Source of the DNA: Chrysemys picta bellii
Lineage: Eukaryota
NCBI RefSeq assembly: GCF_011386835.1
Contig: NC_088811.1
Span: forward strand, 18,848,001-18,912,000
Direction of reading: 5' to 3'
DNA length: 64,000 nucleotides
In this document: one piece after another, positions 1-64,000 of the stretch
How positions within the stretch are numbered: position 1 is the stretch's first letter
Layout of the letters: every line of letters begins with the position of its first letter
Notes under the pieces: generated by a model
What the model was told of the DNA's origin: nothing
The model's database searches: none
Seen by the model: only the letters and a program-made list of their open reading frames with translations
Made by a program: the position numbers and the translations under genes

Positions 1-2589
1 CAAGGCCCCGTCCAAGGCAGCAGTGACCCCACACTCCATGCTTTGCCCTGACACAGGGCAGTTTGGCCTTGGGTGGGCCTGAGCACGTTAGCGGGAGCTG
101 TAACCCCCAGGAAGGGATGCACGTATGCGGGGAGAGGGACGCCACCGCTCCCAGGAGGGGCATCTCCAAACGCCCCTTGGCCCCGCCAGTGCCAGGCTGC
201 CAACGCCCAGCACTCGCTATCACTGCCCTCAATGTCACGAGGTCAGCTTAGAGCTCAGGAGATCTTTGAAACAATACGTCTGGGGTTCTCGCTGTTTGCT
301 TTCTGGTTCGGGGGGGGGGGGGGGGGGGACGTTTTCAAGCTTTTCTCCGCAGTCAGCAGGGCTGGGAACTTCCTTTAAAAAAAGAAATGAAAGGCCAGGC
401 TCTCTCGGAGTGCCAGGACTCCGGGAGCTGGGGCTTTAAGGGATGCACCAAATATCATGAGACTCGTATTAAAATGGCAAGAGTTGGTAACGCTGTAAGT
501 GACCAAAGGAAAACAGCGACAAGAATGCAGGCCTCAGCCCTGGGCACAGACATAGGCAGGGCAGGGTTCCCGGTTCCTTCCCCATTGTGACGAGCGGAGC
601 CAAGGGACGGCCCTTGGCACAGCTGTCAATGGGGCTCAGGCATTTCCCTCTCAGCAGAGCGCTGGGATCTCCCGCAGCGTGGCAAGCCTGGGGCTCCGTG
701 ACGTGCAGACGCACAAATGTGCTGATGTGGCACAAAATCCCTCATCAAAACGGGAACGCGCGCTCCAGGCCAGCCTGTGCACAGCCACGAACTCCTGTCC
801 AGGAGGGGTAGCTAATGAGGAATCCATCTGGGCCTGGCCAAGAAGCTTTGCTGCAGATGTATTTATCCTCCTTGCAGTTGAAAGGCCCCCTATCTGCCTC
901 TGGCTCTTTACTGGGGCCTAGTATAATATTTTCACCAGGCAGAGCGAAGAGGGTCTTGCAAACCCAACGGCAGCTGCTTGTCCGTCACTACAACACCCCG
1001 CTTTGCTTTGCCTGGCCGGGGGCCAGCGGAACAAACTGAAACCCAATCCCCCCGGCCGACCCGCCAGCACAGTAACCGCACACTGCGCTGTGAACCGGGT
1101 ACTCGGGATACTTTGCTCAGGGATCCACTTAGCCTCCAAGAGGGAGGGAGTGATTGATAGGGAGAGGGAATGAACGATGACTGATCTGGAATGGGATCCC
1201 CACACACACTTTTCCCGCCCCGGCCCCCCACCCTAAGGGAACAAGGAAAGCCAAGGGCATGGTGTGGCAGTGCCAGGGAGCACTGGGGCAGCAGGGAGCA
1301 GGCAGCCAGGGGCAGGACAATTTCTCCGCACTGGCCCTTGAAAGCACCGAGTACAGAACGACGCCCATGGCTCTGGCCTCACGCCCATGCAGCAATTCTC
1401 CATGTACCCCAGGAACTGTCGGGCCCCGGCCTGACCCTGCAGTGGGATGTGTGTGGCCAGCCCCACAGCTCAGAGCATAGGAGTGGGGTCTTTGTCAGCA
1501 ATAACAATGCACGGGGAGGGGCAGTCCTACACCCCGCTGGTATCACTGGATCGAGGACTGAGTCCAGGCTGAGGGTATCAGGAGAAGAGCCCATGTTCCC
1601 AGCCCTGGGGAGGATGAGGCACGCATGCCATCTGCCTGTGGCGGGCCAGGGGCCCAGCAGGAAAGGAAGGGGAAGCCGTCTGCTCACACACTGGGTGGAT
1701 GGAAAAGGGCCCCGGATGGTGCGGATATCCTTAACCAGTAAGCATCACCCACCCTCTGGCTTCAGAGTGACTCCCGCAGGCTCCCCCAGCCCCACCCGGC
1801 TAGCTGGGCTCTTTATGGCTTCAGAGTGACGCCCACCTGTCCTTGGACTCGGGTCCCAGGTCTGCTCCTCCTGCCTCGGAAGTCAGCAGAAGGCTAGCCA
1901 GGTACCAGGTGCTGAGGACTGGCTTGTGTAAGGCACCGTGCTAGGCTGGGGAGGAAATCAAGGGGCTGCTGCACTTGTGCGGCAGATGATTTCACTGGGG
2001 GGTTCTTGCTCTGCCTACGCCCACCAGCTCCGGGGCTCTATTGCACCTTGGCTTCATCTCTCCCGCTAGCGTCTGAATCTTTCCCGGGAGTCCTGAGCCC
2101 TTGGAGGGGTGTCTGCACAGGGCAGAGCTGGGCTGGGCTGCTCACCCTCCCTTCCCCCCCCAGGACTGTAATGCTTCCTTCTCCACAACACAACTCCTGT
2201 CCCGCTGCACAGGGACTGGCCGAATGGAGTGGCAGGTTTCCGCGCCGTCTCACTGCCAGCTGGGAACGGCCGCTCGCAGAGGAGGGTGAGTCCCCCGTAC
2301 AGCTCTGCCCCTCCCTGTGCACAGCACCCTGCATCTGCACCGCCCTCGGCGACAGAGAGTGAGTCATTCGAGCCAGTTTGCTCCCCATAATCAATTCCCT
2401 CCTATGGCTTTTCGATGCACACAACTCGATCGTTCCCGCCGGCTGCCTGCGGACTGAGAGCAGTGCCGAGCAAACGCAGGCTACATCGACGGCACTAACA
2501 CAGCCAGCTGGGCCTCGCGCACGGAGCGTGGGAGTGAGCGCCAAGGAGTCCAGAGCCCATGCACTCACTGGATGATGTTGAATGAGCCC

Positions 2590-2650
2590 CAGCCTCACCC
2601 CTTGTGCCTCAGTTTCCCCATCTGTACTAGCAGTGACAAAAACCTTGGCC
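2590..2650 (+). mobile_element. MIR/CORE-SINE-like fragment
   Basis: Contains GCCTCAGTTTCCCCATCTGTA, the CORE-SINE conserved core; highly degenerate. Confidence 0.55.
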
Positions 2651-3181
2651 ACCACCCAGGTGGATTAATTAGTTAGGCCAATGATTTCAGAGGTCGTGTG
2701 GGCACCAACCCCAATCTGAGTGCAGATCGCAGGGCATGAGCAAGACATGGCTGCACTGCGCATTAGCAAAGGGCGTGGCAGGCTGCACGCAGAGAGGGGC
2801 TCGCATGAATGGGCTGGGCTTGGGCATGGGCTCAGGGAACACGCACAGGTGCCCAGATGATTTGGGTTTACATGCCAGCTGTGACGCTGCTAGGTGTGAG
2901 CTGGGAGGGGGGGCACTGCTGGGGGCACAGATGCATCTCGCAGAGCACTAGATCTGCACAAAGCATCTGTATTTGCGCCGGTCAGCGAGCTGCAGAGGCA
3001 AGTCCCTGGCACACATGGTGTATGAGCCCAGACGGCGGCTCCTGAGAGCCACCTGCCAAGCTTACAGGAGAGTGATGTTCCACCCCTCGCCGGGGAGCGT
3101 ATCTGGTGCAGCCAACACAAGCAAGGAGAGAGGAAATGGAGAGGGCTCCTGCCGGCCTCACCAGGGCTGCTTGGGCGTCCC

Positions 3182-3514
3182 TGTTACTAGCAGTCTGAGG
3201 GCCAAGGTTGCTGCATGACAAATGGGTAGGAGAGCAGGGCTGGGACGCTGGCAGCCCCGTTCCTCAGTCCAGCACCGACCCACTATTAAACAGCAGCAGT
3301 TCAGTGGCCGCTCTCAACACTCACCCACGGCTGTGACAGCTCCTGGCCTGCAGGTTCCCGGCCCTGCACCTGCCTTGCCACACTCCCGGTAACCTGGTTC
3401 TGACCCTCAGCTCTGATTCCTGACCTCTGACTCTGGCTCCACCCTAGCCTCCAAGTCCTGGCTACCGACGCCTGCTCTGACCACTAGGCCTAAGTACCAT
3501 GCGGGGAACTGACA
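3182..3514 (+). repeat. 5' LTR of the Gypsy provirus (ends approximate)
   Basis: Starts TGTT and ends TGACA; aligns by eye to 5318-5639 over several blocks. Confidence 0.55.
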
Positions 3515-3559
3515 GTTTGAGCAGCCCAAACACAGACAATAAGGGAACTAGACAGGATA

Positions 3560-4305
3560 TAGCAAGCCTGGTCCACAAAGGCCAACAGCTCTGCCAGAGA
3601 GTGGGAGCCCTACAGACTTTGCAGAGCCAAGGTGCCTCGCTCTGCGCGCACAGAATGCGCTCCTGCACGCTCCAGCCGCTCCGCCTTCCCCTCCCCGAGC
3701 CCAAATTCCCCCGCCTGAGAATTCAATAGCAATCGGGACAAATTTTGTGGGTTCCTAAATACGTGTTGGCTCCTATTTCTGCCATGACCACAGTCCTATC
3801 CCACTGACCAAGCCAAAGGGGACTGATTATCAGCCCAGTTACTGGAAAGGCCTCGGCCTGAGCGTCTACTTCTAGGACAATTTGAGGACTTGGTTGGAGC
3901 TATGTACAGACTGCTGACGACGCAAGCTGCCCGTCAGTTGTAGCAGAAGGGACACTGGCCAGTGGCTACACATGCAGCCTAGTTCCAACGCCTGGTGCAT
4001 TCATCAAATGGAGTGAGGACACCCAGCGTTATCAAATCCAGTTCAGCCTCAGCAAGGATACTGAAGATGAACTGGCCCAGGTGGAATCCCCAGCCGGCCT
4101 GGAGGCTTAGTCAACCGCCTGGCTGATCACCTCCAGCTCCAGCCCCTCCTCAGCAGTACTTCCTCCATTGCCCGAACCCATGCAAGTCAATCAGGTCTGG
4201 CCCCACCTCTGACGTAGAGAAGAGGCGACGCTGGGCATCAGGCTTATGCCTATGCCGCAGGGAACCAGGACACTTTACATCAAGATGCCCCATGAAGGTC
4301 CAAGC
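3560..4305 (+). pseudogene. Degenerate Gypsy gag with CCHC zinc knuckle
   Basis: Frameshifted fragments: LVHKGQQLCQRVGALQ, PEPKF..NSNRDKFCGFLNTCWLLF..PQSYPTDQAK, LSKDTEDELAQVE, EKRRRWASGLCL.C.EPGHFTSRCP. These match the sushi/PEG10/RTL-type gag pattern. Confidence 0.75.
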
Positions 4306-4314
4306 AGGAAAAAA

Positions 4315-4570
4315 AACCTAAACTATTTGGGACAAGGAGCTACCGGCCATCAAGGCAGCTTTTGAGGGGTGGTGCCACGTCCGAAAAGGAGCCCAGTTCT
4401 GATTCAAGTCCTGCCAGAGCACAAGAACCTGGAGTACGTACAGACTGCCAGACGCCTTCGCCGACGCCAGATCTGCTGGTCTCTTTTGTTTGCACACTTC
4501 AGCTTTGTTGTAGCCGATCACCCAGGGACAAGAAACGGGACGGCAGAGGCCCTATCCCCCAAAGACGAAT
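4315..4570 (+). pseudogene. Gypsy RNase H remnant
   Basis: WDKEL.AIKAAFE.W then KNLEYVQTARRLRRRQICWSLLFAHFSFVVADHPGTRNGTAEALS (ORF 4369-4590), a typical Ty3/Gypsy RNase H end. Confidence 0.85.
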
Positions 4571-4954
4571 TTCTTGAATCTCAAATCTAGTGGTGAGCCT
4601 TCTGCCACTGTCAACGGGATGGTCAACAGCAGTCTGATGTTCTGCATCCCCTGCTGTGCCGAATTTGCATATATCAATGCAATCCACATCTCGCCCCAAC
4701 ACAGCAAACTTTCTCCCCTGCTTCCATCTGGACTTACCCTGGAGTTCCCCAGTACCAGCCACTGTGGATTTAGCCTCCCACCTACACCAGTGCACCAGGA
4801 CCTCAAAGAACACCTGCCGTCCGTCAGAGAAACCTACTAACACCATGCAGACCAAGGCTGTCAGGGTGCCCCCAATCTGGCCATAAGGGACAGGGTGTGA
4901 CTCTCTGCCCCGAATCCCACATCGAGCCGCCCATCTGCCACACTAGACTACCAA

Positions 4955-5275
4955 TACTGGGCCCCTTGAAGACCATAGAACAGGTAAACCCAGTGGCCTT
5001 CAGGTTATAGCTGCCTGAGTCCTTGAAGATCCACCCCGTCTTTCACATCTCAAGCCCTACACCAAGAACCCAAACCCAAACTTCTCCCATCTGCCACTGC
5101 CACCCACAACAGTCCATGGACAGGAGGAGCACTTGGTCTCAGGGAGTTAGGGGAAGGCTGCAGTGCCTGTGGACTGGGAGGGCTATGGGCCAGACGAGCA
5201 GTCTTGAGACCTGGTAGAGAACATCTGTGCCCCAGACCCATTGCGAGAATTCCATCGGAAGTACCCCAAGAAACC
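4955..5275 (+). pseudogene. Gypsy integrase C-terminus (GPY/F module) and chromodomain remnant
   Basis: GP...QVNPVAFRL.LPESLKIHPVFHIS followed by GYGPDEQS..VENI.AP..LREFHRKYPKKP. Confidence 0.8.
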
Positions 5276-5317
5276 AGTCGCCGAGGTCCCTAGGAAGTGC
5301 CCTGGAAGAGGGGATGC

Positions 5318-5639
5318 TGTCAAGAATCAGGGCCTGCATCAGAGCCAGTCTCCAGGCAAGCTAATAGGATGTCTGACGGGTCGGAAGAGTCAACAAACTG
5401 GCTCTTATGCCCAGCAGCAATTCAGTGGCTGCACAACGATTGGCCCATGGCTGCGATAGCTCCTATGCCGGCTTGTTCCCAGCCCTGCCTCTGCCTTGGC
5501 TCCAGCCTTGCCCCTGCCTTGCCTGACTCCAGGGAGCTGGTTCTGACCCTGGGCTCTGGCTTCAGCTCTGCCCCTCAATTCCTGGTTACCAACTCCAGTT
5601 CTAACCACTAGGCCTGACTGCCCACACCCCAGTCACGCA
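5318..5639 (+). repeat. 3' LTR of the Gypsy provirus
   Basis: Begins TGTCAAG directly after the polypurine tract and ends ...GTCACGCA; similar to 3182-3514. Confidence 0.7.
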
Positions 5640-8224
5640 ATACAGACACCACGCACGGATATGCCAGTGCCCATGTCAGTGCACACACACACACGGTCTC
5701 CCAGCATCTGATCCGGAAGGGGAGGCCTGGCATTTCTGTGTGCCCTGTGGTTGCTCTGGCTGGGAGATGAGTAACTCTGGCTGGATACCAGATAGCCCCT
5801 TACCTGGGTAGCAGTGTCTGCCTGCTTGCCTTCCTCAGCCTGTTAGCCATTACAGACCCTCCCACTGATCTGGCTGGGATGTAAAGGCAGTACTAGAGAT
5901 GCAGTGGGATGGCTGGGGCCACAGCTCCTGCAGACCCAACACAACAGACACTTCCTGGGCGTGCTCCAGACATCCAGTCCTTTGGGGCACCCACTGATGG
6001 CCCAATGGTCTCTGACAGGAACAAGCAACAAGAGCAGAGGAATTATCCTCCTGCATGGATATACCCAGCAGCCGCTGGGCTGGGCCGTCTGCCCTACTCG
6101 GGGGACAGCTCTGATATGCCAGGACACCCTTCGTCCAAGAGGCTCAAAGCACGCACTTCACCCCTGGGGCAATGCTACCAAAGGGAGTGGAGTTTCACCA
6201 GGAATGAACCTGGCCCAACCTGTGGTTAGTGCTCCGCACTCAGTTCTCCTTCTGCCTGACGGGCAGGACAAGAGGGAGGGTGTCTGCCTGGGAGCCTTCG
6301 GGGCCCGGCAGAGATGGCTCATTTCTTTCCCCTCGCAGGACTGCGCCCAGACTCCATGGCCCAAAGCCCCCGCCGGCTCATTGTCCCCGTAATCACGGGG
6401 AGGAACCAGCCTGCTGTGGCAGACCCGCCAGCGCCGCGAGCAAAGGCAGAAATTCCAGCTCGAATTGAGAAATTGGAGCTGAAACCTCAGGAATCCAAGA
6501 CGGCCAACTTTCTACCCACTGGGAAAGTAACACAATTTCTCTGACGTGCAGAGCGTGCCAGGGCTTCCCTGCCGGCCTCTGTCCTGTCCTGTCCTTCCAC
6601 CTCCTGTAGGACATGGCTGCAGGGAGGGAGGTTCTGGGGAAAGCGGCTCTGCCTCTCGAAGCTGCTCCTGCCCCGGTATCCTGCCCCTTGATCAAGGAAC
6701 AGACACTTGGAACAGCTGCTTCTCAGCACGGCACAGGCGGGGCAGGAGCAACAAACCTCAGGCCCACCACGACTCTCGGACAGAAAATACGACTGCCTAG
6801 ACTGCAGGGAGGCTCCCACCTGCAATCTCCACTCACTGGATCTTTTCAAATCCGAGCCGCCGGCACAGCCCCTGCTCCAGTCCTGCAAGGTGCAGGGGAG
6901 TCTCGAAGAGCCACGAGAGATCCCAGTCTGCCCCTCAGGGGGCCTGGAAGCTGCCCCATTGCTACCATCAGCACATACACTCCATAAAGCAAGCGACTGC
7001 CAGCCCCCATCAAACCTGGCGCCCACCCAGCTCTCTCCTGCCTCCGAAAGTGGCCAGCCCCAGCTGCCTCCAAGGCAGGTGCAAGAACCCCCCAGGCAGG
7101 CAATGGCGGGTGCATGCCCTGCTGCAGAAAGGCCCCAGCTCTGTGATGCTAGCGAATGCCACCCGTCTGTCCAACAAAAAACCTAAGAACTATCAGAGCA
7201 ATATAAATGGCTAAACCTTTCTGCAATCCTGGGAAACACTTGGTCTCCAAGATCTCTTGTGGCAGGAGCCCATGGGCTCCTGGGACCCGATCCTCAGCCC
7301 AGCTGCGCTGGTGACATCGCTCATTTCGGCGCCAACAACGCGGCTGCTTGAGACAGCGGGTTGTGGCGGCGCTGCGGGGTCCAGGGCACCGATTCCCACA
7401 CAGACCCTGGGGGACTGCAACAGCCGCCAGGAGGAGGCAGAAAATGAACAGCTAAATCAATTGCTTGTGGCGCAGACACACACCGCTTGCCCCTCAGCAC
7501 GAGCGCTCCTATGGGAGCTCAAATGGGCCGGGTTCAGTGCTGGCTCGGCAGCCCGGGGGGAAGACGCAGGTCCCTGGATTCCCCTGGAGGTGCCGCACTC
7601 ACTCAGTACCCTGGACCAACCCCCTTTGCCCCTCTGCCCAGGGGATTAGTGCAGCAGCTCTGGGCTCGGGAAGCGCTCGGATCTGCTGTTCGCTCCCCAC
7701 CACGGCCAGAGGCCTGGAGCAGCGACTGGAACTGAAGCTGCGCCTGCCACCCCAGGGGCTTGGCCGGCACCATGACGAGGCTGTGCCTGACCCAGGGTGC
7801 GTTTCCCTCGCTGGGACGGGACGGAGGCTGCCAATCCCCGACCCAACGGAAGTGCTGCGCCCTGTAGATTAGATTCTCTGGGAGCACCAAGGGGCTGAGC
7901 TGTGGCCAGGGTCCACGAGTAACTGTACCCCAGGGGATGTGCTGAACCCCCGCCTGAACGCGCTCTGGTGCTGCACGTCGCACGCTGGCACGGCACTCTT
8001 ACCCCCGTGCAATCCCTTAGAGCTCAGTGCCCGGCCTTAAAGGGACACTGCTGATTTCAAACCATCTCCTGAGCTACGGCACTGGGCAGACGGGTTTCCA
8101 ATACGCTCCTTGTCACGTTCTCGTTCCGCACTACCGTGCGTGTTCCGGTGACCCCCGTAGTCCCCAGCAGAGACCCAGCCGGGCCCCAAGAGTTCACAGT
8201 CTCAATAGCCAAGCACTGGCGAGA

Positions 8225-8310
8225 GAAAGGGAGAATCAGCAGCCCATTGTACAGATGGGAACTGAGACCCAGAGAGACAGTGGCTTGCCCAGAATCACCC
8301 AGAGAGTCTA
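8225..8310 (-). mobile_element. MIR/CORE-SINE-like fragment
   Basis: CCCATTGTACAGATGGGAACTGAGACCCAGAGAG..GTGGCTTGCCCAGAATCAC is the reverse-complement CORE pattern. Confidence 0.6.
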
Positions 8311-11300
8311 GGGCAATGCCCGAGCCACAAGGCTGCCCTAGTAGGATGTGTCGGCCCAGTGAGCTAGCTGGGTTCTGCCACTCGATTGCTACGGGGCGGG
8401 GGGAGGGGGGTGTCACTTTGCTTTTGTCTCTTTTCCTTAACACAAACCCTGCATGTAGAGGGAGCTGACCAGATAGTCCCCAGCGGCTCCCCTGGGCAGG
8501 GATGGGGCTCATCCCTTAAGGGAACAGGACAGGTCTGGCTGCCAAGTTGCAGTGCGCAGCCACTACCTGGAGGCGAGCGGGCCTGAGCAGGGTGCACCGT
8601 GCCAGGCCTGATCCGTCCATGAGCAGCCTCCCAGGCACAGTGGCTTCCCCAGCCCCTCCTGGGGAGGGCCATGGACTGAGGAGGGCTCTGAGGAAGTCTT
8701 GCTTTAGCGGCTGCCCTGCACAGCCTCTCCCTGAGCAAAGTCCAGTCGGCCTCCTCTGAGCACAGCAGGGGCCAGGCCTCCCTTGACAGGCTGTCACTGT
8801 GGGAACCAGCCAGGAGGTAAAGCCGGTCACCTGAGCTGCCAGTCTCATCCCGTCACTGCCCACCCAGCTCTCCCACGCTAGCCTCCCCATGCTGGTTCCC
8901 TTTGGCAGCGTCAAGGGGATCGATCCCCACCAGGGCCTGCTCCCCCCTGCCCAGCCCCTGGGGCACACTGCAAACCAGCCTGATGATCTAGCTACAGCGC
9001 TGGCAGAGGTGTGAGTGCAGCGTGGGTAGGCAGCCCCAGGCTAGCTTTAACCTCGCTAGTGCAGGTGAAGGCACAGCAGCCTGGACCCACACTCGGAGAA
9101 CAAGGCTGCCAGGGGAGCTGGGGACATACTCAGGATGCCGCGCTACCTCGCATCACTGCTATTGTTCCCTGTTCTAGCTCGGTTAAAGCTCGCACGGGAT
9201 GGCTACTGACACGGCAAGCGCACCTTCAACTGCAGTGCAGCAGTCCCCAAGCCTGGGTTTACACGGCCGCCCCCCGAGCGATGCAGTTACACCCTCCACA
9301 CTCCCGGTGTGGACAGCACAGTGTCAACTGGGGCAGGGAGGCTTCTCCTGTCCACAGAGCTCCTGCCTCTCGGGGAGCGGGATTCGCTCGGAGCAGCTTC
9401 ACTAAGCTCTTCGGCACTGCAGCGCGGTGAGTGGAACCACGCCCTGAGCCAGAGCACTAACACCCTTAGCGCTGGCCAAGCCCGTGGCTCACCCTGTGCC
9501 CCAGCCCAGAAGCTCTCTGTTCAGGGCACCTCCATGTAAGTGACAAGGGGGCTCTTGCCAAGATGGAGAGGGCTTTGGGGCTGGGAGGACCCCCCCCTTT
9601 CCCCACCGAGCACAGCCATGTGGAGCTCTGCTCAGTGATCCAGCAGCGGCCATACGCTCACCGAATCCCCACCCATCATCCTGCAGGATCTGTGAGAGGG
9701 GCTCCGAGTAGGGCCAGTCACGTCTGCAAACACAGGCATGGAAACCGCCTCCCTGCCCCCTCCCAGCTTCAGGCCCCAGGGGGCGCGTGCTGGTGAGCAG
9801 AGCCACCCCCAGCTGCCCGCCCCATGGGCGGTGCCAAGGGCAAGGCGTGCAGCGGGACCAGCAAATCCAGCAGCTGCGCTCTCGGTGCAGGCAAGGCCCA
9901 GCCCAGGGCGGTCTGTGCAGCTCATCCCCGCGGCCAGCTGACCGCGCCGGTGGGCAGCAAACCACAGTCCCCTGGGATGGGATGAGCAGGGCTGCACTGC
10001 CCAGCCGGATACATGGGGAACATTGGGACCTGCCCTCAGCCCCTTGTCCCATCTGACCCAGGGGTCGAGCAGCTGGGCAGAGGGCTCTTCCCAGTGGCAG
10101 GCAGGGCCACCCCCCATCAAAACCCCCCAGCCCAGGGGCTGGACTAGCCCTTGGCGGCGCTGGGGTCGGTGGGACTCCAGGTGTGCACGGGGCGCCGGCA
10201 GCCTGCTTGCCAGAGAGGCCTGGGCTCCGTGAGATTCGCCGCCCTGCCCAGTGGGGTCATTTGGAAGCAGCTCCTCACTCTCAGCAGGCTCTGGAGCCCT
10301 GCTCAGAATCCCAATCAACTCCTCCTTAATGGGCTTCCATTTTAATTTCCTTTTATTGGAAAACACAGATGGTGACCCACCTCCCCTCCCCCCCCGTGCC
10401 CCTCCCCTTGTATGCACACAACGTAATAACATTTCTAAAGGAAAAGATTATCTGCAAGTACGGCCAACGCCCCGATGGAAACCCAGAGCCGGCGGCATCG
10501 TGCAGCTGCCCCACGGACAGCGACGTCTGGCTGGACCACACGGGCGCTGCAGAGCCAGGGAGCAGGAGAGCTAAATGCAATCCAAGGGGCCAGCAAGCAC
10601 AGGGGCAGCCCCATGAGCAGTCGCTTTGCTTCCCCTTCCCCTCACAGCACCAAACCCCATTGTGCTGGGCACGGGCAGGGAGCCACAGCAGCAGTGGGGC
10701 TGGGCAGGGCAGGGCAGGCTATCTATCTTCTGCCTCCTAGCAAGGGGCCTTTCTGCCCGGCCCCCCTCCCCGCCCACCCCCCGAGGCAGCAGTGGCAACC
10801 CCGTCCCCTTTGCTCTCTCTCTCTCACACACACACCTCATTAGTTCTCCGCTGGGCATGGAGCTGTCGCCCCAAGCAGAGAAGAGCCGTGCTGGGTGATC
10901 AATCCCATAAGCCTTTGAGGCTGACACTTGTTCTTAAAAATGCATCTAATTAAAATGGCTGGTGACTGGGAGCTGGGGATGGGGCGGGGGAAGGGGAGGA
11001 AATCAGAGCGCAGATCTGGCTCCATTGCAGGCCGAGTGGTTCCCTGCACCTGAATCAAGGGTCTCCGCCAGCACCCTGAGCAGCGGGATGGGTCCGCAGC
11101 AGCTCCCGGGAGCTGGGGAGGGGGATGGATCGGGCCGGGCTGCACTCAGCAGGAGCAGACAGACGGGTAAACACTGGTCCTGGCACGATACCGCACGGTC
11201 CCCTGACAGAGCCCAGGCTCCCAACGCGCAGGAGGTGCTGTGCAGTCACACCCCCCGGCAGGCAGCACTCAGCAGCCCCCATGTGCTTCAGTCACATCCA

Positions 11301-12344
11301 TGCAAGTGGGGCAGGGTCACTGCCCTGGCACAGAGACCAGATGAACTGCCCAGGATCACAGAGTTGGGAATAGAAGCCGGTTCCTCTGGCTCCCAGGCCC
11401 GAGAACACTACATGGGATGCACCCAGAGCCCGCTGGGCTTCCCTGACCGTGGCAGCTCCCCACAGGGCCTGACGGAACAGCCCAGAGAGGGGTCAGGATG
11501 GGGCAGGAGCACAGGACAGCTTTGGGGAGCTGCTGAGAGCGAGTGGGGAGCCTTCCCCCCAGGAAGCCGTGTTGGGTGTATTGGGCATAGTGCAGCAAGC
11601 TGCATTCAGCACTACAGCCCTATTACTTCCTAGCGCTCCCCACTGCAGGCTGGCAGCCGGCGTGAATCCCAGCGGCACCACCTCTCCCAGCTAGGCTGCT
11701 AGGCGACGGGGCTGCAGGTGGGGGGCCGCGCTGGTGAAGGGCACTAGGCAGCCCCTGCCTGTACCATGGACTCAGTGAGTTTGGTTCCCGGCGTCTCTGG
11801 TGGGAGCGGCACATTCAGTGCCCCACAGTGGAGAGAGAGGGAGGTTCAGGGCAAAGTGCAAGGAGGTCACAGGCACCAACAAACCAGTCATTGCTCATGT
11901 CCTTTTGTTTGCATCAGAATTCAGGCTGCCCAAGGGAACATTTCCATCTTCCAAGTTGTCGCTCCATTAACTGAGGTGGGCACCAGTGACCGGTAGACCC
12001 AAGACCCTGACAGCCGAGTGTCAGAGCTGCCAACCCCACGGGGAGAAATGTACCGGCACATTATGTACCCGCGCTACAGCCCTTGCCTGGCAAGCTTTCA
12101 GCCCGGACAAGCTGATCACTGCAAAGCACAGAAACCTTCCTGCACAGGGGCTCGCAGGATGAAAGGAGAATCCCACAGCATCATGGAAGCAATCTGCCCC
12201 GCGCAGTATCAGCTTTGGGACCTAGGTGTCAATATTCATAGGTGCCACTACGCCCTGGGTTAGGGCTCAGGTCCTTTCACTGAGGGAGCCCACGCAGGAG
12301 TCCTGGAAATACACTGCACCTGGCTGGAGCAGGGACAGATTCTC

Positions 12345-12440
12345 CCCAGCTGAAGAAGTGGGTTTTTTACCCACAAAAGCTTATGCCCAAATAAATCTGT
12401 TAGTCTTTAAGGTGCCACCGGACTCCTCACTGTTTTTCCC
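12345..12440 (+). mobile_element. Penelope-like element pLTR fragment
   Basis: CTGAAGAAGTGGGTTTTTTACCCACAAAAGCTTATGCCCAAATAAATCTGTTAGTCTTTAAGGTGCCACCGGACTCC, the same motif as at 17770-17840 and 54050-54135. Confidence 0.8.
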
Positions 12441-12964
12441 CATTTTACTGACCGTGATGGCTGGCTGTGAACATTTTGCCGACAGCCACATGTTCCTGCG
12501 TTTCCATATTTTTATGCCTGGTCTGTACCTCTGCTGCTGGTTGGCAGCTCCACCCGGATCAACTTCTGAGGAACCGAAGAGCCAGCTGCAGGTTTGAAAA
12601 TGGAGAGATTTGGGCTTCTTACCTCAGAAACGCTCCGTGCCCTGACTACGCAGGGCAATGGCAGAAGTCCAGGACTAGATCTCAGGGCCACAGGAGTGAC
12701 TCCACAGTACAAATGCTGCAAGGATCTAAATTCCCAGCACAGAGCATGCAGGACTCCACCCCAAGAGTTCCTCAGCTGGGCCGTTTCTAAGGGCTCCTCC
12801 ACCGGATCCGGAGCCAGACTGAAGGAGCGCTTTACACTCCAGATCACTGCATCTACCCAAGCTGCCTGCACTTCTAATGGGCCTGGTGCTAAGGTGCTCA
12901 GGACAGTAGTCTTGGGAGACCCGCGTTCAGTTCCATGCTCTGCCCCAGGTTCCCGGTGTTATCT

Positions 12965-13025
12965 CAAGCAAGTCACTGATCCTCAGTTCCTCACCTGCCC
13001 CGTGGGGATAACAACACTGCCCCGG
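12965..13025 (+). mobile_element. MIR/CORE-SINE-like fragment
   Basis: CAAGTCACT..CCTCAGTTCCTCACCTG...GGGGATAACAACAC. Confidence 0.5.
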
Positions 13026-13061
13026 CTCCCAGGGTGCTGGGTTGTGAGGCTAAGCATGCTA

Positions 13062-13430
13062 GAATCAGAGACCCAGAGGGTTGGAAGGGAACACAAGGGT
13101 CATCTAGTCTAGGCCCCTGCCGAGATGCAGGATTTGTTGTGTCTACACCATCCAAGAGAGATGGCTCCAGCCTCCTCTTGAAAGCCTCCGATGAAGGAGC
13201 TTCCACAACCCCCATAGGTGTCTGGACTGTTGTCCTACTGGTCTCTTACAGTTAGGAAGTTTTTCCTGAGATTTACTCTGCTGTGCTGTAGTTTGAACCT
13301 ATTGCCACTCATCCTGCCCTCTGTGGCAAGAGAGGACAACTTGTCTCCATTTTTTATGGCAGCTTTTCAAGCATTTGAAGGCTGCTATCATGTCCCCCTC
13401 AACCTCCTCTTTTCCAAACTAAACAGACCC
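13062..13430 (-). mobile_element. CR1 LINE 3' fragment
   Basis: Reverse complement of the CR1 3' UTR and ORF2 end (GGTTGGAAGGGA..GGTCATCTAGTC; GAAGGAGCTTCCACAACC; GTTAGGAAGTTTTTCCTGA). Confidence 0.9.
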
Positions 13431-16400
13431 ATGTTCAAGATTCCAAAGGGCTGTCGGATTTATGGAGGGAAAGCTCTGTATGAGAGTTAGGTCCTGCTAC
13501 GACTATGCTCTGTAAGTGCCAAGCTGTATGCACGTACGGGGTCCCCTAGGTGTGCTGCACCGAGGGCTATGGTGCACATGCCAGCTGGGAGCTACAGGTG
13601 CTTCCTGTGTAGCTGCAGAAGTTTGCTCCTCTGGGAGCTATGGATGAATTCTCTCTTCCACATCTGGTGTATGAGAGGGCAACCTCTCCCCGCCCCCCAC
13701 ACATGGGTATTCCTTACTGCTCAATGGAACACTCCTGTAAAGGTTGGTGGGGGTAGAACCTTGCATGTTCACCCCAGGTCTTCCTACTTGAGCTAAAGGA
13801 GTAATTCCATTGGCTGGTAGTAGTAGTAGGCTAGAATTCTGTGTGCGTGCCGGCCACTAGAGGAAGACATGACACCTGAGCCAGCATGTTACATAAACCA
13901 GGGGCAGTGTTGCTGACCTGGCAATGTGCTACCGCCCCATAGGATGTGTGCCTTTAATCAGCGCTCCCTTCCTACCATCAGAGGCTTGGTGCATGGGAAT
14001 TTCCCCCCCATGCCTGTATTATTGAGAACACCGGGGGAGGGGTGATTTTCTACAGGGCTCAGCATAGGCCTACCTCTGCTCCAATTGAAATCAGTGACCC
14101 CACCTGTGCCCTGAAAGCCCAGCTGTGCACATGTGGGGAGGGGACCCTGAATGCCAAGCACAGCTGCAGTCCTTTCACCCACCAGCGGTTAGCATGACCT
14201 ATGGGGCGGACCTACGCAGTCCCCTCCACATCAGTGGCAGCTAGGGGAGCTGGCCACCCGCACAGAGCAGCATACCCTGGCACCTGGGGGCAGCATGCCC
14301 AGTGCACCCTCTTGTATGAGGGGTGAGGAAGAGGGGTCCAGCTGGTAACATGGAAACCAGAGAGGGTGTGAATTTATTCTTCCCTAGTGATGCTGCTGGT
14401 TTACTTTTTAGAGTGTGCAGCACTGCTGGCCCCAAGCCATGAGGCAGGCCTCCAACATTTTAAAAATATTTTAAAAGCTAGAACTGTGGGGCTGTCTTTG
14501 CCTTCTGGTTCCTGAGCCCTTATGGGTCAGGCTTTCCAACCTTCCTTCACACCTGGGAGGGTCCGACCATTACTTTGTCTGTCATGAAAGCTGACCACAC
14601 TCACCGGCTGCCCAGAGACTTCCCCACCGTGGAGTGGGTAGAGTTTTACAGCAATGTGCAATGGGAGAGCAGGGAAAGGGGGAGTCTGGGTCCATGTCTA
14701 CACGACGGGGAATACAGCGGCACAGCAGAAGGGGCTTTTCCATTGCTGTAGGACCACCACCACTCTGAACACCACAGAACCATTTTTCAATCCACTACCT
14801 GGCCGGTCTGGTCTGGTCTACACAGGAGTTAGGGCAGCACAGTACTGCCTGTATATGGATTTTTCATAGCCCCGAGAGCAGTAGCGATGTCATGCTAACA
14901 GGCCTGGCTGTGTGTGGGTGGAATTTGGGCAAGTGGGAGGGCCACCGTTCCTCCCGGGGCAGAGTTGGGGTGTAGGGCACAGCCGTTGTGCGAGTGATAA
15001 GGTTTCTCTCCAGGCAGGGCTACAGGGAGTCTATGGCGCTGGCTGCCTTTACATGTCGTTTCCTTGTGGTGTAGGCGTGTGTGAGGGGCTTACGTACAGA
15101 ACCTCAGCGGGCACACCCAAAACAGCGCTTACACGCAACCATGGTTAGACAGTATTTCAAAAAAAACAAAGGCGGGGCTTCCTGAGATGAACGCTCCGGT
15201 ACACAGAATCCCGCCACCTGGGCAGGGGTGGGGGGCTCATGCAATGGCGAAGGGGAGCAGATCTACCCTTGTGATGGCGAATGGGGAAAGGGAAACCAGG
15301 ACCACCACTGCGGAGGGGAGGAAAGCGTTCTACACAGTGGCACACGGAAAGGGACATGTAAACCTGGCTGGTAAGATGTGGTCTGCACGGTGACAAACAG
15401 AGCCTGGTCCAGCTCCTTGCTGAACAGCCCGAACAACTCAGCCTCTTATCCTCCTGCACCCCCAGGAGAACACCTCAACCTGCTTTGAGGCCCTTCTCCG
15501 CACTGCCCCCAGGGACGGAGCAGATAGACCCAGGCCCTGCTGGCCCCACGCCGAGAACCATCCCTGGGAGCAGGAAACCAGGGCTCACCATGAAATGAAC
15601 CTGCATCCTGTGTGCCACGTGGAACGGCCTCGTCGGCATGCAGTGAAACCGTACTATGCAAAGCAGCAGCGTGGGGGACCGATCAATAATAAATGACTCG
15701 GGGGAAGACAGAAATAGAAGAAGAAAATGATCCTTTAGTTGGGCTGGAAACATGGAGTATCCCACTCTGCTTTCCCTGCAACCCTTTCCTGGCCGACAGG
15801 ACCATTCATGGGCTAATGTGGATGTGTAGATCTTTCCCTGCTCTCAGCGCAGCTCAGAGGGGAGGGGGGGGGGGGAAGGGGGGCAGTCACGCTGGGGCGG
15901 TGGCCCAGTGATTCGGTTCTGCCTTTCCAGCTTTCAGTCACTCAGGTCCAAGTGGATTCCAGGCTCTCTGTGCCCAGTGTGCTCCGCCGAAGGGAGGGGC
16001 ACTCCCCCCGCGATCAAACACCGTGTGCATCTTCCCGTACGTGTGTATGGAGAGAAGAGTCATGTCTGCACAGGAGGGTGGGTGGGGCACGATGCTGCCT
16101 GGGCCCCACTGATGGACAGTTAAGAACCAGCACATTTTTTAGCGACAAAAATATTTTATGAGAGAGGATTAAGAGCTAATCCTTCCCGGTGTGTCTAACC
16201 CAGGGGCAAGACAGCCACAACAACAGGCTGCAAATGCCAAGGAGGGAGGGGAACTGTGTGGGCTGCCACACGAGGCAGAGCTGGGAGTAACGAGGACAGA
16301 ATTCAGAAGGGGACACTGGGGCAGACAGCAAGCTGTGGTGTGGCATGGCGTGGGTCTGTCCCCCAGCTAGGCCCAATTCCTGGGGCTCCAGCAAAAACTC

Positions 16401-16465
16401 TTTAAAAAAAAATGTACAAAAAGGACCACCACACAGATTGCCAAGGAAATGGACCGGGCGATCTA

Positions 16466-16547
16466 GTGATGTCACGGGAAGTGGGCCAGGCAATCCAGTG
16501 ATGTCACAGGAAGTGGGCCAGGCAATCCAGTGATGTCACAGGCAATG
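16466..16547. repeat. 32-bp tandem repeat, about 2.5 copies
   Basis: GTGATGTCACRGGAAGTGGGCCAGGCAATCCA starts at 16466, 16498 and 16530 (third copy partial). Confidence 0.95.
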
Positions 16548-17509
16548 CTCATCTTTAGCTCTGTAGTGCTGTGCTCTCTCTCTTTAAACTCTCAGACTCG
16601 GCACTATGTGATCCAGCCTCCTCCCGGCTTCCCTGCAAACCAAGATGCTCTTCTCCACCCAACTTGGTCACGGAAACAATGGCCAGCCCCTCTAGGAGCA
16701 GAGCCACCCAGCAGCACCCAGCTGTGAGGACCAGGCAGGAATCACCGGACACACACATGAAGTCATTGGGCCAGCACTTTTGCATCTAAAATGTGCTCCT
16801 TAACCTCTGTAAGCCTCGGGGAATTGAGTTTCATGCATCAGTGCTACAGCGTAGTCTGCGGAAGGCACACACACGAACGCACACCTCCACACGCACACAC
16901 ACCCCCAGGCCAGCCGGCCACTCAGACTTCCTCCGAGTGAGCTGCAGCGTGTGAGCAAAGCTCTCGCTCTCTCTGCCAGAGTGCACGCACTCAATTCTGT
17001 TCTGTTTTTCCTTCCCCACGGGCTGTGGAATCCCACCACCCAGCGTTTGCTAGGGCGCTGGCGCCCAGCTACTGCAGAGCCCTGGGATGCCAATTCTTGT
17101 AAACAGCAACTCAAATGAAATTTCACTGGGACAAGGTCATTCAGCCTCTCTTCCCATGGGAGCTGCTGCCACAAGAAATTCTGCTGCCAACCCCCAGCAG
17201 AGACTCGCAGTGCTGGGGAGAGGATCGGCCTTGGAGAGACAGGCAGCTCGCTCACACCCTGGCCTTATTTTGAACGGCAGAGACACTGACACAGCTCAAC
17301 CTGTTCTCAGGGCAGCCACCCTCACACACACTGCGCTAGACCGGCAGGAAGAATTTCACCTGTATATAAGGAGCGGGAAGTGGAGGCCTTCGTGCTGCTC
17401 TGGCCCTGGGTCAGTTGCACGGTTGTGCTCACGCACACTGCTGTGGGGTCAGAGTGCCTGCAGGAACTGGATGGGTTTGCTCAGTCCACAGAACTGAAAA
17501 GCTACAAAA

Positions 17510-17880
17510 AAACTGCAGAGCTACGATTCATTTGCAAATTTAACACCATTAATTTGGGCTTGAATAGGGACTGGGTGTGGCTGGCTCACTATAAAAGCAA
17601 TTTTCCCTCTCTTGGTATGGACACCTCCTCATCAGTTATTGGGAGTGGACCACCTCCACCCTGACTGAATTGGCCTTGTCAACACTGGTTCTCCCCTTGT
17701 GTGGTAACTCCCTTCTCTTCATGTGCCAGTATATTTACGCCTGTATCTGTAATTTTCACTCCATGCATCTGAAGAAGTGGATTTTTTACCCACAAAAGGT
17801 TATAAATCTGTTAGTTTTTAAGGTGCCACCGGACTCCTCTTTGTTTTTGTGGGTACAGACTAACACGGCTACCCCCTGAT
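17510..17880 (+). mobile_element. Penelope-like element 3' fragment (GIY-YIG endonuclease C-terminus plus pLTR)
   Basis: TAELRFICKFNTINLGLNRDWVWLAHYKS (ORF 17380-17664) followed by the pLTR ending ACAGACTAACACGGCTACCCCCTGATAC. Confidence 0.85.
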
Positions 17881-18486
17881 ACAGAAGCACAGCGTTTACC
17901 TCACAGAAAATAGCTGGGTTTCTCCTCAACAAAGGAATCTGGTTGTCACTGCCTTGACCTTGCTACATATAACACCCCGTTGCATTTCTCTCCGCCCCGG
18001 TCACCCCACAGCACTGTACTATGGCGGACGGGCCTATGGCCCCCATTGAGTGGTGGGGAAGCTGAGGCAGAGAGGCCTCTGTTCCTAAAGAAACTAGGTG
18101 TAAGGTACTTCACAGGCAGACAGGCCCTGCTCTCCCCATCTTTCTCTTCCTTCCTGCTGGCTGGCTGCTTTGGGGAGTACTCGCTACCCACCCCGAGCCA
18201 TGAAATGAAGGGCTGAGACGGGTCCACTCGGTGTCTGGGTCTGGCATACAGAACTGTGGCTGAAATGAACCCCAAGGAATTCCCAGTGCACCCAGGAAGG
18301 GCAGAGCCTGCAGCCTCAGGCCTGTGCCACCACAGCGAGTGAAGGTAGAGGCCAGAGGAGAGCGGAGGTCGGGACAATACGGACAGGGCAGAGGTCAGTG
18401 TCTAGCACAGGGGTGATGGCAGGGTGATCGCACAGGTCAAGAGCGTAGCACGGTTGTGCACAATGGCAGAAAATAATGAGCCGACG

Positions 18487-19078
18487 TGTGACGGGGTGTC
18501 TACCCCACACAAAGCCGCAGGGGTTACGATGGCTAAGTGGGCCGAGGAGCAGCCAGCCAGGGAGCAGGGAACTGACTGAAAGCAGGCTCAGTTATATAAG
18601 CCAGGAAACTGGCAAGAGAAGCAGGCTGCAGTCACTCCCTGGGAGAAGGGAGGTGCGACAGGGGTTAGAGGTAGTCCACAGTTACTCCCTGAGAAGAGGG
18701 AGGCAGGCGAACCCAGAGAGGGGGGGAAGCCAGGAAGAGAGGAGAAGACTCCAGGGAAAAGCAGCAAGGAACAGGGCTGCAAACCTTGGCTGCTGTTGAG
18801 AGGGTCCCTGAGCCAGGACCCAGGGTAGAGGGCAGGTCTGGGCCCCCTACCAGCCATTGATGAAGTGGCACTGGTGGGGCAGCAAGCAGGAAGACTGCCT
18901 GAGCCACTCACTGAGAAGACAAATCACGAAGAGCAAGCTCCGCTCCTGAAGCAAGAGCGGCCGCAGGGTGAGACAAGACGGGTGGAGAAACCACCAGAGG
19001 AGTGCGCAACACCTGGAAGAGCTAATCCCCAGAGTGACTGGCAGGAGGCGCCACCTGCAGCGAGTGGACCCGGTGACA
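18487..19078 (+). mobile_element. Solo LTR (Gypsy-type)
   Basis: TGTGAC...GTGACA termini, a TATA-like TTATATAAGC at about 18590, and flanks CGACG / TGATG, which fit a 5-bp TSD after two CpG transitions. Confidence 0.8.
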
Positions 19079-19134
19079 TGATGGGACAAGGGCAGAGCAC
19101 CTCCTCAGGTCAGAGTTCAAGGAAAGAATGATGC

Positions 19135-20240
19135 CTAGAACGTGGGGTTAGAAGGGACCAGGAGAGTCATCTAGTCTAATTAACCCCCTGCCAGGATGCA
19201 GGATTTGTGGTTCTAAACCATCCAAGGCAGGTGACTATCCAGCCTTCTTTTGAAAACCTCCAGTGAAGGAGCTTCCACGACCTCCCAAGGCATCTGCTCC
19301 ATTGGCCGCCTGTTCTTACAGTTAGGAAGATTTTCCTGAGTTTTAATCTAAATCTGCTCTGCTGGAGTTTGCGCCCAGGGCCTCTTGTCCTGCCCTCTAT
19401 GGCAAGACAGAACAACTTTTCTTCATCTTTTTTTAATGGCAGCCTTTCAAGTATCTGAAGACCGCTATCATATCCCCATTTATCTCCTCTTTTCTAAACT
19501 AAACATACCCAGTTCCTTCAGCCTTTGCTCGTGTGGTTTGCATTCCAGCCCTTTGATCACCTGTCACATGCCTCTGGATCCTTTCCAGTTTCTCTACATC
19601 CTTTCTGTGCATTAGTGACCAAAATTGGACACAGTACTGCAGCTGAGGCCTACCCAGCGCCGATTAGAGCGGTACTATCACCTCCAGTGACTTGCATGCG
19701 ATGCCTCTGTTCATGCAACTTAAAATTGCATTTGCTTTTTTTTGCAACAGCAGCGCATTGCTGACTCATGTTGAGGTTGTGATCCACAACTCCCAGATCC
19801 TTCTCAGCAGCGCTGCTGCCAAGCCAGTTATCCCCCATTGTGTATTTGTGCATTTGGTTTTTCTTCCCTAAGTGTAGCACCTTACATTTGTCTTTGTTGA
19901 ATTTCATTTTATTGTCTATAGTCCAGTTCTCCAATTTATCCAGATCCCTCTGAATTTTAGCTCTGTCCTCCAAAGTGTTGGCAACCCCCACAGCTGTGTC
20001 TCATCTGCAAACCTGATCAGTGTGCTCTCTAGTCCTACATCCAGGTCATTAATAAAGATGTTAAACAACACCGGACCCAGAACAGATCCCTGTGGAACCC
20101 CACTTGAGACCTCCCTCCAATCCTACATCATTCCATTAATAGTTACTCTTTGTTTGTGGTTGTTCAACCAATTATGTATCCATTTAATGGTAGTTCTGCC
20201 GAGCCTGCATTTCTCCAACTAACTTATCAGATTGTCACGT
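19135..20240 (-). mobile_element. CR1 LINE 3' part (RT C-terminus and 3' UTR)
   Basis: ORF 19650-19991 (-): [33 protein letters not shown]; the [10 protein letters not shown] region lies near 20070-20100; CR1 tail at 19140-19200. Confidence 0.95.
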
Positions 20241-20725
20241 GGGAAGGGGTGAAGCAGAGCTCTGTGGGGGAGAGGAGCTGGGAGTGTCGGGGACAGGGGC
20301 AGAGCTTTGAAAGATGCCCACATATTCTTCAAACTGTCCCAGACAGAGGGATCCTAGGGAAGATGAAGTGACATCTCCTCACAGATAACACCCTCCACCA
20401 GGTCAGAACAAGCTCCACCAGCCATAAACTGGCCAACCTATACATCCTGATCTGCCTCTGTGCCTGTCTGCTCCACTGGTCTGTCAATGGCAGGCACTCC
20501 CTCGGTGCTGTGAGTAATAACAGCAATAAATTATCATTTGAGATAATCCTCAAATACTTTTGCATGACCCTCCCACAACAGCCAACCCACCTCAGTGCAA
20601 ATAAACCCCCAGCACACAGCGTAACACATACCTACGTTTACCGACCGAACAACAATTACTGAAGCACACCTAGAGACATACAGACAATGCCCTTCTCCAG
20701 AACAGGGAGCAATGCAGCAGCAGAT

Positions 20726-20912
20726 GGGGAGGGATAGCTCAGTGGTTTGAGCATTGGCCTGCTAAACCCAGGGTTGTGAGTTCAATCCTTGAGGGGGTCA
20801 TTTAGGGATCTGGGGCAAAAATCTGATCTGTCTGGGGATTGGTCCTGCTTTGAGCAGGGGGTTGGACTAGATGACCTCCTGAGGTCCCTTCCAACCCTCA
20901 TATTCTATGATC
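20726..20912 (+). mobile_element. Tortoise Pol III SINE (tRNA-derived head, CR1-derived tail)
   Basis: GGGGAGGGATAGCTCAGTGGTTTGAGCATTGGCCTGCTAAACCCAGGGTTGTGAGTTCAATCC (A and B boxes) and the CR1 tail GAGGTCCCTTCCAACCC..ATTCTATGAT. Confidence 0.95.
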
Positions 20913-21178
20913 CTCTACCTGCAAGAGAGAAATGTGTCTCTTCCCTGGAGCCAGCAACCAGTCTGGCAGCTCCACTTTCCCACCCCTCCCCCTTTTCCAA
21001 GCTCAGATCATAGAAGACCAGTGAAAAGTCACAGCTCCCCAGAGCACAAAGCAACGGTTAAGAGGGCAGGCCCAAAAACGACAGTTCTGTTTTGTGACTA
21101 AGTCTGAGGTCCCAACATTTGTTTTCATCCCCATGCTGAACAAAAATGAGATTTTTTGAAATGTTTTGTGTAAAGGGG

Positions 21179-21378
21179 GGGGAGGGATAACTCAGTGGTT
21201 TGAGCATTGGCCTGCTAAACCCAGGGTTGTGAGTTCAATCCTTGAGGGGGCCACTTGGGGATCTGGGGCAAAATCAGTACTTGGTCCTGCTAGTGAAGGC
21301 AGGGGGCTGGACTCGATGACCTTTCAAGGTCCCTTCCAGTTCTAGGAGATGGGATATCTCCATTTATTATTATTATTA
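21179..21378 (+). mobile_element. Tortoise Pol III SINE, second subfamily
   Basis: Nearly the same tRNA head as 20726 but a different tail (TAGTGAAGGCAGGGGGCTGGACTCGATGACCTTTCAAGG..GGGATATCTCC) ending in (ATT)n. Confidence 0.95.
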
Positions 21379-21513
21379 AGGTGTAATATATATATATATA
21401 TAAAAAAAAGTGCACAAGCGAGTCCCCAGAAGAGCTAATAGCCCAGTGGTCTGGGCACTCACCTAGGATGGGAGAGATCCAGGTTCAAGTCTTTGCTCTG
21501 GGGCAGTGTCTTG

Positions 21514-21620
21514 GGGCACATCTACACTAGGAACTTAAGTCGACCTACGACCTAACATAGTCCTGTCCACACTGCCCTTCTTCTGTCGGGGGTGCGAATC
21601 CTCACCAGGAACGCTTCCAC
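21514..21620 (+). mobile_element. Degenerate non-autonomous Harbinger end
   Basis: GGGCACATCTACACTA resembles the Harbinger TIR and is followed by GTCGAC and GTCCACACT subterminal motifs; the right end was not found. Confidence 0.55.
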
Positions 21621-23105
21621 GGACTTAAAAGGGGCAGCATGAGCGGGGCCACATGCCTGGCCCACAGCTCCACCGCTGGGAGCCCAGTGGGCTGGGGGAG
21701 CCAGGACCTGGGGGGCAGCCTGGATCCAAGTGGGGAGCGGGGCAGGTGCAGTTGCATTGTGGGGTGTGACCTTTAAAACTTCAGCCGTGACTCTGGAACC
21801 AGCTGTAAATCTGACAAAGACGGAAAGAGTTTATGCTCTCAGAGCCTGCCAGAGAATGCACCTCACATACAATTCCCTTCACTGACACCATCCACAATCT
21901 CAGTGCTAACCAGACTCTGCAAATCAAGTTCTGCACTAAAAGAACAGATGAGAAAGTACCACGCTGTTTGTCCACACCTCGCAGGTGTGTTCCAGGTGCT
22001 GCATTTGAGCACCTAGTTGTTCTCCTTGGACATGCTGAGCTCCATACCAGTCAGGGAAATAAGACTTCACACTACTTTAGTACTTTCCACTATTTCATTC
22101 TGTTCTAGTCAGGCTCCTTATACTGCACCCATCACCATGATATCCAGTGCCAAATCCCTCTGGGAGAAAACACAGAAAACATCCACCCCTGAAATGCAGC
22201 CACCTCTGGAGTGGAGCGTGACAGCAGTTTTATTGGGCATGCCAAGACTCCACAAGAAGTAAAGAGCACTAGACCCAACTGAAGCTGCAGACCAGGAGAG
22301 TGCACTTGTCCAGAGGGAAGCTTGGCCAGAATCCTGGGGTAAACAGACTGAATGAGAGTCCTGCTGAGCACAGAGGCTGGGCTGTGCACAGGTGCACAAA
22401 GCGATTGTGTTTTTCTATGGGAGCTAGGCTGACTGGACACCAGTTATCATCTTCAAAGCATGGAGCTCACACTCCACGACGCTCCACCACAGCTGGCTCC
22501 GCTGCTTTGCACCTGAGCTGATGAGAGAGTCAATCTCAGAAGGCCCCAGCCCACCTGAATGGAGAAATGTGGCGCTCTCACCCGGAGAATGGCCAGACTG
22601 CAGCTGCCACGGATTCCCCGAGTGAGGGTCCATCCCACGTACACCCTGCCCCTGGCTCCCGGAGCTTCCCCCTACAGCTTTTTAGGGCAAGAGCTAGGGG
22701 CCCTCATGTTCTGCAGACCTGCCTGCCCACGGCTCATTTCCTGGCAGTGCCTTGGGAGCGTCTCCAGAACTTGGCAGGTCCAGTTTACTGGTTCCTGCTC
22801 AGCAGCTTTTCGGCTGCAGGAAATCAAAGGGGGGAAGGAATACCACTGCCCACACCTAGGAGATGTGGGTGGGCTGTGACAGGAACGTCTCTTTCCCTGT
22901 AATCCACATCAGAAGTGTGGGAACACTTGGAGTCAGGTGGAGGGAAGAGTTCAGAGCCAACAAACCCACTGCAAGAGCCACACAACCACCGGCAGCTTTT
23001 TACTCCATGATTTACTAGGGCTGCGTGCTGCTCCTTCCCAGAGCAGGCGGGATCTGTCTGCACACAGAGCAAACTGTCTCTGGAATGCGGCTGCTGCCGC
23101 GCTAA

Positions 23106-23283
23106 GGCCTTGTCTACACTACGAGAGTAGTTCGATTTTACTTGCATCGAATTTTTGTAATCGATATTGCAAAGTCGAGCGTGTGTGTCCACACTAAGGA
23201 CAGTAATTCGACTTTGTGCGTCCACACTAACGGTGATAGCGTCGACATTCGAAGCGGTGCACTGTGGTCAGCTATCCCACAGT
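23106..23283 (+). repeat. Left TIR and subterminal motif array
   Basis: TIR 23106-23121, seven TCGA cores (23132-23252), GTCCACACTA twice (about 23187 and 23220), and AGCTATCCCACAGT at 23270-23283. Confidence 0.9.
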
Positions 23284-23483
23284 TCCCGCAGTCCCCTCTG
23301 CCCATTGGAATTCTGGGTGTAGCCGGCAATGCCTTCTGGGTAACAAAATGAGTCGAGGGTGCTTTTGGGAAACTGTCGTCATCCGTCCATCACTCCCGCC
23401 CTCCCTCCCTGAAAGCGCCGGCGGGAAAACAGTTCGCGCGCTTTTCCAGTCATTGACAGCGCGGACGCCACTGTACTCCGAGC

Positions 23484-24767
23484 ATGGAGCCCGCTGCGAC
23501 CATCGCTGCAGTTGTGGCCGCTCTCAACGTCTCGCAGCTTATCATAAAGGTTTCCCTGAGGCAGATGCAGAAAAGTCAGGCAAGGAGGCTACGGCACCGC
23601 GGTGATGTCCTGAAGTCTGAGAGTAGCACAGACCTGTCAGAAAGCAGGCGACCCAGCGCCGAGGACATCACAGTGGCAATGGGTCATGTTGATGCCGTGG
23701 AACGGCGATTCTGGGCACGGGAGACAAGCACTGAGTGGTGGGACCGCATAGTGCTGCAGGTCTGGGATGAATCCCAGTGGCTGCGAAACTTTCGCATGCG
23801 GAAGGGAACTTTCCTGGAACTTTGTGAGTTGCTGTCCCCTGCCCTGAAGCGCAGTGACACCCGGTTGCGAGCTGCACTGAGTGTACAGAAGCGAGTGGCC
23901 ATAGCCCTGTGGAAGCTTGCAACGCCAGACAGCTACCGGTCAGTCGCGAACCAGTTTGGGGTGGGCAAATCTACCGTGGGGGTTGTTGTGATGCAAGTAG
24001 CCAAGGCAATCGTTGATGTACTGCTGCCAAAGGTAGTGACCCTGGGAAACGTGGAGGCGATCATAGATGGTTTCGCAGCGATGGGATTCCCAAACTGCGG
24101 TGGGGCCATAGATGGAACTCACATCCCTATCCTGGCACCGGACCACCAGGCCACCCAGTACATTAACCGAAAGGGCTACTTTTCCATGGTGCTGCAAGCA
24201 CTGGTGGACCACAGGGGACGTTTTACCAACATCTACGTGGGATGGCCGGGCAAGGTTCATGACGCTCGTGTTTTCAGGAACTCTGGTCTGTTTAGACGGC
24301 TGCAACAAGGTATTTACTTCCCGGACCACAAAATAACTGTTGGGGATGTGGAGATGCCTATAGTCATCCTCGGGGACCCAGCCTACCCGCTAATGCCCTG
24401 GCTCATGAAGCCCTATACTGGCGCCCTGGACACTGAAAAAGAACTCTTCAACTACCGGCTGAGCAAGTGCAGAATGGTGGTGGAGTGTGCTTTTGGCCGT
24501 CTCAAGGGGAGATGGAGAAGCTTACTGACTCGCTGTGATCTCAGCGAAACCAATATCCCCATTGTTATAGCAGCTTGCTGTGTGCTCCACAATCTCTGTG
24601 AGAGCAAGGGGGAGACCTTTCTGGCGGGGTGGGAGGTTGAGGAAAATAGCCTGGCTGGTGATTACTCACAGCCAGACAGCCGGGCGATTAGAAGAGACCA
24701 GCGGGAAGCGCTGTGCATCCGGGAGGCTTTGAAAGCAAAGTTCCTGAGTGAGCAGGGTAACCTGTGA
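23484..24767 (+). CDS. Harbinger DDE transposase, 427 aa, uninterrupted
   Basis: FRM...F..LC, HTH region (ALWKLATPDSYRSVANQFGVGKST), and catalytic motifs AIDGTH, KVHDARVF, LGDPAYP, VVECAFGRLKGRW. This is the element-encoded transposase, not the domesticated HARBI1 gene. Confidence 0.97.
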   Translation: MEPAATIAAVVAALNVSQLIIKVSLRQMQKSQARRLRHRGDVLKSESSTDLSESRRPSAEDITVAMGHVDAVERRFWARETSTEWWDRIVLQVWDESQWLRNFRMRKGTFLELCELLSPALKRSDTRLRAALSVQKRVAIALWKLATPDSYRSVANQFGVGKSTVGVVVMQVAKAIVDVLLPKVVTLGNVEAIIDGFAAMGFPNCGGAIDGTHIPILAPDHQATQYINRKGYFSMVLQALVDHRGRFTNIYVGWPGKVHDARVFRNSGLFRRLQQGIYFPDHKITVGDVEMPIVILGDPAYPLMPWLMKPYTGALDTEKELFNYRLSKCRMVVECAFGRLKGRWRSLLTRCDLSETNIPIVIAACCVLHNLCESKGETFLAGWEVEENSLAGDYSQPDSRAIRRDQREALCIREALKAKFLSEQGNL

Positions 24768-24882
24768 TTTTATAGTTTGTGTACTGAGAAGCTAAACCTG
24801 CCCCCGTTTCTTTACCCAGGTAATGTTGACTATCCTATCCAGTTACATACCCCCTTCACCCCCCCTCCAACACACGTGTCGA

Positions 24883-24888
24883 AATAAA
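24883..24888 (+). terminator. Putative poly(A) signal of the transposase
   Basis: AATAAA about 115 nt after the stop codon. Confidence 0.6.
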
Positions 24889-25439
24889 AATAGTTCTACT
24901 TTGTTAAAGCACACCGTTTTCTTTAATACTGTTTTAGCGGGAATTTTTTAAAACTGGGACGCAGACTGTGGTGCGGGGCGGGTCTAGTGTTGTGATGCGA
25001 ATGCAGCTTCTAAACTCAAGGATTGACAGGCTCCGCTGCGGTGGGATGCTTGTTTCAACGGAGCCTGTCACCCCTCCTGATCGGGACTGTGTGTATGGGA
25101 GGTCTATTTGACTTTGTGGCAGGGGGAGGACGGTTACAGATCCCATGCTGTGTGGCTCTGTGATCCTGTCTAAGGACCGGCGCTTAAGATCTGTAACTGC
25201 CCTCCCCCGCCACAAAGTCACAGAGCAACCCACCCCCCCCAACATTACATCAAAACAACCTCCCAGACTAACCGGGGCAACTAGTCACTGCATCACTGCA
25301 CTGTGTATGTGCCCTGCTGCTGTGCCTGCCCCCGACTATGTACCCTGCCAAAGGAGACTGTCCTGTCCAATTTCCAACCCCCTTTCCCCTCCTCCTCCAA
25401 AAGAACATGATTGAAACAGTAGTTAACAGAAACGAATTT

Positions 25440-25445
25440 TTTATT
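25440..25445 (-). terminator. Putative poly(A) signal of the Myb/SANT gene
   Basis: TTTATT on + (AATAAA on -) about 70 nt after the stop at 25517. Confidence 0.6.
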
Positions 25446-25516
25446 ATCAACTACACATGGCATTGGGAGGTGAAACTTGGACGTGGGCTTGTGTCAGGCG
25501 GGAAGGAAAGAACTTT

Positions 25517-25992
25517 TCAAATTTTGGGAAATGAGAGCCTTCTGCTACTAGAGCTCTCTGCAGGGGTGGAGTGAGAGTTAGCAGGGACTCTGCCGCCTCT
25601 CCTTCTTTGCACTTTGGGTGAGGTGGGTATGGGACTTGGTGGCGGGGGAGGGCGGTTAGAGATGGACTGCAGCGGGGCTCTGTCCTCCTGCCTCCGTTCC
25701 TGCAGAACATCCACAAGGCGCCGGAGCGTGTCCGTTTGCTCCCTCAGTAGTCCAAGCAGCGTTTGAGTCGCCTGCTGGTCTTCCTGCCGCCACCTCTCCT
25801 CCCGATCCATGTTGGCTTGGTGCATTCGGGTCAAGTTCTCCCGCCACTGGGTCTGCTGTGCTGCCTGGGCTTGGGAAGAGGCCATAAGCTCAGAGAACAT
25901 GTCCTCCCGTGTCCTCTTCTTCCTACGCCTAATCCGCGCTAGCCTCTGGGAGTGTGATTCCAGGCTAGGTTGTGAGACAGTCGCAGACGGGG
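25517..25992 (-). CDS. Myb/SANT-like protein, exon 2 (basic segment and coiled coil)
   Basis: Acceptor ...CCCTTTTTCCCATTTCCACAG|CC CCG TCT. Phase 1 matches exon 1. Encodes RLARIRRRKKRTREDMFSELM...EERWRQEDQQ...SFPKI*. Confidence 0.9.
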
Positions 25993-26205
25993 CTGTGGAA
26001 ATGGGAAAAAGGGAGTGAATTCCTCTGAAAGATAAATGTAGTTGTGAACAAAGAACATAGTCTTTCTCTGTGAACAAGACCATGCACAGCACCTTTCACA
26101 TGCGCACTCAGCACAAGGTCGAATTCTCGGCCTTCGCATTCTGTGCCTGGGGTCTTGAACAGCACATTTGAGAAGCGAGGCAGCACAACGGAATTTCTGT
26201 TGCAG

Positions 26206-26214
26206 GCAGACATG
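26206..26214 (+). CDS. Candidate 9-nt micro-exon carrying the ATG of ORF3
   Basis: TTTCTGTTGCAG|GCAGACATG|GTAAGC. The ATG at 26212-26214 joins in frame to GTC ACC ATG GCC at 26483. Confidence 0.55.
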
Positions 26215-26482
26215 GTAAGCCGTACACTTGTGGCAGTTTAAAACTTTTATATTACCACTGGCCTCATTTCACATTTAAATCAATGTCAGTCCCTGCTGCC
26301 AGCAATCCGGCAAGCGGGAACTCTGCCCCTGTCCCACCCCCTCGCGGCTGTCCCCGGGAATGATCCCTTTCGGCTGCCCCTCTCCCGCCTCCACCGCGTG
26401 GCTGCAAACCAGCGGTGACAGTTCTGTAAAGGAACGGGAAAGCAGTCCCAACACTAACATTCCCCTACCTAATTAAAAGCAG

Positions 26483-26779
26483 GTCACCATGGCCGACATC
26501 ACCCTGATGAGGATCTCCGAGAGCGACAAAGAGAGAATGCTCCGGGAAAGCCTCCAAAGACCAGGGCCGTATGCCGCCCTGCTGTGCAGAGCAATGATCC
26601 CCGAGTACTTGATAATCTCGTGGCGCGGCAACGTGTCGTACTTCGGAGGACCCAATAAGGCCGCTCTCCCCAAGAACCTCATGCAACGGCTTTCAAGTTA
26701 CCTCCAGGAGAGCTTCATCGAGATGTCCCAGGAGGATTACTGCTCTATCCCCGCACATATAGACCGCATTTTACTGTAG
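26483..26779 (+). CDS. Third Harbinger ORF (96 aa from ATG 26489, 99 aa if spliced); putative stand-alone BEN-domain protein
   Basis: Open frame with CACCATGG Kozak context, branch point CACTAAC at 26452-26458, AG at 26481-26482, and downstream AATAAA at 26957-26962. The residue pattern YAALL...NVSYFGGPNKAAL...LSSYLQESF..MSQEDY..I...ID resembles BEN domains by eye only. Confidence 0.7.
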   Translation, partial: VTMADITLMRISESDKERMLRESLQRPGPYAALLCRAMIPEYLIISWRGNVSYFGGPNKAALPKNLMQRLSSYLQESFIEMSQEDYCSIPAHIDRILL

Positions 26780-26986
26780 CTGCAGTAGCAGGGAATACAC
26801 AGTAGAGCGGCTTGTGCAGGACAATCACTGAAAACCGGACATTGCTAGATTTCTTTTCAAAACTTGCACTGCCCCTTACTAAACCGTTAAGCGCCTAGGG
26901 CACACTAATCATGAACAACCCATTCTTTTAATTGTTAATATTCCTGTTTTGTTAAAAATAAATGTTTAGATGTTTACAACACTTAC

Positions 26987-27563
26987 TGGCTGATCCTTCA
27001 CCAGATTCTGTGTCCGGGGTAATGGCTGGGGACGCTTCGTAGGGGATCTCTGTAAGGGTGATGAAGAGATCCTGGCTGTCGGGGAAATCAGCGTTGTGAG
27101 AGCTGCCAACTGCCTCGCCCTCCTCATCTCCTTCCTCATCTTCCCCGTCCCCTAACATGTCTGAGGAACCGGCCGTGGACAGTATCCCATCCTCAGAGTC
27201 CACGGTCACTGGTGGGGTAGTGGTGGCGGCAGCACCGAGGATGGAATGCAGTGCCTCGTAGAAACGGGATGTCTGGGGATGGGATCCGGAGCGTCCGTTT
27301 GCCTCTTTGGTCTTCTGGTAGCCTTGTCTCAGCTCCTTGATTTTCACGCGGCACTGCGTTGCATCCCGGCTGTATCCTCTCTCTGCCATGTCTTTAGAGA
27401 TCTTCTCGTAGATCTTTGCATTCCTTCTTTTGGATCGCAGCTCGGAAAGCACGGACTCATCGCCCCACACAGCGATGAGATCCAAGACTTCACGATCAGT
27501 CCATGCTGGGGCTCTCTTTCTATTCCCAGACTGCACGGCCATCACTGCTGGAGAGCTCTGCAT
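26987..27563 (-). CDS. Myb/SANT-like (MSANTD/trihelix-type) DNA-binding protein, exon 1
   Basis: MQSSPAVMAVQSGNRKRAPAWTDREVLDLIAVWG...NAKIYEKIS..M.ERGYSRDATQCRVKIKELRQGY. Donor GCCA|GTAAGT. Exon lengths 577+476 nt give 351 codons including the stop. Confidence 0.93.
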
Positions 27564-27730
27564 CGTTGCCAGTGCTGCTGTGCTCGCCACGATGTCCAGA
27601 CAGGAAATGAGATTCAAACTGGCCAGACAGGAAAAGGAATTCAAATTCAAATTTTCCCGGGGCTTTTCCTGTGTGGCTGGTCAGAGCATCCGAGCTCGCA
27701 CTGCTGTCCAGAGCGTCAACAGAGTGGTGC

Positions 27731-27959
27731 ACTGTGGGATAGCTCCCGGAGCTATTAGCGTCGATTTCCATCCACACCTAGCCTAATTCGACATGGCCAT
27801 GTCGAATTTAGCGCTACTCCCCTCGTCGGGGAGGAGTACAGAAGTCGAATTAAAGAGACCTCTATGTCGAACTAAATAGCATCGCAGTGTGGACGGGTGC
27901 AGGGTTAATTCGATTTAACGGCGCTAACTTCGACATAAACGCCTAGTGTAGACCAGGCC
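27731..27959 (-). repeat. Right subterminal motif array and TIR
   Basis: ACTGTGGGATAGCT at 27731-27744 (reverse complement of 23270-23283), seven TCGA cores (27761-27933), AGTGTGGAC, and TIR 27944-27959. Confidence 0.9.
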
Positions 27960-29519
27960 TAAGAATGGGGCTCCCTGGGGAGACGGCTTTGCTGAGTTAT
28001 GCCAAGCCAGCTGCACCGAGCAGCTACAGCCGGGAAAGTAATTTCCCAGGTGGCTTTACAGTGCAATGGAGATCAGGGTGCCTGCATCACACCCTTGTTA
28101 CAAGGCCCTAATGGAGAGATTTACAGGCGAAGTTGCTTGGGCAGCTCCCTGGTTCATTAAGTACCATAATAAACCCTCTTGTCATAACACATACCTGGCT
28201 AGTCACTGAGAACACCTGGGCCCTGAAAGCTGCTCTCAGGGAGGAGGGGGAAAAGGGGTCATAGCCCCACCTCCTCCCACAGATTTCTCCACACACTCGC
28301 TTCTAACTGAGCAGGGAGGGGAGAATCCCTCAGATATAGAAGCCAGCGGGAAGATCCAAGGAAAGGGCACGTCCATGCAGAGAAACATACACCGCATGCA
28401 CTCACTTACACACACACACACACACACAGGAGTACTTGCACAGCACCAACGCACATACTACCACAAGTACGTGCACATATGCACTGCCGTGTACAAACAC
28501 ACGTATGCAATATGCTTGCGTATACACACACACACACACACTCTTCTCCATGGCTGGGCATCAAGGCCAGAATATTTGACAATGTTTATTTTTAATTAAT
28601 ACAAACGTGTGAATGCATTCGGTGAACCTCTGCTACTTGAAATAATTCCTCCGCCTTTGGAGGCCGCACCACGGTACTGTACTGACCACTCACTTCCTCG
28701 CATCTAGTGGAACAAGTAAACAGATGTTGGGTGGCTGGGGCGGGTGAATCACTTCACCTGTTTGTTACACATTGTCACAGCTTTATAGATCATAAAAATC
28801 CACTAGCTGAATACTATTGGGGGGCAGCACTGTGTGTGCAGAGTTCAGTCCAGTCCCCAAGCCATGCAGGGATCCCCGGGGGAGCAGGGAGCGCAGAGGA
28901 GGCTGTGGAGAGACAAGTCTCCTAAGGTAAGAGCCATATTGCCCTGGAGAATGACAACCACCGACAGCCAGCTGACTGCACCTTGGCAGCTAACAAGGCT
29001 TTCAACTTCAGCTACAGCTTCCCTCCAATAACTTCCCAGCCAAATACAGCACGTTTGCCTGACGGGGACACAGGTGCTAACGCAGCCCACAGCCCACTAG
29101 TTGTGGCAGAAATGTGTTCCCAGAGGAAACCGCCCAGACTTGCTCCTCCGAGATCTCCGCAGCACATCCACAAGGTGGGTGTGAGGACGTGCTGGGGGAA
29201 TGGCCAGGTGCCAGACATCGCATGGGTGTGGCTCTCCTATTGACCAGCTCCCCCACCAGACAGGGACAGAGGGGTGAGGTGCTGGGGAACAAACAGGCTC
29301 TCATCACTTTCTGCGCCGAGGAGGTGCACGAGGCATAGCAGAGCCTGGGATCCAGCTTCAGAGGCCCGGACACGCAAGGATAAGCTGCAGCAGCGCAGGC
29401 GTATCTGGGGTCATGCCAGCTGTCAAGACTCTGACTCGCCACCTGGGCATGGAGGTGCCCAACCAAGAGATCAAAGGTCAATCTGCAGATTTATAGCTTA
29501 AGGCCAGAAGGGACCATTC

Positions 29520-29830
29520 ACTGGGCTCTTCGATCTAGCAGAGAAAGCTGTGACACGATCCAGTGGCTGGAAGTCGAAGCTAGACAAAAAAAATCAGACT
29601 TATTTCCATAAAGGCAGAACTTTTTAACAGTGAGGTTAAGTAACCACTGGAACAATTTACCAAGGGCTGCGGTGGATTCTCCATCACTGGCTGTTTTTAA
29701 ATCAAGACCAGACTTTTTCCCTCCCAGCTCTGCTCTAGGAATTGTTATGGGGCAGGTCCCTGGCCGGTGTTATACAGCAGTGCAGACTAGAGGATCACAG
29801 TGGTCCCTTCTGGCCTGGGACTCTGCAAAT
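29520..29830 (+). mobile_element. CR1 3' end, with short opposite-strand CR1 fragments on both sides
   Basis: CCAGTGGCTGGAAG..AAGCTAGACAA; TTTTTAACAGTGAGG..AACCACTGGAAC..GGATTCTCCATCACTGG; GTGGTCCCTTCTGGCCT. Confidence 0.85.
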
Positions 29831-30400
29831 CTAGGAATTGCAATCACCTTGTCCGACCTCCTGCCTAGCACAGACCACAGAACTTCCTGCTTCTAGTCCA
29901 ATAGCTTTGCTTGAACGAGAACGGCTCCTTTTGAGAAAGATTTAAACATTCCTAGGGTCAGAGACTCCACTACAGCCCTTTTTGCTTCTCTCTCAAGAGT
30001 GCAGGGGGGCTGGAACTAGGGGGTCCCAATGGTTTCCGTCACAGACCGGGTTTACGGTTCGGTTCAATGGCTCAGCACCCCCACTATACAAACTATTCCA
30101 CCACCACTGGCCGAGTTCTTCACGGACACAGAGCCCGAAGCCGGTGCGCAGCAGCCCCAGTTCCAACCCTTCCCCCTTCAGCGCTGCTCCTTACAAACAC
30201 GTCACCAGAGGCTTTCCACGCAGCCTGTCCAAAGACCGATACAGCTGCCAGAGATGGAGAAGCAAAGCGCGCGACCCAGCTCAGTCTAGAAATCCAAGCA
30301 CATAGAGCTGCTGGAAAAGACGGCTCCCGACTCCTGACCATAAACCCACGGCGATCAAGCCAGCAGTGCACCTCGCTTCGCGCAACATGCCACGGAAGCC

Positions 30401-30523
30401 TAGGGTGACCAGATGTCCCAATTTTATAGGGATAGTCCCGATTTTTGGGTTTTTTCTTATATAGGTTCCTATTACCCCTCACCCCCTGTCCTGATTTTTC
30501 ACACTTGCTGTCTGGTCACCCTA
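30401..30523. mobile_element. Non-autonomous hAT MITE
   Basis: TIRs TAGGGTGACCAGA / TCTGGTCACCCTA; 8-bp TSD CGGAAGCC / CGGAAGCT (7/8). Confidence 0.93.
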
Positions 30524-30622
30524 CGGAAGCTCTCTGGAGTGGCGGCAGCATAATGACGTCCTGCTTCCGCATCTTGCAAACCTGGCTGGTTCTGCCTCTC
30601 TGCAGAGCCCCACCCTGCATGC

Positions 30623-31276
30623 TAGGCGTGCCAGCTTTTCCAACACCCTTTCCCCGCCCCTTCTGAGGCCCTGCCCCCACTCCCTCCAGCCCCCCTCCCT
30701 CCATCGCTCACTCTACCCCACCCTCACTCATTTTCACTGGGCTGGGGCAGGAGGTTGGGTTGGGGTGCAGGCTCTGGGGAGGGGTTGGGGATGAAGGAGG
30801 GGGCTCTGAGAGGGAGTCTGGGTGCGGGAGCGGGTTCCGACCTGAGCGGGTGGGGGGGGGTCATCGAGGTGCAGGCTCCAGCCGGGCAGGTGCGGGAGGG
30901 GATTCCAACCTGGGACAGGGGGTTTGGGGTGTGGGCTGCGACCGGGCGGCACTTACCTCAGGCTGGTGGCGCAGCGGGGCTAAGGCTCCCAGAAGCAGCC
31001 AGCATGTCCGGCCCCTAGGCAGAGCCAGCCAGGTGGTGCCGCCCCCGCAGCTCCCTTTGGCCGGCGTTCCCAACCAATGGGAGATGCGGAGCCAGCGCTG
31101 GGGGCGGAGGTAGCAGATAGCGCTTCCCTGATCGTCCCTGCGCCTAGGGGCCGGACATACCGGCCAGCTGCACAGAGCCAGGCTAGGCAGGGAGCCTGCC
31201 TTAGCCCCGCTGCACTGCCGACCAGACTTTTAACGGCCCAGTTTTCCGATTAAAAACCACAGGCCTGGCAACCCTA
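30623..31276. mobile_element. GC-rich non-autonomous hAT element
   Basis: Ends TAGGCGTGCCAGC and CTGGCAACCCTA; CCTGCAT is present on both flanks. Confidence 0.75.
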
Positions 31277-32879
31277 CCTGCATCATCAGCCGCAAATAGG
31301 AGGTAGCATCCGACAGCAGACACTGGAGGGCTTGTTCTGAAATGGAATCTGGCCACGCTCGGCAACGTGCACCCATGACCCTCCATGAGGATTATAGTGT
31401 TGGCTGGGCAAATAACTGATTGGGTTCAGCCCTCGAACTGACCAAACAGGGAAAAAGTTCTTCCCACCCACTCTGCTCCCCCACACCTAGCTACATTTCA
31501 AAAACAACAAACATTGACTTTTCCAGAAACCTCCCCCCTCCTTTTTTCCAGCCAAAACGGTTTGCCAAATTCATGAACGCCTTCAGCTGACCCGAACGTG
31601 TAAACTATTCACAGAAAAATTTCACCCAGCCCTAGTCAGCAGTTTTACAAGCACTTAAGACATGCTACAATAGTTTTATTAGTGAACACTTGAAACCAAA
31701 ATATCTTGTTTAAGATGCGTATTTCTGCTGAAAAATTTGTTGTACAAGACACTCCTCCCAGCAAGAACATGCACAGCTGAAATGCAGCAAATTAAATTCA
31801 ACTCAGAATTCTTTTCCCAGTAAATGCGTTATATTAGGCAATCTGAGTGATGTGTCATCACTTGGAATTATATTTGATACAAAAAAAAAAAAGATTCTCA
31901 TATTTTAAGTCCAAAAGGAACCACTCTGATCATCTAGTCTGACCTCCTGTATAACACAGGCCCTAGATCTTCCCCCAGATAATTCCTAGAGCAGAGCTTT
32001 TAGAAAAAAAATCCAATTTTCATTCAAAAATTGCGTTATGGAGAATCCTGCGCAACCCTTGGAAAATTACTTCACTGCTTAATTGCTCTCATTGTTTAAA
32101 AACTGATGCCTCATTTCCAGTCTGAATTTGTCTAGCTTCCACTTCCAACCTTTCCTCTGCCAGATTACAGAGCCCATTTGGAATATTTGTTCCCCGTGAA
32201 GGTACTTGGTCTAGGATTTATTTTGGGGCAGGTCTCTGGCCAATGATATACAGGGGGTCATCAATGATCCCGTCTGGCCTTGGAATCTGTGTTCAAGTCA
32301 CCTCTTAACCGCCTCTTTGTTAAACTAATAGATGGCGCTCCTTGAGTCTATCACAATCAGGCAGGTTTTCTAATCCTTCAATAGTTGTCGGGGCTCTTCG
32401 CTAAACCCTCTCCAATTTAGCAACATCCTTCTTGAGCTGTGGACCCCAGAACGGGATTCAGTATCCCAGCAGCAAATGCACTAGTGCCAAATACAACGAT
32501 CACCTTCCGACTCGGTTTTCCCGTTTACACATCCCAGGCTGGCATTAGCCCCTTCAGCCACAGTGATGCACTGAACTCATGCTCAGCTGATTATCCATCG
32601 TGATCCCTATTTTTTTTTCTTGGCAGAGTCACTGCTTTGCCAGATAGAGCATGGCCTACATGCTTTGTCCCTAGCAGTATAACTTGACATTTGACTGTAT
32701 TAAAACACACGTTGTTTGCTTGCCACCCAGCTTACCAGGCCATCAGATCACTCTGTAGCAATGACTTGTCCTCTTCATTATTTACCACTCCTCCAATCTC
32801 AGTGTCCTCTGCAAACTTTATCAGCAATGATTTAACATATTCTTCCAGGGCATCGATAAATATGTTGAATGGTGTAGGG

Positions 32880-33256
32880 CACAGGTGCAGACTCCGTGGG
32901 CAGCTCCCCATGGCCCCACCCTACCCCCCTGCTCCAGCTCACCTCCTCTTCCTCTGCAAGCGCGCTGCCGCGTCCTGCTTCTCCCCCCTCCCTCCCAGCG
33001 CTTGCACCGTGAAACAGCTGATTCACGGGGCAGGGAGGGAGGGGAGAGGAGGGGGGATGTGGCGTGCTGTGGGGAAGAGGCGGGGCTGGGGAAGGGATCC
33101 AATAGGGGCAGGGAGGGGGCGGAGTTAGGGCAGGGACTTTGGGGATGGCGTTGGAATGGGGACAGGGCAAGGGGCAGGGATGAGGTGGAGTCGGGGCGGA
33201 GAAAGGGGCGGGGGGGCGCAGGCACCCACTGGCGCCAGAGAAAGTTGGTGCCTATG
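32880..33256. mobile_element. GC-rich hAT element inserted into CR1
   Basis: Ends CACAGGTGCAGACTCC and AGTTGGTGCCTATG; TSD GTGTAGGG / GTATAGGG (7/8); the CR1 reads continuously across it. Confidence 0.85.
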
Positions 33257-33971
33257 GTATAGGGCCAAGGACCAAACCCTTTGGCAGCCCACTACAAGCC
33301 TCCCTGCCCCCTCCAATGATGATTCCGTTTACAATTATATTGAGACCTACCAGCTAGCCAGTTACCAATCCATTTAACAATCAAAATGTCGTTTGACTAG
33401 GCAACCACACATATGAAAGAATTATATCAACACTAGGACCTTATCAATCGAACCTGTCATCTTGTCAAAAAATGGTATCAAGTTTGATAGGATCTATTGC
33501 CCATAAATCCATGGCATTAATTATATTACCCCCTCCTTTAATTCTTTATTAAATGAGTCCCATATCAGCTGCTCCATACTCTCACCCAGGGTCGTAATCA
33601 GGCTGGCAAACCCATGATTACCCAGGTCATCCCATTTACTCTTTTTTAAACACTGGCCCACCTAGCCTTCTTCCAATCTCCAGGACCTTCCTCAGTGTTC
33701 CAAGATTTATTGAAAAGGTTCCAGTGGTTAATTATCCACGCTGTTAAAAAACGTGCCTTTTTTACTTGCCCAAGTTCGTCTAGCTTCTGCCTCCAGCCAC
33801 TCAATCTTGTTCTGCTTTTGTATACTAAATTAAAGAACCCTCTACCATCAGCAACCTTCTTCCCCTGTAGGTATTTATAAACCATGATCACGTCATCACT
33901 TAACCTTCTGGAGAAGCTACTTCAGTATGTCATTTTAAGGCAGTCTGCAGTGTAGTTTCCAGGATATTAGA

Positions 33972-34124
33972 AAGACAAAGTGGATGAGGTAATCTCTTTT
34001 ACTGGGTCAAGTTCTGTTAGTGAAAGAGACCAGCTGACCTGAAGAAGAGCTCCATATAAGCTCAGAAGTTTGTCTCTTTCATCAGCAGAAGTTGGTCCAA
34101 TAAAAGATACTACCTCACCCACAT
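33972..34124. mobile_element. Penelope-type pLTR inverted pair inserted in CR1
   Basis: GTGGATGAGGTAATCTCTTTTACTGGGTCAAGTTCTG is an inverted match to CAGAAGTTGGTCCAATAAAAGATACTACCTCACCCAC; central CTGAAGAAGAGCT..AGCTC core. Confidence 0.7.
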
Positions 34125-35424
34125 TATAAGGCAGGATTTCCAGACTTTGAATCATTCTTGTAGCTCTTTTCTGAATCTTTTCCAATTTTTTCAACATCCC
34201 TTTTGAAGTGTGGACACCAGAATTGGCTGTGGTCTCCAGCAATGGTCACATTAATGTCTTATACAATGGTACTGCCATCTCCCCGCTTCTACTCAGTATT
34301 TTCCTGCTTATAGATCAGGAATGCATTAGCCCTCTTGGCCTCCACATTGCACTAGGAGCTCACGTTCAGCTGGTTACCCACCATGACCTAAGTCCCTTTC
34401 AGAGTCACTGCTTTCCAGGATACAGCCCCCACCCAGGAAGCGTGAGCCACCTCCTTTATTCCTAGCTGAAGGACATTCCATTTGGCTGTATTAACACACA
34501 TGTTGCTAAAGTGAGCTCAACTTACCAAGTGACCCTGGTCATCCTGTATATACGACCTGCCCTCATCATTGTTTATCACGCTGCCAGTTTTTGTACTGCC
34601 TGCAAATTCAGGCCAAATTAGAAACATACCCGTTGAATGAGGAGTCCCCATTTACAGTAAGTTCTTAAGATCTGTCAGTTATGAATCCATTTAATACATG
34701 CTGCATTTATTTTATGTTAACTCTTCATCAGAACGCTCGTGGCAGTCTAGTGCCTTGCTGAAGTACTAGTACGTCAACATGTTCCCTTTATCGATTAACC
34801 CTGTGATTTCATCAAAGTAGATTTCAAATTTGTCTGTCGAGACCTATTTTCCATAAAACCACACTGATTGGCATTAGTACTTCTACCATCCTTTACTAAC
34901 TGCATCCGCTGTTCCATGATTCTGCATAGGATCTATGCCAGGTTAGCCGGCCTATAGTTACCTGGGACATCCCATTTATGCTTGTTAAATATTGGGACAG
35001 AATTCGTTTTTTCTCTGTCCTCTGGAACTTCCTCAGGATTCCAAGATTTATTAAATATCAACATCAATGGCTCAAAGAGGTCCTCTGCCAATTCTTATCA
35101 AACTCTTAGATGCAAGTTATCTGGGTCCTGCCAATTGAAAAACGTTTAGTAGTCGCTGTTTCACATCCTCCTTAGTTACTGTCAGAAAATAAAGTATTTC
35201 ATTATTACTGCAAGATGTGTACACTCCATCCAGGTTCTTTATGAATATATAAAGAATTTATTGAGCACGTCTAGCTTTTCTGCATCATTATTGACAATTT
35301 GACCATTTCTAATGAGTAACAGACCTACCCCCTTGCTAGTATTTTTTTTTGTTCCTGATATACACCCAAAAAAAAAAAATCCTTCTTATTGTCCTTTACT
35401 CCACTGCCCATGTTTTTCATTGGT

Positions 35425-35910
35425 ACAAAGGGGGCTGCAGGGGAAGTAGTCTGCAGTCACTTCTGGGGAGATGGGAGTTTGGACGGGTAAATCCAGCGGT
35501 AGGTGAACAGAAGACAGAGCAGGGAAGTAGGATGGAGTCCTGGGAAATAGCGACAGGATCTGTAGTTGCTGGACATAGGAGTCCCTGGGCTAGAACCCAG
35601 AGTAGTGCGTGGGCCCGGATTCCCCTACCAGCCACTGGGAAAGTGACAAGACCTGGCCTTGGGCTGGAGGACTGTCTGGAATGGCATGCGGACCGCAGAC
35701 CCAGTGGCACTTGGATACCCCACAAGGGGAGGACTATACAATGACCTGGCCAGCTGGGTGAGTCACGAAGGAGCACTGCAAGTTCTGGGGGAAAAGGTGG
35801 GGGGTTATGATGTGAGCAACTGTTGGAGGGCAGGGGGGGGCTTCTGACCTGAAAGGAGCTAATCCCTAAATGGAGCCGCAAGGAAGCACTCCAAGGGTAA
35901 GTGAATGTTA
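35425..35910 (+). mobile_element. LTR remnant related to the 18487 solo LTR
   Basis: Shares CCCCTACCAGCCA, AGTGGCACT and GAGCTAATCCC blocks and ends GTTACA; 5' end not resolved. Confidence 0.65.
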
Positions 35911-36598
35911 CACATCAGTATCAATTTTACCCGTCCCTCTGCCGTCGCAGCCCCGTAAAGTGTTTAGTATTTGATGATTCCAAACAGGAATCAAATCCAC
36001 TCAAATCCATGGGCCTGGCTGCTTTTCCAGTGACCAGCTCTTATGAGCGCTCCTGCTGCCTTTATCGCAAGGACTTTATTAAAGGACTGGCCAGCAAGGG
36101 CACAGGGCATCACACACACTGGCCATGGTATGCAACATTTGCTATTTACCACTGGGTCTGCCCCGTCACATGCATTTCCCCTGTAGACAGATTTATTTCA
36201 GTAGTAACAACCAACAGTGTGAACACAAGAGTTCGCCATGTCAGCCATGAGGCCGAGGGGAGCATCCTTATATTTGCAATTTTGGAAGCTCATGTTCTTG
36301 CTAAAACGTACACCCCTGCGGTGGGCATTTCTGGGTAGACGTCATACCTGCAGCTAATGGCATGGCTGCCTTCTCAGCTTAGCAAGATGCAATCCTTCCT
36401 CTCCCACAAACCACTCCAGCCATGATGCTGGGCTGCAGGAGGAGACATCAGGCTGGCGACAACAGTCATTCCCATTAGGCTTAGACGGTTTGTCTTTCAA
36501 AGCGGATATGGGAATGCAAACGATCACTCCAAAGGGAGAGCAGCTTTGAAATACAGGATTGTTTAGTTTAGAGTCGTTCCTGCAACAGCCTCCTAAAC

Positions 36599-37453
36599 CA
36601 ATGGCTCTCAACCTTTCCTGACCACTAACGGCCAATGGGAGCAGCTGGAGGCGGTGCCTGAAGCAACAGCCACACACCCCTGCGCCCCTCCTCCCCCAGG
36701 TTCCGTCCGCTTCCCGGAGCGGTGCAGGGGCAGGGCAGGCAGGCAGCCTGCCCTGTCCCCAGTGCGCGTTGGGCCGGAGCCCGCCCCCTGAACTCCCTCC
36801 TGCAGCCGAACCCCCTGTCCTGAGCCCCCTGCCGCACCTCGCACCCCTCCTGCACCCCAACCCCACACCCTGCCCTGAACCCCTTGCTGCACCCCGACCA
36901 CCTGCCCTGAACCCCCCCCGCTGCACCTCGCACGCCGACCCCCTGCCCTGAGCCCCCGCTGCACCCTGCACCCTGACCCACTGCCCTGAGCCCCCTGCCG
37001 TACCTCACACCCCTCCTGCACCCCAACCCCACCCCCCTGCCCTGAACCCCCTGCTGCACCCCGGCCCCCTGCCCTGAACCCCCCCCTGCTGCACCTCGCA
37101 CGCCGACCCCCTGCCCTGAGCCCCCGCTGCACCCTGTACCCTAACCCACTGCCCTGAGCCCCTGCTGCACCCTGACCCCGTGCCACACCCCTCACCCCTC
37201 CTGTACCCCACATCCCAACTCCCTGCCCTGAGCCCCCGCCACACCCCTCCTGCCCCCCCTGGGGGCAGGGAAGGGGCAGAGTTGGGATGGGGATTTCAGG
37301 GAAGGTTGGAAGAGCGGGGCGGGGCCTCATGGAAGGGGTAGAGTGGGGGCGGGGCCAAGGGCAGCGGGGGGAGAGGTGTCAGTAAATGAGGCCCTCGGGC
37401 CAATGTACTACTCCTCATGTGGCCCTCGTGGTCATTTGAGTTTGAAACCCCTG
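36599..37453. mobile_element. hAT (Charlie-like) non-autonomous element with internal C-rich tandem duplication
   Basis: Ends CAATGGCTCTCAACC and TTTGAAACCCCTG. A block of about 165 bp at about 36835 is repeated at about 37003. TSD weak (5/8). Confidence 0.7.
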
Positions 37454-37769
37454 CTCTACACTGAGTAACCAGGTAAATAAGAGCCATCCCAGCAGCAAAC
37501 CCGCCCAGCACTGACTGCTCAGGGGAGTGCGTTTCACAGATTAAACCAGAACACTAAATAATTGGAAATTGTTCTCTCTGATGCATTTCCCCTGCAGGCA
37601 CATTTACTTCAATAGTAACAAATAACAGTGTGAAATCAAGCTTGAGTGGAATCCATTGCACAATTTAGCCACATATACAAGGACACCGAGCCGGGGGAAA
37701 AAGCAGGATCAGCTCTGTCCACTCATGGAGCAGGATACAGGGGGTCAAGACCGAGCTCATGTCAGTAAC

Positions 37770-39235
37770 CTATATACTGAACTTGGGGCGACAACAGGGC
37801 TAGTGTCCCAAAACTGAGGAAAATTATGAGCGAAATTTAGAAAGATGTGAATGAAAATTGGGAGTGCTTTAAGAAGAGTTTATTAGAGGGCCAAAAAGCC
37901 ACGATTCCACAATCAAAACAAGATGACAACTTTGGATAAAAGCCCATCCTGGATCAGTGTGAAATGAAGGCAGCAATTAGAAACAAATAAGCAATATATA
38001 ACAAATGGTGGAAAAGGGGTAATGATACAAATTAGGAGTTATGAAGTGCTGAAAATTGATAAGGGAAGCTAAAGGCATGGGGAAAAATAAGGGAAGAGCT
38101 AAGGACTATAAGCAAGAGTTTAAGTATATTAGGAAAAAAAAATCCCAGCAATGCTATAGAGCTGTTACTAGATGGAGATGGTAAAATTGTTAATAATGAT
38201 GCAGCAGCAGTCAATAAATATTTCTGTTCTGTACTCGGAAAGAAGCAGGATGATGGACTTGTACTGTAAAGTATTTCATCATCCTCATGTGGTACATTAA
38301 TAACTGAGGAGGATGCTAGATGATACAGATTTTTAAAATCATCAGGCCTGGGTTACTTGCACTGAGGAGTCCTAAAAAGCTGGCTAAGGAGATCTCTGGT
38401 ATGCAGATAACTTTTCATACATCTTGGAATACCAGGGAAATTCCAGAAGACTGATAAAGTGCTAATGCAGTACTGTGCCAACAGACAAAAAGGGCAAGCG
38501 GAATGACCCATTAACTATAGGCTTGTTAGCCTGACATCTGTCCTAGGCAAAATAATGGAAATGCTGATACAGGATTCAACTCATAGCAAATTGAAGGACA
38601 GGAATGTAATTAATGCCAGTCAACAAGGCTTTACAGAAAATAGGTCTTCTCAAACATAGCTGGTTTCATTCTTTTATGAGATTAAAAGTTTGGTTGATCA
38701 AAGGTTACTACTTAGGGCTTTGTGAAGCCTTTTGAGTTAGTACCATACAACATTCTGATTAAATAATGAGCTCTACTCAATATCAATAGAGAACTGACTA
38801 ACTGACAGATCACAAGAAATAGTTGTCAATGGGGAGTCATCATTGCGGTGTTTCTAACGGGGTTCTGCAGGTACCTAGGGTACCTGATGCTCTTCAACGA
38901 TCTGGAAGTAAATATGCAATCATTGCTGATAAAAATCCGTGGACGAAGATTGGTGTAGTGGTGAATAATGATATGGGCAGGGCAGCCTTCTAGAGTGAAC
39001 GGATTTGCTCGGTAACTGGGGCCATTGAAACAAAATGTAATTTAAGACAACCAAATGCAAAGTTACATATCTAGGAATAGAGAATACAGGCCATCCCGAC
39101 AGACTGGGGAACTATACCCTGGAAAGCAGCGACTCTGAAAAGGATTTAGCAGTTACAGTGGACAAGCATTGACCGTGATCTCTCAGTGCGATGCTGTGGC
39201 AAGAAGCGCCGGTGTGATTCTTGGATGTATAGAAC
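37770..39235 (+). mobile_element. Degenerate CR1 ORF2 segment
   Basis: NYRLVSLTSVLGKIME, FDLVP.NILI and TTKCKVTYLG motifs with many stops and frameshifts. Confidence 0.9.
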
Positions 39236-39889
39236 TCTTCATTAGGGGTGTACAGTTCCTACCAAAATGGGGGCAACTGGGGCCTCTAGGGGCTACTACA
39301 AATATTTAATAATAATAATAGGGCTATAGAAATATGACAGAGTGGAGCGAATACTGAGACAAATAGACTGATCATTCTTCACTGGAGAAGAAGATTGGTC
39401 TTGTGGTTTATGAACTTGAATTTCAAATACTTACAACAGTCTCCACACTAACAAGCTACAAACCAAGAATAATTTGCTGACATTATATGATGCATAACTT
39501 TGAATAATGCTGACATTTTTTAAACCACCTAGAGGATCTGGACAACGGGTTCCCATTAAAACTAAATTTGGAACGAGGTGTCCAAATCCCCTTTATCCGG
39601 TGAAACAAGCACCCTAATTCAAGAAAATTGCAATCTGTTTTTGGTCTATTCTCATGAGAGGAAAAGAAAACTTCTGCAGGTAAACAGTTTGTCCCAACCT
39701 ACCCCAGAATTATGTGCAAGGTGCAACACCGCAGAAGGGGGGGAAATAGCTAGGAGAAATGGGACTGAAATTCAATAAAGGAAAATGTAGAATGCATATT
39801 AAGAAAGATATCCTAGCAATTAGATCTACCAGACCATGGCACGGGCTCCAAAAAGAGGAGATATTTGAACTAGACAATGGTCTAGTCCA

Positions 39890-41240
39890 TTAATAGATGG
39901 AAATAGTAGAATTGCCAATAATAATGCAGAAAGGCTGAATAATTCAATACATATTTTGTATTTGGGGAAGAATAAAACAGATGATGTAGTCATACATACA
40001 ATGATGAAAAATTTTCCATTCCAATAGTATCTCTGGAGGATGTTAACAACAGCTACTAAACCTAGACATTTTTAAACCCTCGGGTCCGGATAACTTGCAT
40101 CCAAGATTTTGAAAAAGCTGGCCAAGGTACTCTCTAAAGTAGACCATTAATGGGATTTCAATAACTCTTGGAACACTGAAGAAGTTCCAGAAGAAAACTA
40201 ATGTTCTGCTAATATTTAAGTTGGGTAAATGGGACACCTGGATAATAATAGGCCTATCATCCTGACATGGATCCTGGGCAAAGTAATGGATCAGATGATA
40301 CAAGACTCGATTAATAAACAATTAAAGATTAGTCTGAATAATGCCAGTCAACAAGGGTTTATGGAAAGTAGATCCTATGCTATCAAACTAACTTGAGATA
40401 CTTTTTGATGAGATTACAAGTTTGGCTGATTAAGAGAACAGTGTTGATGTAACATACTAGACACCTGTAAGGCATTTGACTTTGTACCACACAAGACAAA
40501 CTGATTGTACTGAGATAAGGTGGCCAAGTGGCTAAGCAATGGACTGCTAATTCATTGTGCTCCGCGCTTGTGGGTTCGAATTCCATTTTCATCGATTCTT
40601 CGTCTTTGGACTCAACAGAGGGGTACACAGGTGAAATTGAATAGCCTCTGATATACAGTACATCAGACTCCATCATTTCTGGCCTTAAAATGTGTGAAAC
40701 AACATTCTGATTAAAAATTAAAACAATACAAAATTAACACAGCATGCACTAACTGGCTAACAGGTCTCAAAATGTATCCATCAAGGGGTAATCATAATTG
40801 AACGGGTATATTTCTTCTGGGGTCCCACGGGGATCAGTTCTTGGCCCAATGCTAGTTAATATTTTTTATCAATGACCTGGAAAAACCACCACATCACTGA
40901 TAAAATTTGCAGATGACAGAAAGTTTGGGGGAATAGTAAAAATGGAAAGGACAGGTCACTGGTACAGAGTGATCTAGATCACTTGGTAAGTTGGGCACAA
41001 GCAAACAATATGCATTTTAAAAACAGCCAAATGTAAAGTCATACTTCTAGGAACAAATAACGTAGGCCATGCTTACAGAAGGGGTCACTCCGCGAAGGAG
41101 TGACTGCAAAATATATATATTGATAGATAGAGATCATGGTGAATAATCAGCTGAACTTTGAACTCCCAGCTCATGGGATCCTTGGATGTACACATGGGAA
41201 TCTCAAGTAGGAGTAGGGAGGTAATCTCTCTGCATTTGGC
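39890..41240 (+). mobile_element. Degenerate CR1 ORF2 segment
   Basis: GPDNLHPR, NNRPIILTWILGKVM, GVP.GSVLGP..VNIFINDL and KFADD motifs; interrupted at 40495-40698. Confidence 0.9.
40514..40594 (+). pseudogene. tRNA-Ser(GCT) pseudogene
   Basis: GATAAGGTGGCCAAGTGGCTAAG-CAATGGACTGCTAATTCATTGTGCTCCGCGCTTGTGGGTTCGAATTCCATTTTCATCG follows the vertebrate tRNA-Ser(GCT) layout with a long variable arm. CpG-type transitions disrupt the acceptor stem, and there is no CCA. Confidence 0.85.
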
Positions 41241-41349
41241 ACCAGTACATCAGGGCGCTTGGACCCAGGTCGACTCAATTCTTGGGAAGCAGTCTTAGCT
41301 GCCGCACCACACCAACTCACTGAGTTACCAGGGAATTCAGAGAGTTGGG

Positions 41350-41628
41350 TGGCCCAGCTTCAAGGCACTTCACTCTAGCACAGAAAGGTCTAACACAATC
41401 CAATGGCTGGAAGCTAACGCTAGAGAAATTCAGACTGGAAATAAAGTGTAAATTTTTAACAGGGAGGGTTAATGAACCATTTGAACAACTGATCCAGGGT
41501 TGTGGTGGGTTGTCTGGCACCAGCAAGTTAAGTCAAGATTGGATGTTTTTTCCTAAAATATGTGCTCTAGTACAAGCTGGACTTTGGGGAAGTTATGGCC
41601 TGTGTTATGCAGGAGTCAGACTACATAG
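41350..41628 (+). mobile_element. Old CR1 3' end, split by a younger CR1 (tail resumes at about 42247-42280)
   Basis: CCAATGGCTGGAAGCTAA..AAATTCAGACTGGAAATAA..GGAGTCAGACTA, then ATGATTACAGTGGTCCCCTTCTGGC after the insertion. Confidence 0.8.
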
Positions 41629-42246
41629 ACTCATAGAATATCAGGGTTGGAAGGGACCTCAGGAGGTATCTAGTCCAACCCGCTGCTCAAAGCAGGACCA
41701 ACCCCAATTAAATCATCCCAGCCAGGGCTTTTCAAGCCAGGCCTTAAAAACCTCTAAGGATGGCGATTCCACCACCTCCCTAGATAACCCATTCCAGTGC
41801 TTCACCACCCTCCTAGTGAAATAGTGTTTCCTAATATCCAACCTAAACCTCCCCCACTGCAACTTGAGACCATTACTCCTTGTTCTGTCATCTGGTACCA
41901 CTGAGAACAGCCGAGCTCCATCCTCTTTGGAACCCCCCTTCAGGTAGTTGAAGGCTGCTATCAAATCCCCCCTCATTCTTCTCTTCTGGAGACTAAACCC
42001 CAGTTCCCTCAGCTTCTCCTCGTAGTCATATGCCCCAGCCCCCTGATCATTTTTGTTGCCCTCCACTGGACTCTCTCCAATTTGTCCACATCCTTTCTGT
42101 AGTGAAGGGCCCAAAACTGGGCACAATACTCCAGATGTGGCCTCGCCAGTGCCACAGAGGGGGAATAAGCACTTCCCTCGATCTGTTGGCAACGCTCCTA
42201 CTAATACAGCCCTATATGCTGTTAGCCTTCTTGGCAACAAGGGCAC
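41629..42246 (-). mobile_element. Younger 5'-truncated CR1
   Basis: ORF 41713-42246 (-): [50 protein letters not shown]; tail CATAGACTCATAGAATATCAGGGTTGGAAGGGACCTC. Confidence 0.95.
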
Positions 42247-44685
42247 ATGATTACAGTGGTCCCCTTCTGGCTTTATAAGCTTTGTCCAGTCATAGAACTA
42301 GAAAATATTCTGTCCTACAGAGATTAGCTCTGGAGACCAGTTAAATGGAACCTAATGCACATTTTCCACCTAAGAAACAAGGAGAAAAGTACAAACACGA
42401 GCCAAATAGAAACTCAAAACAAGCAAAACATCATTATCAACCCGAAGTAGATGAGAAACCTAAATCGTTACCCTCTCCCATCACAGCCACCTGCCCTGGT
42501 TAATAATGAATAGACAGGTTCCCATCTGACAGCTGTCCACTGATATACTGTATATAAAACAACTGGATGGTTTCAACCTCTTTCCAAATTGGCAGGTTGC
42601 CCTCACAACTGGTGCCCTTGAAGCAGTGCGGCACATGGGGGGGGGGGGGTATGAGGATCAGATTGTGAATGTCGTTTGGTTTTCAGGGCACCATTTTGTA
42701 TTCCAGCTTTCATGGGGGAGCACGATCCATGTTGTATTGCAACCTCCACTGTGGATCAGAGCATCCAGCTCATAGTCGGGGCTGGACGTCTTGGCGACAG
42801 ACTGTCTGATACATTGGCACAAAGCAATCTCGGGCAACCCTGCTCAACCCTCTGGGTATGTACTCGGGCAGCTACCTTTGGAGGCACTGCCCGTGCTGCC
42901 ACAGTTAACCGTCTACCTGCGCAGAGGTTTACATCTCCCAGCTGCGGTGCAGACACGCCCTGAATGCCTCTCAGCTACCAGCCCATCACAACAAGGTGAC
43001 TCCCTACCCAGAAGCAGATGCGGGAGGACGGCGGAGCTCAGACGTTGCCCTGCTGAAGCACATGGACAAAAGGGGGATAGAGGCTGCCTGGCCTTAGGAC
43101 AGAGGCTAAACCCAGGACTCACAATAGGCACGAGACCTCCCTGTGGGGACTGCATTCAGCGCTGTGTGTTATTTTTCAAACAGCTGTAATTCTAGTGCGC
43201 TTTGCTCAGAGTAAAGTGTCTCTGGATACGAAATTCCTTGGCTAAGCCGGTGTTCCTTGTTGGCCTGACACGTTGCCCCTGCAAAGGAACTCAGAGTGCC
43301 CACAGTGAGGTCTGAGGGAGCATGTTCAGACAACCGAGGGGAGACTACGGCAGTGGCTCGGAGGTCTAAGGCAGCCAGACTGCAGGGTCCCACTGCCCAA
43401 GAAGGGTATCAGACACGGGGCCTGCACCTGGAAGTGCACCAGAGACCCCAAGCAGGGGTCATAATCCAGCCCCCAGGAACTTAGCAGGATATGGGATCCA
43501 GCAGATGGGCCCACTCACAACAGACTGGTGCCAGTCCAGAGAGGGGGACTGGGCTGGGCTGTGACTAGGAATCTCGGCAGAGGCTGACAAGGGAATGTGA
43601 GGTGTGTTAGCAGAACAGGAGGACAGGGCAATATGCACTGTGACTCCCAGCACTGCCCCAGTCCTGAGGTCAAACAAGAGACTCCAAAACTCTCACTCCA
43701 GCACCTTTCACAAGCTGTAAATTCATAGTTAAGAATCCCTTCGAAATGGAGACAAAGCAGCTGCTGTTGTCAGTGTCTCTGAGCTTTGCTGCTGGAGCCG
43801 CTTACCCCCTGCCCTCCCCAGCCAGCTCTCCTGACATTCAACACCGTCTCCCCCAAGCCAGCCCGCAGTTGGGTTCCCTCTGCTAATCCACGAAAAATGC
43901 CATCCTTTGGGGATCACTTTAAAGTGGAGCATCCCCTTCCCCCTCAAGACTTAGTCAAAGCAAACACCAGCTCCATTAAGGGCAAAGGACCTCACAGCCA
44001 ACAGAGGAATTCTTGGGCTTGATGGACTGTTTATAGAGTCTTTTATAGGGAGGATGGGTAACCTAATCCCAACTACAACATTTTTTATGCTACTCTCGGA
44101 GAGTTCAGCTGTGATTAAGTTGTTGGCAAAGTCCCATGGCACATAAAACGTGGAGTCCAGCGAATTTCAACCCCATCGGAGAGCCCTGAGAATAGCAGCG
44201 GTGTAACGACTCCAGCAGGATCAGCCAGATCAGTGACATGTCTGCGCTTACAGCGGGACCCGCTGTAGGCGTTGGTTAGTGGCACCAGTTGGGAGGCTGC
44301 TAGAAGTCCGTACGTGAGACACGCTGGAAGGCAGCCTCCTGGTAACCGAGTTGCATACGTTTAGTGCTTTTCATCCACAAACCACAGGGATCACTGCTCC
44401 AACCCCTTGAGAGCAGCCACCTCTGGGGTGAGCCACGGCAGCTGCTTAACAGCCTGCAGCAACAAGTGCAGAATCCTGTATCTACCTGGAATGGCAGAGG
44501 GGTTTGGGTAATGTAGAGAGAAGGAAGCTACCGGAGCTGGAATTCAATAGGCAGGTATACACCACTGCTCTTACAGAAAGTGCTACAGGAACTTTAATGG
44601 CCACAGAGCCTCAATCTCTCGTCTCATTCAAAACACAGCACCTCCAGCCACATAGAAGAGGGGTAGGGGGTGCTAAGGCATAGAG

Positions 44686-45248
44686 CAGAGCTGATCAAAA
44701 ATAGGAATTTCTGTCTCATGGAAAATTCCAATATTTAGACATAAGTTTTCATGGCAAGTCTGGACAAAGGGCAACATATTGAAACTTTTCACAGAATGAC
44801 ACGTTCCAAAAAAATTCCATTTGGAAAGGTCAGAAAGTTTAGTGTCGAACAGACTTAAAAATTAAACAGAGTCTACGTGACCTGCCGTGGTATCGCTTGG
44901 GAGTCGTCGTTTGAGTGCCTCCTGCTCCCGTTCTCCCTGATAAGCTGGGCTCCCTGGCTGAACTACATGTCCCATGATGCGTCATGGCACCTCGTCGAAA
45001 ACGAAGCATGTAGTGCATCATGGGAGATGAAGTCCAGCCAAGGAGCCTGACTCCTAGAGGAGAATGGGAGCAGGAGGTACCCAAACTAACTCCATACCAA
45101 AAGTTTCAATTCAGAATGACCTGCCCCGACTAAAGTCTTTTGATTTGATTTGCCAGAGGGAGAATTGAAGCATTTGGGGAAATCATTCCGTGGAAGCCGT
45201 ATGTCCCTTCACAGCCACATTCAGACAGAAAGTTCCCGCCCAGCTCTA
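44686..45248. mobile_element. Palindromic non-autonomous DNA transposon (hAT-like)
   Basis: Ends CAGAGCTGATC and CCAGCTCTA; long central inverted repeat at about 44906-45094. Confidence 0.65.
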
Positions 45249-45671
45249 GCACACCCTCGGATAGAGGGGCACCAGTCACTGATTCGCCAGCCCCCCTCCA
45301 GGGCTCCTCGATGCGACTTCACCCATAGACGTACGGACCCAGCATGGCCCTGCTTAGCTTCTAATAGCTGAAAGGCCCAAGTGTATTGATCTGTTTCCTT
45401 CCTACATGCTCCACGTTACACAGCTGGAAGCTCTTTCTAAAAGGATCTCTAAAGAGCACTGGGACACCAGGGTTGCAACGGCCCTAACGGCTGGCCGTCA
45501 GTAACGTACGGAGCAGGGCTGTTTGAAAACAAACATTTCATGCAACCAGGAGACCTTACAACAGCCACGTCCGGTCTCTTAGCAGCACGTGAGCCTGCCC
45601 GGCCTGCGGCAGAACACGTCCATCACAAATGGACTCCTATGCTATAGAAACGTCATTGTAAAGCTCTAACG

Positions 45672-45875
45672 CAGTGCGTCTCTAACTGTTTTTACTGATG
45701 ACCCCTTTCACATCGCAAACCTCTGAGGGCGACCCCCACCCAAGACATTAAACACCCTTTTTAATATATTTAACACCATTATAAATGCTGGAGGCAAGCA
45801 GGGTTTGGGGTGGAGGTTGACAGCTCGCGACCCCCCCATGTAATGACCTCGCAACCCCCAGTTTGAGAACCCCTG
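45672..45875. mobile_element. hAT (Charlie-like) MITE
   Basis: Ends CAGTGCGTCTC and GAGAACCCCTG; TSD CTCTAACG / CGCTAACT (6/8). Confidence 0.75.
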
Positions 45876-48048
45876 CGCTAACTCACTAGATATCATGGCA
45901 AGGAGTGCAGTATCGGAACCAAGGCAGAGGAGAACCAACATCCTCATCAGACGCTCACACGACACCTGAACCGCAGTTCTTCCTCTGCATCACAGCCATC
46001 GTGACACATGCGGGCATCCCAGGCCTAAGCAGCCACAGAAGGTGTGTTCTCTCTCACGCGCGCGCACACACAGCATAGCTGGACTCTGGGTTGTGCGCAT
46101 GATGAAACTTTGCCAACAATTTACTACAGCTGAATCTGGGCCATGCAAAATCCTGCCGCGTGCTCCAGCCTCACATGGGAGAAAAGGATGTAGACTCAGG
46201 AGAGTGTTCAGATTCTCCTAGAACTTGTGCAGGGGCCAGATTCAGATTAACATTCATGCAGTTTGCTCTGCCCTCCTGTCAGACAGATGTAGGAATCCAG
46301 ACACTTTATTGGGATCTGCATGTGCACTGTCAAGACACTGAACCCCTAGGCTCAGTGTGTGTGAAAATCAATGTTTGGACTAAAAACTTACTAATAAATT
46401 TGACCCTGTGGCTAGATATGAAAGATGACAAGGAACCATCTATGAGCTACAAAGTGCTGCATTACTGCTCAGAGGATACAACTCAGACAAGAACCTGCCG
46501 TTCAGTCCTGCCAAAGATACGGTGGTGAGGAGCTGGAATATCTAGTGACAGATATTAGAGGGGCGGGGGGGTATGGGATGGGAAGAGCGTGGGCACTAGA
46601 AGATTAGATAGACAATCAACTTTTAAAAGGAAGATTGTAAATGAAGACAGACATTTTCTGCTCAGCTCAGCGCCTAGGGCCTTTATTCCTGATGCACCAC
46701 ACTGAGGAGCAGATACTGTATCTTTCTGTCTAGACCAGCTCTGGGACCCTTAGGGACCTCCTCGGACTCTGCTGACAGTGCTCCTCAGAGACACGAGCTA
46801 CGGCCATGGATTTTGCAGGATAGACAGTATCCAAGGATTTGAATCCAGCCTCATATTGCCTAGGTGTGGTGTCCTGTGGGGACGGGTCGTGGGTGAGGAC
46901 ACAGCTCCGACGACAGACACTGCGAGGTGGAGAACGAACCCCAGGCAGGCACTGCGGTCTGAGCTCTGGGATGCAAGGCACGATACAGGGCTCGGATTGC
47001 TTTGCAGACAGAGGGAGCTACTCACGTGAGGTCTCTGGGAAAGTGCCAGAGGTCTGAGCAGGGTTCAGCATCCCCAGCTGCGGACAGGTGGGTCCTGCCA
47101 GCGGATGGGACAGCTCACTGGTCTCCTCCTCAAAGTAAAGCCTCAGATGAGGCTTCCCAAGCAGTACATTTAACCATCTGAACCAGCTTCTCATAGGGAA
47201 TGAGGAGCTGCACCGGCTCAGTGAGGACGCTTACTGAGTCTTCGACTTTTTAGAACTCTCCGTCTGATGGTGAGCTCCCCGGGGCATGGCCTGTCTTTAC
47301 AAGGTGTGTCTCTGCCGTGCCCAGCCCAGCCCAGCCGCACCCTGATCCCGGCTTGGTGCCGCTAGCCGCTCCTGCAGTACAACGATGCATCATAACCCTG
47401 ACAGCGCTGCATGCTGCTAGAGGGGGCCTGATCTGCTGGAGAAGAATCTGAAGAAAGAAAAATTAACAAGATCTACATCTCCGTCTGCTTCTGCTTCTTC
47501 TACTAGACCAGCCCAGACCCTGGCGACCTCCCAAACGCAGGTCAAAATACAGGGCCAGATTCTCAAGAGCTCAGTGCCCATTTAGGCACCTAAATGCCAG
47601 GGCATGGTTTGTGCTCAATGATGTCTTGCAGCATCCTTCTTCCAGAGACCCAATGGGTTGCTATCCCAGCCAGAGGGCCAGTGACGGCATGCGCACCTTT
47701 TAATTCTCACCTCGGGTTTGCCTTTCTTTAGATGTGTTGCCCAAAGCTGACTACAGAGCAACAGCCAAGGCCTCACCCAGTGGAAGAGATTAAACACCCA
47801 CCTCTGTGAATTTACGTAAGGGTGGGACCCTGCCAGAGCTCACAGGGATCCTCTCTCTCTCTCTCGGTCTCTAATTCTGCTTTTTCCCCAAATTTCAGTT
47901 TAGAAAACACTGGGACAAATCCATCTCTGGCACTGCTCTGTGGACTCTGGGCAGGGAGGAGTATCTGAGATGCTATGGGCTGGCCTTCACCCCATGTCTC
48001 CTCAGACATGCCTGTTCTCTGCCTGTGTTTTATAGTCATGTAATCCAC

Positions 48049-48230
48049 TAGTCTTAATAATCAGTCATTGCTAGTAACTTAACAGTCTTTATTAGATAGG
48101 TAGTTAACACAGAAACAGAGTATCTGAACTCCAGCCTGTCAGTCTAACTTAAAACCAGCTGCCTCCTTCTACTGTCAGCTCAGAATCCTGGAGATCCTAT
48201 TCAGTCTCTTAAAGCCACAATAATACCACA
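48049..48230 (-). repeat. 3' LTR (about 180 bp)
   Basis: Begins TGTGGTATTA on - right after the PPT; aligns with 53606-53760 plus 54178-54222. Confidence 0.75.
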
Positions 48231-48441
48231 TCGCCTTTCTTGTAATTTTTTTTCAGCATTTTCTGTACGTATAAATGCATATAATTCTGATTTTATCTTA
48301 ACAGCTTCATATAAGTCTTTTAACAGGTCTCCTTGGATGCAATGACAGTCTAACTTCTATATTTGCCATATTAATGAAGTTCTCTTATTACTTAGAGGAC
48401 GGATGTCATGTTCTTGCTATATCATTTCTTCTTTCAGCTGA

Positions 48442-48693
48442 GGCCTGGTCTTGCACTACAGAATTAGGTCAGTTTAATTACCTTGGTCAGGGGTGTGTTA
48501 AGCTGACCTAAGTTCCTGTGTAGACTGTGCTAGGTCAGTGAAGAATTCTTCTGTCAGCCTAGCTACCAGCTCTTGGAAAGGTGAATTACCAAGGCTGATG
48601 AGAGAACCGCTCCTATCAGCATAGGTAGCATCTACACTGAAGAGATACGGCAGCCCACCTGTGCCAATGTAGCATTTTAAGGGAGACAAGCCC
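48442..48693. mobile_element. Non-autonomous Harbinger MITE inside the provirus
   Basis: Ends GGCCTGGTCTTGCACTAC and AGACAAGCCC; internal GTGTAGAC and ATCTACACTG; flanks TGA / AGA. Confidence 0.75.
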
Positions 48694-48699
48694 AGAGTC

Positions 48700-49345
48700 T
48701 GGTCTTGCAGGTAACAACTGCAAATGCCTCTGATTTCAGCTGTCCACTTGACTATTACTAGTCATGACATCATAAGACTGAGGTGTTACCTCCTTTGCTA
48801 CAGTAGCTTTCCGAGCCCAACTTCTCCCATGACAGACACGTACTCGATCATTCCGTTTCAAATCAAGTCGTTTATTCTATCATAATTATTTTAATACAAA
48901 CTCAACTGATATTGATACTTATTCCTTTCCTTATATCCTCCTGGGGGGCGGGGGGGGATACATTCGTTATCTGTTTCTAAGCTTTCTGTTAAATAAACTG
49001 TGCAGATGATAAACCTTGTGGTAACGGCGATATTCTGTAATTTAATAATGCCAAATATAAACCAGAATGCACTTCTTCAGCTTCTGTTAGTAATCTTTTT
49101 ACTATTTTAACACCATTTTCAACCTGTCCATTAGATTGAGGATAAACCTGGACTTGATGCAATGTTTGAAATCATACACACTCTGGCAAAAACTTTTAAA
49201 CTCTTGACTATGTAATTGAGGTCCATCCTCAGTAATTGCTGTGTTGGGAATGCAATGCCTCGCAAAAACTAATTTAATTTTATAAATTGATTGGCATATG
49301 TGTTTTATAGTATAGATATTTCTGGAAAAAATAATCAAGAACTAG
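48700..49345 (-). pseudogene. Gypsy integrase core and C-terminus remnant
   Basis: LVLDYFSR..VFARHCIP..EDGPQ..SQEFK.FC..YDFKH, NGQVENGVK, LALLNYRISP, DRVRV..GRSWARKATVAKEVTPQSYDV. Confidence 0.85.
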
Positions 49346-50621
49346 AACATAGGGATAGGGAATAGCCAGCATGGATTTGTAAAGAACAAATCATGTCAAA
49401 CTAATCTGATCGCTTTCTTTGATAGGATAACGAGTCTTGTGGATAACGGAGAAGCAGTGGATGTGGTATACCTAGACTTTAGTAAGGCATTTGATACGGT
49501 CTCGCATGATATTCTTATCAATAAACTAGGCAAATACAACTTAGATGGGGCTACTATAAGGTGGGTGCATAACTGGCTGGATAACTGTATTCAGAGAGTA
49601 ATTATTAATGGTTCCCAATCCTGCTGGAAAGGCATAACGAGTGGGGTTCCGCACGGGTCTCTTTTGGGACCAGCTCTGTTCAATATCTTCATTAACGACT
49701 TAGATATTGGCATAGAAAGTACGTTTATTAAGTTTGCAGATGATATCAAACTGGGAGGGATTGCAACTGCTTTGGAGGATAGGGTCAAAATTCAAAATGA
49801 TCTGGACAAATTGGAGAAATGGTCTGAGGTAAACAGGATGAAGTTTAATAAAGACAAATGTAAAGTGCTCCACTTAGGAAGGAACGATCAGTTTCACACA
49901 TACAGAATGGGAAGAGGCTGTCTAGGAAGGAGCATGGCAGAAAGGGATCTAGGGGTTATAGTGGACCACAAGCTAAATATGAGTCAACAGTGTGATGCTG
50001 TTGCAAAAAAAAAAAGCAAACATGATTCTGGGACGCATTAACAGGTGTGTTGTGAGCAAGACACGAGAAGTCATTCTTCCACTTTACTCTGCGCTGGTTA
50101 GGCCTCAGCTGGAGTATTGTGTCCAGTTCTGGGCACCGCATTTCAAGAAAGATGTGGAGAAATTGGAGAGGGTCCAGAGAAGAGCAACAAGAATGATTAA
50201 AGGTCTTGAGAACATGACCTATGAAGGAAGGCTGAAAGAACTGGGTTTGTTTAGTTTGGAAAAGAGAAGACTGAGAGGGGACATGATAGCAGTTTTCAGG
50301 TATTTAAAAGGGTATCATAAGGAGGTGGGAGAAAACTTGTTCACCTTAGCCTCTAAGGATAGAACAAGAAGCAATGGGCTTAAACTGCAGCAAGGGAGGT
50401 TTAGGTTGGACACTAGGAAAGAAGTCCTAACTGTCAAGGTGGTTAAACATTGGAATAAATTGCCTAGGGAGGTAGTGGAATCTCCATCTCTGGAGATATT
50501 TAAGAGTAGGTTAGATAAATGTCTATCAGGGATGGTCTAGACAGTATTTGGTCCTGCCATGAGGGCAGGGGACTGGACTCAACCTCTCGAGGTCCCTTCC
50601 AGTCCTACAGTCTATGAATCT
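49346..50621 (+). mobile_element. 5'-truncated CR1 (RT domain to 3' end) inserted into the Gypsy integrase
   Basis: ORFs 49439-50041 and 49992-50540 (YLDFSKAFDTVSH, GVPHGSLLGP, KFADD) with a frameshift at the A-run near 50006. Removing it restores KGNAY|LVLDYFSR. Confidence 0.97.
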
Positions 50622-53400
50622 ATAAGCATTTCCTTTATATTCAAATAGATCTAAGCCTACTTTAGACCAAGGTCTTAAGTTTTCATGAATATGTGTCACA
50701 GGTTGTTTAGACTGAGCATTTCTATATCTTTGACATATGTCACATTCTTTATATTTCTCTGTCTTTTGGGGCCAGTACAGAACCTCTCTTGCTCTACATT
50801 TCATTTGTCTATGCCTACATGTCCCTCATGTAAGCACTGCAACATCTCTGCTGTTTACCCTAAAGGAATTACTACTCTATTGCCTTTAAGCAGAATTCCT
50901 TCAATTACTGATAAGTCTTGAATAAATTGATTATATGGCTTTGGTATAATTTATTATATCCTTTTTCAACAGCTGTAATAACTGTTTGCAAATTCTCAAC
51001 CTGTCTACTTGTACAATTTCTTTCCATACTCTTTCTGATACAGAAAACTATTTAAGTACATCTACATGCATCTCATCACCTTCAATTACATTGGTTACAT
51101 CATACACTCTAGAAGGAATATCATCAACAATTAATGATTTGCCTGGCTGATACTCTACTAGTAAATCATATACATAAAATTGAAAAAATAATCTTTGTAA
51201 CCAAGGCGGTATAACTGTCATGTTCCTTTTCGAAATATTAACTAATGGCTTATGAACTACTGCCGCAAGTACAGATCTATCACATACAAACATGTGACTT
51301 TTGCATGCAAAAACCAATGCCAAAGCCTCTCTCTATTTGAGCACACTGACATTCAGTTTGACATAGCCCCAGATGCATAAGCAGCTGGTTTCCATAGTGC
51401 ACCACACTTCTGTAATAGAATTGCTCGGAGGCCTTGTTTGGATGCGTCTGAAGATAATTTTGTAAGGGTGTTACTATCAAATAATTTTAATACTGGAGCT
51501 GTTTTTTATTAGTTGCTCAAATTCTTGTTGTGTTCATAGTCCCGTTTCCACTGATTATTTTTTACAAAGTTAAAGCCCTTCAATTTGTTGCTTGTTTTTT
51601 TCCTGCTAGGTTAGGTTTGCATTTTCCTACAAAATTAACCACACCCAAAAATGTCTGTATTGACGCCTTATCTTTTAGGTAAGCAATATCATCAATGGCT
51701 TGTATTCACTGTGGATCAACTCCTGACTGGTCATGGAGTTGTTAATTGTTGCACAATAAATTGACATGTATTTTTGTTAAGTTTCAATCCCCCTTTTGCT
51801 CTACATAATGCTTTAGTTAATCTTATATCATGCTCTTCTAAAGTTCTTCCCCATATTACTGTAGCTGTATTTTCAAAAATCTTTTGCATTGCTCTATGAA
51901 ATACCTCAGCAGCATTAAAACAGTAACATCCAAAAGCGGTGTTAAATGTACATGGCAACTGACCTCCAAAGATATCTGCCCAAATCCATTTGAAGCATCG
52001 AAAGAAGAAATGTATTTTGGTCCTGCTATTTGTCCAAATATTTCTTCCCTGGTAGGTATTTTAAAATGTTCCCTTTCGGATCTAAACCAACGTAAGGATC
52101 CATCTTTCTTTTCTGCTATTACAGCTGAATTCACCCAGTCAGTTCTTCTACTCTTTAATTATATCTAACTTAGCTAACCTTTCCAATTCCTTTTGTACCC
52201 TACTTCTTAAAGCAGTGGTTTTCAATCTTTTTTTCATTTGTGGACCACCAGAAACATTTCAAATGGATGTGTGGACCCTTTTGGAAATCTTAGTCAGTCT
52301 GCGGAGACCACAAGTTGAAAACCACTATTCTGTAGTAATGACAATCTTTCACGGACCCCTTAGACAGTCTGCAGACCCCCACGGGTCAGCGGATCACAAG
52401 GTAAAACCACTGTCTTAAAGCAACGGGTATTTTTCTAGTTGCATGTATAACTGATTTCTTTGTTTCATTTAAAATCTGTTTTATACATTGTATCTAATTT
52501 ACCAATGCCAGTGAATACTTCATAAAGTTTTCCGGCATTTCAGAATCCTGAATAGTCTGAATTCTACTAATTAGAATTAGTGCTAAACAGGTTTCTAAAC
52601 CTAAACTTTGTCCTTTAACTACTACAAATCTTATGTTTTCCAAATTATCTTTAACTATGACCTGTAATTCACAAATACCATAACAGGAATTTTTTCACCG
52701 CTATAAGACTGTAAAGTAATCTGCATTTGTTCTCTTACTACAGGTTTTACTTTTAGACATTTTGGAATTTCAGAAGAAATTACATTAGCCTGTGCACCTG
52801 TATCTATTACATACAAAATGCATGTTCCATTAGTAGATAGTGTAACCATCCAATCCTGCTTGTAGTTCACAGAGTGGCTCTGTTTCAAAATACCCAGAAA
52901 CACAATTTTCTTCCTCTGTAATGTCAGCTCCGCATTCCTTACTTGGCATCTTCTCCGAGACTTTTGAATTTGGAATTAAATATATATTTCTAATTTTTTT
53001 CAGACTTCTCTGTTTACCAGCTTTGGAGAATAATTCTGTCTCTTTCAGATGTGACAGGTTTGACCACCTGCTGGACATTGTCTAGGTTGGTGCCTCCCTC
53101 CACATTCTAGAATATTCTTTCATACGCTCGTATGTTTTAACTTCAAAACTTCAACTCTGTTTTCCTCCATAGGCTTTTTTTTATATACACTTTTTCTTAT
53201 TAAGTTTATATTCACATCAGTTGGTTTTCTTTCTAAAATGTGCAATTGTTGTTGATTAAACTCAAATGAATTATATAAACAAATTGCCTCAGCACCTGTA
53301 GTTTTCAAAAAGGTGGCAATCTTTTGTTTATCTTCCCTCAGAATAGACCCTGATGCCCTCAAACATAAATCCAATTCTCATTTAAACCTTTTCCAGGTTT
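50622..53400 (-). pseudogene. Gypsy gag-protease-RT-RNase H-integrase N-terminus remnants
   Basis: LCLRASG..EDKQKIATFL (gag), IDTGAQANVIS (protease), FDASNGFGQISL..CTFNTAFG..EVFHRAMQKIF (RT), YQPGKSLIVDD.PSR (RNase H), CDIC..PWSKVGLDLFEY (integrase). Confidence 0.88.
52213..52412. mobile_element. hAT (Charlie-like) MITE inside the provirus
   Basis: TIRs CAGTGGTTTT / AAAACCACTG; perfect 8-bp TSD TCTTAAAG. Confidence 0.95.
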
Positions 53401-53587
53401 CTGCAGCACTTATTTTTAGAAACGTGGGAACTCTGAATTGATCCATCTTATTTCATTCAAAATTGTTTTTCGCTCCTGAGTGACTTTTACTTCAGGGTTT
53501 TTTTGTTCATTTGTTTTTAAACAAAAACTAACAAACAAAAACACACACACCACACCACCACCCAACTTCCAGTTCTTTTTATCACTT

Positions 53588-53605
53588 CCCACAATCCTGG
53601 TACCA
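53588..53605 (-). other. Primer-binding site complementary to the tRNA-Leu(TAA) 3' end
   Basis: Minus strand reads TGGTACCAGGATTGTGGG immediately after the 5' LTR. The first 11 nt match the complement of ...TCCTGGTACCA (tRNA-Leu-TAA 3' end, recalled from memory). Confidence 0.7.
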
Positions 53606-54222
53606 TGTGTCATTTTACATCATTCCTTGCTAGTAACTTAACCACAGTCTTTATTAAGTGCTTTGCTACCGCACATAGAGAGCATCTGAACTCTGGTCAG
53701 TCTAACCTAAAACCAGGTTTTAGGTTAAAACCCCATGTCAGCTCCCACACCCTGGAGATTAAAAACAACGAGAAGTACTTGTGGCCCCGTAGAGACTAAC
53801 AAATTTATTTGGGCATAAGCTTTCGTGGGCTAAAACCCACTGCATCAGACGCATGGAGTGGAAAATACAGTAGGAAGATATATGTAACAGTACATGAAAA
53901 CATGGGAGTTGCCTTACCCAGTGGGGGATCAGGTAAGGCAACCCCCATCATTTCATGTTCTGTGTGTGTGTGTAATACTGGCTAAGAGAGGTGAAAACAT
54001 TATCTCTATCTCTATATAATCTTCCTTCTGTATTTTCCACTCCATGCATCTGATGCAGTGGGTTTTTTACCCACAAAAGCTTATGCCCAAATAAATTTGT
54101 TAGTCTCTAAGGTGCCACAAGGACTCCTTGTTGTTTTTGCTGATACAGACTAACACGGCTACCCCTCTGAAACCTGTCACCCTGGAGATTGTTCATCCTC
54201 TTAAAGCCACAGTAACATCACC
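53606..54222 (-). repeat. 5' LTR interrupted by a Penelope insertion
   Basis: 53606-53760 and 54178-54222 join into a sequence collinear with 48049-48230. Confidence 0.8.
53761..54177. mobile_element. Penelope-like inverted pLTR pair with 13-bp TSD
   Basis: CACCCTGGAGATT at 53748-53760 and 54178-54190; 53761-53918 is an inverted match to about 53934-54137. Confidence 0.92.
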
Positions 54223-54361
54223 CCACGTTAGTGCTCTGGGCTCCTGCCAGAAAGGGAAGTGGCACTCACGGTGCTTGCGACTCACCAGTGCTCAGTCCAG
54301 AGAAAGCGGCCTTCCCCTTCACGCCTGCGCTCCTCTGTTAGCGTAGGTAGCCTCCCCTGAC

Positions 54362-54613
54362 CAGGGGCGGCTCTAGCTTTTTTGCCGCCCCAAGCATGGC
54401 AGGCAGGCTGCCTTCGGCGGCATGCCTGCGGGAGGTCCGCCGGTCCCGCGGCTTTGGTGTACCCGCCGCCGAATCCGTGGGACCAGCGGACCTCCCGCAG
54501 GCATGCCGCAGAAGGCAGCCTGACTGCCGCCCTCGCAGAGACCGGCAGGGCACCCCCCGCGGCTTGCCGCCCCAGGGACGCACTGGGAGCGCTGGTGCCT
54601 GGAACCGCCGTTG
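54362..54613. mobile_element. GC-rich palindromic hAT-like MITE
   Basis: Ends CAGGGGCGGCTCTAG and CTGGAACCGCCGTTG; internal inverted repeat GGCATGCCTGCGGGAGGTCC / GGACCTCCCGCAGGCATGCC. Confidence 0.8.
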
Positions 54614-57600
54614 CCCCGGCACTGGTGTTGCCTCAACACTTCTGGACCTACCACAGACGGGCTGGCAGCACTCTAGCCCTAGCCCCGGAAGCTGGCAGCC
54701 CCCCAGGCCACAGCCATGCATAGAGAAGTAACATCACAGCCTTTCTAAGCTGTCCAAGCTCCATATTCGCAGAAACACAGGTGACAAGTGGAAGCAGCTG
54801 ACAGTCAATTCAGCATTTCCAGGAGATCTGTATTTATCAAAAGCTGTCAATCTGCAGCCAGAACAGGTGTCAGTCACAGTGAAATCTCCCGGCAAACATT
54901 CAGTCAGAAAGCAAAGAGTTTGACATCAGGTCAGAATGAGCTTTTAGCTCCTTCTCTCATGGGAGAACCTCCTTCTCTGCTTCCCGAGTTTGAAGAGAGC
55001 TATCGATAAAGGAAAGCAAAGAAACAGAGGCAGAATGAAAAGTGAGTAAATAATAGGAAATACAGACAGGCCCCGCTCTGGGGAATTTCCTCCTGCCCCG
55101 AGCACCAGGGAATCAGCCACTAGCAGAAACAGGACCCCTGACTGCACTCTGAGAGCGATCTGGGGATGGGGAGTGACCCTTTTATGAAAACCCACAGCAA
55201 CATCTGCACTTCTAGTGACAGCAACAACTGACTGAGTCACATTCACTTTTCTGTCCACTGTGAGCCCGGGGCCTGTGTCTGCCTGGCCAGCACTCCGCAG
55301 GTTGGAGGAGTGACATTCGTGTTGCACCACTCCTTCTCCGGGGCTGAAGACCCTTTCCCTGAGGTCAGCCTTTGCTCCACACCAGCAAGACCACGATGGA
55401 CAGCAGTGATGTCTCTGGAGGCTGCACCTGATGACCCAGGACAGATGGCTTTGGGTTTCTTTGCCCACCATGCATGGAGGTGGCTCAGATGACAGTCACT
55501 GGAAGCCGAGGGGGAGGGAGCAGCCCCTCCTATCACTCCAAAGCAGAGAGCCATCACTTACAGCAATGATACAGACCAGCAAGCGCCAGAGTAAAACACA
55601 ACAGCCTAAAACAGGGGCAGGCCAGCGCAGGTTTGGGGGCAGGCCAGCCGACCTGACATCTAAGAGAAAAGAAGCTGACAGGTCAGGACAACTTATCTCC
55701 CTTCTGAAGTGCTGTCATTGCTCCTGGCTTGTGCCATCAATGAACCCCATTTACTGACCATCAGCCAGTGCGTTCATGACAATACTGGATACAGAACAGA
55801 CCCCCGCAGTGCCCACCTGATGCTTCCCACCAGCCAGACACCAACCCCTTCATTATGCCAGGAACACCACAAGTCGCTCCTTCCAGCACTGTTATCCAGC
55901 AGCGTGTCCATCCCTACCCAGACGGCTCCAGTTTACAAATGAAAATGTCGCTCGGGACCTGTATCAAAGGCCTCCCCAAAGTCAGGGGAGCCACAGTCAC
56001 TGCCCGCTTCTGATCCACTAGCCTGTGTCCCTCAGCACAGAAACAATGATGCAGATCTGGCACGAGCTGCTGCCAGCCTGCTCTCCCTTTACTCACTGGC
56101 GGGGGCTTTCCCAGCCCACCGCTCTTCACCAGGGAGCTGATCCCACTGCTTCATAAAGCCCTGGGCTTCCCACACACCCACTCAAAATACTTGCCACGTT
56201 TGTCCACGCTGGGCTGGGGGAGAGGAGACAGGCCCAGCCGCAGCTGCACAGGGGCTGGCTGTGTGCCTGCTGAGGGCACAGAGCCACAGCCACTCCAAGC
56301 AAGAGAGGCTGCCCGGGTGGGGAAAAGCATTCATCTCCCTGTCCCACCTGGTGGCACTGGCTCTCATGGCCCTGCAGCGGCGTCACTGGCTCCCACAAGC
56401 AGAATTAGGCCAGGTTCAAAAACGGATTCCCTGACCCCCAGCACCCACCAGAGCAGAGTTCACTGAGCGCCTGCATGGAGCAGCCCTCCAGAGGAAGGGA
56501 GTCGCAGTGATTCCTGACCCTGTTCACACTGCCTTGAGCACAGCATGGACTCAACTTCTGCCTTGAGTACAGCCTGTAGTAGGGGCCCGGCCCAGCTGAA
56601 TACCCCAGCAGGAGCTCTGTGCGTGGGGACGCAGGACACCCAGCTATTGGGCTGCCTTGCCCAGGATGCAGCATGCAGTCTCCCACAACTCAGCAGAGCT
56701 GCACGGAGACAGTGTGGGCATGGCAGGGGTTCGGAAAATGGAGCTAGGACACGGCCTCCCCGCTGAGACGTCAGGTAAGCTAGTGGTGCAGAGAGCCACG
56801 GGTGCAGGCAAGGCTGAGAACGCAGGCAGCTCTCCTGCACCCCAAAGAGGATTTACACGTAGCCCCAAGCAAGGAGAATGCAGACACAGCCAGCAGTGCC
56901 AAGGTGTGTGTGTCTGTACACGTACACATGCCTTGGTGAAAGAACCAGGTCTGGGATCAGCTCGGCGATGTAAATGTAGCGGGGCTGCCCTGGAGTTACT
57001 CCAGGTTTACTCTGATGCAGCAGGATGAGAATCAGCCCCGATTTCTCTGCGTGTTACTCACTCATCTCCCCTAAGAAAAAAGGCGCATTCTTAACTGGAG
57101 TTAGCAAACACGTGCGGATTAACACAAGGCCAAACCATAGTGCAGACAAGGCCTGGGCCGCATGCAGGAGTGAAGAGGAACTAAGCGTGTGGGACAAGCT
57201 GCATCTCCCATATCCCCACCCTCAGCTTGCAGCCACTCACTGAGGCTGGGCGAGATGCTTAGGCGCTCTCTGCTCTCCTGGGGCAACAGCCCACTCCTCT
57301 GCAGCGATTTCACCCCTCGAGCGCTCTCCTTCCACACCTGCCGGCGTGGGCAAGCCCAGCTCCACAGGCTGCCTTCGCCGCCACGCCCCAGGTTGGCTGC
57401 AAGCAGCACCTCGCCAGCCAGCAGCAGTTCCCAGGCTCCCCTGATGCAGCACGGCCCTGCTGAGAGCCCAAATCCTTTCCCCACACTCCCTCACCACGCC
57501 ACACACACAGGCTGAAGGGCAGACATGGCCCAGTCATCTCCCTGGGCACTCGAGCTCTACCGACCTAGGCTTCAGTCCGACAAAAGAACTGCATACCAGT

Positions 57601-57767
57601 CATCTCCCCCCCCCCCCCCCCCGGCCTCTGCACATGCACAGCTCCCCAGGCACACAAACTGCCCCTGCTCTCACACTTCTCCTATCACCGCCTGTGCCCC
57701 CAGACACCACCTCGAACCATCAGAGCAACTGTCCAACCAAGCTGCACTCTAGAGAGTAAAAAACAAA

Positions 57768-58140
57768 CAATACAGCCCCCCGGCACGCTCTGACAGCACA
57801 GCACACGCTGACCCCCCATACCCAATACAGCCCCCCAGGGCGCTCTGACAGCATGGCACACGCTGACCCCCCCGTACCCAATACAGCCCCCCAGGGCGCT
57901 CTGACAGCACGGCACACGCTGACCCCCCCCATACCCAATACAGCCCCCCAGGGCGCTCTGACATCACAGCACACGCTGACCCCCCCCTACCCCGGTACCC
58001 AATACAGCCCCCCAGGGCGCTCCGACATCACAGCACACGCTGACCCCCCCATACCCAATACAGCCCCCCAGGGCGCTCCGACATCACAGCACACGCTGAC
58101 CCCCCCCATACCCAATACAGCCCCCCAGGGCACTCTGATA
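57768..58140. repeat. Minisatellite, about 56-bp unit, about 7 copies
   Basis: TACCCAATACAGCCCCCCAGGGCGCTCYGACAKCACAGCACACGCTGACCCCCC repeated with spacings of 55-64 bp. Confidence 0.95.
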
Positions 58141-61100
58141 ACAGGGGGCACACAGACCTGGGCTGGGCTGAGGAGCAGATTCGGCAGGGGGGCAGGTTGC
58201 AGGGGGAGCGGGTTGGGAGGGGGAAGGGCAGCATTTCAATCCCCTGCTCCAGGACCATCAAGCACTTGGCCCTCTCTGCAGTGGCTGTTTCACTGCTGGG
58301 CTGAAATCGAAGCCCAGGGACCTCTGGTCACAGGACCCCACCTCTGGCTATGAGTCCCTCCAACCTCACCACAGCTCTGCATAACGGAGACGAGCTCCGT
58401 CTATCCTGGCTCTTCAGTGCCAGAACTTGGGGCTTGCACTCCTGCGTGGAGTCCAGGCTCTCCCAAAGAGCAAACTGTTCCCCGTAGCAGCCGCCTGGCA
58501 CTGGCAGTGGGCTCTGCTCCATCTGCACGGGCACCTCACCGCCGTGACACAGGTGGGCACAGCAACAGCCATGAAACAGCTGGTGGACAGAGCACCTTCT
58601 TCCCGGTCCAGGTGTTCCCCCAGCCCTGCCAGCAGAGCAGAGACGGGCACACAACGCTTTGTGGAAAGGAGAGAAGCTGCAGCAGGTAGAGGGACCAGGA
58701 CAGCAACCGCCTGGCTTCAGCCTGTTCTCTTGCCTCAGGGAAGTTGCTAGAAAGCAGATGTCTCCCCAGAGATGTTTCCTGGCAGCCAAGTGCTGCTCCT
58801 AGAGGAAGAGCTGAACGCAAGCCAGCAACAACGTTGGTGACGCAGCCGGCTGCTCTCCAGGAACCAGGCTGGCAGCACGGGCCAGCTGGAAGGGCGGGAG
58901 TGGGGGAGTCCCCATCCGGAACCACCCTGATCCCCCAGGATCTCCATACGGGGAGAGGCTGAACAGGCCAGGGCCTTGCTCCATTTACTAGCAGGCACTT
59001 TAAACACCTTGAGGATCTGGGCCAGACTCCTAACTCCCAGTGAAATGCCTAAATCCCAGGGAGGGTGTGGGCCTCCGAGCCCAGCCAAAGCTCACCGAAG
59101 GCAATGCAGAGACTTTGGCTCAGGTGCTGTGTGTATTTGCTGGTGAGATTCAGAGATGAAGGGTTGGGGGGGAGGGGGAGGAGGGGGCTCCAGGCACAGC
59201 TTCCCAGTCCCTTCTCCGGGGCCCTGAGCAGTACCAAGGGCAGGGCAAAGGGGGGAGCGGGATCACTGCTTCGGCCTCACCCCTTGCTCAACTTCAGAGC
59301 AGGCCAGCACTGGTTCCTCACACTGGGCCTGTAGTGGACCCAGAACTGCCCAGGAACTGGGTGGTGGCCAGGAGAGGCAGCAAGGCCTAGGGACAGACAT
59401 CGGGCTGGGCCCCAGGAGCTCCCGGCTTTTACTCCTGTCTGCCATGGATAGCGGTGGTAACTGGGCAGTCTGGGGACCACAGAATGCCCCCGTCCTTCCG
59501 TTCCTATGGGGAAGCCAAAATGTAAGTGACCTTCCTGGGGTGACAGCCCAGGTCTGCCAAGATACGCTCCCCTCCAGCTTTTCCTTTTCGATTGGTTAAA
59601 GCCATTCGTAGATCTCACTCTTGGAAAGGGATGCCTTCCCCCAGCCCTGAGATCAGCGCCCCACTCGGCACACGAGTCTGGGGAGACTGGAGGCAATGCC
59701 GGGAATCTTCGGACACATCCAGGGAAGGAGATAGTGGAGCAGGAAGCAGACCCCAGCAATTTTAACAGAGCAGCAATGAAGCTCTGTCCAGCATCCTCGA
59801 CACTGTTGTCCCCGCTCTGTTTGGTCACAGGAGGCATGGACGGTGCAAGAAGAGCAGAGCAGGAGAACTGGGTCAGATCTCCTGGGTTCTAATCCCCACA
59901 CTGGCCCCAACTCCCTGCGGGCCGGGCAGCTCCCTGTGTCTTGGTTTCCCGTCCGCACAGCAACACTATGCAGGGGAACAATGCAAGAGACAGATGCAGT
60001 CCCAGTCAGCAAGGGCTTCTCCTGGGTGTCCAGGTGAAGGACGGGGAGGAAAAAACAATGTGAGGTGACCAGCAAACAGACAAATTGCCTCCTGGGGCTT
60101 GGACCTGCTCCGTGACCCCGGGGTGTGGAGCCTGATGTCCCCAAAGCCTCCCTGTCTCCCAAGCAGCCCAGATGTACAGTACCTGGGACAGACAAGGAGT
60201 TACCCCTTGTTCACTGGGAGCTGGCAGTGCCCGACACACAGGGGACCCACCCTGGCAGGGGTGCTGTGGGCCTTCTGGGGAACGTATCATGGACATGCTT
60301 CCGAACCCTGGAGTGGTTTCATCAACTGATTGACTCGCCACAGAAATCCTCCTTTGGGTAGCGACCGAACCGGGCAACGCTGGCCAGCAGGGCTCAGAGC
60401 GCAGGCTGCTCTGTGACCTCAGCCACAGGGGCACTGTTGGAGCCAGCGTGACACTAAACGTATTGGCTGGTTTCCTGGGATCTGGCTGCATTCAGGACCC
60501 AGGAGGCTATTCTCTCATCACAGGCAGCTCTTCCCTGTCCCTGCTGCAGCCAGCCAGTCACTCCCTGATCTCCACACCGGCTGCCCCAGCTCAGCACCGC
60601 CCTTTGCTCTGCCTCTCCACTGCCCGGCCTGGCAGGAGGGTCTGTCTGGAGCCCTGAGAACTCTCTGCAGTGCTCATTACCGCATTCGTAGCCAGGCTTT
60701 CCCAACCCCCTCCCGCAGCCTGGGAAGGATAATCGGCTCAGACATAAAAGGCTCCTCCGGCCTGGCTTGGTGCGTTAGGCACGTCTTGCTCTGCAGTGAC
60801 CCCAGCAGGACGAGGCTCTGGCCATGCCTCTGCCCAGGCCCAGTACAAAGCTCCTGGAAGCAGCCTGCCATGCCCCTGGAACTGGGGGTACCCAGGCAGC
60901 TGCTAGCAGGAGCAGCGACGTTGCCTGCTCAGAAGTCAAGTGGGAATAGAGGGGCACAAAGCCCTATGCATCCAACCCGACAGCCCCCTCCCCAGCTTGC
61001 TTTGCTCCCACAGTGTGTGGGGGAGGGCACTCATTGTCCTTATGCGAGAGGTCTCTATGCAGAGACAACTCCTCCACCTGAGGGGCACGGGTATGCTCAG

Positions 61101-61654
61101 GTCCCAGTGTCCCCTCTCGCTGGATCTCGGTGCTCCCACCCTCCATCCTTTGTGCTCTTGATCCAGGACCTCAGGAAGGAACCTCTGATGCGGGGGGGCG
61201 GGAGGGGGGGGTGGGGGGGGGAGTTGCCAGGCAGAGTGGATCCAGCAGCTTCTGGTCACTAATAAAACAGAAGTGGCTCTAGCCAGGAGCAGACCTGCAC
61301 TTGGCTTTGTAGCCAGACACTGCCACCACTCTGCCCCATCCAAGCACAATGCATCCTGCTCAAGGGGCCCCCATTCTCCCACCCAGTACAGGCCGAGGGG
61401 ACCCCACTGCGAGGGCTGACTGAGGGCCTGCTCCCGGCCACCACACACAGGGCCCTCTCAGGGTGGCGGAGTGAAGGCAGCCAGCTCCAGTGCACACCGG
61501 TTGGCTGCCTCCCTCCTCATGACGCTCCATCACTGGTTCTGCCGGTCACTGTATAGGCACAGGAGGTCCCTGAGCAGGGGAAGGGCAACATCAGCCCTGC
61601 AGATAACACTGGGCACCTCCCATGCAGAGAGCTCCAGGCCCTGGGGTCAGCGCC

Positions 61655-61785
61655 AGGCTCATTTTACAGAGGCGCAGGCTGAGGCCCAGACAGGGGATGT
61701 AGCTCTCCCGAGGTCTCAACGATTCAGTGGCAGAGTTGGGAACCCAGCTCCCACCTCCCAGTGCCCTGCTCTAACCACTAGAGCG
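61655..61785 (-). mobile_element. MIR/CORE-SINE-like fragment
   Basis: CATTTTACAGAGG..GCTGAGGCCCAGA...CAGTGGCAGAGTTGGGAA...GCTCTAACCACTAGA. Confidence 0.65.
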
Positions 61786-61840
61786 GACTGCCTCCAGACG
61801 TGGCAGGTGGCTGCCCTGTCACACACACACACCTTGCAGA

Positions 61841-61841
<1 letters not shown>

Positions 61842-61894
<53 letters not shown>
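61842..61894. repeat. (CA)n microsatellite
   Basis: Uninterrupted CA run of about 26 units. Confidence 0.98.
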
Positions 61895-61898
<4 letters not shown>

Positions 61899-63135
61899 AC
61901 AGTCCTTGTAGACTGGACCGACCGACCAAACACACACCTCCCTTGTGGTCCATGCATGTGCGTATGCGCGCACACGGGACTGGCCCTCTGCATGCTCAAG
62001 GTAATGGGAAATTTAGCACCGATGTGAAGTGGTGCGGGATGCAGAGGATCAGGGAGTGGCCATTCCACCACAAGCCCTGCCACTCACTGCAAGGGCCCAC
62101 GTGGTGTGCGCACCGGGCTCACCCCCCGCCCCCCGAATAAACAGTGGGCTTTGATCACTCTGAAATCACACTTCCCCTTCAGCATTCGGGAGCTTGCTAA
62201 CGTTTTTCCTTAATGAAATCAACTTTCACTGCAAGGCAAGAAGCACCACACCCACCCGCCCACCCTCTCACTCAGCGGAGCGGAGAACTGATTTTCTTGT
62301 GTCAGCCGCCAAATCCCATCCCTGGGGCAGTGCGGAGCCCGGCATGAACTTGCGACTTCCTGCCCCTGGAGTTGCATGTGCCCTGCCTACAAAGACCCTC
62401 TCTTACGGAGCTTGTGTGGCTGAAGACTAGCTGGAGCGCACAGACACCTGGCCACACCCCTTCCCAGGACCCAGCCCCGTCACCCCAGAGCCCTCTACAG
62501 GGTGGAAGAGTACAGAGCCACTCCCACACAGAGCCATTCTCCAGCGGGACGGACAGTGGTTTTGCAGGTGCATGATGCGAGGCAGGAGAAACGACCCAGC
62601 ACTTCCAGTACCAGCTGCAGTGAGCTGCAAACATCCAGTTGACACTGGACGTGCTCAGAGGCGAAACCCTCTTATTTGCATATTGCCCCTCTACCAGTTG
62701 TTCGGCTGAGGGTTATCGCTAGGAGAAGGGGGCCATGGTAAAGGGATTTGGGAGCACCCGGTGAGCCAAGCGGCTATGCTGGCAGCTCTACTCCGCACAC
62801 AAAGCCCACCCCAGCCTGGCAGGGCCCAAGACTTTCTCTTTAGATTAGAGACACCAGCAAAACCGCCATGACAAAGGGAGAGGGTCCAAGAGAGCCCAGA
62901 GGGGGGCTCTGCTCTGTGACAGGCCCTCCCATGACAGCAGTCGCCCCTGCAAGCACACAGACAGATGCCATGGCAACGACAAGGTACAGTACAAGGAAAC
63001 CCAACTCACCCTGGTTCTCTAGCACACTCCCAGGGGTCGCACCCGGCAGGGCGACTGACAGGGCAGGGCTGAAGAGTCAACTGTCTGGTGATAAACACAC
63101 CTGGTTGAAAACTCGGGGCATGGAAAACTCTGGTA

Positions 63136-63322
63136 CCCCTCTACCTCGATATAACATGACCCGATATAACACGAATTCGGATATAACGCGGTAAAGCAGC
63201 GCTCCGGGGGGTGGGGTTGCGCACTCCGGTGGATCAAAGCAAGTTCGATATAACACGGTTTCACCTATAACACGGTAAGATTTTTTGGCTCCCGAGGACA
63301 GCGTTATGTCAAGGTAGAGGTG
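63136..63322. mobile_element. Tc1/mariner (pogo/Tigger-like) MITE
   Basis: TA on both flanks; TIRs CCCCTCTACCTCGATATAAC / GTTATGTCAAGGTAGAGGTG; internal GATATAAC repeats. Confidence 0.88.
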
Positions 63323-63432
63323 TATTTGGGAATTCCTTTTTGTCCTGAGTCGGGACAAAAATATCAAAACGTTTGGTGGAACAGAAAGTTCTGAAAAACG
63401 TCCATTTGGAAATGTCTACACGTTTCATTTTG

Positions 63433-63780
63433 GATCATAGACTCAGATTTAAAGGTCAGAAGGGAGCAGCATGATTATCTAGTCCGACCTCCTGCAGACC
63501 GCAGGACACAGAACCTCATCCACCCACTCCTGTAAAAGACCCCTGAACTCTGGCTGAGTTGCTGGAGTCCACAAATCATGGTTTAAAGCATTCAAGTTAC
63601 AAAGAATTCACCACTTACACTAGTTGAAACCTGTGCCCCATGCTGCAGAAAAAGGCGAAACCCCCCCAGGGTCTCTGCCAATCTGATCCGGGGGAAATTC
63701 CTTCCTGACCCCAAGTCTGGCCATCAGTTAGACCCCGAGTATGTGGGCAAGACCCAGCAGGCAGATACCTGGGAAAGAAT
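63433..63780 (-). mobile_element. CR1 3' fragment
   Basis: ATCATAGACTCAGATTTAAAGGTCAGAAGGGA..TCTAGTCCGACCTCCTG; GGGGGAAATTCCTTCCTGACCCC. Confidence 0.85.
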
Positions 63781-64000
63781 TACGTGTCAGGGAAAGGCTG
63801 CTGGGATCCTTTCCCCACTGCCTCCTTCCATCAGAGCCTTTCCCTGCAGTGGTAAAAACTCCAGTAGTGGGACACTACACAGCTAAAAGCAGCGGCGTAA
63901 AAGGGGAGGTACTGCTTGGGACCAGAGACAGCACTGGGGGGTACATCGGCACAGGGTTCAGGAGTGTCTTTACTCCTCATATAAGCAGTGCCTCCCCGTC

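What the first reader, a model, noticed from the sequence alone, without database searches (positions are those of the whole stretch)
26206..26962. Hidden third gene in the Harbinger transposon: a BEN-domain-like protein nested antisense in the Myb intron
Seen in the sequence: a complete small gene on the + strand inside the 994-bp intron of the minus-strand Myb gene. It has a 9-nt exon AG|GCAGACATG|GTAAGC, a near-consensus branch point CACTAAC 25 nt before the AG at 26481, an in-frame join (M-V-T-MADITL...), 96 open codons, a TAG stop, and AATAAA at 26957. Established: characterised Harbinger/PIF elements such as Harbinger3_DR work as two-component systems of DDE transposase plus Myb/SANT protein. 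BEN (BANP, E5R, NAC1) domains are all-helical modules of about 80 aa that bind short, often palindromic or CpG-containing motifs. Inference: ORF3 fits the BEN pattern as I recall it from BANP. The helix YAALLCRAMI is followed by NVSxxGxxxKxxL, then helix LSSYLQESF, then MSQEDYxxIxxxID. That would be a three-component transposon with a stand-alone DNA-binding regulator, and a possible route by which BEN domains spread through vertebrate genomes. I do not know whether this ORF is already noted in Repbase or Dfam.
Basis: partly seen in the sequence, partly recalled or inferred. Interest (0 to 1): 0.9.

Follow-up and report, generated by a model that had tools for sequence, protein, structure and literature searches.

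The report
Third, BEN-fold gene in Harbinger transposon
A turtle Harbinger "jumping gene", a type described as carrying two genes, carries a conserved third small gene hidden backwards inside an intron of its Myb gene. Its protein is predicted to fold like a BEN domain, which suggests one way this domain gets added to host genes.

Summary
Window 26489-26779 (+) is a 96-codon ORF inside the 994-nt intron (25993-26986) of the minus-strand Myb gene of an intact Harbinger element (23106-27959, TAA duplication). RNA contigs from four runs show that intron spliced.

The ORF is a real gene.
- It sits in the same place in at least eight other diverged turtle Harbinger copies, and the seven copies checked (six turtle, one gecko host gene) are all open.
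- Pairwise dN/dS is 0.17-0.47 (one pair 0.62), like the transposase and Myb genes.
- The acceptor, the poly(A) signal and an upstream ATG|GTRAG donor are conserved even where the intron no longer aligns.

The BEN reading holds at fold level.
- The AlphaFold2 model has pLDDT 96.
- It matches BEND3 BEN4 at Z 12 and BANP, BEND6, Insv and NACC1 at Z 6-10. The next unrelated chain scores Z 3.
- Pfam BEN finds nothing in the ORF itself and only sub-threshold hits in distant relatives.
- The nearest Swiss-Prot structure is the Xenopus germ-plasm protein Pat (TM 0.89).

Not shown:
- No spliced + strand RNA was seen.
- The "9-nt exon" is probably the 3' end of a longer first exon.
- DNA binding is untested, and the usual recognition helix is acidic here.

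RefSeq isoforms of TEDC1, CDK6 and RAB3C end in this exon. First readers flagged the same gene at 12 other places in this genome, none checked. I found no paper describing it.

The parts
23106..27959 (.). Whole Harbinger element (4854 bp). TIRs are at 23106-23121 and 27944-27959 (15 of 16 match). The TAA target-site duplication is at 23103-23105 and 27960-27962.
23484..24767 (+). Transposase CDS, 427 aa, intact, with a DDE_Tnp_4 domain. Its own AATAAA lies at 24883.
   Evidence: Pfam E 3.3e-37, profile 1-158 of 158; poly(A) signal
25517..25992 (-). Myb gene exon 2 (C-terminal half, coiled-coil-like). A minus-strand poly(A) signal lies at about 25440.
25993..26986 (-). Myb intron, 994 nt, GT..AG. 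It holds the donor, intron, coding exon and poly(A) signal of ORF3.
   Evidence: The joint 25992->26987 appears in contigs of all four runs laid. The spliced CDS is open for 350 aa.
26987..27563 (-). Myb gene exon 1 CDS with the Myb/SANT-like domain.
   Evidence: Pfam Myb_DNA-bind_4 E 1.1e-21
26206..26214 (+). 3' end of ORF3 exon 1. Its last three bases are the probable initiator ATG (26212-26214), followed by the donor GTAAGC (26215-26220). Where exon 1 starts is unknown.
   Evidence: ATG|GTAAG or ATG|GTGAGT is kept 130-450 nt upstream of the ORF in 7 of 9 turtle copies; L004 has CTG|GTAAGC and L002 has no donor.
26215..26479 (+). ORF3 intron with branch point CACTAAC at 26452-26458, a pyrimidine tract, and a tandem acceptor: AG at 26478-79 or 26481-82.
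   Evidence: All seven copies compared have a Y-tract plus CAG acceptor 6-18 nt before the domain. Gene models join at '|QVTM'. No RNA joint was seen.
26480..26779 (+). ORF3 coding exon. The reading frame is open from the acceptor, the internal ATG is at 26489 in ACCATGG, the 96-aa domain follows, and the TAG stop is at 26777-79.
26780..26962 (+). ORF3 3' UTR, ending with AATAAA at 26957-26962, 25 nt inside the Myb intron border.
   Evidence: All seven copies compared have AATAAA or ATTAAA 47-265 nt after the stop.

Best explanation
ORF3 is a genuine third gene of this turtle Harbinger lineage.

Shown:
- A 96-residue coding exon sits on the + strand inside the intron of the minus-strand Myb gene.
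- It keeps the same position in Harbinger copies whose introns otherwise no longer align.
- It stays open in every copy checked and evolves under purifying selection as strong as that on the transposase and Myb genes.
- It folds, with high predicted confidence, as a five-helix BEN domain.

Inferred from conserved signals:
- It is made from its own small two-exon transcript.
- Exon 1 ends in the initiator ATG (26212-14) followed by a consensus donor.
- A 265-nt intron is removed, and the mRNA ends at AATAAA (26957) just before the Myb exon.

Inferred function:
- It is a small, probably dimeric, BEN-fold accessory factor of the element.
- It acts either by binding DNA or chromatin, at the element or at targets, or by binding partner proteins.
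- My odds are DNA or chromatin binding about 40%, protein scaffold or adaptor like its nearest structural relative Xenopus Pat about 35%, and other about 25%.

Side effect: the exon is a ready-made terminal exon (acceptor, open frame, poly(A) signal). Copies inside host introns get spliced onto host genes.
For: Same layout in other turtles. The order transposase(+), Myb exon 2(-), ORF3(+), Myb exon 1(-) recurs in Malaclemys L001, Mauremys L004, Chelonia L003 (two copies) and L007, and Chrysemys L011. L005 and L008 hold part of it.

Conserved island. Between the window and L001, only the three genes align by blastn. The conserved island in the intron is 26477-26799, which is the ORF plus its acceptor.

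Selection.
- Seven of seven copies checked are open.
- dN/dS is 0.17-0.47 in 16 measurable pairs, and the bootstrap upper bound is below 1. One turtle-gecko pair gives 0.62 with a bound of 1.02.
- pS is 0.45-0.84, near saturation, for all but the closely related L001-L003b pair.
- The transposase gives 0.25-0.38 and Myb 0.17-0.39 for the same copies.
- Only frame +0 has no stops and a low ratio.

Splice and poly(A) signals are conserved across subfamilies.

Family size: 51 representative homologues.

Fold.
- AlphaFold2 pLDDT 96, pTM 0.87. ESMFold2 without an alignment gives pLDDT 92-93.
- Foldseek puts BEN entries on top in PDB (BEND3 BEN4: TM 0.72, rmsd 2.3, probability 1.0).
- VIA Z: BEND3 BEN4 12.0, BEN3 10.4, BANP 9.2, BEND6 7.6, Insv 6.6, NACC1 6.3, then 3.1 for the first unrelated chain.
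- AFDB clusters are mostly named 'BEN domain-containing'.
- The Atlas feature search gives BEN clusters at 0.93 with 199 of 256 shared features.
- Pfam BEN is the commonest, though sub-threshold, hit in distant members.
- Near-identical relatives of member P0029 are named BEN domain-containing by UniRef.

Dimer. ipSAE is 0.44 against a best control of 0.01. That mark was reached by 21 of 30 proteins solved as pairs of one chain and 0 of 23 solved as single chains. In eukaryotes it was 17 of 29, but only 1 of the 7 with no older solved relative, so the pass may come from memory of solved BEN dimers. The runs share at least 87% of contacts and the partner's pLDDT is at least 92.

Acceptor used in gene models. 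TEDC1 X5, CDK6 X2, RAB3C X3 and a GlyT1-like model all end in this exon. In L011 the RAB3C exon joins a 5'-truncated Harbinger copy 15.7 kb downstream.
Against: - No + strand spliced joint (26214 to 26480 or 26483) appears in contigs of four probable RNA runs. Contigs run unspliced across 26065-26578. Contigs drop rare forms, so this is not proof of absence.
- The start of exon 1 and any promoter are unknown.
- Pfam BEN does not hit the ORF at E<=10, and a family profile finds no BEN chain in PDB by sequence.
- The domain is neutral (pI 6.6).
- Its last helix, the DNA-reading helix of solved BEN domains (PMC10206803), has net charge -2 and lacks the family's conserved Asn. The predicted dimer contact also uses that helix. 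This argues against canonical BEN-type DNA reading in this subfamily.
- dN/dS between dead copies mixes selection on the active lineage with neutral decay after insertion.
- Whether Repbase or Dfam already annotate this ORF could not be checked.
Confidence: 0.75

Rival explanations
1. ORF3 is not an independent gene. It is an alternative 3' terminal exon of the + strand transposase transcript, producing a truncated transposase N-terminus fused to the BEN-like domain, in the way some transposons make repressor isoforms.
For: - Gene models P0006, P0007 and P0014 join transposase N-terminal residues to the ORF3 exon.
- The acceptor is strong enough to capture distant host exons.
- ORF3 is on the same strand as the transposase.
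Against: - Those three are unverified gene predictions, two of them from an early Chelonia annotation.
- The RNA contigs show no joint from 23xxx-24xxx into 26480.
- The transposase has its own AATAAA 116 nt after its stop.
- A conserved ATG|GTRAG donor lies 130-450 nt upstream of the exon in 7 of 9 copies and explains the acceptor more simply.
- The internal ATG has a perfect Kozak context.
Confidence: 0.1
2. ORF3 is a passenger. It is a host BEN-like exon, from a Pat-like gene, picked up by one Harbinger lineage, with no role in transposition. It persists because it is harmless, or because its exon-trap architecture or some host-directed effect is what is selected.
For: - Host-gene-like relatives exist without any transposase or Myb gene nearby: a gecko 3-exon gene next to a KDM4B-like gene and Xenopus Pat.
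- The PIF/Harbinger literature describes two genes as sufficient (PMC4482050, PMC2836001).
- dS of ORF3 can differ strongly from dS of the transposase in the same pair of copies (1.29 against 0.30), as expected for a module with its own history.
Against: - Purifying selection persisted while synonymous sites saturated across several Harbinger subfamilies. It was as strong as on the two essential genes.
- Start, donor, acceptor and poly(A) signal are all conserved.
- A useless passenger would have decayed.
Confidence: 0.12
3. The conserved island is not protein-coding. It would be a cis-acting RNA or DNA element of the Myb intron, or an antisense exon, and the ORF and BEN-like model would be accidental.
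For: - The island lies in an intron of a gene that is expressed and spliced.
- No peptide or + strand RNA evidence was obtained.
Against: - Differences concentrate at third codon positions (25/18/45 and 16/13/28 by position).
- All five other frames contain stops and give higher ratios.
- The ORF is open in 7 of 7 copies at 36-76% protein identity.
- Two independent predictors give a confident fold.
Confidence: 0.02

Closest known systems
BEN domains (Pfam PF10523), especially BEND3 BEN4 (PDB 7W27, 7V9I), and BEN-solo factors such as Drosophila Insv (4IX7)
   Same: - Same five-helix fold with a short beta element: Z 12.0, rmsd 2.2 over 87 residues, 21% identity to BEND3 BEN4.
- Stand-alone size, like the BEN-solo proteins.
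- Predicted to dimerise.
- The conserved basic G-x-N-K-x-x-L-P-R-N segment matches the part of the Pfam BEN profile that distant members hit, profile positions about 21-76.
   Different: - No Pfam BEN hit for the ORF itself.
- Neutral protein with an acidic last helix in this subfamily, whereas solved BEN-DNA complexes use a basic surface and that helix (PMC10206803).
- Encoded by a DNA transposon rather than a host chromatin gene or a virus.
Xenopus laevis Protein Pat (Xpat, UniProt O73622), a germ-plasm component
   Same: Nearest Swiss-Prot structural match. Residues 187-280 align with TM 0.89, rmsd 1.4 and 26% identity over 95 residues, Foldseek E 4.5e-7. As in the gecko gene and the chimeric turtle isoforms, the domain is at the C-terminus.
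   Different: Pat is a 293-aa host protein described in cytoplasmic germ-plasm particles (PMC3827131), not a transposon protein. The papers I read name no BEN domain in it. I could not fetch its sequence, so this link rests on two predicted structures only.
Canonical two-gene PIF/Harbinger elements (for example Harbinger3_DR; transposase plus Myb/SANT protein)
   Same: DDE_Tnp_4 transposase, Myb/SANT-like second protein, short TIRs and a 3-bp TAA duplication.
   Different: A third conserved gene is nested antisense in the Myb intron. Surveys of the superfamily describe two ORFs only (PMC4482050, PMC9179366, PMC9392472).
C. elegans LIN-14, recognised as a BEN-domain factor only through predicted structure (PMC10080584)
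   Same: A precedent for a BEN domain that sequence profiles miss and structure prediction reveals.
   Different: LIN-14 is a host transcription factor with demonstrated DNA binding. Nothing has been demonstrated for ORF3.

Membership tests
BEN domain (Pfam PF10523 / SMART / PROSITE BEN) | Sequence-profile match above the curated threshold | tested here: not met
   - ORF3 has no Pfam family at E<=10.
- Distant family members hit BEN only below the gathering score of 23.2 bits: P0029 at 20.8 bits, P0056 at 17.6, P0057 at 14.0, and 3 of the 31 members of A1.
- The A1 profile finds no BEN chain in PDB by sequence.
- UniRef names P0061 and P0062, which are 96-97% identical to P0029, 'BEN domain-containing'. 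ORF3 to P0029 is E 9.7e-9, which gives an indirect chain.
BEN domain (Pfam PF10523 / SMART / PROSITE BEN) | BEN fold: a compact bundle of five helices, with or without a short beta hairpin, superposable on solved BEN domains | tested here: met
   - Predicted model with pLDDT 96: helices 11-20, 25-36, 39-45, 62-75 and 81-95.
- VIA Z is 6.3-12.0 to 14 BEN entries covering residues 5-96. The next entry scores 3.1.
- Foldseek probability is 1.0.
- AFDB clusters and Atlas features point the same way.
BEN domain (Pfam PF10523 / SMART / PROSITE BEN) | Basic DNA-binding surface, with the last helix as the major-groove reading helix | tested here: inconclusive
   - The last helix has net charge -2 in the window's subfamily and +1 to +4 in other members.
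- The loop at residues 46-64 is basic (+2 to +7) in most members and is the best conserved part.
- Whole-domain pI is 6.6.
- No residue-level superposition on a DNA complex was available.
BEN domain (Pfam PF10523 / SMART / PROSITE BEN) | Sequence-specific DNA binding | not testable with these tools
   Needs EMSA, SELEX or DAP-seq.
PIF/Harbinger transposon | DDE transposase of the DDE_Tnp_4 / PIF type | tested here: met
   Pfam PF13359, E 3.3e-37, full profile, open 427-aa ORF.
PIF/Harbinger transposon | Second gene for a Myb/SANT-like DNA-binding protein | tested here: met
   PF13837, E 1.1e-21. Two exons, spliced in RNA contigs of four runs, 350 aa open.
PIF/Harbinger transposon | Terminal inverted repeats flanked by a 3-bp TWA target-site duplication | tested here: met
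   The TIRs start GGCCTTGTCTACACTA and GGCCTGGTCTACACTA, with TAA on both sides.
Independent protein-coding gene | Own spliced, polyadenylated transcript and protein product | tested here: inconclusive
   The signals are conserved, and gene models in four host genes use the acceptor. No + strand joint appears in the contigs laid. There are no strand, start, end or peptide data.

The most novel reading that the evidence does not exclude
The Harbinger-borne BEN-like exon works as a natural exon trap (acceptor, open frame, poly(A) signal). By this route it has repeatedly donated a C-terminal BEN-like domain to vertebrate host genes. The Xenopus germ-plasm gene Pat and the gecko three-exon gene would then be domesticated descendants of this transposon gene (or, conversely, its source). 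That would give an 'orphan' germ-plasm protein a transposon origin and the BEN superfamily a mobile vector in vertebrates.
Probability: 0.3. Interest if true: 0.85.

Novelty: new variant of a known kind. Interest (0 to 1): 0.72.

Why it matters
PIF/Harbinger elements are the textbook two-protein DNA transposons. HARBI1, NAIF1 and the MSANTD genes were domesticated from those two proteins.

A third gene would mean three things. It is conserved and selected, it lies antisense in an intron of the second gene, and its start codon is split off at an exon end.
- Annotation pipelines miss short nested genes in transposons.
- Some Harbinger lineages need, or profit from, an extra factor.
- Reconstitution experiments with two proteins may be incomplete for these families.

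The BEN fold links a mobile element to a domain family known from chromatin insulators and CpG-reading factors.

The terminal-exon architecture gives a concrete, already visible mechanism for adding this domain to host proteins (the RefSeq isoforms of TEDC1, CDK6 and RAB3C).

The close structural match to Xenopus Pat offers a testable origin for a germ-plasm protein for which the papers I read name no domain.

Tried and rejected
Searches that gave nothing
- Pfam on ORF3 alone: nothing at E<=10.
- phmmer and a family-profile hmmsearch against PDB sequences: only chance-level rows (an NP chain at E 0.98, TFIIA gamma at E 0.18) and no BEN chain.
- Word-indexed search with the family profile: 15 hits, none with a precomputed Pfam BEN. 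The tool's length window of 53-168 aa limits this search.

RNA
- Contigs of four runs laid over the whole element show the Myb splice. They show no joint 26214->26480 or 26483, and none from the transposase region into the ORF3 exon.
- I did not use bin depth as expression evidence. It is higher over the ORF3 exon than over the intron parts beside it, but conserved parts attract contigs from other copies.

Readings I considered and dropped
- Transposase-ORF3 fusion models (P0006, P0007, P0014) as evidence for alternative splicing of the transposase. They are unverified predictions.
- The antisense and shifted frames as the coding frame.
- A bare 9-nt internal micro-exon. Its upstream AG is absent in L001 and L007.

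Context and look-ups
- The fish relatives showed no Harbinger beside the croaker BEN-like gene.
- An exact look-up of P0003 is not on record.

Literature
- Searches for Harbinger plus BEN, BEN plus transposon, and a third ORF found nothing relevant.
Full report
**1. What is in the sequence**

The window holds a complete Harbinger element at 23106-27959.
- It has 16-nt terminal inverted repeats (15 of 16 matching) and a TAA duplication on both sides.
- On the + strand it carries an open 427-aa transposase (23484-24767; Pfam DDE_Tnp_4, E 3.3e-37) with its own AATAAA at 24883.
- On the minus strand it carries a two-exon Myb/SANT gene (exon 1 at 26987-27563, exon 2 at 25517-25992; Myb_DNA-bind_4, E 1.1e-21).
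- The intron between the two exons is 25993-26986, 994 nt, GT..AG. Contigs from all four sequencing runs I laid on the element join 25992 to 26987. The joined reading frame is open for 350 aa.

**2.

All are where stated.
- ttgcag|GCAGACATG|GTAAGC, with the nine bases at 26206-26214.
- CACTAAC at 26452-26458.
- A pyrimidine tract and AG at 26481-82.
- ATG at 26489 in ACCATGG.
- 96 codons, then TAG at 26777-79.
- AATAAA at 26957-62.

A 96-codon ORF is not remarkable by itself in this window. The case rests on comparison with other copies.

**3. Conservation and selection**

An exhaustive phmmer search found 51 representative proteins at E<=1e-3, 18 of them at E<=1e-10.

*Same position.* I fetched the DNA of several of them. 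The order transposase(+), Myb exon 2(-), ORF3(+), Myb exon 1(-) recurs in these copies:
- Malaclemys terrapin (L001).
- Mauremys reevesii (L004).
- Chelonia mydas (L003 with two copies, and L007; L005 holds part of it).
- Chrysemys picta bellii (L011).
- A Logan contig (L008) holds ORF3 with Myb exon 1.

*Conserved island.* Between the window and L001, blastn aligns only the three genes. The island inside the intron runs from 26477 to 26799, which is exactly the ORF plus its acceptor.

*Open and selected.*
- All seven copies I extracted, six turtle copies and one gecko host gene, are open to a stop at the same place.
- Pairwise dN/dS (Nei-Gojobori) is 0.17-0.47, and the bootstrap upper bound is below 1. 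The one exception is a turtle-gecko pair at 0.62 with an upper bound of 1.02.
- Synonymous sites are near saturation (pS 0.45-0.84) in all but the closely related L001-L003b pair.
- For the same copies the transposase gives 0.25-0.38 and Myb exon 1 gives 0.17-0.39. ORF3 is as constrained as the two canonical genes.
- Differences pile up at third codon positions.
- Of the six frames, only +0 is free of stops and has a low ratio. The constraint is on a + strand protein, not on an RNA element or an antisense exon.

**4. Gene structure**

*Acceptor and poly(A) signal.* Every one of the seven copies compared has a pyrimidine tract and a CAG acceptor 6-18 nt before the domain. Every one has AATAAA or ATTAAA 47-265 nt after the stop.

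*Donor.* A consensus donor preceded by ATG lies 130-450 nt upstream in seven of nine turtle copies.
- ATG|GTAAG in the window, L011, L001 and L003b.
- ATG|GTGAGT in the distant subfamily (L005, L007, L008).
- L004 has CTG|GTAAGC, and L002 has lost the donor.

In the distant subfamilies the rest of the intron does not align, so this is conservation of a signal, not of neighbouring sequence. The donor is in phase 0 with the exon.

- Gene models that use the acceptor all read '...|Q-V-T-M'. The AG used is 26478-79, and the exon starts at 26480.
- The AG in front of the nine bases is missing in L001 and L007. The nine bases are more likely the end of a longer first exon than a micro-exon.

The start of that exon and any promoter remain unknown. 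About 220 nt separate the Myb acceptor from the ORF3 donor, both here and in L007.

**5. RNA evidence**

The contigs show the Myb splice but no + strand joint into the ORF3 exon. Unspliced contigs cross 26065-26578. Contigs lose rare forms and carry no strand information, so this neither shows nor excludes an ORF3 mRNA.

Indirect evidence that the acceptor works comes from RefSeq-type isoforms.
- TEDC1 X5 and RAB3C X3 in Chrysemys, CDK6 X2 in Malaclemys and a GlyT1-like model in Mauremys all end in this exon.
- In L011 the RAB3C exon is joined to a 5'-truncated Harbinger copy 15.7 kb downstream.
- In L001 the 123-aa model starts in an exon outside the element.
- That such isoforms need transcript support is my knowledge of the NCBI pipeline. 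I did not check it here.

**6. The fold**

With the 31-sequence alignment A1, AlphaFold2 gives pLDDT 96 and pTM 0.87: five helices and a short strand pair. ESMFold2 without the alignment gives pLDDT 92-93.

| Search | Result |
|---|---|
| Foldseek, PDB | 18 of the top 20 rows are BEN entries; best is BEND3 BEN4, TM 0.72, rmsd 2.3, probability 1.0 |
| VIA-align | Z 12.0 and 11.9 (BEND3 BEN4), 10.4 (BEN3), 9.2 (BANP), 7.6 (BEND6), 6.6 (Insv), 6.3 (NACC1), then 3.1 for the first unrelated chain |
| AFDB clusters | after the family's own members, almost all 'BEN domain-containing' |
| Atlas language-model features | BEN clusters at 0.93, 199 of 256 features shared |

At sequence level the link is weak.
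- There is no Pfam hit for the ORF.
- Five distant members give sub-threshold BEN hits, the best at 20.8 bits against a cut-off of 23.2.
- UniRef uses the name 'BEN domain-containing' for near-identical relatives of member P0029.

I therefore file ORF3 as a divergent BEN-fold protein. Formal profile membership is not met. LIN-14 is a precedent for a BEN domain recognised only from predicted structure (PMC10080584).

**7. Function**

Nothing is shown. Evidence bearing on DNA binding:
- Solved BEN-DNA complexes use a basic surface and put the last helix into the major groove (PMC10206803).
- Here the domain is neutral (pI 6.6).
- The last helix has net charge -2 and Asp where most relatives have Asn.
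- The best conserved and consistently basic part is the loop and helix start at residues 46-64.

A homodimer is supported by the complex test.
- ipSAE is 0.44 against a best control of 0.01.
- That mark was reached by 21 of 30 proteins solved as pairs of one chain and 0 of 23 solved as single chains.
- In eukaryotes it was 17 of 29, but only 1 of the 7 with no older solved relative, so the pass may come from memory of solved BEN dimers.
- The runs agree in at least 87% of contacts and the partner's pLDDT is at least 92.
- The small contact (F52, Q81, E82, Y84, C85, P88) uses the start of the last helix.

The nearest Swiss-Prot structure is not a chromatin factor. It is Xenopus Pat, a germ-plasm particle protein (TM 0.89, rmsd 1.4, 26% identity; PMC3827131).

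My odds are DNA or chromatin binding about 40%, protein adaptor or scaffold about 35%, and other about 25%.

**8. Beyond turtles**

- A gecko gene of three exons ends in a related exon. It lies beside a KDM4B-like gene, with no transposase or Myb gene nearby.
- Croaker has a multi-copy 226-238-aa gene with the domain and no Harbinger beside it.
- Loach and catfish 'ZMYM4' models contain the domain.

Whether the transposon gave the domain to hosts or took it from one is open.

**9. Novelty**

- Surveys of PIF/Harbinger describe two ORFs (PMC4482050, PMC9179366, PMC9392472).
- Only two papers in the library mention both Harbinger and BEN domain. Judging from their titles and single mentions, neither connects them.
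- I could not consult Repbase or Dfam.
- First readers of this scan flagged the same gene at 12 other places in this genome (eight were listed), all unchecked. Those notes are not independent evidence, but they suggest many copies.

**10. Verdict**

This is a real, selected third gene with a BEN fold, nested antisense in the Myb intron.

Not shown are its transcript, its start site and its activity. The 'DNA-binding regulator' label is a hypothesis with some evidence against the canonical binding mode. It is a new variant of a known kind of transposon.

Noticed in passing
L011:1-192 versus window 23106-23297: The left end of the window's element matches another copy in the Chrysemys picta bellii assembly at 99.5% identity on the opposite strand. 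The family has near-identical copies and is probably young. The window is likely from this species or a close relative.
   Followed up: partly
window 26489-26776 and 23484-24764 versus L004: Synonymous divergence differs sharply between modules of the same pair of copies. For window versus Mauremys L004, ORF3 has dS 1.29, against 0.30 for the transposase and 0.42 for Myb exon 1. This suggests recombination between subfamilies, or a separate history for the ORF3 module.
   Followed up: no
L004:22903-22912: The Mauremys copy has TCTCGCGAGA about 110 nt upstream of the ORF3 donor. From my own knowledge this is the palindromic CGCG promoter motif bound by BANP. It is absent at the same place in the window and in L001.
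   Followed up: no
P0025 residues 1388-1467 (Triplophysa ZMYM4 model); also P0054 and P0059 (Clarias): Fish 'ZMYM4' gene models contain the ORF3-like domain just before the QRICH1 and DUF3504 (Crypton-derived) domains, with E 1.9e-9 to ORF3. Human ZMYM proteins did not appear in the fold search, so this may be an exonised insertion.
   Followed up: no
L010:7334-8014 (Larimichthys crocea): A multi-copy gene of 226-238 aa has a coiled-coil-like N-terminus and the BEN-like C-terminus (P0062, 16 member sequences). It is also found fused in gene models to a LINE-type endonuclease and to DLG1. It looks like another mobile carrier of the domain and is not flanked by Harbinger genes.
   Followed up: partly
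L006:6001-12858 (Gekko kuhli): A three-exon, 276-aa gene has a basic, low-complexity N-terminus and a very basic ORF3-like last exon (pI 11.8). It lies upstream of a KDM4B-like gene, and one gecko model fuses the two. It has the same architecture as Xenopus Pat.
   Followed up: partly
window 23106-23500 and 27700-27959: CpG observed/expected is about 1.0-1.2 at the left end of the element and 0.95 at 27706-27905 near the right end, against 0.3-0.7 inside. This fits a young element, or ends that stay unmethylated.
   Followed up: no
window 20726-20820 and 21179-21273; window 36799-37274: Two tRNA-like SINE heads 96% alike lie 453 nt apart, and there is a C-rich array with units spaced mostly about 38 nt apart. 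Neither is related to the finding.
   Followed up: no
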